In this document: piece after piece, positions 1 to 64,000 of the stretch | Numbering within the stretch: position 1 is the first letter of the stretch | Layout: each line of letters starts with the position of its first letter | Source of the DNA: Pelomyxa schiedti | Taxonomy: Eukaryota; Protista; Evosea | Assembly (NCBI GenBank): GCA_020536535.1 | Contig: JAHLWZ010000693.1 | Span: forward strand, 62,001 to 126,000 | Direction: 5' to 3' | Length of the DNA: 64,000 nt | The notes under the pieces: model-generated | Seen by the model: the letters and a program-made list of their open reading frames with translations, nothing else | Database searches by the model: none | What the model was told of the DNA's origin: nothing | Program-made: the position numbers and the translations under genes

Positions 1-1
1 C

Positions 2-73
2 GCACCAGAACTCGCAAGACCTCTCATAAATGAGTGCCTCCGTAACCTTGACGGCACAGACCTCAGTTCCTAG
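2..73 (+). CDS. Possible C-terminal end of a gene truncated by the window start
   Basis: Open frame APELARPLINECLRNLDGTDLSS ends in TAG at 71-73, convergent with the amidohydrolase stop at 158. Too short to assign. Confidence 0.3.
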   Translation, partial: APELARPLINECLRNLDGTDLSS

Positions 74-157
74 ACAAATACTACGCACCCAAGCATAGAC
101 CTTCCCAAATACCTAGTAATGTTTGTTTGATTTGAAGTTCTATTTTCTTTCAGTGGA

Positions 158-2044
158 TTAAAAGGCTCTCCAGACAGCTGGAGCAGCGGCGTTGGACCTT
201 GTTAGTGTCTCTGGCTCGAGAGCTGCATCAGTCAGAGTCTTGTTCATCATCAGAACCTTGCCACCAACTATGGTGGTATCCACGTCTGAAGAACTCATTC
301 CAAATTGCATGTGCCATGGCATGTTGCCCATTGTCATTGGTGTGGGTGGGTGATAATCGACAAGGATGATGTCAGCAAAGGCCCCTAACGAAGAAACGTT
401 TGATTGGGATTCAGGGGCGAAACAAAAGCAAACCTGGCTTCAGCACTCCAACAGGTTTTGAGAAAAACTTGGAAGCAATCTTGGAGTTGTTCTCCATCAG
501 CAACTGGAAGGTTTCTTGTCCTGCAACGCGTGGATCCCGAGTGTTGAACTTGTGAATGAGATAATTGGTCTTGTACTCCTGAAGCATGTCGTAAGTCATA
601 CCGTCGGTTCCCAGGCCGACAAGAATCCCTGTTTTGTGTCAGAATCCCCCGCATCCATCGACAGAGAGAATACCTTTCCCCATCATCTTGAGAATGTTGG
701 GTATTCCAACAGCATTATTCATGTTTGATTCAGGGTTTGTTACTAGCGTGGTACTTGTAGCCTTGAGTATATCCATCTCATCTTCATCCAAGAAGACTCC
801 ATGTCCAACAATGGTATTTGCCCCAAGAATTCCTGCATCCCGCAGTCTGCAGAAAAAGACATTTAGTTTAATGGAGTAACTTGTCAGCCAAATTATTGAA
901 TACCTGTGCACTACCCTTTTACCGTGGGTAGCAACGCACTGGTCCTCGTCATGCTGGCCCTCAGCAACGTGTACGTGAAACCCCACTGTTGAAGCGTGTG
1001 TGCTCTTAAGAGCTTCAACGCAAGAGGCTAGTGTCTTGTCAGAAACGGTAAACGACGCATGTATTCCAAATGAGGCAGCTGCAAAAAGGTGTGATAAGGG
1101 AAATTAATTCAGTCACTGAATCTAGTTACCTAGAAGCGGGTGAGGGTTTGTAAGACAACGGGTGATGAATCTGGCATTCTCTGCAATCCCCTTGGCTGCC
1201 CCTTCGTCACCATTCCTGTCAGTAACTTCATAGCAAAGACTTGAACGAACACCTTAGAAAAGTTACTGCTGATAACCTGTAACAAAGATGTACCAGATCT
1301 CAGAGCTGCATTAGCAATGAAGTCCAAGGAGTTTTCAATACAATTGGGGCTTGCGTGATGGTCCATGATGCAGGTGGTCCCTGTTTTCCCCCTCAGTAAA
1401 CTGGTGTATCCAAGAAAGAAGGCAAAATCACTTACCTGCCTTTATAGCCGCAATATAAAACACCATTGCACTCAGGTATGTGGACTCGGCGTCAAGTGCT
1501 TTATCAAGCCTCCACCACAATCTTTGTAGAACCTAGGTAGAATTACTTAGTTAATGGGTCAATATCATAATCTAAAGTTGTTGAAATACCTCCAAGAACG
1601 TTGAAGGAGCTTCATCCTTGAGAGCCATTCCCCTGGCATACATTCCATAGAAGTGGCCATGAGCGCATATAAACCCAGGCATGATGAGTTTACCCTTCGC
1701 GTCAATATTTCTGCATGCAGGGTGCCTTGCAACGAGGGCGTCACTGTCACCTGCCAAGCTGGCATTAGTTGTTTTTTTTTTCTCCCCTCTTCTCATTTCA
1801 TTTTGGGTGAATAGGAACCTATTTCGGAGATGGTGTCGCCAACCACGAAAACAGCGCCATGCTGTACAAGTTGGTGTGCCCCATTCTCGAAAGTCCACAC
1901 GAGTCCATTGCTAATGAGAAGTTCACCTGTTGTTGTTTGCGAAGAAATATCTTAGATCCCCCCTACTTTCCCCCCATTTTTATGTTCCAATATTATCAGG
2001 GTGCAACGGTCTCGTGTACCGTCACGTACGCCACATGATGCCAT
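158..2044 (-). CDS. ssnA: SsnA-like amidohydrolase (putative selenium-metabolism/purine-degradation aminohydrolase), multi-exon
   Basis: Spliced peptide has KLIMPGFICAHGHFYGMYARG (HxH), LWWRLDKALD, GTTTIMDHHASPNCIENSLD, FHVHVAEG, GHGV, LVTNPESNMNNAVG and LGTDG, and ends APAVWRAF*. These match my recollection of E. coli SsnA (LWWRLDRALD, DHHASP, NPxSNMxNxVG). The start exon is tentative. Confidence 0.85.
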
Positions 2045-2149
2045 TTTCTTTTAGTTTTGAAGAAGGTTCTTTCGGGTAAGAACCAAGTTGCCGGAGGCCA
2101 GTCCCCTTAAGTCCCCGAGAGGCAACTTTTTTGGTAGAAAAACATACTA

Positions 2150-3255
2150 TTAACAAAAACCCTGGTTGGCAAAGAGGATGTGGGCTACAGGGCTTTGATG
2201 TTTCTTCTTGTAGCGTTGTCTGTGATTCACAAACCATGTGTTTACCTTTGGAACAGTGAGGATTTGATAAATGGATAGAGGTGTTACGCAACTTGTTTGG
2301 GGTCAACTTTTAGCTCATTTGCCAATTTTACCTTCTTTGCGGTTGTTGGATATGGGTCTATTGGGAGCATTTAAGAAACGTGTCTTATGAGCAAGCGGAG
2401 TCAAACCTTGGACATGTTTCATGAACCACGCTGTTAGCCGCTGCCTCTGTTTAGGTGACAGCATGATACGGACTCTCTTTTTTCCAGCCAGAGGCTCCTG
2501 AGCCTCAGCTTCCGACCCGGAACTACTGTCCACTTCCACAGGATTGGCTTCTGAACTTCGTTCCCAGAGATCCAGCGCCTGGTGCTCTATTGTTGTGGTT
2601 TCATCAGGGAATTCCCACTCCGGCCGGATCTCGCTGTGCGGGAAGGCTGCGGAAGTGCCTGTAATTACCCTCTTGATTGCAGCTGAATATCTTTGCTGAA
2701 CAATTTCGAGAGTTCTGTCAGCATGACCATCCACAATATGCCTATTATTACTATGATTAGCATTTGTGCCGCTACTGACAAACGATGCATAGTTTTGTGT
2801 TTTCTAATTTCGTATCTTGGTTCAATCTCGTGTTAAATTACTGTTAAAAAATCACGATGTACATACCAAAGATCAGAGCTCACTTTGGACTTTGCCATTG
2901 CCCAAACCTCGGCATGCAATTGGTTGTATCTTTCCCAATTGGCACTGAGTCCGGCCAATTTCGCTCTCTGAAATGCAGTCAACTGTCTGCTCTCCAAATC
3001 AAACTTAGGAGGGTTTCCGGTAGCAGTTGTTGATGTCGCCGATGTCGCCGTAGTCGCTGGGGCGCTGGACTCGACGTCGCTTGGGGAGCGAACCGGAACG
3101 GCGGGAATCTCGGAGGCTGGGACTGTTGCGGTGCTGTCGGAATGGAGGATCGGCTGGGTGATTATGGGAGGAGATGGTGGCGAGGTTTTGTTGAAAATGA
3201 GTGAAGAATCGGGCGTGACACTATCGCCCTGCGTGAAATGTGGCTGTTGATGCAT
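2150..3255 (-). CDS. TALE-class homeodomain transcription factor
   Basis: Joining exons across the short introns at about 2349-2399 and 2246-2297 gives KKRVRIMLSPKQRQRLTAWFMKHVQDPYPTTAKKVKLANELKVDPKQVNTWFVNHRQRYKKK, with the TALE PYP loop and WFxNxR helix 3. The N-terminus is S/T/P-rich. The 3' end is uncertain. Confidence 0.85.
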
Positions 3256-3550
3256 CGTTTGTCTCGTTTTCTTGATGCGTTGGTCTACGCTCTTGCTTTT
3301 TTGTTTGTTGTATTTTTGGCGAGATATTTCGTTCCCACTTATTTTTCCTTCTGCCCTTGATATCAAGAGACTATTTACAGGTGCAAACAAAAGAAACTTC
3401 AACTCATTTATACAAACTGTGGCGAAATCTCCGCCTAAGTTGGGGTATTGGCACTACTGTTAGAGTGCCATACCTCAACCAAGAGACTGTACAAACACAA
3501 CAAATTGATGACCTGAGGAGCAGATCCGGCTTGGATCCACATAGTTTCGT

Positions 3551-6500
3551 TCAGGTCTTTGTTGTCCATGTTGGGGGAGGTCCTTCGTGTGTGTCCCAAA
3601 ATTGCAATGTGCTGTGCATGTTTGCCCGGAGCATTTGAGCCAGATCGGGGTTGATAAGACAGCAGATAGACTCTAGAAGTGGCTGCAGTACAAATTTGAT
3701 GAATGTTTTTTGCCCCTTGGCAGTCCGGGGGGCATGTCTGTCCATAAAAGGTGATTTAGTGAGACCCAATCTTTCTTCCTCGTCGCCTTGAAGAAAGAAT
3801 TCCTACGTAGTTGTGTGTGATTTTTCTTAATAGAAACACTGTATGATATAGCCAATTAAGTTTTCAGAAGGGATGTGTAACCTCGGTAATGAGAAATGCC
3901 CATCGTTGCATTGTATCAAGAGGCCGAAGCGGGTTGCATATATCGGCCAGTTTTAGTATCAACTGTGACACAAGTCTCAAATCACCTAAAATTGAGTTTT
4001 TAGGAAAATTCATCATAAAAGAAACTAACCCTTTTGTGTGAAATCCCAGGACTGTGAAGTGGATTTGGCACTGAAAACGCTAAGTAGCTCCACATGCCGA
4101 GCCATACTCAAATGAATTTAGAAGGGAAAAAAGGGAATAAACTGAATTACTCTGTTGCCAAAATGAGACTTGTAACCAATTCATGAAACTCAAGGAACTG
4201 CTCCTGTGGAAAATCAACCCTCACTTTCGGGATGAAAAAGAACCTTGGTCATAAAGGAAAGCCAATTAAAATCACCATTGATTGTCATATGAATTGCTTC
4301 GTGAATATGCATGTTTTCCAAAACCTCAAGAAAGTAAGAAAATGGTTCCACGATGTGATAAGACGGAATTTACTGATATGCCATTGTAAGTCATGGCTAC
4401 TGGATCCAAAATTTTGTACAGGAAATTGTTATTTACACCTGAGATTTCAGTAAGTAACAGTATCGTAATGGAAAGTGGACAAAAGAGGGAATACCAGGGT
4501 GCTGATAGTCGTGGATTAGGGCAGAAAAGAAAAGTGCAAGAATATAAAAGTGCGGCAGTGAATCCGTCATATTAGCAACGAGTACGTTTGCAGCCTGCAA
4601 GGTATCTGCCGCGTGAATGGCATTATGAAAACTATGTTAGAGTGAGAGCAGCATAGAATACAAATAAACCACACGGATTTGCAAGATATCTAGGAAAAAT
4701 GTTGGTAAACACAGTGCACAAATTTAGTATGACTGAGAACTTACCCCTTAGTTGTTTCTAGGAGCCATTTTGAAAAGTGTTCTTCATTAATTCTATACCT
4801 TTCTAACAAACCATGTTGCTTAAAAATAGCAGTTCCGACAGCGGGAAGAATTGGGCCTCCTGGATTGTTTAGTTCCAGACTGCCTTAAAAAATTAATACA
4901 ACCTGCCCGATGAGTAAAAATAGAGAATGCCCAGTTATCGAAAATACTTTCCTCTTCACACATTCTCTGACACATACTTTTGGATGGAAGTTGGGAATGG
5001 AAAAGGGAAAAAACCCACAAGAAAAACGGTAAAACCTGTCACTTGCGCCAGAAGACATTATGCCAGAGCACTCATCACGTAAACCAGCAAGCTGTTCCAT
5101 TATGAATGCATCAACATCAGCATCGGGGGCTTCAAAGAGTTACACATATAGATCATAACCATGAACTTCTACCTCCAAAACCACGCTTTCTCTGAGTAAT
5201 GTATGTCATACGGTGCAGGTTATCAGATGCAATCAGTCGTATGATATTGTCTAAGACAAGTGAATCTTCTTTTGTCAACTCTTTTTGGAAATGATCATTT
5301 CGTGAGAAGAGAGCAGTCAGGTTGGTACTTTTTTTATTTCTGATGGCACCAAGCTCTTGAATAGCTTGTTCAGCAGGAGTACTCAAAGGCTGCATCTTAT
5401 TTAATGGTTCTGATAAAACCCTAATCTGAGAGAATCAACGTAAAAGACTTGGTGGTGAGCAAATACCCTTTGGTTAAGATATCGAACAATAGCCAAAAAG
5501 CCTGTTGATAAAATCAAAAGTACAACTATTAACGATATAGCAATTATCACTCCAATTTGTCTTGTTGAGCTATCTAGATGCAAATGAGGGAGTTGTAGAG
5601 ATTTGGTGAAGAAACCCTTTGTTATTGACACAGGGATTACCACTTTTGTGTAGTAACAAAAGGCAGATACAGTAACAGCATCATGTACTTCGAAAGTCAG
5701 CTCGGAAGAAAAAGGAAGCGGTCCCTCATATTTACATCCAATACTATAAAGAGTTGAGGAGCTAATCGTCACTTCCGTTGTATTCGTGATATTGCCTATG
5801 GAGAATGTGGGAATTAACAAGTGAGGAAGTTACAAAAAGACCTACATGCAAGTTGTGCTGAAATTTGGGCATTGTGTATGAAAATCGGAACCACACCAGT
5901 GTTACTCACTGTGAGATCAAAAACTGTACTTTTAGACTGGACAGATAGCACAATAGACTCTGGCGAAACAGTAACTCTCACAGCTAAGAAACGTTATTTC
6001 GCAAGCACGCGCGACCTATTTACCAGAAAGTACATTGACAGCTGGGCTGGCAACAGAAAGAATCCATGGTAACCCCGGCAAAGGGCTATACGTAAAAATC
6101 CATGAATTCCCAAGATACGTGTTGAAGTAAACAAATCCATTGCCTTTGGTGAAGACTGATAGAAACTGCAGTAGCTTGGTAAATTTCCACATGACAACTG
6201 TTTGAAAACCTCTGAGAAGTCACCAAGAACTGAATTGTTCAGACAAGGTGGAATAGCACTTATAAAGGTGAAATCCTTTCCAAAAAGTGTTATTCCACCA
6301 GAACCTGAGGTAGATACAACACAGCCTGATGGAGAAACAATCATGCCAAAACCTTATTATAATCAGAATAGAACCACAAATAAAACATAGTGCCGGCCTT
6401 CTGGTGTAACCACCAGCTCTGAAAAAAGATAAGTGGTTGCTTGTGTTGAAATTCCAGCAAGAAGAGCACCAATATAGACATCCCTTTTATCAAAGAGCGG

Positions 6501-7624
6501 GTGTAAAACGGAAATGATGGTCTCTATGAGAAGAAACTGGATTTGATTTTCTTGAAGATGTGTATGGAGCATACGAATTCCTGAGAAGTATGGATTGGCC
6601 CACACAGAAATTCTACTTGGGTTTTTGGTTGGACTAACCAAACCAATATTGGGAACTTGAAGATTTGGACCAGAAAGTATATTGAGCAGGGTGCCTGAGG
6701 AACGGAATGTATCCCAAGGACACATTATTCCACTATTTCCTGTCACAAAAGGGATATATTTACAACTGAGCTCACACGCGGAGTTCATCAGTCACAAGCA
6801 TCCAGAATCTAGTCAAATTTCCATCTAAAATGTCATAGTGTGGCGCAAGAAGGCTGATGAAGTCGCCGAGCCCTATTGTCTTGGCCATCCTGCAAAACTT
6901 ATCACATGGAATGCCAAGAGACTCTGAGAACAACATCAGTAATTGGGAAAACAACCTATCAACCATTGAAGTGGTCAAAGTTCCAGTTTCTCCAGTGTGG
7001 GTCACACTCACATGATGTTGAAAAATTGACTAGCTCAGGTAAAACCGCAGATGAGCGAACATACACCTAAAGTTTTCTTTTGGCATAACGACCATTTTAT
7101 AAACAAACAAATAAATAAATCCTTTAGCATGATTCCCAGTTGAAAAAGGAAGAAAAACCTCACCTCAACGGTCCTGTTTGGGTCAGGATCATAACCAGCA
7201 CCAGCACAGGCAGTAGAGGTGGAAATAGAAATTCTATCGAAACCACTGGCGAATCTGTCTATGTCACATTCATCAGCCGTAGAGTCGATCGTGTGCAGAT
7301 AGTAAGCCAACGTCTCCAGTCTCTCCACATTCAATTCAGTGTCTCCCACAACAAAGAAAAAAAAAAAGATTTTGGTGGCAGATAGAGAACCGTTCGAGCA
7401 AGAAAAATGCGAAATGCGATTGTGGGAGGAGTTCCACGCCATACCGTTTGAATAGTAACGAAATTTGGAGCTATTGATGCCACAGTGGTCTCAGTTAGTG
7501 ACAACAGCCCATCGATGGTGCACACTGCCCACAACTGGGAACTGCTGCCACCGCCTCGACAACTACTGCAGCTCAGGCACAACACAAATGCCCCCACCCA
7601 CCAAGCCACGCGAGGACATTGCAT
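3551..7624 (-). CDS. Single-pass receptor-type class I 3',5'-cyclic nucleotide phosphodiesterase
   Basis: Catalytic motifs are FHNAIHAADTLQ (~4605-4630), ALIHDYQHPG (~4495-4525), VLENMH, LKLADICNPLRP (~3925-3960) and SPFMDR..AKGQKTFIKFVLQP. A TM helix IGVIIAISLIVVLLILSTGFLAIV lies at ~5490-5560 and a signal peptide MQCPRVAWWVGAFVLCLSC at 7624. Joining the upstream exons into one gene is inferred from strand, spacing and the lack of another start. Confidence 0.78.
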
Positions 7625-7776
7625 CGTAATTAAATTCAAGTGTTTGTGGGTAACTCCGAAAAGTGTTCGCCTCTTGCGGGAAGTTTGCTCCAGCAAAGTT
7701 GGGAATGGTGCGGCCGAAAAAAAAGTTGGGAAAAAAACATCCGTTTAATGTTATAACCTCAAAAACAAAAGGGGCA

Positions 7777-10700
7777 CTACTCGGTGGGGTTGGTGAAGTT
7801 GGGGTTGTCAGTAAAGGCGCTTTTGCCTTCGTAGACAGGGTTGGAGGTGACAGAGGAGGATGAACCGTCGAGAAGTGTGTTGGGAATGTACCAGTTGGCT
7901 CCATAGCGGATGTGCTGTGGGATTCAAGTTAGTTGTGGTGTGAATCTGTTGAAAAGAAGAAATTGTTAACCTTGTAAATGAAGAACCCAGCAACAGCGCA
8001 ACCAACTGCGGCGAGGGTGAGCCCAATAACAACGCCAGTTACAGCGAGAGATGTTGTCTTTGCCTTTTTGTTGCAGTCGTCCTTCTTCTTGGTCTTGCCT
8101 CCACAATTTCCACATACATCATTGGTTTGGTTTCCATACTTCTTCCCGGCACAATCGTAGCAGGAGGAATTTCCAGCACACACGCCACAGTCGTCGTATT
8201 GCTTTGGGGGCACCTTTGGATCAGAAACCCCTTTTTGCTGTGTTAAAGCGGAGAACGCAAAGAGATTGTCTACCATCGCAGCCGGTGCAAGTAGAACCAT
8301 CTCCGTTACAAACTCCACATACATCCTCTACTTGTCCACTCCATTGGACCGCGTCACAACCAATACATTCTAGACCAGTGCCATTGCAAATTCCGCACTG
8401 ATCGTAAATCAGCCCAGACCAGGCAACGCCATCGCAACCAAGGCAGACATTGGCACCACCACAAACCCCACACCTGCAAATCAATTTAGTAAAGAAATAA
8501 TGGTTCGAGAGGAAAGCTCACAAGTCGTCCTTCTTGCCAGAGTAGGGTGCATTATCGCAGCCGAAGCAAACATTGGTAGCATTGGGATTGCAGTCACCAC
8601 ATAAATCGTATTGCAGGTTTCCAACAGGTGAACCATCACAACCAATGCACAGGTTGGCACCACCACAGACTCCGCAAAGGTCCACTTTCTGAAGACTGTG
8701 AAAAAAAATAATATTGTAGCTATTGCCCGTACTGTTCCTGAATACGGCACTTTGTCACAGCCAAGGCAGGCATCTGTTCCGCCACACACGCCACATTGAT
8801 CATAAGGTTTGTAGTCCGGTAGCCCATCGCACCCAATACAAATGTCTGAACCGCCACAGTCTCCACACTGATCCAGTTCTTTCCCAGACCACGGTATACC
8901 ATCGCAGCCCACGCAGTCATTTGTTCCACCACATTTGCCACACTGGGTTTCAGTTAGAAGAGTCTAGGAAGGAAAAGTATCAACATAGTCATAGAAAACT
9001 CCACTGAAACAAACGCCATCACAGCCATACGCGCGGTCATCGCCGCCACAGACGTGGCAGTCATCCCAAACTATAAAATGGTTAAAAAACAACAGTGTGG
9101 GAATAGCCAACCGACCTTTAGTGCTCCATGGTACATTATCGCACACGCCAAGGCATGTATTGTTTCCATCACAAACACCACACTAAGAGAATGAGTATAT
9201 TATTTACTACTGGGAACACACCTTATCATAACGTGCCCCAGAGAAAGGGACATTATCGCAACCAAGACAAGTACTGCAAGGAGGTGAGAAAGTTAAGGAA
9301 CAATCAGTTACTTACGAGCCGTTTCCACCACAGACGTTGCAAACATCCAGAGTCTTTGTATCCCACTTAGTTCCGGCACAGTCATAGCACTCATTATTGC
9401 CACCACAGACACCACACAAATCGTAGCGGGCACCGCTGTAGGGTTCTCCATCACATCCAAGACATTCGTTTGAGCCACCACAAATATGGCACAAGTCGTA
9501 CTCAACACCAGAGAAAGGTATCATATCACACCCAGCGCAGGCGGGGTGCTCTGCATCATTTGTACAATCCCCACAGCTGTAAATTTGTTATTCTTTTTTT
9601 TTTTCCCCATTGGGAGGGGAGTACACGTCGTAAAAGTATCCCGAGCGAGGTACATCATCGCAGCCCACACAGGCATCGTGACCACCACAGACATCACATC
9701 TATCGTAAACGATACCCGAAAATGCAATTCCTGCGAAAGAGTGAGTACGTAAAATCAACTCTTAGTTCGCACCGTCGCAGCCCAGGCATTCGGTACCGTT
9801 TCCACCACAGATACCACAGTCATCATAACTCAACCCAGAGAACGTTATGTTATCGCAACCAACACAAGCATTCTGAAAAAGGTTAAAAGGAGATTGGAAA
9901 AACGGGAAACTACCGAGCCATTGCAAACGTGGCAGAGATCAAACTTCAGCCCAGACCAGGCCTCATTATCGCAGCCTACACACCAATCCATTGTAGGAAA
10001 AGATGTGTTAACACAATTGCCACAACTATCATAGAACATATCCCCGAAAGGTACACCGGAGCAATCATTACACGCGCTACTTCCTCCACAAACATCTTCA
10101 TGAGAAGAGGGTAAGTGAGTTTTCGTACTGTATGGGGGTGAGAGTACCGCAGGCGTCCACTTTTTTCTCAGAGTATAAAATACCGTCACAGCCTCGGCAA
10201 GCATCAGTTCCCCCGCATTCGCCACAGTAATCGTAAGCCATGGGTGGAACAGCTAAAACACCATCACAACCAATGCACCTTAACTACAATCAGAGATCAT
10301 AAGAGAAAAGGGTTTACTTTGAAGTTCCTGCACAGACGCCACAAGGATCTTCAACAGCATGGCCCCATCTTACACCAAAGCAGTCTTCACACTCGGTGCC
10401 GTTCCCTCCACATATACCACATTGATCATACTTGTAAAATTAGAAATGATAGTAAACAATGACTGAAACCTCAGTTGGGGGTAATGAATATGCGCCATCA
10501 CAACCTTGGCATGCATTGCTACCACCGCAGACTGAACAGTTGTCCAAGGTCTTATTACCAAAGGGAACCTGCTGGCAGTCCAAGCCTAATTTCAAATGAG
10601 ACTGTTTAAGAACCATAGAAAAGTGTACATGTATTGTTTCCGCCACAGACACCACACAGATCATAGCTTTGGTAAGTGTTAGTAAAATTTGGCGAAGAGA

Positions 10701-12846
10701 AGTTATGTACGTAAGGCCTGATGGGGTGCTATCACAACCAAAACAGGTTCCGTTATCACCACCGCAGACACCACAAGCATCAACAATGGCCGTTCCATTC
10801 GGAGTATTTGTGCAGTCGAGGCAGGTCATTCCGTCACCACCACACTTCCCACACCGATCCCACACCCTACTTTGGTTAGAGGAGAACTTTTCAAAGGAGC
10901 ACAAACGCAATCCCGAAAGGCACCCCCTTGCAGTCCACACAAGCATCAGCTTCGGCAGGTAAGACACAAAAACCGCAATCATCAACAATCTTGTAAGAGT
11001 CCTTAATACCATCACATCCTACACATACTTAGAAATAATAAAGTAGAAGGGGAGACCTACCATAGCATGGGTACACTGCAAGAACTGTAATTGTTGGTTG
11101 GCCCCAGCCCAGCACTCCCAGTGTAATGAGATTATTTACAGTTGGTTGACTACATTGATTAAACCACAAAAAAAAGAAAAAAAAAACTCACGTGGCAGTA
11201 AGCAACCTCACAGTAAATTTATAAGAGGTTTGGGGGAGTACATCGGAGTATTTGGGTGGAGTGATACTTTGAACGAACAGACCAGGGTCACTTACAACTT
11301 GCATCTATTGTTCCAAGGTTACTTAAGAGAAGGACAGTTAAACAAGTACAATCAAATTCTTAGTCAGATAATCAATTCCAGTTAGAATGGCATCCACGAC
11401 ATTCGAGCTGTCGGACGCCAGCAGTACAGTTACACCAAACCTACATAAATCAGAAATAGTAGAAACTATAACAAACAAACCCCCAGTTCTTCACAATGTT
11501 AGAGAATGTAGCGTTCGGCCCAGCCCCACTTACAGCAAACACAGGGAAAACGTTCTTTTTCAAAAGGTGGGACTTGGTTCCGTCTAAAGTTGGGTAATCC
11601 TCACCTAAAGAAATCCTGGGATCAAAAATCAACCAAAATAAGGGCTTGAATCACCTGTTCCTACCCAATGGCATCGATCGACAGGGCCGGTCCCATTCCA
11701 AGTGGTACCCACGGGATAGCACGGCAGATATCGGCATTCACTGTCACAGTCGTAATCGTTTACTGGCATGTAAACATCTTTGCCCCAACAATCCCAGTTG
11801 GAAATTGTATGCCCAAGCTGCGGATCGGCATCAGTAAGAGTAACAATCATCTGGAAAGGAGCAAGTTAAGTCTTAAACCCATCAAGGGAGTGTAACCTTG
11901 AGAGCGTTGGTGCGCCACCCATTACTAGGGCACGTCGCTAGAACGACAGCACTTAAGGAAGCCTCGGGGTCATCTTGGTTACCATACGTTAGAACACCCT
12001 TTTGTCGAGGTCAATGGTGAAAGGGTTTTAAAGAAACAACCATCATGGCCTGCTGTAATTTGTTATAATTCGAGGTTAGGTTCATTTCTGTCCGGTACTC
12101 AAAATTATTGCCGTCGATGTACCCCACAGGGTAAATGGGCTTATCCACAAAAACGGAATAACCAAACATAGCATTGGGTCGAATTTTCGTTACAGAGGCG
12201 AGAAGCCTTGGAATAAGTTTCGTCAAGGTGTCGATATCATCCCTCATACTAGCCGAACTGTCCTACTTTGTGTGACAACGCACCAACGGGATTTTTTTTG
12301 GGGTGGGTACCTGGTTGATCCACAGGTCCAAAGGTTGGGTGGCAGCATTTGGGACAATAACTTCTATTGGTACATCCAGGGCTTGAGTAGCAAGAAGGAA
12401 AACTTCAGTGTTGATTGGATTGATCTTCAGTTTGAGCAAGATGTAAGGAGAGCATCAGTAAAAAACAGAAGTATACCGGAGATCCCTCTGTTCGCCAAAC
12501 AATCTGGCTGTGTTTGTGCTGCCAGATGCCATCACAAGTTCCCACGAGAGGACCAGTACCTTCACAGCGGCAAGATGTTGTAAGGTTTTTTTGCAAATAA
12601 AAGATTATAATCAAAAAAGGGGAAAAATGCAAAATGATAGACGAAAAAGAAAAAGAGAAAAAAAAGTGTAGGTGGTTTACCAGTGGCATTCGCAGCCACA
12701 CAAGAAGTCGTTGGAGCACACCATCCACAACCAGTAATAGCAACGCAAGTGCTACAAATTGTACCCGGAGTGCAATCAGCCGCACCGGATGCAGAGATCC
12801 AAGCAATAGCGACCAGCGCAAACGCAAGAATAACCGTCGACCTCAT
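7777..12846 (-). CDS. Integrin-beta-like adhesion receptor (signal peptide, PSI, beta-I/vWA, >20 Cys-rich CGVCGG repeats, TM, NPxY/NPxF tail)
   Basis: PSI-like CSTCVAITGCGWCAPTTSC. Beta-I motifs PLDLWINQDSSASMRDD (DxSxS), FGYSVFVDKP, GNQDDPEASLSAV..C...GWR, DYPTL...L.KKNVFPVFAV and LASDSSNVVDAI. Repeats GCDGxPxSGxxxDxCGVCGG, TM LAVTGVVIGLTLAAVGCAVAGFFIY, and tail TSNPVYEGKSAFTDNPNFTNPTE*. Confidence 0.87.
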
Positions 12847-13289
12847 AGATCTCGCGTACTTTGTACTCTGTTTGTTGTGACACGCGTCGCAAGTACGCAG
12901 TTTGGGGGTGGAGGACCGGGCGTTAGGCCGATGGTGTTAGGTTTTTTTTGGTTTGTTTTTCTTTTGGTCCTGCGAAGACGGGACAAATTTTGTTGAATAT
13001 CTTTTTTCCGAAGGAACAGGAACACATCCAAGGTGCCGATGGCAGAGCCGTTGGAAACCTTCCTTTAGAAGAACAAGGGACCACGAATTTCACATCTGTA
13101 GGGCGAAAGCAACCGTAGGAAGAAGATCTCCGTTTTGAGCCGGTTTTTGTACTGCTTTGTTTGGGAAAAACTCCAACGTCTTGAGCTTACGGGTAATTCA
13201 AGATAAAAAAAAACAAACGAACCAACCAAAAAAATCAAAAAACAACCAACACGCTACGCACACACACAACACCAGGTGGTCCAGAAACA

Positions 13290-16200
13290 ATGGTGTGTCG
13301 GCTACGACGTACGCGTGTGATTTTGGCTGCTCTGTTGGCCTTCGTGATCTGTATCCAGATCCCTTTTTCTTTTTCCCCTACGAATTCGTAGTTTTTTTTT
13401 TTTTTTTTTTTTTTCGTACCGATATATTTAAAAACCTTTAGGTCGGTGTGCTGCCGACTACACGTTGTATCCTACGATTTTCCTTGAGGCTGAATATCCC
13501 ACGTACACGGGCACTGGTTGGGAAGTTATTTCGCAGGAGCAATTCAACTCGTGTGGTTTAATTCTACGTGCAAATGCTGAATCTGACGAGGCAGGAAATT
13601 GGGCCACCTACATATTCAATGTTCCTTCGTAAGGATATTCTGTTCTTGAATCCAGCTTAAATTCCCAAGCACTGGAACTTACTGGTTGTGGGCCCGCGTA
13701 CAGAGTGTCATGTCCGGGAGTATCACTTTTCAAGGGTGCAATGTCCAAGTGGACACGGTTCGATTTACTTCCGTGAATGTTGTCTTCGACCCACTTTCAT
13801 ACAGAATGCTATTTTCTCTTGGTCGATGGGCTGGCCTCCCCTCTTTTCCTCCTCGTACATGGAATATCCCCATGGTTGGAGAAGAGCCACTTCATATACC
13901 TTCACTACTACTGGACCTCACAATTTGACTATTACCACTCGGTAAATGTTTTTTCTTTTTTTTATCTTCTCACTCTCTTAGAATGAAATATGCTACAATT
14001 GATAAGTTCATGTTTACTCAGGACGGTACCTCAACAGCACCCCCTTACTTCGATCTTGGGTATACTGCAATTAACATCCCAACCGGCAAATGTATAATTG
14101 TGTTTTTCCGGCACTTCATTTACTTTTTCTTTCCTAAATGAAGGTCAGACTGCCTACTTCGAGGCTGAGTATGGAGACACCACAGGGTTATCAATCATTG
14201 GCGCACCCGACGCCTCTAAGGAAGGAGCTATTTACAAAACTGCCAATGTGAGTGTCTGCACAACAAGTACTTCCGGGACTGCTGTTCGAGTGCGTTGTTG
14301 GGATTTTTTTTCCGTACTATTGACCTCCCTCCAGTTTAACCTGAATTTTTCGGATCCTAGTGTCTATCGTGCTGTGTGGTTGCGGCTGTTAGCTCCTTCA
14401 ACAAGTGCTAATGAGGCTTATATCATTGTAATCTTTCGTGTTCTATTTGAGACTGCTCATAATTTTATTTTTGATACCATAAGAATACTGGCAGTTGTTC
14501 TTCTGCCCTTGTACTCGCGGCACTTCCCTCTCCCGAATTTCAGTGGGTCAGAGTAAGTTCCCCTTGTTTTTTTATTATTGTTAACCCACACAGCTGTACA
14601 AACCCGTTTCTGTCGATAACGAGTTCCATTTGATCATTTCCCCAAAGGAACCTTATCTTTACATCGATAAAGTTTTCATTGGATATGCCGGCAACCCCTC
14701 TGATTCCGTGGATGCGCCTATTCCCGATGCTCGTACGCTACTCTTTCTGTACTCTGGAGATTAACACATATTTAGCATCATCATGTACCAAGAATGGTCT
14801 CTGTGACCCTGTAACCTCATGTACTTACACCACATCTGTTACCTGCTCAGCCTGCCCCACCCTCGGTTACAGCGGTGGTTGTGCTTTGCTTTCTACTCCG
14901 TCTTGTCAACCGGATGGGTGCAAACGTATTGTACCATTTGGTTGCTTTTACGATCGAACTGCTGCTTTAAGTGCCCTCAGTGATTCACTGCCCTTCCCAA
15001 CCTCAGCTCTGACGGTTGAAATGTGGATGCAACCTATGTTGGAAATGCTTACCAAGGACCATACTGTCTTTTCTTACGTGAGTAACAAACCAAATTTCTC
15101 TGAGCTCCACATCCGTTATAACCCGACAACCGGACTGTTCTTGTGCGTTTCGATTTATCTTTTTTTGTTCCTCTTACTGAAAACAGAAAAATTAATGGCA
15201 TTGCTTTCCGACCAACAACTAATGTATACCTGACAAAGAAGAACATGTGGTATCATGTCTCGGTACAATCATGACCTGGCTACATGATTTCGTAACCTTT
15301 CTCAAGGTAACTTGGGACATTGACGGCAAAACAGTAAAGCTCTATCTCAACAATCTTCTCAAGCACACCTGGCACTACACAGGGGTATAAATCTCGGGAG
15401 TGCTCTAGATTTTAACTTAACTCAGACTGTTACGTTTTACTCTCCTGGAGTTATTTCTCTTGGGAAACCAATTTCTTATGGTATTGCTTTTGGTCGTGGC
15501 CTTTCTTACAAACCCAGGAAAATCGTTTACTTACTCTGACGGTTCGGAACCAAGTTTTTCTATCGACGAGCTGCATATTTGGAATAAAGTTTTAGACAGT
15601 TCCGAATGGACACCTTACCAATCCGCACCGATTACTGTGGCTGTAGCTAATCTACTGTGTAAGTGATTCCACCGTTTGTTCAATCCTTATTTTGGTTAGA
15701 TTCCTTCAGTTTCGGAACTGCGGTGGATACTTTCAGTGTGTCTGTTCCTGTTTGCCCGGCCATAACCTCGGACACTTTTTTACCATACAAGATCACACTC
15801 CGTCCAAGCGAAGGTAAGCCTGACTGTTCTCGTTCTTCTCTAAGCACTGATAGCTGTTGCTCTACGCAATTTATACTATTCTATGGGCGGTGCCAGCTGG
15901 GGTGTTAACGTTAACTGGTTGTATGATAAACCTTGCAATGGGTCTTCTCCCGTTTGGTTCGGTATCGACTGCAACTCCAACGGTCGTGTGTCTGCGATGT
16001 AATGCCATAGTATTTGCGAGTTAGTATTCACTCCCTTAGAAATCTTCCATACAACAACTTGGTGGGCAAGTTCCCTGAGTTCTATGACCAAAAGTTTTTC
16101 ACCTCTTTAACTTCTCTGGATCTCTTGTATGAACTCCCCACCCATAACCTGAACTAACATAGTCAAGAATTTTGTCAGAGAATTCCATAAGCGGCCCAGT

Positions 16201-19200
16201 TCCTGACGATATTGGTTTCTTGGAATCCGTAACATCAATGTATAAAGAGTGTGAATCTACTTGTTAAGTTAACTTGTTAAAGATTTGCCTACGGAAACAA
16301 ACTGACTGCGCTCCCTTCGACTTTCTCAAAGCTCACTAATCTGACCCAACTGTATGTACTTCTTTTCTCGAATAGCGCTTAATTGGCAAAGGTTTTTGCA
16401 GGACAATCTTCTCTCGGGATCTGTCCCTGAAATGTTCGCTACAATGGAAGAACTGACCTATCTGTAAGTTTGTACTGTTCTAGATTGTTTTGACCACTGC
16501 CAAGGTACCTCTCTGACAACGCTTTGACTGGTAGTGTGCCTGTTTCTCTGGCTGACAGCAATATCAAATTCTTGTAAGATTTTCCTGTAGTTTCTCGCGT
16601 TCTAATTTCCGAAAGGGATTTGAGCAATAACCAACTTTCTGGAACTCTTCCAGAAGAGATAGTGAGCTCTCAAATTTATTATATGTTGCACCCCTTTGCT
16701 TTGCCTTGCTTTTGTAACTTCTCTTAGGGATCTGTCAAACAACCAGCTGAGCGGTTTGATCCCTGACAGAACCCCTCAGGACGACAGTAATATGATTCAA
16801 ATGTTTCCCTCTCCCCCTACATCGTGCCTTGTAATTTGCTGGTAGGGACCTTGGGGGCAATAGTTTCCGTTGCATGCTTCCGCCGTTTATGCGTTTGGAC
16901 ACTCTTAAGTTCAAGATCGATGTACAAGGAACTATTTTCTTCTGCCCAACGAACGAAATTTCTGCTGCTGTTGTCAATGAGGCCTGTGGTATGCTACGCT
17001 TCCCCCCAAAGTTCTGGATTCACTTTCCTCTAGAGAGTGTATTTATCAACAGTATTACCCCGTCTGACTGGAACGTTTCCAAAGGCTTCGATCACGTTGT
17101 TGCCACATTGAATGTATCTTCTGTTCACAAGTGTGCTGGTGTTGTTGTTGAGTTCTTGGGACTCGGTCTCGTTAAACCATTCTCTGTTGCTGAGGATGAA
17201 ATCAAAATTTACCTCCCGGAGGCGCCCACAGCGGCCTACCCACTGCGCATCAAGTGGTTGGGTGATTTCTACAACGATACCTACATTTCCAGCAACATGG
17301 TTGATATTACTTACTGGAAGCCTTGCCCAGATAACTGTGTTAAACCTTATGGCGTTTGCATGGGCATAAGTGGAATTTGCCAGTGTAATACAACATGGGA
17401 TGGGCCGGATTGCCACAGCAAAGCGTGCCCAGGCAATTGCAACAGTCATGGTGTGTGCGACGGTCTTACTGGTAAATGTAATTGCACGGACCCGTGGTTT
17501 GGAGTTTCTTGTAATGCTGCTCGCCAGGATTGTGCCGCTTTGAATTACTGTTCTGGGTTTGTGTACTCTTGCTTTAGGTTATCCTCACTTCCTCTGCAGA
17601 ACCGGACAATGTGATATTTACAAAGGGACATGCTCGTGCTACCTTGGTTACTGGTGTGTGTACTCGGTCTCTTTCCAATTCTTACACATGTAGGGGTGAT
17701 GACTGCTCTAATAAGACTTGCCCTCCTTACAAAAAACCATTTTGTAACCATGGGTGGTGTAACGGAACAGCGGGCACCTGTGTCTGCACTTCCGGGTGGG
17801 CAGGGGATGCTTGTGATAAGCCTGCAAAGCCCTGTCCAGCAAACTGTACCAATGAAGTTCAGGGAAGTTGTGACCTTGTCTCTGGTAAGTTTTTTATTGG
17901 CCCTTATTTTGTTTCACGTTTCCTCAGGAACTTGTGTGTGCTACCAGGTTGGATCGATAAAGTGGGGAGGCCCGAACTGCAGCGAGGCTGTGTGCCTTCC
18001 TGCTTGCGTTTCAGGTCAAGGCTCCTGTGAGAATAGCACCTGCAAGTGTGCGGCTGGATATCAAGGGGCAGACTGTGGCGTATTGCATATTCCTTGTCTC
18101 AATAATTGTACTGACCAAGGGTCTTGTGACTACCGATTTGGAAATTGCACCTGCGAATATGGTTTCAGGGTACTGTTCTTGTTCCTTTGTAGTGAATGTG
18201 TTAATTTTGTATAGGGAGAGGACTGCAGCCTTTTCGTCTGTGCAGGCACACCTGAGTGCAATTCGCCTCACGGCACCTGCAATCAAACGGATGGCACTTG
18301 CCTCTGCCAGGATGACCGAGGCACTACAGGAGAATACTATACCGGCTTCCGTTGCCAATACCAGAACTTCCAATGCCCAGGCACTCCTACGTGCTCTGGT
18401 CATGGTTTTTGTGACAAGTCTGACGGAATTTGTACCTGCTCTTATCCCTACGATTGGGCAAGTGCTACAGATTGTTCCATTGCTTTATGTCCTAAAAACT
18501 GTTCCTACCCTCAAGGTACATATTTTTGAGGAACTTCATCTTTTTACCACTCCCTTTAGGAGTATGTGACAGATCCACTGGCAAGTGCGCGTGCACTTCG
18601 GAGTACAATACTACCCAGGACTGCTCCTATAAGCACAGTATATTACATTATCCATAAACCCTTTGCCGACAATTAATAACAGTTGATTGCCCGGCAAGCT
18701 GCAACCACGGCTATTGTGATTACATGGTTGGAGAATGCAAGTGCGACGTTGGATACGGTGATGCCACCAACACCACTTACTGTGATTTCCTACTGTGTCC
18801 CGCCAACTGTAACGGGCAGGGGGCCTGCATAAACGGGTCTTGCGACTGCATTACTGGTTTGTGTCTGAGTTTTTGTGATTTTCTGAACCTGGCTAAGGTT
18901 GGTCTGGATCCAGTTGTGCCATCTCCAATGTCAGTTGCCCTGATAACTGCAATGCCCCTAATGGCTACTGCACAACAGACGGTGAATGTTTCTGCTACGG
19001 CACCTTCTATGGCCCCGCTTGCGCGGACAGTTGGCTTCTCTCTTTTCTTCCTTTTTTTTAAAAACCCTTTTAGAGAGTTGTTACTCTGGTTGCTCTGGGC
19101 ATGGTCTCTGTGATACTGTCACAGGCACTTGCACCTGCGACCCTGGTTTTGAACTTCCGGACTGCTATATTAACTTGTGTTCATTGAACGACTACTGCAC

Positions 19201-21367
19201 TTCCAACAAGCGTGGTACTTGTGATTCTCTGTCGGGAACGTGCAACTGCATTTCTCCGTATTGGGGATCCTCTTGCGAAAATATTTGGTGTCCTTCGAAC
19301 TGTACAGGACACGGGAATTGCTCATACGAAACGTTGTTCCTTTACCTTTATGTAAGTATTTAACGTTACGTAGTGGAGTGTGCACGTGTGAAGACGTCTA
19401 TATAGGCACAGTATGTTTCTGTTTCCCTCATTTTTTCTTTCCCGCTGTGGTACTAAGGACAATAAAGGCTTGTGAGACCTTCTCTGTTGCTTGCCCTCCC
19501 GATCGTATGAATGAGTGCAATGGCAACGGCAAATGTGACAATACGGTGGGTGTCTGCGATTGCCAGAGCGGCTTCTTTGGTACAGAGTGCAACCAACGTA
19601 TGTGTCCTTTCGTATAAATCGCCATTGACCTATAAAGGCTGGTGCCCAAATAACTGTTCTGATCATGGTACCTGCAATTATGCAACTGGGGAATGCACAT
19701 GTAACGTCGGTTGGAATGAGCCAACCGACATTACTTGCTCTGTGAGATACGTTGACTGCTTGTAGGTGTAGTTTCCTTGACACTTTGTTGTAACTATACG
19801 CAGGGAGCCAAATTGCACTGGTAATGGCTTCTGCAATAAGTATATCGAGACGGCTGGGCACGGTACCTGTTATTGTTATTCCGGTTACTATGGAGACAGT
19901 TGCGAGTTCAAGTCTTGCCCTCCTCGTTGTGATGAGCACGGCACTTGTGAATCGAACGGCACTTGCACGTGTGACCAGTATTGGAACGGGACTGCTTGTC
20001 TCGAGCCGACGAGTATGTGTTCCTTCCTTTGGTCTTATGTACCCATTTAAACAGAGCCATGCCCTGGTGATTGCTACACTCCTCATGGTACATGCAATCA
20101 TGTTTCTGGAAACTGCACATGCGCTATACCTTATGAGCTACCCTATTGTCAATATGGTATCAATCAGCCACTCTTTTATATTTTAATCATTGTTTTCCCA
20201 GCTCCGTGCTATTTGGATTGTTCTGGCCATGGTACCTGCATTCGAGAGAATGGCACCTGCACTTGCCAACAGTATTATAGTGGCGCTGGTTGTCAGATAG
20301 CCAACCTTCCTTGCGTTCCTTCCTGCACTATACATGGGAAGTGTGATCCGAAGTGCGCTTTCTCCTCAGTTAATTTTTTATGTAACTCCGCTTCAGTACT
20401 GGAACTTGTGTGTGCTCTGGAGGTTTCCATGGAACTACGTGCAACAACAAAACTGTATGGGTTTCTAAATGCTTGTCCCTATTTAACGGTTTCAGTGCCC
20501 TGGTGCGACACCCTGCAACAGCAAGGGTACCTGTGATTGGAGTACAGGAACGTGCACTTGCCCAGACCCAGAGTGGCAAGGGGATGCTTGCCAAATCCCC
20601 AACTGTGCGTTTTTACATTCTGACTTTTTTGGGTTTAACATGTGTCAAGTGCCTTGCCCCGGTAATTGTACAAATTCCACACACGGCCTGTGCAATGCCC
20701 AAACTGTAATCCCTCACACTCTCCAACAATCATTCTAAATCACAAAAGGGAACCTGCTCTTGCCGTTACCCTTACTTCGGGTCATCATGCTCCAACAGTA
20801 CTTTCTTCCTTTCCCTTATTTTCCTCTTATGGTTCCCCAGTACACTGCCCAAATCAGTGCAGAGGCTACGGCACATGTAATAACATCACCGGAGTTTGCA
20901 CCTGCTTCGGAAGACATCTTCCTCCCGACTGCTTCTTCAGTAAGCCTTCACTCTTCTTGTTCTTCATACCACCCCTACTTACTTTACCCACAGGCTCGTG
21001 CCCGGGTAACTGCAGCGGGCATGGTACCTGCAACCCATTCACTGGTCTGTGCACTTGCTCTCCTTATGACATGTGGGGCGGCGACGATTGCAACACCCGA
21101 CTCTGCCCTATGGACTGCTCCGGCTCCGGCACATGCAAGAGCAGCGGCAAGTGCGATTGCAAGATTGGAACCACCGGCGACGGTTGCCAGAAGGAGAACT
21201 GGTGGATAATCGTTGTCTGTGCCTGTGGTGGCTCCCTCATCCTGGTTGGTGGTGCCTTCGGTGCATTCATGGCCATCAGACAGTTCCGAATCAGCCAAGC
21301 CACCAAGCGCAAGATAGCCAACCAAGGCAAGTACTCTAGTGCTGAGATGGCGCCCTCTGGGCATTGA
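13290..21367 (+). CDS. Very large type I membrane protein: signal peptide, two CBM-like (xEAEY) modules, LamG/pentraxin-like domain, LRR block, ~25-28 teneurin-type EGF repeats, TM, short tail
   Basis: Signal MVCRLRRTRVILAALLAFVIC. IFLEAEY and YFEAEY modules, then LTVEMWM..WYHV..TWD..VKLY (LamG-like). LRR cap CCSWGV..WFGIDCNSNGRV and repeats NLVGKFP / NSISGPVP / NALTGSVP / DLSNNQLSG. Repeated CPxNCSGHGxC...CxC....GxDC, and TM WWIIVVCACGGSLILVGGAFGAFMAI. Confidence 0.82.
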
Positions 21368-21681
21368 GAGGTTGTTGAGTATTAACGGGACAATACAACT
21401 GTCATTTTTAATTTTTTTTGTCCGACGCTGGCTTTTTTCTTTGCCTTCTTGCTTCGTAAGGGGAGCCACTCCACTACTCTGTTCTCGTAGTACCGCACAG
21501 ATTGGTTAGCTCTCGTACCTCTAGATCTAAAAAAAGTGGGTGGCACAGTGCAACTCTTAGCTGTGTTGCAAGCTAAAATCTACACCAGATTTCACGTTTC
21601 TTCTAAACGCTTTCTCCTTCCACCATCATAAAACGGGCTCTTTTTATTCAACGTTTTTCGACAACCAAATTTCAGTAATAA

Positions 21682-23407
<1,726 letters not shown>

Positions 23408-23408
23408 G

Positions 23409-23513
23409 ACCTCCCCTTTACATAAGCAGACCTTGGTGCATAAGCTACCAAACTGACTGACCACTGAGCATGCGAATACCGCAGTGCACTGGGTCTGCAG
23501 CAAAAGGGGGGGT
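23409..23513 (+). promoter_or_regulatory. Long imperfect hairpin immediately 3' of the TrxR Sec/stop codons (SRE-like candidate)
   Basis: ACCUCCCCUUU (23409-19) pairs with AAAGGGGGGGU (23503-13), GCAGACCU (23426-33) with GGGUCUGC (23491-98), and GGUGCA (23435-40) with UGCACU (23485-90). Pairing was done by eye and the function is unproven. Confidence 0.55.
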
Positions 23514-23549
23514 GTAAAACACCTCTACACAGCAGGCTGATAACGCGGG

Positions 23550-23644
23550 TCTGGAGGTGTGCTCTGGTGACGAAGTGGGACAACAAATACCTGCTTGGTA
23601 ATGTTCTGCTACTGATGATATTGAGCACAAGAAAAACCTCTGGA
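23550..23644 (+). promoter_or_regulatory. SECIS element, type II, GUGA core variant
   Basis: Helix I UGUGCUC (23558-64) pairs with GAGCACA (23623-29), extended by 23550-58 with 23636-44. Core G-UGAC (23567-71) faces UGAU (23613-16). Helix II GAAGUGGGAC / GUUCUGCUAC has 9 of 10 pairs. There is an unpaired AACAAA and an apical mini-helix UACC-UGCUU-GGUA. It lies about 166 nt downstream of the UGA. Confidence 0.88.
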
Positions 23645-23727
23645 ACCACGTTTTGGCCAAATCCACGACACAAACCAAACCTATCCAATTAAAAACACAA
23701 AGACAAACTAAAAGAAAGTACTTTTTG

Positions 23728-24195
23728 TTACTCCAAGCTCTTTCTAGTCTTTTTTGTGAGCCCGCCCCTGATTTCCTTGAAGATGCGATCAACTTGCAAC
23801 TTGTTGAAAGCTTCGGAACCCGAGTGGAAGGAATACAACGCGGAATCAAATCGTTGAACGAGGCTGTGGTTGCAACAAGAGTTATTCAGGCACAGATTTC
23901 TGAGGGTCAGGAGATGTGCCTCCAGCATCTCAAGCGACTTCTGAAAACGAGCAATGGCGCGTTGGGCGGCCGACACCGAAATCAGATCGCAACTTGCGCG
24001 TTCAAGCACTGAAGTCAGAATTGTGGTGAGCTCGTCACTGGCGCACTCGAGCTCCTCGTTGGCGTCGCACACGTGATTGGCACAATCACGGATAGAGAGA
24101 GGGTCCTCCTTCAGAGTGAGATTTGCAACCTGCGCACACAGAGTGTTGATTTGTTCCGACAACGACGGTTGTTCTTCTCGTTGCATGTCTGCCAT
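23728..24195 (-). CDS. Hypothetical helical/coiled-coil protein
   Basis: 155-codon ORF MADMQREEQPSLSEQINTLCAQVANL with an A-rich start context (aaaaacaacATGG) like other genes here, divergent from the MFS gene. No family recognised. Confidence 0.5.
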   Translation of the reverse strand: MADMQREEQPSLSEQINTLCAQVANLTLKEDPLSIRDCANHVCDANEELECASDELTTILTSVLERASCDLISVSAAQRAIARFQKSLEMLEAHLLTLRNLCLNNSCCNHSLVQRFDSALYSFHSGSEAFNKLQVDRIFKEIRGGLTKKTRKSLE

Positions 24196-24399
24196 GTTGT
24201 TTTTAATCAGCAGGAATCCTGTTGTGTGTGATTCACTCGTTGTGTAAAACGACTTACTTCCCTGGGTGCGGTATTCCGTAGTCTTGGACAACGCCTCGTG
24301 CTCGGTGCCTCTTTTTCGTTTTGCTGTCCGTTTTGTTTTTGGTTTCCCTTAAAAAGTGCCGAAAAAAACTTGACCTTATCACCGGTGACCTGTACATTG

Positions 24400-26977
24400 A
24401 TGGCGGGCATTCCGCCATGGGCAGAAGATGATGAAGTGGACTTGGGAAGCGTCTCTACACACCGGCAACGGCGTGGGGGGCCCGCTGCTGACTCCCACAC
24501 AACAACCACCGGTGCACACAGCGAGGCATCTACAGCACACCAACAGCAGCAACCGCCGCCAACAACGACAGAGACAACAGCAACAACTACTATGGCAGCG
24601 GCCCCAACGGAAGCCAAAATCAAAGCAGGCAGTGATGCGGAGGCGGCGGTGAGGGGGGAGCTGGAGGCGCAGCAGCAGGAGGCGGAGGGGGAGGGGGACG
24701 CGGTGGAGCTGGGAGGCGGGGGTGGGGAGGGGGAGGGAGAGAGCGACGGGGTGGTGCGGGTGAGGCTGAGCGAGGCTCTGGGCATGGCGGGATACGGGAG
24801 ATATCAGCGCCGCTTGTTGTTCATCGTTGGATTCAGCTTGTGTGTGGCTCGTGGTCGTGGTCGTGGTCGTGGTTGCGGTGGCTTGGGGGCAGTTTTTTTT
24901 TTTTTTTTGGGTTTTTGTTTGGACTTTGGGTTTTGGATTTGGTTTCGCTTGGGTTATGATTTGGTTTTTGTTTCTATTTGGTTGAGGTTGAACTAGTCTG
25001 TTTGGGTTTCATTTGTTCCTCTTGGATGTTTTTGCTGATTGGTGTGTGAATAGATTTGCAGATGCTTGTGAACTCATGCTTCTGCCCTGGATCCAAGTAT
25101 TTTCCTTTATTATTTAAGAAACTGTTCTGCTCTTCTTCTGGTTTACTCTTACCAGCATGGTGTGGAATGTGACCCCTCAATGAATGTCACAGACAAACAA
25201 GCTTCCTCAATATCTGCCATGGTATTTTTGGGCATGCTAACTGGTGCTGTACTCTCTGGTGTAGGTTTTTATTAATTTCTTTTTTGGGTGAGACTTAATT
25301 AATACAGTTGATCTCTGATAGCATTGGGCGTCGACCTTCCTTACTTTTTTCAACTTTTCTTGTTGCTGTATTTGGGCTTCTATCTGCAGTTTCCACATCG
25401 ATTGTCATGCTTGATGCAATTCGATTTTTGGTTGGCATAGGTGTTTCTGGCACTCCAGCCGCTATAGCATTATACACAGTTTGTTGGCAGCACTTATTTT
25501 TATTCTATCATGTCAAGTAAACTTAGGAATTTTTGCCAACTGAATTCAGAGGCCAAAACTTAGTACTGTACCTAGTTTTCTTCTCTGTGGGTACATCTGC
25601 CCTTGCCATTTTCTTACACAATTAAACATTTTTTAGGATCTATTTTTGTTTCACTCCTGTCGTGGGCCACTCTTCCCACTCTTGGGTACCCACACAATCA
25701 CTGAATTTTTCCAATTCTTTATAGATGGCGGTTCTTATTATTCTTCTCGGCAATACCGGCATTGATTATGCTATTCATTTCCATCCCACTGTTACCTGAA
25801 TCTCCTCGATTTCTATTAGTCAAACCAGAGCAAAGGCTACTGTGTTCGTGGGGGAAACGCACTGGTATATGCACGAAACCATGATCGGCACTTAACATGC
25901 AGCAGGTGGTCGTGCTGCATTGAACTCTCTAAAAACCGTTGCACGAGTCAACAGAAGAGCTTTGCCATCCAAAATTGAAATTGTGCTTGATAACAGACCT
26001 CCTCTGGGAACCAAACATGATTGTATCAATCCTGAGGGAGACCGGGCCGCACCCAAAGGAAAGCTCTACACCCTTCAAAAAAGTTGTCAAAGGCTTTTGA
26101 CTCCTCCACTCCTGTGCCCATTTCTTCTTCTATGCTTGTTGTTCTTCTTGATGGCCTTTCTTTATTACGGACTTGTGCTGGTATCAATCCCACTCCCACA
26201 AAAGGAAAGAATATAAATTCGAAGGGAAAAAAAGCTATCTGTGTCTCTTATTGCTGCTGACTCTCAACTTCCATTGTGTGAAGGCTCAAGTACAATTCAC
26301 CAGCTCTCTAATTGGGACTACCTGCAAGTTGTTATCTCGAATGCAGCAGAGGTCAGCCACTTCCTCAACACCACCGAAAAAACATCACTTGACGCCTCAC
26401 AAAAAAATAGATGCCAGGCCTAATGTTTATGTATTTACTTCTTGACCGCATCGGGCGCCGTTACACAATTTCTGTTTCATTTCTTTTAAGTGGGATTGTT
26501 GTATCCATTCTCATTTTTCCACGTGTTTCTGGGGTCACTCAGGTTGCATATCGCATTTCATCCCTTTTTTTCCCAACTGCACACAGTGTGTAATACTGTT
26601 CCTATCCCGAGCTTTTGCTTTGTCATTCAACCAGTCGTTATGGGTTTATACAACTGAAGTAACTACTACCCCCATTTTCCTCCTTCTAAAAAAACTGCAG
26701 GTGTTTCCTACGGCAATTCGCACAACAGCATTGGGTGTTGTCACTAGCTTTGCCAGACTAGGAGGTGTTTTTGCTCCGGTCTTCCTTGCGCATGTATTTC
26801 TTCCCTTTATGTGTAATAATAATAAATGCACCCTAAATGAAACAAAAGGTTTTCCAAGAGGGTTCAGCGGGCCATGGGCTCGTACTTGGGTCATGTGTTG
26901 CAGTTGCTTTCACGTCATGCATTGTTGCCCTGTTGCTTCCCTCAGAAACTGGGCACCAAGGCTTATTGGACACCTAA
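24400..26977 (+). CDS. MFS transporter, SV2/SVOP-like
   Basis: LSEALGMAGYGRYQRRLL, ISDSIGRRPSLL (MFS motif A), RFLVGIG, EFLPTEFRG, LPESPRFLL, LLDRIGRR, YTTEVFPTAIRTTALG..FARLGG, ending LLPSETGHQGLLDT*. Confidence 0.88.
24851..24874 (+). repeat. (GTGGTC)n hexamer microsatellite near the start of MFS intron 1
   Basis: GTGGTC x3 followed by GTGGTT. Confidence 0.7.
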
Positions 26978-27157
26978 AAGGACACATTTGGCACTTTTGC
27001 AAGAACCGCCCTTGCCTGCCATGATTTTGAAATGAAATCAGGCAATCGTAAGAATGGCAGGATTGCGGTTGTGAGAAAGATGGATCCGTCAACAATTTAG
27101 CCTAAGCCGGGCCGTTTTTGATTCTTCACGCAAAAAACAAAAAAACCAAGTGGAGGC

Positions 27158-29330
27158 ATGGCCAGCCTCGTTGCGCTTCTGTGGACTGTAATAGGAGGCA
27201 TTGTGATAGGAGTGCTTCTGGCCAAACTGACCAAGAGAGGAGAGGCTGGGACGAGCCAAGAGAGGGCCCGTCGCGACAGGGAGTGCACCGGGACAGAGAG
27301 AGGGGGCAACCACGGGGAGCAGGGGCCTCTGGTGGAGACACAAGCACAGGCAGAGGCACAGGCGCAGGCAACCCCGTCGTCTGCCTATGCTTCTGCCTCG
27401 TCCTCGTGCTCATCTGGGAGTCCCGTGATGCAGGAAAATGCGAGTCAAGCTGACGGTGTGTAGCCTGTAAATTGGTCCGACCACTCAGGAGCGGGGAGGG
27501 GGAAGGTACTTATATAGTGCGAGGGGGCGCTTGAAAGATAATTATGGGTGCTTGGGGAATCGTCATTACCTCATGTTTATTGACTTCTGCCCATAGGGGC
27601 TCATGGTGCCTCTTTGGTTGGGGTCACAAGTGCAGGGGTTGAGCCACCTGGGTCCCATACACTTACAAACAAGAATTCGAATTCGAGTGCTCTGCAGTCT
27701 GATTTCCCAAAGGACACTTCTGCAGGTTTTCAATTTTATTTTTTTTTTTTTAAAAAAGAAAAAAAGCCCTACACTCTGTCCACTCAACAAATTCCCACAT
27801 GGGGATTGAGCTCAGGTACTTTTTGTGCTAATATTTTCTTGAAAAGAGGAACGACTCTTTGTTGGAACGAGAGATGCAGTGAAATGCTATCAGTTGGGTC
27901 CAGACACAGACTTCACAAATCTTGTAGAGATTTGGTCTTCAGCAGTTGTATGTCTCTTCTTGTAAAGCCGTTTGCAAATTCCATCTGTATGCAGACAAGA
28001 AAGGGGCCACTTACTTTGCTATGCGATCCACCGTCACTGTATATTTTCAGCCGTGGCACTATCAGCTGCTTGGCACACACTACCGGGCAGGAACTGTGGA
28101 CGGTATGAAGCTGCGTTAATAAATACTTATTCAATTTCCTATGAGAATTAGAGTGTATTTGAAGAGCTTCAGGGTAACAATGGCGCCTCTTTAGTTATCT
28201 TCGAAAATATGCTTGTTGTAGGAGCAAATTACTCCTTGTATTTTATAGACAAGGTAACTAAACTCAGGGACACTGCTTAGCCTAATGTTACCAGTCAAAT
28301 GGAACCAAGCTTTGGGAAATGCTTATAGGAAAGAGCAAGAGTAAATTTTCCAACGCAGTTGTAACCCTTGTTGAAAACGGGGTTCTTTACGCTGGCAGTT
28401 CAGGGCATGTCTCGGCAATCTGTCACCAGGGTGACAAGATGCTTGTAGGTTACTTCCTATGTAACTTCAGTTTTGTTAATTCTGCCTCCTTATCTCTGTG
28501 GAGATGAGCTCTCTTCCCGTTCCCACAGTGAACATGGTTCATCGAGGTGTGACTCTGTCACACTGCGACACCCCAGATGTACATGTAGTTCAAGTGGTAA
28601 CACCTGGGTACTTGTTTTTCTTTTTTCATTCTTCTTTTGATCTTAATACAAGGGCACTCATATCTGTAGATTCTCGTTCAAATATACTTGGTTCTTCCAT
28701 TCCAATTGATACGCTGTCTCCGGTAACACAAATTTCCTTCAAAAACGGCGTTTTCCTCTCATGGTTGACACTGAGCTGTTGTAATGTACCCTTATTCCTT
28801 TTCTTATTAAAATAGAGTTACCATTAGCAACAGGTAAAGGCATACACACGAAGCCACGACCTCGTGTGGTCCTCTCAAATCAAAGCCTCAGGTGTGTGCC
28901 TTGGCCCTAGTTCACAGGTATCTTCACTCGTTGTAATTCCAAGCCGAGGGCTTTTCGTTGCTTCCTGTGGTGCGACTACAATGTATAACTCCAAGAACCT
29001 TATTGTATTACGTAGGATATGTCTTTCAGCTTCTCTTGAAGACTGGAAAAATTATTAGCAAGATCAGCCTTCCTGGATGTGGATACCCCAACACATTTCT
29101 GTTCTACATCAAGAGTCATGACAAGCTTCTGGCATTGTAATTTCCTACTTGTGGTAATTATAGTAACAACAAAAACCAAAAAATTAAGCACCAAGAGCTA
29201 CACGTATCTCATTGAAGGAGAGACCCCAATACCACTGAAGTACAAATGGGATGATAAATCATTTGCAACAGACACTGACACATTAGACTTCTCAGCCTCT
29301 GGATTTCTTCACACAGGTGTATTTCAGTGA
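27158..29330 (+). CDS. N-terminally anchored PQQ/WD-like beta-propeller protein
   Basis: Hydrophobic N-terminus MASLVALLWTVIGGIVIGVLLAKL, then repeats such as RGTISCLAHTTGQELWTV, NMLVVGANYSLYFID..NGTKLW and ENGVLYAGSSGHVSAI, typical of PQQ-type propeller blades. Exon joins are approximate. Confidence 0.55.
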
Positions 29331-29486
29331 AATCCCCACTCACCCCGCTTCACAACCACACTGTCAACATTAATTTTATTGTTTTTGTTTTTGTTCGTTG
29401 CGTTATTTTTTTGAAATTGCCGGCACACCGGTGCCACGGAATGCCATCAAAATGAGGGGATACGAGATCATAATTTAAAAAAACTC

Positions 29487-32164
29487 ATGAAGGGGAAGAA
29501 GGGCGCCGCGAAGCAACAAAAGGCGAAGCGAGCCGTGAAAAGTGTTGCTGTGGAAGCAACAACCAGTACGACTACGACCTCCACTGCATCTAGTACCGCC
29601 GCTGCTCCTCCTGTGTCACAATCTGCCGCGTCGGTCTCTCAACCTTTTGTTGCTGATAATACGTTCGCGTTGTTGGATGCTCTGATTCCCTCGAGTGCAC
29701 TAAACGGCGCAAGCATTACGGGTTCCTTGATGTGTAAGTGCTTGGGCGGCACATCATCAGCCGCCACCTCGAGTGCCTGCGTTCAACAACCAAAGTGGTT
29801 GGTCGGTGTGCCACCGTGTCTGAGTGAAGTGCTCGCAGCAAATGCTGTGGCAATGGGCCAATGCTCTATTGGGGTTCTATCTGGTAATCGAACTTCACTT
29901 GTCTTCGGTTTTTTCCCCCACTCAACAAAAACCAGATGTAGCAGCAGACTTGGGGGAGGCAGCGGGGGTACTACCAGGTGGACTTGAGATAGTTGGAATT
30001 GCATTACCAGCTACTGTTAAATTAACCAATGACCCCTCGGGAACTGAGTCCCTGGACCTGTGTGAAAACTGCTTGAATGCAACAAAAGCGGCCATGTTGC
30101 ACTCCAAGAGGCAAGTTTTTGTCACAGCCATTGTTGATGGTGTGGGGGTCGCAGTATACATGTATTCCAAAGTTGGTGTTGGTCTCCAGAAAGTTAAGCA
30201 CTCTATAGCATCCAAAAACCAAATATCAGATCTACTTGTTGCCGTTAAGGCATCTTTTCAAATTCCTGTGCAGCTGTTTCTTCAGTCACCTGAACAACCA
30301 GGTACTATTCTGTTATGAATTGTATTTCTGTTAATGGCCCCATAACTCCTACACAGAGTTTAGCAGTGTTCTGCAATCAGAACTTCAACAAATAACCTGT
30401 TCCTGGCACGACAGCATGTCTTTCAAAATCAAGTAAAATTTTTGCTTGTCAGTTTTTTAACCCATTCCCAATACTTCTAAAAGTGACCTTGCACTGTCTA
30501 CATCTGATACCAATACAACGACTCCTGCTAGTCATCTTAGAAACCAGGGTGAAACAGCACCTGCTAAAAGGAATACAAAAGCAAAAAGGACTGGAACCAG
30601 CCATTCAGAATCAACTGTAGAAGTTGATACATATTTGCCAATAACAATGTCCCAGAGGGGATGTGAATCACCACCATCTGCAAGCATCGGTGAGCTACTG
30701 TACTCCCCATTTCACCTAAACATTTTAGTTCCAGGGAAACCCTTCATTCGCAATATTACATTCCATATCAATGCTGTTGCTTACACAAGGTCAAGGACAC
30801 CACTGCCGGAAGTTGCTAGGTTACTTAGTGCAACTGCAGCAACACAGTTAAGAAAAGGCATGTCACAAGCTGCAACACAATTCTTTTTTGAGGCTAGTAG
30901 AGTGAATGTTGACCCTGGGACATGTGTGGTAGGTAAATACACCTTTGTAGGAAGTTATAATTACAGTTCTAAAGATTCGGGCGTACAACTTCCAACCTAA
31001 AGAGCAGTGTTTCATCTTTTCTTTGTGTTTCCCAGAGATTGATGTGGATTTAAAGTTCTGGCAAGATTGTGTGCCTTGAATAGTTTCTATCTTGCCTAAT
31101 ATTCTCCAGACAGGAAACGCATACACCAACATTTCATGCTTCCTCTAAATCGACCTCTCCTACATCCAAAACTCTCTGGACTGGGAAATACTGTCGGGAA
31201 AAGCCGTGTGTAATTACATACCAAGTACCCGCCTTTCCAACTCAATTTTCTCTTCAGTGCAGCTGATCGACCCTCACTTACAACTTCTTTCAAGTTGAGG
31301 TTTTTTTGAGTGTAATACTATATTTAACCACAAAAAGAATCTTTTGGGAAAACCTTTAAACACTACATAATTGAGGGAAGTTATCAGTACTGGCACTACA
31401 TGCACGGAATGGATGACAGGGTAACATAAAATACTTGTTATTCTCAACTGGTTTTTTTTTTTTTTCATTCTTTGTACAGGGATGGGGATGTGCCTATCGT
31501 TCCATGCAAACTTTGTGTATCAGTGCACTTACAGAGATGCAAATTAATATTCACCCCAGGTTCTTGGTTGATTTTAAATAACTACACGACGAAGTCCATC
31601 CCATCCATTCCGGTACGCAAAGGGGAGGAAGATAAAATCTGATTTACTGCAGGAAATCCAACAAATACTTGTTGATCTTGGAGACAAAGAGCCTTCATTT
31701 GCTGGCTCTCACCAATGGATTGGCGCAGTTGAAATTAGCATGTGCTTACAGTATCTGTATTCAGTGGATTGCAAAGTGTTGCATGTGTCATCAGGATCTA
31801 ACGTGAATCAATACTTGTCCCAGTTAGCAATGCACTTTCAGACCCAAGGAACACCCGTGATGATTGGTATTCCACATTAGCGTAATTTAATTCCTCACGC
31901 ACGTTAGGTGGCGGAGTCTTGGCTTATACTCTCCTCGGAGTTTCCTATGACGAACTTGCCGGGGAAGGGCAGTACCTTATTCTTGTAAGGGACTCCCCAC
32001 AGTGAATGAGATAGCTTACTACATAATAGGACCCACACTACACGGGAGATGACAAGGAGGGCTCTGTACGTGATGGTGGCGGTGTTTATTGGAAAGGTTC
32101 CCAGCTCTTCCTTGCCCAAAACTTCTACAACTTTTGCCTTCCACAAAGACCCCAAATTCTCTAG
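29487..32164 (+). CDS. UFSP2: UFM1-specific protease 2 (peptidase C78)
   Basis: HYMHGMDDRGWGCAYRSMQT (catalytic Cys), EIQQILVDLGDKEPSFAGSHQWIGAVE, GTPVMIGGGVLAYTLLGV, YLILDPHYTG (Asp-His) and FYNFCLPQRP. Confidence 0.93.
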
Positions 32165-32205
32165 GAAATAAAAAAGAATCTTTCATCACAATGGCTTGGT
32201 TTTTT

Positions 32206-33161
32206 TTACATCTTCCTTAGCCAAATGACCACAGTGTTTTTTACTTGGTGCTCATTCACCACAACAAAGCCACATTGAGTCCACGCTTGCTCTGCTTGTT
32301 GGCGTTTGGGTACAAACCGGGGGCACCCGTTGGCTAGGATCAAGGACCCTCCCCCACAGAGTAGTGAACTCGAAATTCTGAACATGGGGAGGATGAAGTT
32401 TGGGTCATATATCTGTTTGTATGGTTTAGAACGAACTAAACTTAGAAAGAAGTGTGTTCTCCCACCACATCAGTTCCGAGGAGAATATCAAATGCTGCTG
32501 CCATTTCAGAGGGAACAGGGAGAGACCAGTCCAATTTGCATACATTGACTTCACAGGATTCCGGAATTCTCACAGAATTCATTGCCACATTTTTGTTCAG
32601 TACCTCCAGTACATCTTTAGGACTGAGTAAGCGACAGAGATAGGTTTTTGTATTGTAATAAATAAATAGAACCAGAATCAAAGTCAGTGAGTACTACCTG
32701 CATTATTACTTGAATTAAAAATTCCCATTAACTTCAACACACCCTTCGAGCGTTCATCAAAGAGCACAGGATTCCAGGTAGTCCACAGCCTGCACCAAGC
32801 TCAAGCACTCTTTTCCCACCCACAAGGATAGTTCCATCACCCAACGCCGAAGCCAAAACTTTGGCACCCTAGGCATAAGTTGGAATACTGACAATGAAAA
32901 ATTCGGTACCTCCCAAACAACGAGTCCAACAATAGTGTGTTGAAAGTCTTGGTTTTTGTTATGAATTATTGTGGTCGGTCGACAAAAAAAAAAAAACATT
33001 ACGTAACGAAGTCCCGGTTTCATACCCGAAGGCAGACACATTAGACGCAGTTGCGCATCGCTTTGGCCATGCACAGGCAGAGTGAATAATTGTTCCTCAA
33101 GTGCAGCCTCTCCCAGCATCATCTGCGCCACGCCGTCCAATGCCCCTTCGTCGTCACTCAT
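32206..33161 (-). CDS. Class I SAM-dependent protein methyltransferase (METTL21/family 16-like)
   Basis: GLVVWE..AKVLA, VGGKRVLELGAGCGLPGI (motif I), CKLDW and FDILLGTDVVY. Confidence 0.85.
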
Positions 33162-33225
33162 TGTGCCAAATTGCGGTGTACCGTCGTTTCCGGGAAATCA
33201 TCTGGCGGGAAGAATATAAAAAAGA

Positions 33226-34334
33226 ATGGCCAGTGCTGCGCGTCCGGGTGATGAACGGTCGCGGGTGGGTGGTTTTTGATGGGTTTTTAATATTTGCAAA
33301 CCAGTAGGTTGTGTTGCTATGATTGATTGGACATGCTTGGATGAATTCCTGCTGGCTGTAATTTTGTACCAATTACCGCATAGGAGCTTGTGAGTTACAG
33401 CAAAGACGTTTTTTTTCCCACTGCTGACAACTACTCGTATTGATGAAGGTTTCGGGCTTCCAGGGTGTGTAAGCGTTGGCACTCAGTTATTAAGAATTTG
33501 GTCAATGATGCAGAATATTGGCACACTTTGTGTGAAGTGAGGTGCTCCGATGTTGCAGGCATAATGGCAAGGATGCCGGAGATTCCATTACAGAATGGAT
33601 ATCAATTCTTTTACGTGGTGTGCCGTGCAGTAAAAAAAACCTCTTCAAGCAAGCCTATATAAAGTGTAAGAAAATCTCAATGCCACAAGAACTTTCTACG
33701 TGGACTTCAACAAGGTGTAAAATTAATGAAGGACCCGTATATCGGAGCTCCGTATTTCACCCATTCTTGGTCGTGCAACGTATGCAATTACAATTCCAAA
33801 ATCCCAGTCTATCATTGTATGATGTATGTATTTTCCTAGAGTGTCACGTGGCCGTTAATGCAACATAAACAGATGCTCTGTTTATGATATGTGCCCCAAT
33901 TGTTACGCTAAGGGGCGCCGAGGGAGGCACGACTGCGTGAGGATGACAGATTGGTATATTATATCCACTGTAGTGTGCCTGTTGAATATCACTTACAAAA
34001 AGGTGGTATGCAAACTATCGCCGCTATGTCACGAAACGACCTCCAACAGTTGAGGTAAGCAAATTACTCACACTGAAGGCCTCTGCATCCCAAAATACTG
34101 CAGCACGAGGTATTTGACTATCTCCAAATGCGTACTTACCTTGCACTGCACTACATCCCAAAAGACTTGATGAAGATATCGCTTAACTTTGAAGAAACTG
34201 AACCTGGGATGGAGGAATGGGACCTGAATGATGACGAAGACTGTGACGATGAAGATTTCACTGATGAGGATGAAGATTTTGAGGTAGATAGAGAACTGTC
34301 AAGCAGCAGTCTCAGTGAAGACGAGGATTCATGA
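33226..34334 (+). CDS. F-box protein with acidic C-terminus
   Basis: DWTCLDEFLLAVILYQLPHRSL...VCKRWHSVI..DAEYWHTLC resembles an F-box, and the gene ends in a D/E-rich tail. Confidence 0.65.
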
Positions 34335-34493
34335 AGCTCTTTCTTCCTGTAACTCGTAACTTTATGGCGGAATAAAAAAAACACCAGACCAGGTCGCCGA
34401 TCCTGTTGATTATTTTATTCAGCCTGAAAGTTTACGTTTTGTTACGTTCATATTTACTTCGGTGGAAAAAAAAAACCGCAGACAGGAAAAAAA

Positions 34494-35725
34494 ATGTTGC
34501 GGCTGTGGGACCATAAGCTCGAACCGGCGGTGTTGTTGTGGGTGGTGGTTCTTTGTGTGCCGGTGTTTGGTGATTACGAGTGCGGCACCGTCGTTGAACA
34601 CCTGCCAGTGTCAGAGGCCCCCGGCGTGTCTCATGGTGCCGCAGTCTCGCCACGTAGATTGGTTGTGCTGGACGTCGCCAGGAGATGGCGGGTTGACGAA
34701 GAAAACCGCGACGACGGCAGAGTTGGTGGTGAAGGTGACTCGACTCACCCGCACTACACATACGGGTTCCACAACGTGGTGGTGACGGAGCTGAAAATCG
34801 ACATTGTCGACACTCCCAGCTACAACGGCGACGAGGAGACCCACAAGTGCTGCGGCGCGGTGGTCCAGCGCTGCAATGATGGAGGAAGCGGGGCTATTTC
34901 TGGCACCGAGCACGGAAGATTGGCACTGGGGGACGGAGACATCGAAGCGAAAGGAGACTGCGCGAGGGAAGTGCACTATCACGGCGACGCACACAGTTTC
35001 TCTGGGAGCAGTAGCGGGGAAATGGGCAAAGTCCAGTGGAAGAGCGTTGTGGAACAACCAGGAGAGGAAAGGAGGTACGGCGAGGTACTGATCATCGATA
35101 GTCTCGGAAGCGATGTGTTTGTGGATGTATATCAGGTAGTTTGACTCCCTTACATGCCGGCATGTGGGTGTTTCTGCTTTTCCTAAAGAGGATGCAAATG
35201 AATGTCATGCCCACTCACTAACTGCCTCCAAAGATTGAAAATGAATGGAAAAGACGCCCTACCAACTACCGGATTCACTCTCTTGCCGGAGTTATGGATC
35301 TCGAGAAGCCGTCCACTGAGGTTCCAAAATGGGGTTCCTTTGTGGTGGTCTCTCTTCAAATTACAAATGATTCCTTCCCTCAAACAATAAGGTTCCTCCC
35401 CTAACATTATTATTCATTCTACCTCAATATCCATAGGGCTGAAGTACCTATTCACAGCAGATACCAACCTCCTTCTAATTCCTCACACTATAAGGCAGTT
35501 ACAATTCCGGCACCAGTTGTCCTCATACAATCCTTCCATGACCCCTGTTGGCAACTGCACACAGCAGAACAAGCCCTTAAAGGCACTGTTCCTGTTGGGG
35601 ACCTCAATTTGCAGAGCACTGTAGCCCTTCTTACTCTTACTATAACAACTCTCGGTGCTTTGCTGTTTGTACTTCTTCTCATGTGCGTTCCTATGGACAC
35701 ACCATACACCAAAAAGAAGCAGTGA
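34494..35725 (+). CDS. PIGX: GPI mannosyltransferase I subunit PIG-X/PBN1-like
   Basis: Signal peptide, EVLIIDSLGSDVFVDVYQ, DLEKPSTEV, VPIHSRYQPPS, and VPVGDL followed by a C-terminal TM. These match PIG-X motifs (LxVDPY, DxEAP, PxHxRY, VPVG). Confidence 0.75.
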
Positions 35726-35870
35726 CCACAAGTGAGCTTCGGAACTTCTGTGGTACCAGTTAACTGTTTCGTACAATCAAATCAATGGAAAAATAAAAGA
35801 GACGAGATGTTTTCTTTTATTGAATTCTTTTTTACTAGTGCATGAAAATGAAAGCTATTCAATTCCAGGT

Positions 35871-37042
35871 TTATGATGAAGAGGCAGCTGGTTTCTTGGC
35901 TTTGGGGTCCTTCTTCTCAGGAGTGCCACTAGGATCAACCCTGCTCCGTTTGGCTTGTTGCTGGGGCTTGGTTGGTTCTGCACTGGCAACAACCTCAGAA
36001 GCAGGAGTCTCTGGTTTGCGTTTCCCAGTGGCCTTTCCAGCTTCTTCTTTGGGTTTGGTTGGTGTTGGTGTTGGTGTTACTGTGTCTGTGGCCTTCTTGC
36101 CCTTCTTGCCAGCGGGTGCTTTCGCTTCTTCTGCGGGCTTCATTGATTCGTCAGCGGAAGTTGCGGTTGTGGTTGTTTGAGTAGTTGTGGCTTCTGAGGC
36201 AGCTGCACCAGTTGTTTCAGCGACTTTAGCAGTTTTTTTAGCAAGTTGCCTTCTGCGTTTTGCTTTGGCTGCTGTAGTTGTTGAAGGCTTCTCAGCTGGC
36301 TTCTCGGCAGCTGGCTTCTTGGGGCTCTTTTGTTTGCCACCTGCCTTCTGTGGAGCAGCCTTCTCATCGGATTTTTCCTCAGGTTTCTCGGCCGATTTCT
36401 CCTCTACTTTATCAGTTGGTTTCTCTGCTGGTTTTTTGGCTGGTTTCTTGTCAGCCTTCTTGTCAGGTTCAGGTTCCTTCTCTGGTTTCTCCCCTGATTT
36501 TTCGGCTGGCTTCTCTGCTGGTTTTACGGCTGGTTTTACGGCTGGCTTCTCGGCGGGTTTGGTGGCCGGCTTCTCGGCGGGTTTGGTGGCCGGCTTCTCG
36601 GCGGGCTTCTCGGCGGGCTTCCCTGCTGGCTTGGGGGTTGTGTTGGCTCCACCCTTCTTCTTTCCCTGTTTAATGTAAGAAAAGAAGCAGTGGGTGTTGA
36701 GGGAGTACCTTGTAGAGAGCACCCTGTGTTTTCTCAGCCTACGTGACAGTTAAAACTACTCATTGAATAATTTCATTTTTTTTTTTACAGAAAAACTGAA
36801 AAGGAGAAGGCTCTAACAAGAAGACAAGCTTCTCTCCTAAATACAACAATTTGACTTACAAATATATATATCACACAACAACAAACCTCGGTCATGCACG
36901 AGGTGTGACCCTTCACTGTTTGTAAATCAAAGTCCTTGTGGCAATCAATGCAAACGAAGTGGCCGCGGCATTGCTGCCCGTGTGACACTGTCTGCGGTTT
37001 CTTGATGGTGTCGTGGCATACGGTGCATTCAAACGACGGCAT
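35871..37042 (-). CDS. LYAR: LYAR-type C2HC zinc-finger nucleolar protein
   Basis: MPSFECTVCHDTIKKPQTVSHGQQCRGHFVCIDCHKDFDLQTVKGHTSCMTE is the LYAR zinc finger, followed by a K/P/A/E-rich low-complexity tail. Confidence 0.85.
36500..36632 (-). repeat. 12-bp coding tandem repeat encoding KPA(E/T/V/G)
   Basis: Translation KPAGKPAEKPAEKPATKPAEKPATKPAEKPAVKPAVKPAEKPAEK, with an exact 24-bp duplication at 36544-36567 and 36568-36591. Confidence 0.85.
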
Positions 37043-37511
37043 GTTCTTGGTTATGGGTTGGTCACTGTCTGTAAATGGTGCGTAGAAGAGACGCCGCAAC
37101 GTGGTGGGCTTTGTTGTGTAATGAACAAGATAAAGATTGATGGGGGAAAAGGGAGAGGAAAACAAAAAAGCTTTAATATCGGGTTTCTGCAACTGCGAGG
37201 GATCTACAGAGGTTGGTGTTCGCAGGAATTTCGTATCGAATCAAGAAAAATCTCAGCCCTCTTCGTTGGCCAGCACATGAGGATGACCCGGGAATTCTGA
37301 GTACCCGGAAGCCTATGGTATCCCGCCTGATCTGCAGGAACCTCATCTTGCACTTCCTTTCCTGTTACCATCTGTTCTTTTCGAAGTTCTGTTCCTTGCA
37401 TTTTCCTCTTTCCAGTGATTCCTGGTTACGGTAATCCCCATAACATAACAACCCAGAAAAGACCGACACAGGGCAAGGCACACCCAAGTGTAATCTTCCA
37501 TAAATCCAGAA

Positions 37512-39599
37512 ATGAGCCCCCATCGCAGTGGTGCCCTGCCCTTCCTCCCATCCATCATCATAATTGCTTCTCTTGCCGCTCTTTCTGCACTTTGTGCATG
37601 TGGCGTTCCACCGGCCAATGACACGGCGCCGCCCACAAACAACACCACGTCGTCGTACCCAACCGCGCTGCTTGGGAACGCGTTCGGGTCCCACATGGTG
37701 GTCCAGGGCGCGCCCTCTCGGTCACGCGTCTACGGCCACGCGGCGTCGCCGAATCTGGAAGTCGAGGTGTACGTGGACGGCCAGCTCGCGGCCTCGGCGA
37801 CGTCGGGCGCCGCGGGAGCGTGGAGCGCGTGGCTGCCTGTGACGGAGCCGTCGCTCGATTCTCATTCGATCACGGTGACTGACGTGGCGGCAAATCACTC
37901 TCAGACAATTGACGGTTCGTTCGTGGGCCTTGCCTTACTGGGAACTGGGCCAGTCCTTTCCTTTCCTTTCCTTTCCTTCCCTTCCTATTGGTTGATAACG
38001 TTGTGTGTGGCCTTTTGCATAGGTTGTTACCTGGGTGTTTGATTTATTAATTTTCTCTTGGTTGTGCATTCGTCACACAATAACTCAGTCACATGAAGAT
38101 GTGCTTTTTGGAGATGTATATCTGTGCTCTGGGCAGAGCAATATGGAAATGACCCTGTGTGAGGCTTTCAATCAGACAGTTTAGTTTAATTTATTTCGTT
38201 AAAAAAAGTTTATTAACTCACATCCCTAAAAATCCACAATCAGCTTCTGCGCACTGATAATTACCCAAATATCAGAATTATGACTATTGGTCAAGGAAAC
38301 TACAGCTTTCAACCCGTTGATGACTTCATTTCTATTAAGCATCCCTGGGATCGGGCGTCGCCAGGTTGACTTTGAGACACGTTGTATAACATTGTGTCTA
38401 ACTTGTCAAATATAGGATCACTGGGAATTGGAGGAAATAAGAAGATGAAAGATTGTTTTTCTGCAGTCTGTTGGTTCTTTGGTCAAAAAATCCACACGCA
38501 GTACTCCATCCCAGTTGGCCTGATAAGTGCAAATTGGGGAGGTTCATACATAGAATCCTGGTCAAGTCCAGATGCCTTGGAACAATGTGACTGCAACAAC
38601 CTTGACGTGAATAAGGTCCCAAATTATCCAAGCCTACTGTGGAATACAATGATAACTCCGTTATTACAAATGGGTTTGAGGAGTGTGATTTGGTACCAGG
38701 CGGAAGCTAATTGTTGGAACTGGCAATGTTATACCTGCAGGTCTGAACTGCTTTTCAAATAAGAACTAGTTCTTATTTCATAAAGCTTTGTGGCCATGAT
38801 AAATGACTTGCGGGAGAAGCGCGGCGATACACCCCAAAGCTTGCCCTTTATATTTGTGCAATTACACCCTTGGACTCAATATGCAGTGGGAATGAATCTC
38901 CCAGAAATGCGGCTGGCCCAGACACCTGCCGTAGAGCTGGTGAATGTGGGAATGGCTTCTGCTGTGGATTTGGGGGATTGGAAAAGCCCACTGGTAAGAG
39001 TTTCCGTACAAAATGATTTCAAACAGTGGTTTTTAGGGAAATGTTCATCCACGAGATAAATTGGATGTTGGAAAGAGGCTTGCCTTGGTAGCTGACCACC
39101 TGATATATGGCAACAAATCTGTCGTGATCAACGGCCCCACATTTGAGCAGATGGTAGTTGAGAAGGGTGGACTTAATGCATCGGCAATGATTTTGTATGA
39201 GACAACAAGTATCGGGTCTGGTCTGGTGCTGTCACACTCTGATTGCCCCAGTGGTGCACTTCCCGAAGATTGTAGATTCTCTGCTGAACTGAAGAGTTCT
39301 GATGGTCAATGGCTGGAAGCAACAATCACACAGGTACCAATTTCATGCAGGTCTTAAACCTGCTTTCTCATTTTCCGCAGGTGGATTCCACAACTGTGAG
39401 ATTGAGTTGTTCCATGGAACCCAATGAAACTATCGTTGGCGCTAGATACCTCTATGCACCCTGGCCTTTGTGCACCATCTTCAACAAAGAAGGCCTTCCA
39501 GCAACACCCTTCAGATATGAGATGGACCATGGTTTTCGTCCTGGTCCTTGTCTTTTGAGCATGCTCCTCGTCCTACTTTCTCTTGTATTCCTTATGTAA
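37512..39599 (+). CDS. SIAE: Sialate O-acetylesterase (SASA/SGNH family), secreted with hydrophobic C-terminal tail
   Basis: FGSHMVVQ, DVLFGDVYLCSGQSNMEM, FSAVCWFFG, PVGLISANWGGSYIESWS, LWNTMITPL..RSVIWYQAEAN, LPFIFVQL, DVGKRLA and GLPATPFR. Confidence 0.9.
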
Positions 39600-39670
39600 T
39601 TTACATACAGGAAACGGTATTTGATTGTAATAGAAACTCCGAGTTTTTTTGGTGTAATACATGGAAATGC

Positions 39671-40373
39671 TCATTCACTAGGGAGGTGGCTCTCGTCGTC
39701 GGACTGGGGATCAAGCGGTTGTTCAGAATCCAAATTAGTGCCACCCACAGGTGATTTGGGTGGTTTGGAGGACTCAGACATGAGGTGTGCCTCCTTTGAG
39801 AATTTTGTGGGGTCGAACTTCTGCTTCAGTCTCCTACTATCTGGTACATTTTTGATCCTAACCTTGATCTTTTTTTGGGGGATTTGTTTGTTTTTTTTCT
39901 TGTGGTTATTTGGTGGATCGCATTGAATGGAATCCGGGAATGGAGGGAAAAGCAAACCTCGTTGTTGGTGAGTAAACCTTCTTTCCGGCACTGTTTGAAA
40001 ACGTACAACCTACGGTTATTAAGACTGTACATTGTATCTCCCTGCACCATCGCCGTGATTATTGGCAGATCTTCGGGTGTGATAGTGCCATTCCGTATCG
40101 ACTCCAGCGTGACCATAAGCGGCCTGCCACAACTAATCCAGTGTTAAAAATTATCAATACTACTATTATGAAAGAGGCAGATATAATGAAATGAGAAACC
40201 ACATGGAAAAAGCAAACAAACCTAAATGTCGGCCGAATTTTGCTGTGAGTGAAATAGAGGTCAGCAGGGTCAACCGAGGTCACGCCTTCGCCCCCAACGG
40301 CGCGGCTCTTGGACGATCCGCCTCCTGCCCCGCCTCTTTTTTTTTTGCTGCTGGATCCCCTCTGTTGTGACAT
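39671..40373 (-). CDS. Small protein with ParB/Sulfiredoxin-like motif (YFTHS...YSLNNRRLYVF)
   Basis: VDPADLYFTHSKIRPTFSCGRPLMVTLESIRNGTITPEDLPIITAMVQGDTMYSLNNRRLYVFKQC. The fold assignment comes from recalled ParB-like motifs (FSQ/FTH...LP.I.V....SLDNRRL). Confidence 0.6.
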
Positions 40374-40663
40374 TTAGTGCCCGTGCCGTTGTCGTTGTTG
40401 AAGATATTCGCCTGTGACGCAAGGGAAGAAAACAACGTTGTGTAACGAACGAAGAAAAAATTGGCGTTCGGAAAACCCGAAGACGAAGAACCTGAGAATC
40501 AGCCCAGGTTTTCCACACCCATTTCCCAACCATTTCGTACCACATAATCTCAGCCACAAGAGAGCAACAGCTCGAATTAGCAGGAAGCCTCAGAGTCCAC
40601 ATTCCCCTCAGACCCTGCTCATTAGATGCCACCATCACTGAAGAAGGGCGAAAAAAAAAACAA

Positions 40664-42958
40664 ATGACTGAGGGTGCTGCGGCAGGCGCGACGTCTGGTG
40701 GCACTTCCCTTTCCCATGCGGAAAGCAACAGTGCAGCGAACGGTGGGAGTTGCGCACAGAGCGACAACCCAGTTACCCTGCAACCTCCTCCCGCCGTCGC
40801 GATCCCAAACGCGCCGCAGACTCAGTCCCAGTCCGGAACTGCCGTAACACGCGCCGACAACTGTTGCCCTCAGCAACAAGTGACAGGGACTCCTCCCAAT
40901 CCCACACCCCAAACCCAAAGCAACGCCGACGCAGCAACTAGTGCCGGCGTAAGCAGCACGCAACCGCAACAACAATCGCAATCGCAGTCATCACAACAGC
41001 CTGGCGCAATGCAAATGCAAACGCCAATGCAAATTCAGAACAAAAGCGAGCAGCACCCTCTGGATGCCACGTTCGCGAGCTGCGCTCAGCAGATGCAAAT
41101 GCAAATGCAACACCAGCAGATGGTGCAGCAGAAACAGCAGCAGCAACAGCAGCAGTTCTTGCAATTCCAGCAGCAGCTGCAGCTTCTGCAGTCGCACGCG
41201 TCACCTCAGTCGCCCGCGCCATGTCCGGCACCCACGCCGACTCCCCAGGCTCCCCCTTCCCAGCCCACTCAGACCGCTGCGTCCAACGACCTAGGCATTC
41301 TTCCACCATCGAGTGTGGCCACACGCGCTGCAAGTGCGGCGGCGCAGCTTCCGTTGGATCCGCAGCTGCAGCAACTCTTACAACAACTTGACGCACACGC
41401 CTTGCAGCAATTGCTGTCAACTTCGCAGGAAGTGCTTTTCCAATCGACGGGGTCACAGACTTCTTCCCAACATCAGCAGCTGCAGCTTCTTCAACAATTA
41501 CAACAGCACCTAGTGATACAACAGCAACAGGCTATTTTACAACAGCAGCAGAAAAATGAACAGCCAAGTGAGAATCATTCGCAAGCGTTGAGCAAAGGAC
41601 TCCCATTGAATCACGCAGCACAACATGAACAAATACAAAAGAACTTGCTCATGTTGCATCAGCAACAATCACAGCAGTTACAACAACTGCAACAGCAACA
41701 GCAGCAACTTCAACAAAAGCAACTTTTTCAACGCCAGCAGCAGCTACAACAAATGTACCAGCAGACTGCCCACCAAATTGTTTCTCAGCCAAGTCCCCAG
41801 CAATCACAAACCGTACAACCAGTACCACCGCCACAAGCCTCCCCTCCTAGCCTTCAGTCACCTCAAGTCTCACAAACTTTTCAACACCAGTCAATGCCAC
41901 AAAATGCACCTCAGCAGACACAGCAAACCACACCACAACCCCAAACGCCTCCCCCACAGCAATCTCCTCAGCAAACTATCTACCAATCACAACAATTACC
42001 GCAACAGACTGTTTCCCTACCTTTTGGTTCGATGTCTTTCAACAAACAAAACACACAACAAACCTCTGCTTATGCTCCACAGCTTTGCTCAAGCCCACAA
42101 CAGCAAATGCAAACGGCTCAGTCTACTACTGCAACACACACTGGAACCCTTCAACTCCAGGTTTCAAGGCACTATGGATTCTAAATGTCTGACCCCGCTT
42201 TCTCCAGTGCAACGACTTACCAACTATACTTAAACTGTGTGAAGCAGTTGGCCAGTATGTTTCAGATTCAAACCAGCACAAGATAGATTGGAATCACATA
42301 AGTCGGAGTATGCCGTGGAGTCCTAGGTGATTCTGTTGTTCCTTTTGTTGTTTTTAAAATTAAGTACAGTGAATGCCAAGCTGTGTGGCGTCATATTGCA
42401 TACTCTTGGAAACCCGAGGATGTTACCGGATCAACATTGGTAGTTATAAACTGGAATGCGTCTGATTCACCCATTGTAGAACACTACAGAGCTTGACGGT
42501 AATGAAAGTGATGAAGAACAATTGTTGAAATCCATGGTAAGGGCTCCACGCACTTTCATGACTGGATAATTGTGCACAGCACCCAAAAGTCCTGCAACCC
42601 TCTCCTCAAATCCAGCCACAAATGGACACATCATATACCAAGATTCTCCAACCTACTGGAAATTATCTACCCAAACAGGAAGCCGAAGAACCACCAACTG
42701 TAAAACTGCGCAATATTTACTCCAACTGACATGTCTTGAGAAAAAAGGTAGAAAGCGCAAAGTCTGGAAACCAGAGGATGATGTTGCACTTTTAGACGCC
42801 GTGGAGTTGTATGGCGAGTGTATGTACTTTTTTTGCCGTTATACCGCACTCTTACAAGCAAAGCAAACTGGCCATACCTTGCCCAACAACTTTCCCACTT
42901 AGAAAGAAGTCATTCACAATTGAGCTCTCGCTATACAGCCTTGAGGAAGAAGGTCTAA
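40664..42958 (+). CDS. Q-rich transcription factor with SANT-like and C-terminal single Myb domains
   Basis: About 500 aa of Q/P-rich N-terminus, then KIDWNHISRSMPWSPSECQAVWRHIAY, then RKRKVWKPEDDVALLDAVELYG-ANWPYLAQQLSHLERSHSQLSSRYTALRKK. Confidence 0.8.
41080..41780 (+). repeat. CAG/CAA-rich polyglutamine low-complexity tract (coding)
   Basis: Multiple Q runs, for example QQKQQQQQQQFLQFQQQLQ and QQQQSQQLQQLQQQQQQLQQKQ. Confidence 0.85.
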
Positions 42959-43024
42959 TTATTTCCATCAACTGAAAGCTGATTCTCTAAAAGGCTCAGA
43001 AGGGTAACTGTGGTGATGCCCGTA

Positions 43025-43803
43025 TCAAATGGAAACTCGATTGCATTGCCAAGAAGGTACATACAACCAACACAAAAAGCTGTTTGTTTCCTCATCCAAT
43101 GCAGAGTGAAAAGCAGTCATGACCCAAATCAAAACTGGTTGTGTGAATTGTTGTAGGTGATACCCAAATTTTGCAAAAAGAAAGCTTTTTTTTTCCCCTC
43201 ATCTTTGCTTATTGTAAGTGCAGGAAATCCCACAGTGCCTTAGTAGTAAGAGGGAACCACTCCTTTAGCTGCGAAGAAGCACCCACCCATGTCAACAACA
43301 AGCTCACAACAATTCCAATATCTGACAGATTTTCCTTCCTTCATGCAGAGAGTGAGTTGTCTCGAACGAAATAAAAAAAAAACTGTGTGTTGACGAGGCT
43401 AGAGCATTGGCATAGAGAGAGAAATAATAAAGAATATAATATATAATTACCTGCCAGGCCTGAGCTGCAGCACGTAGGCCCAGCACACAACGAGCACAGG
43501 GAGCAGGGCCAGGAGGCACGACACGTTGTTAGTGGGGGAGGACGAGGCGACCACGGCGGCCCACAGGGCCACGGGCACGAAGGCGTACACGGCGGTGGCT
43601 CCGCCCGCCGCGGCCACCCACCCGCGCTCCCCGCCCGCCCCTCGCGCCTTGCCCCCGCCGCCGGCGCCGCTGCCCGCCCCGGCACCCCCGCTGCTCCCGC
43701 CCTTGGTGCTGCCCGACGCCGACGAGGACGAGTGCGACGCGGAGGAGGCCGTGGGCGACGACGGCGTGCCGAACCCGTGGCTGCTGCTCGTTTTGTGCGA
43801 CAT
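43025..43803 (-). CDS. Small multi-pass membrane protein, weak resemblance to the RAB5IF/EMC6 family
   Basis: A GC-rich first exon has two hydrophobic segments (VYAFVPVALWAAVVA, SCLLALLPVLVVCWAYVL). Later exons read ENLSDIGIVVSLLLTWVG..LKEWFPLTTKALLIWVMTAFHSA. The 3' end is uncertain. Confidence 0.45.
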
Positions 43804-43961
43804 TCGCTTGTTGTTTTTGGTGCCAAGGAAAAAATCTTTCTTTTCTTTTTGGTTGATCGTTTTGGAATTGGAACGGCAGATACAAAGAAAAAAGCAAAAG
43901 TTTAATTTAGAGTTAATGGAACGAACTAAGGTTGTGGTGTGGCACGCGCGTTTGTTGTTGG

Positions 43962-46898
43962 TTACCACAGTTTGATTCCTAGCATTGTGAACAGGGGAGA
44001 GCAACAAAAGCAGCTCCAAAGCGATGTGGCGTTGGAATCTGGGCATGCACCTGGGCGTGCAGCCGTGGGGATTCCATGAACCTGTGACTCCTCTTCGGCT
44101 TCGGCGTCCCACTCGTCGTCTGCATCGGCATTGTATTCGGAATTATGGTCGCTGGCATCACCGGCACCACCGGCTTTGCTAGATACTGAGCCGGTGTCAC
44201 TCTCAATATCCGGTGATGGTGGGCTGGCTAAGAGCGGATGGGAATTCTCGGGAGAGAAATAACAGGGCGACAGGAACATCAGTACGGTGTAAACAGCGGA
44301 CTTGGGCAATGACCCGAAGGTACGGGGTGTCGTAGCAGTCGCGGAATTCTTTGCCCAGCACAAGAGGATGGTCTTTATAATGCACCGGAACCAATGCGGG
44401 AAGTATTTATGCCTGGCGGGGAGCCATGTTGCCGGTAAATAGTACCTCTGCCAGTAAGATGCTGCGGAAAAATGGTTTGGTGGGCAATTGTCATCTGTAC
44501 CGCCATCATCCGATCGGGATTGTCCTTCATCGTCGTCACTTTCCGTGTCATCATCAAGGATGTCCCCTTCGCTTGATTCACTTGCTGAGAAAGTCTCCCC
44601 TGAGGTCAATACAAGACCATGGAACCAAAGAAGTTCAGCAGTTGTATGTTTCCGATGTCGAACAGCTATTGTAAGTAGGTCGCTGGAGACATGAGCACCG
44701 TGCTTCAGAAAAAGGGATAACGTCGAATCCATTCCATTTTCCACCAACTTACGCAAAATGTTCTTCTTGGACAAGTTGGGGTCAGCACCACGGTCCAATA
44801 GAAGTTGTATACACTTGTCATCATAAGTGAATAAGCTTGTAACAGCGAGAGGGTATTCTCCGAATATAAGTGCGTTTGGGTTCATGTTAACGGCAGATGA
44901 CAAAAGAAATTGGACCAGTTCGACGTTGTGTAGAGCCAAAGCTTCATAAAAGAGTCCATCTTTAAGCTTTGGTTGTTGCTGTTGAATGATGCCTATGTAC
45001 CAGTCACGATTGACAGTTATAGGGGATTGCACAAAGCATGCCCTGATTACACTCACTTTTGTACTTGTTGCCCCTTCAAGAAAGACTCGTTGTAGGATTT
45101 CCATGAGGTTAGACCGTTTTTCATGTGATGCAATGTTCATTACCAGTCCCACAAAGTCAATAGGATCAATTACTTTTGCCATTGTTGTAACAAACCGGGC
45201 TTCATATTTTGTTCCACCACAACTCTCACTTTGTTCCATCAAACGAAATTCGGAAATTGGCACTTCACCCTCCTTTATTTTAGTTTTTGTGCATTCATCA
45301 ATAAAGGGGTGATATAACTCAAGCCGGGCCTCACCTGGAGGTTTTTGTTCAAGTAGTGCGGCAGTAATATGGCTAGTTACATTAAACAACCCTTCTGAGT
45401 GCAAAAACAGCTTGGGGAATGTTTGTAGCAAAATGACTAACAAATACAAGCAGGGTCGTGAGTTCTCACCTGCCAGAAGTAGAGTTGAACCCCTCTCAAA
45501 CAGAGACACAATAGATTCCTCTTCCATTTGTCTTAATATTTCCTTCGTTGATATAAGAGATAAGGCAGCATGCTTCACTACAGCATCCTTGTCAAATACT
45601 AGTGTCAGAGCATTTCTTGCAAGTTGTGGTTTCAATTGCCCCCCAACTAGGCTAACTGGAATTAATACAAGGATCGAGAGAACTTTGTCTTTTGGTGATG
45701 AAATAGGTGCATGACGTTCGTGACAATCAATTAATTGGGTATGTGCCTGTGAGTCGCCGATACACATCCAAGTGAGTGCGGTCAGAACCGATACAATGAA
45801 GTTGGTATCACCCAAATTGGCACTTGAAGCAATTACTCCATCTCTATCAAGGCAAAAGGATGCCACTTTTTCTAGGGAGGAGACCAGTGCAGCAACAAAG
45901 TGATGTGTAAGAGAGCGTACTTCATTAGACCCATCCCTGAAGTGAATATCCCAATATTTCAAAGCACCAAGACCGCGGTTCTCTTTCTCAGAGAGCGTCG
46001 CCAGGTACTCGGTAATAGCTTTGGTTGCCTCCTCCAGTAACAGAGGCATAATTTTTCCGTGTTTTACAACCATGGTAAATAATCCAGGGCACCCACAAGA
46101 GATAGCTTCACAAACGCCATCAACAATGACCCTTTCATGTTCCGCTAGAATCTCGGCGCCAAGGCTGGATTTCATCAGCTCGCAGCACAAACGCGTTCCC
46201 CCCTTTACGGACTCTTGGTCCTCGCTATTCCCACACATCAACTCCACAGCGATGCTGCACAGAACGCCGACCAGGTCGCGCGGAACCCCCAAATTCCGTT
46301 GGAACGCGTACAGAATCGCCGTGGCGAATCCCAACTTGGTCGAAGCGTCGCGACTCTTCGCACCCGAACCGACGCCTACGCCGACGCCGCCAACCGCGAC
46401 GAACTCGCCGCAGGCTCCCATAAGCCGCTCCCAACACCCGCCAGCGGCAGCGGCGGCCACCGCGGCGCACGACGCGCCGAGGGCGAGCTGCCCCAGGGCC
46501 CGCCGCTCCGCCACCCACGCGCATTTCCCCAGGGCCGCCAGGGCCCCGCACCCCTGGTCCACGACGGCGAGCACGGCCCCCACGTCTTCGTCGTTCCCGC
46601 AGCCCACCGGCGACGCCCCCGCGGCCGCAAGCGCCGGTGATTCCGGTGCTGCTGAGGCCGAGGCGGCGGGCTGGGGCTGCGGCTGCGGCTGGGGGGCCAA
46701 GCCTGCCGCGAGCTTCCGGAGGACGCGGACGTGGGGGGCGATGCAGCGGTAGCCGCGGGACGGGGACCCGCCGGGGGGCTCAGGGGAACACAGGGCAGAG
46801 GAGAGCGACTCCAGGGCCGAGGCCACTCGCTGGGGCAGCTCCTGCGTAATGGAAACGAAGAGGGGCAGGCCGCGTGCAGTGGCAGGTAGCCTGCTCAT
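43962..46898 (-). CDS. Intronless 978-aa protein with helical N-terminus, ankyrin repeats and Cys-rich C-terminus
   Basis: Uninterrupted ORF with ankyrin-like ALALHNVELVQFLLS..MNPN, CIQLLLDRGADPNLS, LFLKHGAHV and AVRHRKHTTAELL, plus WLPARHKYFPHWFRCIIKTILLCW. Confidence 0.8.
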   Translation of the reverse strand: MSRLPATARGLPLFVSITQELPQRVASALESLSSALCSPEPPGGSPSRGYRCIAPHVRVLRKLAAGLAPQPQPQPQPAASASAAPESPALAAAGASPVGCGNDEDVGAVLAVVDQGCGALAALGKCAWVAERRALGQLALGASCAAVAAAAAGGCWERLMGACGEFVAVGGVGVGVGSGAKSRDASTKLGFATAILYAFQRNLGVPRDLVGVLCSIAVELMCGNSEDQESVKGGTRLCCELMKSSLGAEILAEHERVIVDGVCEAISCGCPGLFTMVVKHGKIMPLLLEEATKAITEYLATLSEKENRGLGALKYWDIHFRDGSNEVRSLTHHFVAALVSSLEKVASFCLDRDGVIASSANLGDTNFIVSVLTALTWMCIGDSQAHTQLIDCHERHAPISSPKDKVLSILVLIPVSLVGGQLKPQLARNALTLVFDKDAVVKHAALSLISTKEILRQMEEESIVSLFERGSTLLLAGENSRPCLYLLVILLQTFPKLFLHSEGLFNVTSHITAALLEQKPPGEARLELYHPFIDECTKTKIKEGEVPISEFRLMEQSESCGGTKYEARFVTTMAKVIDPIDFVGLVMNIASHEKRSNLMEILQRVFLEGATSTKVSVIRACFVQSPITVNRDWYIGIIQQQQPKLKDGLFYEALALHNVELVQFLLSSAVNMNPNALIFGEYPLAVTSLFTYDDKCIQLLLDRGADPNLSKKNILRKLVENGMDSTLSLFLKHGAHVSSDLLTIAVRHRKHTTAELLWFHGLVLTSGETFSASESSEGDILDDDTESDDDEGQSRSDDGGTDDNCPPNHFSAASYWQRYYLPATWLPARHKYFPHWFRCIIKTILLCWAKNSATATTPRTFGSLPKSAVYTVLMFLSPCYFSPENSHPLLASPPSPDIESDTGSVSSKAGGAGDASDHNSEYNADADDEWDAEAEEESQVHGIPTAARPGACPDSNATSLWSCFCCSPLFTMLGIKLW

Positions 46899-47115
46899 TT
46901 GTGATTTTCGTATTTTCGTTTGTTTTGTTCAATTCCGGGAACTGACTTCAAGCGATAAAAGATACACAGGGTGCTCACCATTTGGTGTTCTCGACAGATC
47001 GCACACAGGAAAAAAACGCACACTTCAACTTCCAGTCACGCACCCGCTTGTCTCCCTCAGTCTTCTGTGATTCGAGTCACAGAAGATCACCCAATTCCAA
47101 TTCGCAATACCCATC

Positions 47116-48069
47116 ATGTCTCAGGGCGCAGGGAGGGGGCGAGGCGCCGGCGGGCGCAGGCTAGTCAACACGGTGCTGGAGAAGCCAATAGTGCACGGGA
47201 ACATCGCGTGGTGGATGGGGAACGCGCAGCCGCAGGGCTCCCAGGGCGGCGACCCCGAGGCGGAGGCGGCGGCCCAGCGGCAGCCCACCCACAAGTGGTG
47301 CTGCTACGTGCGCCCCGCGGACCTGCCGGGCCCGGCAAGCATGGGGGGCGGGGGCGGCGGCGGGGGGAGCCAGGGGGCCCAGCCGGGGGCTCCCGTGTAC
47401 GAGGGGGAGTTGACGAATTGGATCAAGAAGGTGGTGTTCACGCTGCACCCGACGTTTCCGGATAATGTGAGGGTTGTGGAAGAGCCCCCGTTTCAGGTTT
47501 GACGGGTTGTCGCGTTCTTGTACTCCACTTTATGGTTTTGTTGTTAGTTGCTACTGGTTTTCCTCTTGTATTCAGTATTTAAGGTTACAGGTATGGCTGG
47601 GGTTTGAAATCGTGATTACAATTCATTTTGTGGATAACCTGGAGAAACCTGTGGATTTATACCATCCGTTGCAACTGTTCTCTCCTGAACAGCACTCTGC
47701 TTCTCACAAACCGCTTATTGCCGAGTTTTATGAGGAACTCATTTTTGTGAATCCAAAGGAAGAACTCGCAAACCGTTTGAAAATACCTGGGAAGAGGTTT
47801 GGAGATATATACTTCTGTAGCACTCTAATGTGGCTAGACCACCCAAGTCACTCCTTCCGGAAATCTCAGCACAGCAGTGTGGCAGTTTCACTGATGAACA
47901 ATGTTACAACAAGTTGACAGAAGCACATCAAAAAGTGAAGGAGCAAGTTCAGGCACTTCAGGCACGGCTTCTTCAATTGAATACGGATATTACTGCTGCT
48001 GGCGGAAGCACTGGCACAACTGGTGAGAATGGTCACGATGGAGATGTTGTTATTGTGGATAACCCCTGA
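47116..48069 (+). CDS. YEATS4: YEATS-domain protein (YEATS4/GAS41/Yaf9)
   Basis: KPIVHGNIA, THKWCCYVR, IKKVVFTLHPTFPDNVRVVEEPPFQ, FEIVITIHF...KPVDLYHPLQLF, EFYEELIFVNP and a C-terminal coiled coil. The GWGEF motif is disrupted (see findings). Confidence 0.88.
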
Positions 48070-48238
48070 GGGACCTGTGACACTATTTCAAGCACTATCT
48101 CTTCCCTCATAAATACACCCCTTACCAATGTTCATACACATAAACAAATCAAAGAGTGCCAAAAATTCGGGATTCTTTTAAATACATACAGTTTCCATTG
48201 TCTTCTGTAGGACAAAGGAAATTGTATTCAAAAAACCT

Positions 48239-48935
48239 CTATGAAAGTTGCTGGACCACTTTAAGGGCTTCTTGAACGTGCTTTGCGGCGTTGAATTGGC
48301 TGGAGAATGTGTAACGAACAATCCCAGATTTGTCAATGACATAAGTAACACGGCCTGGGATAAGGAACAGTGTGCTGCCAACACCATAGGCCTGCCTTAT
48401 TGCCTGGTTCTCATCACTGAGGAGTGTGAATGGGAGGCCGTGGTTGGTGGCGAATTTTTTGTGTGTGTCTACTGAATCAGAGCTGTTGAAGGGTTCGTAT
48501 TAGTTTGGGTAAATAAGTATTTGAATTTTTTGATATTATTTTGGGTTTGGAGGCGAACCTTACACCAATGACTCGAGCACCCGCTGTCTATGATAAAATG
48601 AGAACCGTGGAAGTGGAGAAAAAGAGTTCACATACTTTGAATACATGAAAACTGTCTCGGAAAGAGCACGCTTCAGCAGTGCAACCAGGTGTTTCGTCCT
48701 ATGAGTTTGTTACCAAAAAAAAAAAGGTAGCCTGAAGTAAAAGAACTATACCCTGGGATAGAAATACAAGACAACTATTTGTCCTCTCAAATCGCTCAAC
48801 CTTACAATGTTTCCATCCTTTTTTTGGGAGTGTTACACCTTGCAAAAGGTACTTTCGTGTTAAAGAAAAGCAAAAAGGAATACACACTTGATCAGGAAGT
48901 TCGAAATTTGGAGCTGTGTCCCCTGCTTTGACCAT
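48239..48935 (-). CDS. bcp: Peroxiredoxin Q / BCP
   Basis: MVKAGDTAPNFELPDQ, VVLYFYP.DETPGCTAEACSFRD, GLPFTLLSD and GRVTYVIDKSGIVR. Confidence 0.92.
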
Positions 48936-49268
48936 TTTTTTCTTGCGTTTGGTTGCTTTGTTTCTTGTTTTTTTTCTGGGGTGAGTTGCCGGCTAATCTC
49001 TACCAATTAATCGTTTTCTTTGTTGGTTCTCCAAACAGAGAGTAATAGCGTCGTCACGAAGAAGCGCTTCTTCGTCTTTTTTTCGGCGCACCTAAAAAAA
49101 GGGATCGAAGAGATCACAAGATAGATCTTGTGCACATTACTCCTCCCAAACCAGTACCGAGTCCGTGTTTTCTTCTGTGGCGGAGCTTAGTTCCTAAGGC
49201 CAGTCTCCACTCACGCAGTGGCCTATCAGATTTAATTTGTCACCGAAAAACAAACTAAAGAACAAAAG

Positions 49269-51616
49269 ATGGGTGACATTGGAGGAGCGTCATTCGATCC
49301 TAGATCTCTGTCTACTATTACCTTGGGACTTGCACACAGGAAAAAGACCGATACTGCACCCCGGAATGACAGTGCACCGTCACATATTGTCGCGGGTCCC
49401 ATGGGGGGCCAACCTGCCGCACCAGCGGAAATGACGCCCGCGGAATGCAAAAAGATTATCGCCAGAACGATGTATCGGCGTAAAATAGGAAGTCTTGTTT
49501 GGTGCCTCGTTGCGTGCTGGCTTACTGCGTACTTTGGCTTGATTGTAACGAGGTTATTCCCTCTCGGTAGGTTTTATGTTGCTTGTTTACTCCCTCTTTA
49601 TCCTGTTGATCTCTTCTTATTCTGGATAGGAAGGACATTAAGTTGGTTTCATACCCAAGTGTACATAGTGATGTTTGCGGCAGCTGCAGTTTTACTTCTT
49701 TTTGCCCACCATACGTCGTCCATTGGTTTCTAAAAAAATCCCTTTTCCTGTGACCTAACTGTACTGTAGTCCGTCGGCCTTATAGGACTTCGGCATGGTC
49801 CGTCTTTAATGACTTAAGAACAAATAAAAAGCTGATATTTGCATATTGTGGTGGCACTACCCTTTCTTTTTCTGCGCTGTACTGGTGTGAAACCAGTAAT
49901 AACTCCTCCCTTTTTTTGTCACTGACCGTTATTATTCTAGGTGCTTCAATGGGTTTGAGTGGGTATTGGAGCAGTGTCTCCCAGAAGAATTTCAGTAAAT
50001 CTCAGTAACATAGTATGTTAATGTGACAATTGCTAGGTGTGCCAATGTCAAGTTCCTCACAGTGACTACTACTGGTTTTTTTGTGGGCCTTGGACTTGCC
50101 ATTCGTATTATTACCAAGGAGCAACAAATACTGAAGTTCCCAACCTTCAATGTAGCTTTCCTCCCTGCAGGAATCTTTTAATTTTGTAATTCTCAAGTAG
50201 ACTTCAGCACTTAGTACTTTAAGACGGCGGGCACTAGGTTTCCCCTCATACCTGGGCAACACTTTTACAACCGTTAGGTACTCTTCTCGAAAGTCTTGTG
50301 ATTTCGAGTTCCACCTTTGTGGTTGGCGTTTTCGTGTTTCTTATAATTGGTTGGAACCGTTATACCTTCACCCATATCCTTTCAGGATTTATTCCGTATG
50401 TGCGCAAATCGTGTTATGGTTGGTAAATCCTGTTCAGGTTTGAACGAGGTGTATCCGACATGCCTGAGGGGAAGTTAGTCTTCCTTTTTCATCTTGGATT
50501 GGTATCTCTTGTAGTTGTTACTTGTTGGAAATTCGTCTGGCTTGCAAATGAGCTTCATTCCACAAGGGTACTTTTTTCAGGCCTTGGGAAATTCATTAAG
50601 CTATTCTTAGCACAATTCCTTCACTGGTACGAAGCGGGCTCCTTGCTCTTTGCTACTTTATGCGATGTCAAGGCATGAGGATGAGGCACCCTTTATAAAG
50701 GTATTATCTCAATTATCTACCTGCGAGCAACATTACAACTACAGTACCATGGATTCCAAGATTTTATGAGAGTTTGTCAGTACGACTCCCAAAGGAGAGC
50801 TGCCTTCTTTGCAAACAACATTGATTTAAAAAAGGCAGTGAAGTTATGCTGTGAATCCATTGCGGCACTCACAAAAAACCTTAATGTAAACATCTTTTCA
50901 TTTCTTCAGGGTTGGTAATGTTTCCTCTTCTAAGGCAGCTGTGTTCTTCCAATCCCGTGACTCCGTTGTAAAAATCCCTCTCTCCCACCTGGCACGACAG
51001 TGGTATATACAAACCGTTTTTATTTGCAATTAACCAATAAAAAACAAAAGTAAGACGATGTCCGCTATTTCTCCTCCTCCTTGTGATGATCCTACCCTCT
51101 CAACTTTGAATGCATTTTCTTCAATCCAGATTCAGATCTTTGCTATCAGGGGTTTTGCCAACCCCAGTTAATCTTTTACTCATTCTATCATCCAAGGCTT
51201 AACAGCTATTGCCAATGTTGCACCAAGTGAAGATAAACTAGGAATAATGAGCACACACTACCTAGTCACGCTGATTCTCATCCACTTCCTTGATGTATGC
51301 AAACCTCTTATTCTCTCTGACTAAGTTCAGCTCTAGTGCTACAATGCTCTGCGCTTGTTTACTGAGGCCTATCTAAATCCAATCAAGTATTTTGGCCGGC
51401 TACCAACCGCTTCGAGTGTTCTCTCAAGTGAAGTTCGGGTCGTACAAGAAGGTTTGTTCTCCCTCGGTAACTAACACTCAACAATGTTTCCACACAGAAC
51501 TACACCGTTCTCTTTATGCACTGATAAACACATACCGCACTACACTTGACGACCTCAAGTTCCCTCCAGAATACATTCCCGCCGTACAAAGTGTTGCTAA
51601 TATGCAATGCACATAG
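49269..51616 (+). CDS. NDC1: Transmembrane nucleoporin NDC1
   Basis: Several N-terminal TMs, LKFPTFN, QYHGFQDFMRVCQYDSQRRAAFF, QIQIFAIRGLTAIANVAPSEDKLGIM and ELHRSLYALINTY. These parallel NDC1 motifs ([55 protein letters not shown]). Confidence 0.78.
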
Positions 51617-51667
51617 GCGAGAGAATAAGAAAACCCTATTGTGTTCTTTTTGTTTTCTTTCTTTCTT

Positions 51668-52761
51668 TCACTGGTCATTGTGTGATTGGCGTGGGTATTT
51701 TATCAGTAACGGGCTTGAGCGCAATACCAATACAGCGAGTCCACAGACAATCACATCAATACTATACACAACCAATACGGCGGCTATGCAGCTCCCATTA
51801 GTGCCGTTCAACAATGTCTGTTACCGGAATGTGAGTTAGGAATTATTCTGAACGGGAAGAGGGTGGCTTCGCAAACTGAAAAAGATGCTGCATAGTGGGA
51901 TATCCAGACTGCGGCGACAAAAAGCCATTTGCGTCTGCAGTAAGCCTCGAATGCAATCAGGGATAGAAGGATGTGGAGTATCAAAAAGGCAGCAGCGATT
52001 GCGCCTGTTGTTGGTGGTTTTTTTTTTTTTTTTTTTAGTAAAGCTTCTTTAACCAGTGAGAAGGGACCATTTATCATAAACAAAGAGACGCGGCTGCATG
52101 AATCACAGAAAAGCGCACCAGGGCCGATTGACTCCCAAAGTATAGTTACATAGGTGACAAGAACATACACCACACCGGAGCCAAGACCGAGAGCTGTCAT
52201 TGAGGTTAGAAATGCGTGGAGGTTATGTCTTGGGCGCCAACCTACAGACACCAGCAGTCTATTGGGAAATTCTTTTGAAAGCCCCATTCTCTCAAGTCGT
52301 CTTTCTATAAGCCTAGATGATAGATGAGGATAAAAAGTGGGTTGAAGCAAGTTGGCTTCTATTCCTATACTAAGAAAATTCCAAAAGAACATGTACATGT
52401 ATAACAGGCAGAATCCCAGTCGAACCAATTCCTGGAACATTACTGCGTAAATTATACTGGCCCAGTATACATCCTTTCCCGGCAGTAGGTACCACATCAT
52501 GGAAGAAAAAAGCACTCCAACTAGCCACACAAAGGCACTGCACACACGCCCCCATCAGTTCAAATTACAATACGTGCAACGATAAACAAACAAACAGAAA
52601 AAAAAAAAACAGGGCCGCGGGGGGTGTCATTGGTGTGTGGGGCATCACCCTCCAATGGTCAAAATTATGAGCTGGGGGTCTCTGATCACCAGACCAACAA
52701 ACACAGCCACCGCTGGTGCGAATGACACCACCAGCCCCCCAACAAACACAACCCATGTCAT
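51668..52761 (-). CDS. APH1: Gamma-secretase subunit APH-1
   Basis: MTWVVFVGGLVVSFAPAVAVFVGLVIRDPQLIILTIGG, AVMFQELVRLG, GLGSGVV (GxxxG), ILWESIGPG, LILHILLS and SHYAASF. Confidence 0.9.
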
Positions 52762-52942
52762 CCTTGTACTTTTTTCATTAATTTTGTTGTTTCAGTGAGG
52801 GGTTTTTTTCCCTAACTGATTGGGGTCTGTTGGTAGTGCCCAGACGAAACGAAAGTGATAAAGCAACAAAGGCAACACAAGAATGTTTCGACATGTATTT
52901 GGGAGTCTCTGCACAAAATTGAATGTTGGTGGTTCGGTGGGG

Positions 52943-55900
52943 TTAATCCTCTATCATGTAAGGCGATAGTTTCTTGAAGTCCAGTGGTTCAAAGGCATAC
53001 CCGTCACCCTCTGTGCAAATGTGAGTTGGGGGAAAAAGGATTAGGATGGGATAGTACGGTAGAATTTGTTTTGAAACTCCACCCTGGATAAAAATTACAA
53101 TTAGCTAAACAGCCAGTAAAAAAGAAAGGGAAAACCAATGAAGTCGAAGTGCGTGCAAGAAAGCGGATAGCGCCTCCATCACCAGAAGTACACCAATGGT
53201 TGCTCCTCCCCAAACGGCGAAGCCAGCAAAAATTTCTATGAAGTTCTTGGACTTGATTGTTGTAAGAAGCACTTGCTCGTAAAACACCAAAGACAATTCT
53301 GTGAGATGCTTAAGAAAATAGGGTACATAACAAACTCATACCGGCATGTGCCAAGCTAAGTGCCCAAAGTCGAAGGTAAGATGCAGTATTTGAGATGCAT
53401 CCCAGAACGAACTCGATTGTGTGAATTGCTTGGTGAATGAAGGCCTCACTGAAAACAAACTCTTCGCCGTGGCCTCCATGGCCTCCCCCTCCATGTGATT
53501 CTGGCGTTGTTACAGCACCTATAGCCTCTAGCTCCACGTCCTCACTAGCTTCCTTGAGAATTACATGTTTAGCTGCACGTTTGCTCTGCCACAGTTGAAT
53601 AAATGGCTTTGGCAGTAGCATAACGAAAATTGCAATGACAGAGACTATAGCAATGGCTGTTTGGACCGACGCCTGATTTGTAAATTAGAAGCCTATTCAA
53701 CAATAATGAGTGGTAACCTGTCCAGGGTACATCTCCTCCTCCTTAGGTAAATTTCCGAAGGACAAAAATATATCAATCAGAACGTTAATGAGGTAGGGCT
53801 CATTTTCACGCATTTTTGTCCATTTCAGGAAAATTAGGACAACCAAGTAACCAAACAGGAGGTTCATAAACAGAATCTGATGCATGAAGAACATTAAATC
53901 TCGGGAGAGAATCAAAGGGGGGATGTAACTTGTGGTATGAAGTCAAAAATAATGTTGAGAGGCTTTCGGAAGTGAATGTGATTAAACAAACCCATGATAA
54001 TTCCCAGTGTCATCTTCATACTCTTAGTGATGAACAAATAAGAAAAAAAGAGAAACCTGGACGACCCCAAAAATTACTGATAACTTCATTTTGAAGGAGT
54101 TGTAGTAATAAAGTTCGTTATCGGCACCTTTCCAAATCTATTTAATGTTATCGGTGAACCCCTCCAGTACGATGCATACAGAGTCTACACCGAATTCGTA
54201 TACTCTGTCCGGGTCCTTAGTACACCAGTTGTTTTCATCACAAGTCCACGCGGTACCACACAAATTCACACCAATTCCAAAAACCTTCATGGATAAGTTA
54301 TCGAAAGAGTGAATGATCATTACGTCGTTGTAGATGAAACCAGTGAAGATTGAAAAGAGAGCCATGAACAACAAAAGATACCGCCCATTGAACAGCATGA
54401 AAACGATCTAGGGAAGATTTACACATCACCATAAAAGAGACAAGTTCCTACCTCATTCAACTTCATCTTTCCCATTTTTTTCTCGAAGAATATCAGACAC
54501 AATGTGAATAGTAGCATCATTACAGCATGTCCTGTATCCCCAAACATCACAGCAAACAAGAAGGGGAACGTTATCAACGAGAATACCGCTGTAAACAGTC
54601 ATTGATTGTGGAAACGGGCGAAAAGTTCTACTTGGGTTGACTTCTCCATAGCGAGGTGTTCCATAGGCATCAATGATAACTTGCATACAGTAGGTAAATT
54701 TATTTGTTTGGTAAAACGTGGGAGGCTCCTCATCAATTGGTATAATGCTCATGATAGTAGCTACCTGGGAGCCACTTCTGGCCTTTTAGGTTATCAAAAT
54801 TAGGTTTCTGGTGGGGTAATAGGTGTATTGCTCTTACAGTTGCTCTGTTAAGAGCATTCAATATCTCATCGGTGGCACTCGTTGGGCACCAGCCTTCCGC
54901 AATGAGGCATCTGCATATGGGTTGGGTATTAATGGAAGGTGAAGAAAATGGAGACATACTTTCTACCAACATCATAGTTAAACATGTTTAATGTGTGATA
55001 TGTGGCCTTTTCTTTTCTTACTAGAATAACCCACGTGGGCATTGACTGGTTGACAGTAGCAAGCAATTCTCTGCGGTGTTGTGATGACCTCTCAATCACC
55101 TGGAAGGTGGGAGAAAAAGGGAAAAACTCATGTAGAGAACACACAGTTTTCATGTCTTCAAGTCTGCCAGAAACCTGGGTGAGCAGAGTTTGGCGTTCAG
55201 TGTTTGTTTCTGGTACATTAAAGACTCGTGCGCTGAAAGATTCGCAAATTTTGTGAATTTTCACTTGCGATTGCTGCCCCTGGCAAAAAATGAAGAATAC
55301 ACATTTCTCTACAGGTTCGCCCTGGGTGATACGTTAAGTTACAAATGGGAATAACTCAGCTTACTGTTGATGGGTCAACAATCTTCTCCTCAATAGGCTC
55401 AACTTTCATTACCAGATTACCACGGAGGACACGCCACAAAACACGCTCAAAATGAACAAATTCCGTTTTTGATATAACTCCTGCCACCATTCTGAGGCGA
55501 GTTAAACGTAAAAAAGGAATGCAGTTGTACTTACACAAGCTTGCCCACAGAACCTGCTCCTCCCTCCTCCAACAAATTCTTCTTATTTATGTCATCTGAA
55601 CTTATTTCCATATCCTGTTTCCCAAAGAAAACCGATCACACAAGGTTGAGCAAAAAAGAAAGCATACTGGGAGTGTCTCGTCATACATGTTGCTCTTCAG
55701 GGCGCACCGCATCTCAGTCAACTCATTGAAATTTCTAAGCAATACTTCTTGGTTGCCGTTAATTTGTCGTAAATCGCGCTCTTGAGTATCAAGGAAAGCC
55801 TGGTAATATGAAATTAAAGGTAAAAACTCCAAAACAAAAAATTTAGATACCTCAAGTTCGCTGAGATCCAATGGTTTTTCTGGTGGCGGTGCTGTGCAAA

Positions 55901-56252
55901 ATGATTCCAACTTGAGAGGTGGTTTCTCTGATTGGAGTTCAACTGTTTCGCGTGCTATCTGAGATGAAATGAGCTCCTCAAATGGAAAAAGAGGCTACCT
56001 GCTCCGCAAGAAAGCGTAGCTTTCTCTCAAGCTCTTCACAATGTTTAACCTCAGTTACAAAAGTTCGTTGGAAGGAATTAATGGCTTGGTTCAGCTGGGA
56101 GGCAAATCAGAATGCCAAAAAGTCAGTGGACATACATCTTTGAACTGCAAAGAACCCAGCTCGCCCAATTCATCAAGTGTGTCGTGTGCAGAGTCCTTTT
56201 GGATGAACAGCTGCACCTTTTGCATCGGCTGAGACCTCCATATTGATCCCAT
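52943..56252 (-). CDS. V-type H+-ATPase V0 subunit a
   Basis: [60 protein letters not shown]...[50 protein letters not shown] and [19 protein letters not shown]. Confidence 0.96.
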
Positions 56253-56907
56253 TCTTGAGTTTTACCTGAGAGTGTGTCACGCACAGCAACAACCAACATA
56301 GTCATAAAAACAGAGATAAAAAAAGACATAGGCGATTTGTTTAGACGATACTCTTAAAAGGAAGTACAAGGCGGAGGGGAAAAAAAGAAAAACAGGGCAA
56401 AGTGGTACAATGGTATGGTCGTATGCGTAATAAAAAAATACGATCATAATGTCGCGTGCATAAAGAACAAAGGAAACTCACTCGAAGATCTGTGTAACGT
56501 AGAACCGGAGGGCCTAGGCGTGCCTCGAACCCGACAAAGAAAAAAAAAAATAGTTTTAATTTAGGTTGTGGTCTTTTCTGGTGCTCAGCGAGCGCAGAGA
56601 ACAAGCACGAAGAAAACACACAAATTCTAGAAGGGAACAGATCCCGCTTCGGAGCAGGGCTCCTTTTTGTTAAATTATTTTCAGATCTCGTTGCATCACA
56701 CATCACGTCTCGTTCGTTCGCCCGAGCCCCCTCCCTTTTTCTCAATCTTCTTCTTCGACTTTCCGCAAGGGCACCAAATTGGGCGCAGGCCACTCTGACG
56801 TCTTGAGTGTACTTACCAATCAGAGAAACTGCAAAGTCAAAGAGCCGCGCAGCGAAAAAAAATCATAAAGTTACAATGTCGTGTGGGCTTGTATTGTTGT
56901 GGGTGGG

Positions 56908-57804
56908 CTAATTTCTAGCCGGGAGTGAGGGCTTTGTGAGTGGAGGAGGAGGAGGTGTTTTGTTGTTGTTATTATTATTCTCATTGGGACTGTCAGGCCG
57001 GGCACTGTGTTGCGCCGTTGTTTCTTGTGTTGCAGAACTACAGGACTGCGTGGAGTGCGGCGGCTTTTCCTCGGCGGAGGGACCCGTGCGTTGCGGTGCC
57101 GCCGGGAGTTTGTTGGCGGGTGGCGGGGGTGGTTTGCTTGTGGGAGGGGGCGGCTTGGTTCCCGGAGGCGGCGGAGGGGGTGGCTTGGTGCTGGGCGGTG
57201 TGGGCTTTGGTGCTGTTTGCGCAGCGGGGGTTTGTGCTGGGTGCCGGGCCGGAGTTGCGGGGCCGGGCCCGCTGCTGTATTCCTTGTGCACGTTTGTATG
57301 TGTGGGAGGGGGAGGGAAGTCTGAAATAGGGTGGAAGTCCCATCTTCCCTCATGCTCACAACTCGCTGATGCATTTCCGTCCCCTTCTGTGTGTAATTGT
57401 AGGATATAATCGTGTCAATAGAAACACAGCAAGAAGAGACCATATGTCATTCTTTTGTGCTTCTCACTTGATGACAGAAGAAGTTTTGACGAAGCTGTGG
57501 AAATGGATTTCCAACACATCAGAAGAGTAGTAGAGGTAAGTCCAATAAAATGAGAGTAACTTATATAAATCACTGAACTAACTAGTACTTATCCCCATCA
57601 TTAAGTCACTACAATTTGGAATGTTCAACTATTCATTACCTCTTGAAGGGACAAGTGGAGCCTCTATTGTTGATTGGGTTTTTGGGCATACAGTCAAAAG
57701 TAAGCAAAGAAAATTGAGTGAAAAAAAAAACCCTGGCACAACACAAAACACAGCAAAGAGTGAATTTTACGAAGAGAACGGCTGGGAACAGGCGGGGCGG
57801 TCAT
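56908..57804 (-). CDS. Proline-rich WIP/verprolin-type WASP-binding-motif protein
   Basis: In-frame CEHEGRWDFHPISDFPPPPTHTNVHKEYSS (~57270-57360) matches the WIP WASP-binding domain (FxFHPISDLPPPEPY..TTKSYPS). It is flanked by APPVPSR/APLVPSR motifs and long poly-Pro runs. The upstream exons are tentative. Confidence 0.68.
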
Positions 57805-58041
57805 TGATTCGAGTTTCGCCAATTCGCTGTTCAAACTGCCCAGATCCAAGATCCACTCACAACGTAGATCTCAGTGGAACATTTTCGTAGATTTCTGCAC
57901 ATGAGGCATCATCACACAGTGAGCTTTTCGAAAATTAAAGAACACGCGAAATTTCGTTCGCTCATTTACATCAAGTCACGAGACGCGTTTCGATATAAAA
58001 AGTAAAAAAAAACACCAGCGCCGATGGTAACTCCCCCCGTC

Positions 58042-60587
58042 ATGCGACACCACTCCCCTGCCGATATTTATGTCAAAGTTTTTTGGCTAGATGTGTAATA
58101 TAATAAAACAAAAATCTAGGATGGCGGAGGCGGATATGATCTTAATAGACGCATGCCAAGTCCTGCCGAACCACAGTCACACAAGCGCGGTAGGTCGCGA
58201 TATTCGAGTCAATGCACCAATTTCGTAGTTACTTCACGGCAGCAGGAAAACAACCAGGGTGCACCTTCGGTTTCTCCTCACGTGGTAGCACCCTCATCCA
58301 GAGAGCATTCTGCTTGCAGTAACTCTCCTACTATAAATTACGACAGTGCCGGTGCCGCCAATGGTGCTGGCTCTGTCCACACTACTAGTACATCAACGAC
58401 GTCGACTCCCTCTCTTCTCAATTCACGCGATAGGCGAACTGCGTGTTCTCCTTTACAATCTCTGAGTGATATCCCCAAACATTACCCTGGCAATCAATTG
58501 TGGGAAGTAACCAGTCGCCCACTATCTCCAACACGTTTCCCACCCCCACCCCCACCCAATACACAGAACCTCACTCCTCCTTCCAATTGCCCCCTTCCCC
58601 CTTTCACCATAAACGCCACTGTCAACATCAATCCAAATGGTGTGACTCCCACGGCAAATCTCAATATAAATATTATGATGACTCCGAACTACACTGCGTC
58701 TTCTCCCACTTGTACACCTCTCTCGTCCGGCAATGTATTCCACTCTCCAACGCCTACACATTCTCCAGCCGTTGGTGACTTCAATTATGGAGTGACTCGG
58801 CTTGCAGATAGCGAAGTTGTATATAGAACACGTACCTCCCCTAAACCTTGCTTTGAAGGAAGAGTACACCTGGGCTACGGTCTGGGGCAAGGTAGTGCAA
58901 TTTTCAGTTGGCCTATTCTAAACAAAACTTTTCAGGCGCTTATGCCAAAGTCAAAGAAGGCTATGATACACAATTACAGAAGAGAGTAGCAGTCAAAATT
59001 CTGAAGGTTTCAGCCATTAGTAGCTTCTGAAATCTCTGAGCATTTTGTGCAGAAGAATACTTTATCAAGAATACCTGGGGCAACTGAAGCACTGATCCGA
59101 GAAATTGATATTATGCGCACATTGGAACACCCAAATGTAGTTTATTTTGTTGCCAACTGGGAAGATAGGCTCACAGGAAAAATGTGATTATTCATCACAA
59201 ATTTGTCCTTTGTTTGACAAGCCTAGATACATTGCCCAAGAGTATGTGAGTGGAGGAACTCTTTTTGATCTAATGCGAAGAGCCCCAAAGATGAGAATTC
59301 CTTTCACACAAGCACATAGGTTGATCTCAATGTATCTATCACTCACCAAATTAATTTTCTTTCAGTATTTTTCAATCTCTTCTTTCTGGTCTAAGTTATA
59401 TCCACGGAAATCATATCTTTCACAGGTTCATCCCTTTGGTACATTGTTCAAACTAACCAATATGCTCAGAGACATAAAACCAGATAATTGCTTGCTCTGT
59501 GACAATTTAACTATTAAAATTTGTGACTTCGGGTGTGCTGTAGTAAGTGCACAGTGTTCATTTTCTTCCTCTCTCAATGTTTTCAGCGAGCATCTCCCAA
59601 TTCACTTGAAACCATTGGCGTTGGATCACCTGCATTCCAACCTCCTGAGGTAGCCAAAGATGGGAAAACTTCCAATGGTTATAAGCTTGATTCGTGGGCA
59701 GCGGGTGTCACATTGTAAGACTTTAATTATTATCCTTTCTCATCGCTGTATAGATTTTATATGACAGTTGGGGAGTTTCCTTTTCCTGTCTCCTCCAACT
59801 CTGCACTACTAATGCTGTATGAAATTTTGGCGCAGTGCAGGTCTCAACAAAGAATAAAAATGTGAATAAATGAGTTCTAACATCAAGCAGCTATGATGTT
59901 CCGAGTTGGGTTCCAGAGGATCTCAGCAACCTCCTCCGGTGTATTCTTGTACCCAACCCAGAGGAACGGTTTTCTGTGGAACAAATTCTGTCTCATCGGT
60001 ACATTTCTTTTCTTTCCTCCAAAAAAAGAAATAAAGTGAAAGAAAGGTGGATGCAGCCCGAGAAAAGTGAATCATCAGTAGTTGAACCAGAAAACATTCC
60101 AACTGTACCAGCAGGGACAATGTTCTCTCCTGAAGTGATACAATCACTACAGAAGAAGCGCACCCCGGCATCCCTCCATCGCCACCATCACCGTGCCTCC
60201 GTGCCACTGAATGAGGCCCCAGTTCCCGTCCCGGCACCATTTTCAACATCCACACCACTTCTCCCACCTAAGCCTCCCCCACAGCCTGAGACTCAGCCTT
60301 CACCCCTTGCTTCTACCGCCACAGAAGCCACCGCCACCGCAACTGCAACAGCAATCACCACTACAAAAACAGACCCCGACACAACACTTAGTACTATGAG
60401 TGCCTCCACGTGTACACTACCTTCTCACCCATCTCAATCACCAAAACCACACCATCACAAGAAACACAAGAACAAAGGCCGTACCAGCTCAGAAGTATCT
60501 CTCTTCTCTGATTCCACTTTACGTCCAAAGCGCACCAACAACGCCAACAGGTGCACACCCCCAAAGTGGTGGTGTTCAGTCTTGTGA
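58042..60587 (+). CDS. STK11: Ser/Thr kinase, LKB1/STK11-like, with C-terminal CaaX
   Basis: [73 protein letters not shown] (LKB1 signature [11 protein letters not shown]), ending CSVL*. The start may be 58042 (via an intron) or 58153. Confidence 0.85.
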
Positions 60588-60688
60588 CTGTTTGTATCAT
60601 TAAAGACAATTTTGCCAATTTGTTGAATGCCGTTATTTTGTGGGGTAATTCACATTGTTCTATTGACTTTGTTCCTATTATAATGGCA

Positions 60689-63600
60689 CTACACTCTGTT
60701 TGCTTGGTTTTGTGTTGGGAAGCGGTATGGTGCTGTGTGGTGTGTGGCGTGGTGTGAATTGGTGAGTGTTGCGCTGCCACTGTTTGATACTGATGACGAT
60801 GAGGAGGCATTTGCACTCGGGGGTGTGGTGCGGTTTCTGAGGTGCAGGGGTGTTGTGGTTGTGGTCGTGGTCGTGGTAGTAGTTGTTGGTGTGGGACGGG
60901 AAGGTTGTGTTGTAAGTGGAGGCGCGGCTACGATGGAGACTGGGCGTTGTGGGAGTGGTGGAAGAGTGGAAGCAGGTAAGTTACTTGGAGCAGAAGAAGC
61001 ATCGGTTTTGCGGGTGGTTGGGGGTCTTCGGTCTGTTCTGGGGGTTGGGGTTTCCCCGAGCCGTGTCATCAGGTCGATAATTTCTTGCTCACTCCACCCG
61101 ACAGCGGAGTCAATGCGGGGAGTACTGGTTACGATGGCCTGAGGTGCTTCAATGTCAACTGCTGTCTGCCTTCCTCATTACTTCTCAGGATGTATAAAGG
61201 TGGAGAATACGTTGGGTATCTGGTCAATTCGTAGTCTAGGAACCTTCTGAAGAGACCTCTTTGCATTGACCACAGCAGCTTGCAAATTATTGGGGGAAGA
61301 AGAAATTGCCTGAGAGATAACTTGAGCAGCCCTGTTTTCCGCGACTGCCAGCAGCAAGGTAAGGATGTGCAAAGAATCAAAAAGGATGAATAAAATCAAA
61401 CCAAACACCGGTTTCACAGGCGGCTGCGACAATATAAGTAGGAAGATCGATTGCATCAGCTAGAGGAATGAACCGGCCCTGCGTAAAGTCTGACACCTGC
61501 GTGTAGTAATCTTATTCAAAGAGGGACATTAGAAACGAACGAAGAAGGAGATGGAAATACACGCTGTTTGAGGAAAATAATCTATTCCAAATTCAGATCC
61601 AAGGCAACCAATGATGTAGACCCGGGCATTTATATTACTTAGGTACAAACAAGAATCAACAACATCACGTCCACATGGGCAACCTGGGGGGTGTTTGCGA
61701 ATTAAGAGAGGTACAAAGAGATACCATCGCTATAATTATCGCACTCTGGGCCAATTCCATCAAGGCCATGTGGAGGGGCATCCGTGACTAGGACAACAAA
61801 TTTTATTGCATCCGACCACTCAAGTTGAGTTACTAAGTCCATCCCATCTGAGACAGCCTCGGGAATGTCACCTCCGCCATCAGCTTGAAGTAGAGCAAGG
61901 CAAGACTCTATTTGACTTACATCCGAGGTGAAGGGTGAAATTATAGAACCTTAGTTTGTGAGATAGTGGCAGGGAAAAAGTGTGTACCAGCACTATCGAA
62001 AGTGGATTGTGATTCGGATTCAGGAGGTGGATGATCACCAAAAATCACAAGAGCCATACGAAGGGATACATGCTCAGTTTCCCTGAGCTGAAAGATAATT
62101 AATAACATTAAATGGGACAGTAGGTACTGTTTGTATCATAGATCTTATTTTCAATGTAACGGAGTCAATGTAAGGTTGCATGGAACCGGTGCAATCCATG
62201 CAAAAAGCAATGTCAAGTTTGGTAATATCCATTTGTGCAGCTGCTTTTTGCCTGGGTGTTTGAGGGGGTGCAACAAAGTCTGGTCCGGCAGATACAGGTG
62301 AAACTAAATTGGATTTTGGGGGACCACGCTCAGTGTTTTGCTCCAGTGACTTGGGAGGAGACATAGTTGGTGGAATTGAATTTGGAGTCTGATTCACCAC
62401 CTCAAATTGGGGCACAGTTTGCTCCACTGGTAACTCGTTTTCATGTTCCATGCTCAATAAAATTGCTCTTTTTGTATCCTCATCCAGTTGCTCCAAGTCT
62501 TCCTCGAAGGCAGAAGTCTCCTTCACTTCACTTTTTACACTGGGTTCTGGGATGGAGACTTGAGGAGATGTCGAAGGTGGAGGGGGCACAGTTTTAGGGG
62601 AATTTGGGGTCATTGACGGGTCTGGAGGTTTTGAGAGTGATGTACGCGGAGAAATTAATGTACGGCTTTGAGTTCGGCTAGTTGTCACATGTGAGTGAGG
62701 AGCCTTGGGGCTTGGCTGTGGTATTGTGTGGTCATTGCTTGGAGCTGTTAAAGGCTCAAAGGATCTTGTGTGATCGATGTCGGGAGAAATTTGAGCATTA
62801 AATGAAGGCTTCTGTGTACTCAAGGGCTCCACTGGGGGAAGTGGCTCGTGATGTACCACTGCTGACTGCGGAGTATCTGAAAGGTGGTGAGAATGCAAGT
62901 TCTCCGATTCTTCGATTTGATGAGATGTCAGGGGGCTATCTTTAGTATTAATTTCGTGAGCTTCTTCCTGTTGTGGGGTAGTTCTTCTGGGGGTGGCTCT
63001 TGAGCTATTTCTTTGGGAATCTCTTGGAGTACTGCGAGGGGTTCCTCTTTGAGTGCTTGGGGTACTTCTTGTGGGTTCTCGTGCTTTTGTCAGGGTGTCT
63101 CTAGGCGTTGCTTTTGCAGTGGTCACCCTAGGGCTGCTTCTTGCGGTATCTCTTGCAACTCCTCTTGTAGAAGTTGGTGCAGGGTTACTACTAGGCGGTT
63201 CCCTTGTAGTATTTCTTGGCGTTTGTTTTTGTGTACTTGGCGGTATTTCCTCATTATGATGTTCTCTCCTGCTATCTTGAGGCGCGGTACTGTTACGAGC
63301 AGAAGAAGGGTGCTGGGTATTTTCATTTTTGGAAATGAGGTGTCCATTTGTTGGTAATGATGAAGAGGGTGTATGTGGAGAAGGTGGTGCGGTTGGGGAA
63401 GTCGTTCCCTCTTCAGATTTCGTGGAACTTTCAGGAGGTTTCTGGGTTTGCTATTTATCTGTTAGTACTTGTTCCCACATTCCAACCCCACCCATTTTTT
63501 TTTAAAAAGGAAAAAGACCAGCTGTAAAACTAGAAGTTCGAGCTGCTTATATTTCTCTTTTAACTCAGCAAGTTCTTCTTCAGCACTTGTTGCTTTTATT

Positions 63601-64000
63601 TGAGGGGGAGGGGTTTGCCTCGTTCGTGCACGTTTTTGTTGGAAAGCATTATGCCACAAACTAACATAAAGTGCTATGGCTCTCTCATCAGTCTGATGAA
63701 GGAATATCAATTACAAGATATTACGAAATGCGCACATTTCCCACGGCAAAGTCAGTAACCTCCAGTAGGCGCGGAATTCCCATTTCGTCTTCAGCATATT
63801 TAATTGCTCTTGCAAGTCTTTCCCTTGGTTGGATCTGAGACTGTTGTTATGTTTGTTTGTTGAATAGTCATACCTCGAGTAAATCCTGCCAGGAAGCGCC
63901 AGATATGTCACCAAGTCCGTGCAGATGAGCGAGAGCTGCTAGCACAGATCCATCAGAAAAACTTTTGTGTGTTACAAGTCAGGAGATTGAAAGGCACCAC
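60689..64000 (-). CDS. Partial gene: T/P-rich low-complexity region plus vWA domain (alpha-kinase-associated type); 5' end beyond the window
   Basis: LDIAFCMDCTGSMQPYIDSV (MIDAS), LRMALVIFGDHPP, QADGGGDIPEAVSDG and FVVLVTDAPPHG, with coiled-coil exons near 63500-63900. Confidence 0.75.

Follow-up and report, generated by a model that had tools for sequence, protein, structure and literature searches.

Organization of the locus

The window that we analysed, a 64-kb stretch of the genome of the anaerobic amoeba Pelomyxa schiedti, contains a gene that very probably encodes a stand-alone, 1264-residue integrin beta chain of the amoebozoan Type I, together with a phosphodiesterase gene downstream on the same strand and a neighbour arranged head-to-head upstream (Table 1). 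The encoded protein is a type I membrane protein, in which a hydropathy scan found only two hydrophobic segments, the signal peptide (residues 1-25) and a transmembrane helix (residues 1192-1218). The interval of the gene runs precisely from stop codon to start codon, and all the sequence elements quoted in the initial annotation were recovered in frame on the minus strand after removal of the 27 introns.

Table 1. Positions of the genes and protein features within the window.
Feature	Positions	Strand	Description and basis
Downstream gene	3551..7624	minus	ATG at 7624, signal peptide MQCPRVAWWVGAFVLCLSCSSC, ~470-residue ectodomain, TM helix, class I cyclic-nucleotide phosphodiesterase domain
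218-nt 'intron' of public model	7563..7780	minus	deletes stop codon, joins integrin to next gene
Probable integrin-beta gene	7777..12846	minus	28 exons, 27 GT-AG introns, 1264 codons plus stop TAG at 7779-7777; manual model
Cytoplasmic tail KHIRYGANWYIPNTLLDGSSSSVTSNPVYEGKSAFTDNPNFTNPTE	7780..7973	minus	46 residues; split by intron 27 (7970-7915)
NPNF (residue 1256)	7806-7795	minus	
NPVY (residue 1244)	7842-7831	minus	
TM helix TSLAVTGVVIGLTLAAVGCAVAGFFIY	7974..8054	minus	hydropathy scan; includes GVVIG, a GxxxG motif
Stalk	8070..11070	minus	residues 431-1186; 29 four-Cys modules, 116 Cys, 15 N-glycosylation sequons
Hybrid domain, C-terminal half	11071..11352	minus	residues 366-430; AF2 strands pLDDT 93-97; Foldseek matches
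Beta-I (vWA) domain	11353..12337	minus	residues 113-365; Pfam PF00362, phmmer alignment of exon 4
Hybrid domain, N-terminal half	12338..12530	minus	residues 66-112; AF2 beta strands pLDDT 87-95; Foldseek alignments
PSI-like domain	12531..12777	minus	residues 24-65, 7 Cys, across intron 1; Pfam PSI
Signal peptide MRSTVILAFALVAIAWISASGA	12781..12846	minus	first ATG of ORF and hydrophobic segment; putative cleavage
Divergent intergenic region	12847..13289	.	443 bp between two start codons; presumed shared promoter
Head-to-head neighbour gene	13290..21367	plus	public product of 2037 residues

In the manual model the introns measure 39-121 nt (median 43 nt), and the reading frame passes through all 28 exons with no stop and no frameshift. 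A naive longest-ORF model was dropped, as it ran through introns. A self-trained exon finder recovered 27 of the 28 integrin exons, and gave a poor model of the head of the neighbour gene. Residues 1-1263 of the public product P0001 are identical to our model, indicating that every splice junction agrees, and full-length database searches were run with P0001 rather than with our own spliced sequence. This agreement of an independent gene model includes the splice from the transmembrane exon to the terminal exon, which the initial annotation had named beforehand among the points on which its reading could be refuted; the junction is supported further by the nearly identical juxtamembrane tail of a paralogue, P0019, whose head is only 47% identical. 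Against the main reading, the acceptor of intron 27 scored -1.2, the lowest of the 27, and a word search found no transcript-derived fragments spanning this junction. We rejected an alternative last intron of 25 nt (acceptor at 7946), which is below the 39-nt minimum seen elsewhere, reads the tail in a frame with a codon log-odds of -24.9 and loses the conserved tail; the frame adopted scored +2.6, and the remaining one -5.9.

Head domains

The head has the integrin-beta architecture that the initial annotation proposed. Following the signal peptide, the cysteines are arranged as CTPGTICSTCVAITGCGWC, a pattern that fits a PSI domain. The Pfam PSI profile scored 21 bits (E 4e-4) against a cut-off of 23.1, PSI_integrin scored 12.6 bits, and AF2 confidence was low over residues 1-70, which hold this PSI-like region (pLDDT 41-57); the score under the cut-off and the poor model count against the main reading. 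C432, immediately before the stalk, could be the eighth, long-range PSI cysteine, with a disulfide suggested by analogy with animal beta chains.

The beta-I domain contains all the residues of the MIDAS (D122/S124/S126/E207/D236), the ADMIDAS (D129/D130) and the SyMBS (D161/N202/D204/P206/E207), within the motifs DSSAS (122-126), VFVDKP (158-163) and DDPEAS (204-209); LASDSSNV follows at 343-350, residues 296-319 read EDYPTLDGTKSHLLKKNVFPVFAV, and we noted a cysteine-rich insertion with 6 Cys at about 250-295. Exon 4 aligned without gaps to beta3 119-168 in phmmer, pairing D122, S124, S126, D129, D130 and D161 with beta3 D119, S121, S123, D126, D127 and D158, respectively. For N202, D204, P206, E207 and D236, which we took directly from the sequence, the columns are conserved in a 49-row beta-I alignment; across the metal sites, the columns of this alignment show either no variation or a conservation of 90% or more.

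Exon 4 by itself scored 35 bits with Pfam PF00362 (Integrin_beta; cut-off 24.8), and P0001 scored 81.8 bits; neither search reported a generic VWA family. Integrin beta chains made up 45 of the 47 matches of exon 4 among PDB sequences; exons 5, 7 and 28, searched singly, gave no match there, and exon 4 had no relative in a metagenome scan. In a Foldseek search with the AF2 model of the head (pLDDT 81.9, pTM 0.80), the 50 best PDB matches were integrin beta chains without exception (E 6e-29 to 1e-25, TM about 0.65), in alignments of 380-470 columns that span the hybrid and beta-I domains. In the predicted structure the beta-I domain is inserted in the hybrid domain, which is the fold of the animal beta headpiece.

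Stalk

The stalk is composed of 29 old, diverged modules, where the initial annotation had counted more than 20 repeats, and these replace the I-EGF domains and beta-tail domain of animal chains. The modules, of consensus DxCGVCGGxNxCxGCDGxPxSGxxY, are 24-30 residues long (17 in the last one), with 29 DxCxxC motifs and 58 CxxC pairs across residues 431-1186. A relaxed four-Cys pattern occurred 26 times, whereas 2000 shuffled versions of the stalk had 0.25 on average and 3 at most; the strict motif DXCGXCGGX(3-6)CXGC matched 8 times, and all 29 modules share the same cysteine frame. Pairwise identity between modules averages 43%, no tandem repeat was found at the DNA level in the stalk, and the 17 stalk introns lie at varying module positions and phases.

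Neither the stalk exons nor P0001 matched the Pfam families EGF_integrin, I-EGF_1 or Integrin_B_tail, all searched with an animal control (P0069) that did match, indicating that the stalk is non-EGF, as first proposed. Weak local matches to the ADAMTS cysteine-rich domain (ADAMTS_CR_3, profile positions 81-115, 17-18.5 bits) reflect a likeness to its CGVCGGDxSxC stretch, but fall under the 21-bit cut-off and cover one short motif only, and do not establish homology. AF2 gave a pLDDT of 43 for a three-module stalk exon, from an alignment of 10 rows drawn from the window, and look-alikes of the stalk in the ESM Atlas were unnamed fragments only. It is plausible, as the initial annotation proposed from the longer stalk of another repeat, that extension and activation would proceed by a mechanism different from that of animal integrins.

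Transmembrane helix and cytoplasmic tail

There are no more than two NPx[YF] motifs in the entire chain; both lie in the tail, 8 residues apart (NPVY and NPNF), which bears out the double motif with animal-like spacing of the initial annotation; the human beta1 tail, NPIYKSAVTTVVNPKY, has the same distance between its NPxY motifs. When the tail was shuffled 300,000 times, 56 of the products had a double motif of this kind, as did 5 of 300,000 random 46-mers with the composition of the protein. Pfam Integrin_b_cyt did not match. Against the main reading, the tail, which begins KHIRYGANWY, lacks the membrane-proximal KLLxxxHDR(K/R)E motif, and the Trp lies 18 residues upstream of NPxY as opposed to 5 in animal tails, so that the talin-type W...NPxY spacing is not kept. 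Paralogue P0019 retains the stretch KHIRYGANWYIPN[TS]LLDGSSS..TSNP[VI]Y. At the level of sequence, the membrane-proximal tail and the first NPxY are near-invariant between the paralogues, and the second motif, for which the paralogue has STLY, is presumably lineage-variable.

Following these features, the head would bind an extracellular ligand via a metal ion at the MIDAS, with an affinity probably tuned, as in animals, by the ADMIDAS and a swing-out of the hybrid domain. The disulfide-rich, glycosylated stalk would act as a long spacer that holds the head far above the membrane, and is probably not a bent/extended knee. NPVY may recruit a talin-type FERM/PTB domain and so couple the receptor to actin, as in animal beta tails and SibA of Dictyostelium, whose proximal NPxY binds talin A in the literature.

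Relationship to known integrin beta chains

The class is not new, as the initial annotation had suspected, and the gene is a new member of a published family: amoebozoan integrin beta chains (ITGB) with the stalk motif DXCGXCGGX(3-6)CXGC and NPXY/F tails were described by Kang et al. 2020 (bioRxiv 10.1101/2020.04.29.069435), in a text that does not mention Pelomyxa. Type I of this family, which includes the archamoeba Mastigamoeba balamuthi, has a PSI domain, for which our protein has the PSI-like region, and shares with our protein a beta-I domain with MIDAS, ADMIDAS and SyMBS, the stalk motif, the transmembrane helix and the NPXY/F tail. It also shares the lack of LLxxxHDRKE, the KLLxxxHDR(K/R)E-type motif that is absent from all amoebozoan ITGB (Kang et al.). 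The motif was counted 3-7 times in that study, as opposed to 8 strict matches and 29 modules in Pelomyxa, and 5-8 introns were reported for the Mastigamoeba scaffolds, as opposed to 27. With our model, an integrin beta that is anchored in a genome and mapped through all its introns becomes available from a second archamoeba, which lends support to the published view of adhesion of the integrin type as older than animals.

Animal integrin beta chains (beta1, beta2, beta3, beta6 and beta7; PDB 5e6s_B, 4um9_B and 3fcs_B) resemble the Pelomyxa chain in the headpiece fold (at the TM of about 0.65), in all the metal-coordinating residues, and in a head of ~430 residues, a single transmembrane helix and a tail of ~46 residues with two NPx[YF] motifs at the same spacing. 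They possess I-EGF1-4 and a beta-tail domain, in contrast to the ~750-residue four-Cys stalk of Pelomyxa, which also differs in its lack of HDRRE, in the cysteine-rich beta-I insertion and in a specificity loop without a disulfide; identity is only 17-22%. Dictyostelium SibA-E are likewise type I membrane proteins of adhesion, and have a vWA domain, a glycine-rich transmembrane helix and two NPxY motifs, but lack the cysteine-rich stalk and the three cation motifs (Kang et al.). The Pelomyxa chain has a hybrid domain and intact cation motifs, and does not fit the Sib family, which is marked by vWA_SIBA-E as the best profile, bacterial-type repeats and no cation motifs.

Paralogue and head-to-head neighbour

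The paralogue P0019 (KAH3744682.1; 1368 residues, with its own stop codon) carries the NCBI name 'exocyst complex subunit 4'. It has the same architecture, but differs in its ~33 modules, a MIDAS reading DITGS, a degenerate SyMBS, the STLY tail motif and another downstream gene. All the metal-binding residues are kept in the gene described here and not in the paralogue, making it the better candidate for tests of ligand and talin binding.

A divergent LamG/LRR/EGF neighbour is kept at both loci examined. In the window, its product contains a signal peptide, CBM-like and LamG_3 domains, LRRs, an IPT-like region and ~28 tenascin/teneurin-type EGFs, followed by a transmembrane helix, WWIIVVCACGGSLILVGGAFGAFMAI, and a tail of ~29 residues. 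We could not find an FG-GAP alpha chain, in that no DxDxDGxxD loop occurs in any frame within the 64-kb window, which counts against the main reading. The integrin beta might instead pair with the LamG/LRR/IPT/EGF type I membrane protein next to it rather than with a classical alpha chain, a proposal that we consider doubtful. It is suggested by the 443-bp divergent region common to both genes, by their joint duplication, and by stalk module numbers that track one another, as expected of two chains standing side by side (29 in the beta chain and ~28 in the neighbour here; ~33 and ~31 at the P0019 locus). A tenascin ORF also adjoins Mastigamoeba ITGB (Kang et al.), which would make the gene pair older than Pelomyxa, and the conserved pair could reveal the pairing partner of amoebal beta chains.

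Alternative explanations

It is very unlikely that the protein is a vWA adhesin, acting alone or with non-integrin partners, which resembles integrins by shared domains only, as in the Sib proteins and bacterial PF00362 proteins. Most sequence matches of exon 4 were bacterial-type proteins carrying PF00362, the best non-self ones with RTX, Big and cadherin-like domains, and a quick tree of 49 beta-I domains had the shape of a star, in which the animal branch was very long and the Pelomyxa pair did not group with the one animal chain. Both count against the main reading, and sequence phylogeny in this sample is thus on its own no proof of integrin ancestry. The vWA_SIBA-E profile also scored (53.5 bits on P0001), an alpha chain is absent from the window, and few amoebozoans possess both chains (PMC12686525). 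However, the vWA_SIBA-E score is below that of Integrin_beta, the insertion of beta-I in a hybrid domain is found as in animal beta chains only, and a PSI-like cysteine motif, three metal sites, a transmembrane helix and a tail with two NPx[YF] motifs co-occur, whereas the three cation motifs are those that Sib proteins lack. That the gene is one of several paralogues and has fallen silent or is decaying, to which the weak last acceptor might point, is extremely improbable given a reading frame intact over its whole length, metal sites free of the changes seen in P0019, and a strongly conserved tail.

The public annotation presents the locus as one 2194-residue protein, in which the integrin beta and its tail are followed by another region that spans the membrane and then by a class I cyclic-nucleotide phosphodiesterase; if true, adhesion would be wired straight to cAMP/cGMP hydrolysis. 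For the fusion, P0001 in NCBI has this structure, both genes lie on the same strand with 152 nt between them, and Dictyostelium has a class I phosphodiesterase whose catalytic domain is extracellular. The transcript data on which the annotation pipeline drew (PMC8887013) and the amoebozoan integrins joined to kinase or cNMP-binding domains (Kang et al.) also count for it. Against it, a fusion would put the Cys- and sequon-rich ~470-residue region in the cytosol, and the catalytic domain outside the cell. The 218-nt 'intron' is almost twice the length of the longest intron in the rest of the integrin gene and five times the median of those 27, it lacks a pyrimidine tract, and its donor (-0.3) and acceptor (0.0, against 0.55-7.7 for other acceptors) score no better than the weakest real sites. 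It contains ATTAAA 27 nt past the integrin stop, and an in-frame ATG with a textbook signal peptide that runs directly into the phosphodiesterase frame. In P0019 the coding sequence ends at the corresponding point, and the next gene is an unrelated C2/PLAT one. We read the 218 nt as intergenic DNA and the start of the downstream gene, and the public product as probably two neighbouring genes merged by the predictor, a true fusion being unlikely. The phosphodiesterase part (PDEase_I, 215.6 bits) gave no stand-alone relatives in a word search with words from its first 500 residues. With one integrin beta gene fused to a phosphodiesterase in the public annotation and the other named as an exocyst subunit, surveys by name or length would miss both.

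Gene model

The integrin-beta locus is an intron-dense eukaryotic gene. When the minus strand of 7600-12950 is read in three frames, the motifs noted in the initial annotation are spread over short open stretches with T-rich gaps between them, and every motif string that it quoted was recovered in a manual 28-exon model, the introns of which measure 39-121 nt (median 43). This density is consistent with the 7.4 introns per gene of the P. schiedti genome paper (PMC8887013). In an exhaustive protein search, the best match of exon 4 was P0001, the public product of the same gene, which is identical to our model over residues 1-1263, indicating that the public annotation, which is independent and partly transcript-informed (PMC8887013), uses the same 27 junctions. 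P0001 was used in place of the joined manual model for searches and folds.

The splice from the TM exon to the tail exon, on which the initial annotation had made its reading depend, occurs at the same junction in P0001. Codon log-odds, trained without the tail exon, were +2.6 for the tail frame, whereas the other two frames gave -5.9 and -24.9. The string KHIRYGANWYIPN[TS]LLDGSSS..TSNP[VI]Y, which crosses this junction, is common to the P. schiedti paralogue P0019, though the head of the latter is only 47% identical. A word search found no transcript-derived fragments spanning the TM/tail junction. For the last intron, the sole better-scoring alternative acceptor was rejected, as it gives an intron of 25 nt, but all other introns are at least 39 nt.

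Features in the window and at L001, the locus carrying the paralogue and its divergent neighbour
Feature	Position	Strand	Description
Integrin-beta gene	ATG 12846 to TAG 7779-7777	minus	Manual model: 28 exons, 27 GT-AG introns, 1264 residues
Cys-rich insertion in beta-I	11603-11829	minus	About 45 residues, 6 Cys, between TLTDA and EDYP
"Intron" of public P0001 model	7780..7563	minus	218 nt, joins integrin beta to downstream gene
Region joined to integrin beta in public model	3551-7780	minus	218-nt "intron" and downstream receptor-type class I phosphodiesterase gene
Neighbour gene	13290-21367	plus	Head to head, 443 bp from integrin beta; public product 2037 residues
Intron-less ORF	43965-46898	minus	978 codons; 59% G+C island, window otherwise about 45%
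Paralogue KAH3744682.1 (P0019)	L001:10001-15382		NCBI name "exocyst complex subunit 4"; integrin beta, Integrin_beta 76 bits
Divergent neighbour, paralogous locus	L001:738-9533		2075 residues, 467 bp from beta gene, 31 EGF-type motifs

Headpiece

The integrin-beta assignment of the initial annotation was borne out by the PF00362 profile, which exon 4 alone matches at 35 bits, above the Pfam Integrin_beta cut-off, and the full product at 81.8 bits; no other vWA family in Pfam matched exon 4 alone. Integrin beta chains accounted for 45 of its 47 matches among PDB sequences. Exon 4 aligns ungapped to beta3 119-168, with D122, S124, S126, D129, D130 and D161 falling on MIDAS, ADMIDAS and SyMBS residues in beta3 numbering. 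The other SyMBS and MIDAS residues sit in GNQDDPEAS and TLTDA, in conserved columns of a 49-sequence alignment.

With the same alignment, AlphaFold2 modelled residues 1-434 of P0001 at pLDDT 81.9 and pTM 0.80, with only the PSI region and the Cys-rich insertion at low confidence. The best 50 Foldseek matches in the PDB were all integrin beta chains, over 380-470 columns (E 6e-29 to 1e-25, TM about 0.65), and the beta-I domain is thus predicted to be inserted in the hybrid domain, as in animals. The Cys-rich insertion, which AlphaFold2 models poorly, is kept in P0019, and occupies the site of the loop preceding the DYPS motif in animal chains.

Stalk and cytoplasmic tail

The stalk consists of 29 modules with the consensus DxCGVCGGxNxCxGCDGxPxSGxxY, refining an initial count of more than 20 repeats. 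In pairwise comparison the modules are 43% identical on average, and a two-module periodicity is faintly visible. The four-Cys pattern of the stalk occurs 26 times, versus 0.25 in shuffles. No tandem repeat was found in the stalk at the DNA level, and introns fall at varying places within modules, indicating that the array is old and was not recently amplified. The non-EGF character attributed to it stands: neither the stalk exons nor P0001 matched the I-EGF, beta-tail-domain or Integrin_b_cyt profiles, all of which detect an animal control, and the stalk exons match only the CGVCGG end of ADAMTS_CR_3, under its cut-off. Structure prediction of the stalk gave no usable fold. As there is neither an I-EGF knee nor a beta-tail domain, an animal-type switchblade is unlikely. 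It is plausible that regulation acts at the level of the head, by way of the conserved ADMIDAS and the hybrid domain; the different extension mechanism proposed in the initial annotation is a plausible inference.

The integrin-beta protein has only two hydrophobic segments, the signal peptide and a single TM helix. Its only two NPx[YF] motifs both lie within the 46-residue tail, a pairing found in 5 of 300,000 random 46-mers, and are 8 residues apart, as in human beta1 (string checked in the literature), confirming the animal-like spacing noted previously.

Probable annotation merge with a phosphodiesterase gene

P0001 extends to 2194 residues, as the public model skips the stop after ...NPNFTNPT via its 218-nt "intron", and beyond the integrin tail it contains another TM helix as well as a PDEase_I domain (215.6 bits). 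A real integrin-beta/phosphodiesterase fusion would leave a region rich in Cys and sequons on the cytosolic side, and would depend on an intron almost twice as long as the longest other one, with donor and acceptor scores of -0.3 and 0.0 and no pyrimidine tract. Within this same "intron" lie ATTAAA, 27 nt past the integrin stop, and an in-frame ATG (7624) with a signal peptide, MQCPRVAWWVGAFVLCLSCSSC, running directly into the phosphodiesterase frame; P0019, moreover, ends at the equivalent place, and an unrelated gene comes next. We consider a genuine fusion quite improbable. Given the features of the intron, the separate ATG and signal peptide, the topology and the stop of the paralogue, the 2194-residue product is probably two neighbouring genes merged by annotation.

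Relationship to amoebozoan ITGB and bacterial-type proteins

Type I amoebozoan ITGB, as described by Kang et al. (bioRxiv 10.1101/2020.04.29.069435), are proteins of 595-3296 residues with PSI, a vWA domain with three cation sites, a stalk motif DXCGXCGGX(3-6)CXGC counted 3-7 times, and NPXY/F tails, in which LLxxxHDRKE is absent. The Pelomyxa protein agrees with this definition on every point, with a putative PSI domain, and is a further member of Type I ITGB. The suspicion in the initial annotation that the class may not be new was well placed, the same stalk motif and NPXY/F tails having already been published. The strict motif has 8 matches in the Pelomyxa protein, versus the published 3-7, and the published count differs from our 29 modules mostly by counting method. 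Pelomyxa does not appear in the text of Kang et al., and the only two papers found to name both Pelomyxa and integrin mention integrin once each.

Most matches in the exon-4 search were bacterial-type proteins with RTX, Big or cadherin-like domains, bearing very high-scoring PF00362. A tree built quickly from 49 beta-I domains, only one of them from an animal, was star-like; in it, a long branch carries the two Pelomyxa domains, apart from the single animal sequence. It is thus the architecture as a whole and the headpiece fold, and not the tree, that support membership of integrin beta. Many of the exon-4 matches, comprising P0002, P0003 and about 60 further proteins, are non-membrane and bacterial-type, with an Integrin_beta-type vWA at 230-275 bits; the bacterial-type proteins are 37-41% identical to the amoeba exon 4, as close as Pelomyxa's own paralogue.

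Paralogue and neighbouring genes

The paralogue is located on JAHLWZ010000906.1, in the same assembly (GCA_020536535.1) as the contig of the window, JAHLWZ010000693.1. With DITGS at its MIDAS and a degenerate SyMBS, it differs from the window copy, in which both sites are intact. At both loci examined, a type I membrane gene of LamG/LRR/IPT/EGF type adjoins integrin beta divergently. The product in the window has a signal peptide, CBM-like and LamG_3 domains, LRRs, an IPT-like part, about 28 tenascin/teneurin EGFs, a TM helix and a short tail. EGF number tracks that of the beta modules (about 28 versus 29, and about 31 versus about 33 in P0019), the two loci being duplicates and not independent samples. 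The gene pair links to the tenascin ORF that adjoins the Mastigamoeba ITGB gene (Kang et al., bioRxiv 10.1101/2020.04.29.069435), although pairing alone does not show a physical partnership. No FG-GAP calcium loop was found in any frame of the 64-kb window. Elsewhere in the window, the only match of the intron-less ORF was a weak one to ankyrin.

Follow-up and report, generated by a model that had tools for sequence, protein, structure and literature searches.

In the anaerobic, free-living archamoeba Pelomyxa schiedti, the single gene for a high-Mr thioredoxin reductase (TrxR) is very probably a selenoprotein gene, one in which an in-frame UGA codon is read as selenocysteine (Sec) by means of a SECIS element downstream of it. 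The gene lies on contig JAHLWZ010000693.1, in the 64,000-nucleotide stretch of DNA that we analysed (the window, whose numbering is used for all positions at this locus). The genome, 52.4 Mb in 5337 scaffolds, is known for its very intron-rich genes (PMC8887013), and the assembly that was searched for the genome-wide parts of this work contains 52,367,397 bases in 5337 contigs.

The TrxR gene occupies 21697-23407 on the + strand and consists of five exons separated by four short introns of 82, 50, 44 and 44 nt, all with GT..AG ends (intron 1 is 21861-21942). Its coding sequence of 1491 nt specifies 496 residues, the Sec included. The junction between exons 4 and 5 was placed by eye in this gene model, and homology searches were made with the spliced model, exon by exon. 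The parts of the gene are:

21697-21860, + strand: TrxR exon 1, with the ATG at 21697 and, in its translation, the FAD-binding GGGSGG motif; Pfam FAD and Pyr_redox_2 N-terminal matches
21943-22150, + strand: TrxR exon 2, with the redox-active CVNVGC disulfide motif in its translation
22201-22720, + strand: TrxR exon 3, NADPH-binding domain (Pfam Pyr_redox_2 4e-27, Pyr_redox 2e-18)
22765-22985, + strand: TrxR exon 4, Pfam match to the C-terminal part of Pyr_redox_2
23030-23407, + strand: TrxR exon 5, dimerisation/interface domain (Pfam Pyr_redox_dim 1e-28), ending Gly-Cys-UGA-Gly-TAA
23399-23401, + strand: in-frame TGA, the predicted Sec codon, with GGT (Gly) next and then the true stop, TAA, at 23405-23407
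23408-23733, + strand: TrxR 3' untranslated region (3'UTR), its 3' end approximate, from RNA contigs with TrxR splice joints

The Pfam matches, taken per exon, include the FAD, NADPH and dimerisation domains of the pyridine nucleotide-disulfide oxidoreductase fold, and exon 5 aligns with human TrxR1 over residues 374-497 of 499 without end gaps (E 2e-50), the HP..E motif included. Judged by its predicted protein, the gene encodes a TrxR of the high-Mr (animal) type. The last Cys before the TGA aligns with Cys497 of the human enzyme; thus the TGA falls at the position of Sec498, the GGT at that of Gly499, and the TAA ends the frame. At 23393-23407 the sequence is GGA TGC TGA GGT TAA, with another GGA codon just before it (G-G-C-UGA-G-stop), while the six-frame ORF list ends the protein at ...GAKGGC. 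The initial annotation of this DNA had noticed that the ORF track stops at ...GGC where the DNA continues G-C-UGA-G-stop, and had taken the UGA for the Sec codon of a high-Mr TrxR; the reading of the DNA is correct, and the human alignment places the codon exactly where that proposal put it. An exon-wise search of the assembly gave no copy of a high-Mr TrxR other than this one, and a model search for a low-Mr TrxR, likewise made exon by exon on the draft genome, matched only other, unrelated flavoproteins.

Expression of the gene was followed in assembled contigs from four single-cell RNA-seq runs, all belonging to one study. All four introns are skipped exactly in spliced RNA contigs: intron 1 in contigs X1 and X3, and introns 3 and 4 in contigs from 3-4 runs, with the intron 2 joint also present. 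The TrxR contigs begin at 21682, pass through the TGA, the TAA and the hairpin described below, and reach 23710 (X3) and 23733 (X4). The hairpin at 23558-23629 therefore belongs to the TrxR mRNA, and the message extends past 23629, as the proposal in the initial annotation needed it to. The exact 3' end of the mRNA is not fixed, since the RNA data are assembled contigs; an end near 23733 would agree with the AATTAAA seen at 23689 and with a convergent gene whose stop lies at 23728. That convergent gene (23728-24291, - strand) is a 187-aa ORF that terminates at 23728, and with the TrxR 3'UTR reaching to about 23733 the 3' ends of the two genes must abut or overlap. The RNA contigs compared with the locus leave the convergent gene uncovered.

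The kink-turn core of SECIS elements, with its tandem G.A pairs, has the consensus UGAN / KGAW, and its conserved part excludes the base before the UGA (PMC3753652). The TrxR 3'UTR contains a hairpin whose UGAC/UGAU core fits this consensus, and its predicted parts are:

23558-23629, + strand: predicted type II SECIS element as a whole, from folds, a grammar scanner and the UGAN/KGAW core, inside the transcribed 3'UTR
23558-23564 with 23623-23629, + strand: helix I, 7 bp, with an internal loop between it and the core
G23567 and UGAC 23568-23571, + strand: 5' side of the core (GUGAC)
23572-23582 with 23602-23612, + strand: helix II, 11 positions made up of 10 pairs and one A.A
23583-23587, + strand: unpaired ACAAA, in which the AAA is 23585-23587
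23588-23591 with 23597-23600, + strand: mini-stem of 4 bp with a 5-nt loop
23613-23616, + strand: 3' side of the core (UGAU)

The core begins 165 nt past the TrxR UGA, and the hairpin lies 151-222 nt past the TAA. Its inner fold has an energy of -9.7 kcal/mol and its helix I duplex -14.6 kcal/mol, and a 101-nt fold around it gives z = -3.7. A type II hairpin with the SECIS quartet, the AAA and the mini-stem had been proposed for this place in the initial annotation, at about 166 nt after the UGA, and all of these parts were found there; the 10-bp helix II described with them does have ten pairs, and it spans 11 positions once its A.A is included.

How often such a hairpin arises by chance was estimated with a scanner for the SECIS grammar. 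Both strands of the window gave two matches, and 23558-23629 is the only one in the TrxR 3'UTR. The other (55326-55371, + strand; GUGAU...ACAAA...UGAU) lies antisense in an exon for V-ATPase subunit a and has weak helices (-3.7/-8.8 against -9.7/-14.6 kcal/mol for the TrxR hairpin); it was set aside as fortuitous and provides a false-positive control from the window itself. In twenty dinucleotide shuffles the grammar was matched 1.05 times per 128 kb, never with both helices as stable, and from these shuffles about 0.003 matches are expected by chance on the correct strand of the 326-nt 3'UTR. As modelled, then, the hairpin at 23558-23629 qualifies structurally as a type II SECIS element, and a function in recoding is predicted for it.

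Covariance models were less informative about this element. The Rfam SECIS models (SECIS_1 and its relatives) gave no match at E <= 10, either in the TrxR 3'UTR or in the whole genome. As a control the same models were applied to a hairpin found downstream of the P. schiedti SPS2 gene (below) and to the canonical AUGA...AAA...GA SECIS of the closest TrxR homologue, and they missed these also; since both control protist elements escape them, the negative Rfam result carries little weight. A covariance model made from the TrxR hairpin alone found only itself, missing the SPS2 hairpin even with filters off, and was dropped as too sequence-specific, and a MAFFT alignment of three SECIS elements mis-registered their cores, so no multi-sequence model was made. 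Finally, the pattern GTGACG..AAA..CTGATG matched the genome 13 times, against 10 for a reversed control, and among the 13 only the TrxR and SPS2 sites are clear SECIS-like hairpins (helix II was checked by eye). The strict core therefore does not serve to recognise SECIS elements across the genome.

The closest database homologue of TrxR exon 5 lies on a 1.19-Mb ENA contig. A word search found no close relative, its best match having 70% amino-acid identity; this homologue ends GGC-TGA-GGT-TAA and has downstream of it a type II SECIS built on the same plan, whose inner part measures 40 nt where that of Pelomyxa measures 41 nt, a likeness that concerns two sequences only.

The initial annotation had supposed that this lineage keeps the full eukaryotic Sec machinery, and most of it is present in the genome. 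A tRNA-Sec gene with a UCA anticodon at G000:C1146:9231-9316 reaches 67.9 bits where the cut-off is 47, and ARAGORN calls it tRNA-SeC(tca); its 9/4 cloverleaf combines an acceptor stem of 9 positions and a D stem of 6 bp with a long extra arm and a T stem of 4 bp, and a T-run terminator follows it. SepSecS is represented on contig C80 by collinear exon matches down to 7e-27. A gene on contig C87 has the motifs of eEFSec, and its best PDB match is human eEFSec (5izk, 1e-16, against 5e-6 for EF-Tu); candidates for eEFSec on C4, C206, C389, C804, C856 and C843 proved to be eEF1A, HBS1/eRF3-like, eIF2-gamma or EF2 and were discarded. The eEFSec-like exon matches on C87 form two sets about 8 kb apart (G000:C87:25506-26201 and 33517-34206, - strand), which could be a tandem duplicate or assembly redundancy. 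A gene on C857 is probably PSTK from its sequence, in that it matches PSTK models only (TIGR03575 5e-9, TIGR03574 4e-4) and its PDB matches, although weak (E 0.8), are to archaeal PSTK alone; its separation from KTI12 is not a rigorous one.

A Sec-type SPS2 gene lies on contig C4. The reading frame closes exon 1 with L-K-G-TGA-G and, across a short intron, goes on as G-C-K-I-P-Q in the following exon, so that the UGA sits at the canonical Sec position of the K-G-U-G-C-K motif. About 80 nt past its stop is a hairpin with GUGAC, a helix, an AAA, a mini-stem and UGAU. The G in place of A before the UGA, to which the initial annotation had drawn attention in the TrxR hairpin, lies outside the UGAN/KGAW core; it is common to both SECIS elements verified in the genome and is therefore no oddity. 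A second SelD homologue (G000:C853:67668-68775, - strand) is not the Sec-type SPS2, for it is a Cys-type selenophosphate synthetase homologue with the sequence G-M-G-C-A-C-K; within one open exon it is fused to a NifS-like protein (cysteine desulfurase or selenocysteine lyase), at the C-terminal end of the latter.

The component of the supposed full set that did not appear is SBP2. The exon-wise search of this draft single-cell assembly for L7Ae domains matched RPS12, NHP2, SNU13, RPL7A and RPL30 only, and a search of that kind on such an assembly does not imply that SBP2 is absent. Two of the ribosomal proteins seen here, L7a (G000:C340:4330-5341) and L30 (G000:C834:35822-36623), have long Lys/Ala/Pro/Glu-rich repeat extensions, which take the form of N-terminal PAEK repeats in L7a and of a K-rich tail in L30.

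These findings bear on a first alternative, in which the UGA is a real stop and ...Gly-Gly-Cys is the C-terminus. The enzyme would then be a truncated version lacking the Sec centre, or else its gene would be a former selenoprotein gene in decay, and the hairpin would be there by chance or as a relic. The standard reading does give an intact ORF up to the UGA, and the undetected SBP2 and the silence of Rfam on the hairpin would agree with it. On the other hand, a Gly codon and a stop directly after the UGA are the universal ending of Sec-TrxRs, the hairpin keeps every SECIS feature where chance would hardly supply one, and the genome retains tRNA-Sec, SepSecS, eEFSec and a Sec-type SPS2. Moreover, as this is the sole high-Mr TrxR found and a low-Mr TrxR went undetected, a truncated enzyme would leave the organism with no detected functional TrxR. 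We therefore consider termination at this UGA very unlikely.

It might also be supposed that the UGA is read through without selenium, as Cys or Trp, by a near-cognate tRNA or at a relaxed stop, to give a Gly-Cys-Cys/Trp-Gly end, and Cys can indeed replace Sec in some TrxRs (PMC8038987). The neighbouring upstream gene, however, ends at an ordinary TGA (ORF end 21367), so the genetic code here is standard and has not been reassigned. In addition, the genome has a dedicated tRNA-Sec together with its biosynthetic enzymes, all apparently intact, and a SECIS-shaped hairpin would be needless for such a mechanism, which we regard as extremely improbable.

The 3'UTR contains a further structure, a long stable hairpin at 23409-23513 (+ strand) that starts two bases past the TAA, formed between a C-rich and a G-rich run (-44.7 kcal/mol, z = -3.3). 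The RNA contigs of two runs break within it, at 23491-23520. That Sec is inserted at the UGA but under the direction of some other 3'UTR structure such as this one, rather than of 23558-23629, is an idea that its stability would favour, yet there is barely any likelihood of it, since the long hairpin has neither the UGAN/KGAW core nor an unpaired AAR motif, the 3'UTR has only the one SECIS-grammar match, and it is the architecture of 23558-23629 that the SPS2 3'UTR and the closest TrxR homologue share.

Our preferred reading, recoding of the UGA as Sec under the direction of the hairpin at 23558-23629, would proceed as follows. The ribosome would meet the UGA at 23399-23401, with a single sense codon left before the stop, and the kink-turn SECIS 165 nt downstream in the 3'UTR would recruit eEFSec with Sec-tRNA(Sec), normally by way of a SECIS-binding protein. 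Sec would then be inserted, one Gly added, and translation stopped at the UAA. The predicted product has a flexible C-terminal Gly-Cys-Sec-Gly redox centre, to which the other subunit's N-terminal CVNVGC/FAD centre would supply electrons for transfer to thioredoxin. We infer Sec insertion, SECIS function and enzyme activity from the structure and transcription of the gene, the placement of its UGA, the shape of the hairpin and the machinery present. The recoding mechanism is the standard eukaryotic one and is well known; it is new only for the Archamoebae.

Among known systems the closest precedent is AcTrxR-L of Acanthamoeba castellanii. This TrxR-L ends in UGA-GGT-UAA, a SECIS is predicted in its 3'UTR and its database entry stops short at the UGA; Naegleria also has one (PMC8038987). 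Like the Pelomyxa enzyme it is an amoebozoan, vertebrate-type high-Mr TrxR with UGA, GGT and UAA in succession and a 3'UTR that contains an AAA-motif SECIS; the Acanthamoeba SECIS, however, is predicted to be of type 1 and to lie 282-355 nt past the UAA, whereas that of Pelomyxa is of type II and lies 151-222 nt past the TAA. Acanthamoeba has in addition a small bacterial-type TrxR, of which the genome search detected no counterpart in Pelomyxa, and Pelomyxa, unlike Acanthamoeba, is an anaerobe of the Archamoebae. With mammalian TrxR1 (PDB 2j3n, 3ean) the Pelomyxa protein shares its domain order, the CVNVGC centre, the HP..E motif and, by prediction, the C-terminal Gly-Cys-Sec-Gly. It differs in that its gene, from a protist, is interrupted by four introns of only 44-82 nt, and its SECIS differs from the mammalian ones in the G rather than A before the UGA and in going unrecognised by Rfam SECIS_1.

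The hairpins themselves resemble those of Dictyostelium discoideum, all of whose SECIS elements are of type II with an unpaired AAA (PMC2375036). The TrxR and SPS2 hairpins of Pelomyxa are likewise type II with AAA, and both are GUGAC...UGAU, but the core is preceded by UGUA in Dictyostelium and by G in Pelomyxa; the five selenoproteins listed for Dictyostelium do not include TrxR (PMC2375036). Entamoeba histolytica, a related anaerobic archamoeba, uses a low-Mr TrxR (PMC6155587), as the initial annotation had correctly stated. That enzyme does the same job of passing electrons from NADPH to thioredoxin, but it belongs to the bacterial-type family and is without a Sec centre.

Other selenoprotein families were also sought by Pfam in the whole draft genome, exon by exon. 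Nothing was found for Rdx (SelW/T/H), GPx, DSBA, SelS or deiodinase; Sep15 gave a single match far below the family cut-off, and one to SelK was rejected as a low-complexity false positive. The redox set of the organism thus appears unusual, in that this exon-wise search of a draft assembly found no low-Mr TrxR, GPx or Rdx-family gene.

Full-text literature searches found no report of selenocysteine in Pelomyxa, Mastigamoeba or the Archamoebae, and it is absent from two genome papers, PMC8887013 among them. The new point is a modest one: an anaerobic archamoeba apparently retains Sec decoding and depends on a single Sec-TrxR. A wider reading can be offered tentatively, as a possibility rather than an expectation. 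Because no low-Mr TrxR is detectable, P. schiedti, a strict anaerobe, may run its whole thioredoxin system on one selenium-dependent high-Mr TrxR; Sec may be ancestral in the Archamoebae, with the Entamoeba lineage having lost it and come to rely on a bacterial-type TrxR in a switch tied to reductive parasitic evolution; and UGA recoding in P. schiedti may operate with an SBP2 that has diverged strongly, or with none at all.

For practical purposes, the TrxR gene is probably mis-annotated in public databases, and a public gene model that ended at the UGA would miss the catalytic Sec-Gly. The other selenoproteins of the P. schiedti genome will likewise need specialised annotation, and selenium supply may matter for the culture of Pelomyxa. 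Taken with tRNA-Sec, SPS2, SepSecS and eEFSec, the TrxR gene indicates that Sec decoding persists in a free-living anaerobic archamoeba, whereas the parasitic Entamoeba has a Sec-free TrxR, and evolutionary reconstructions of the redox systems of the Archamoebae should take the Sec-TrxR into account.
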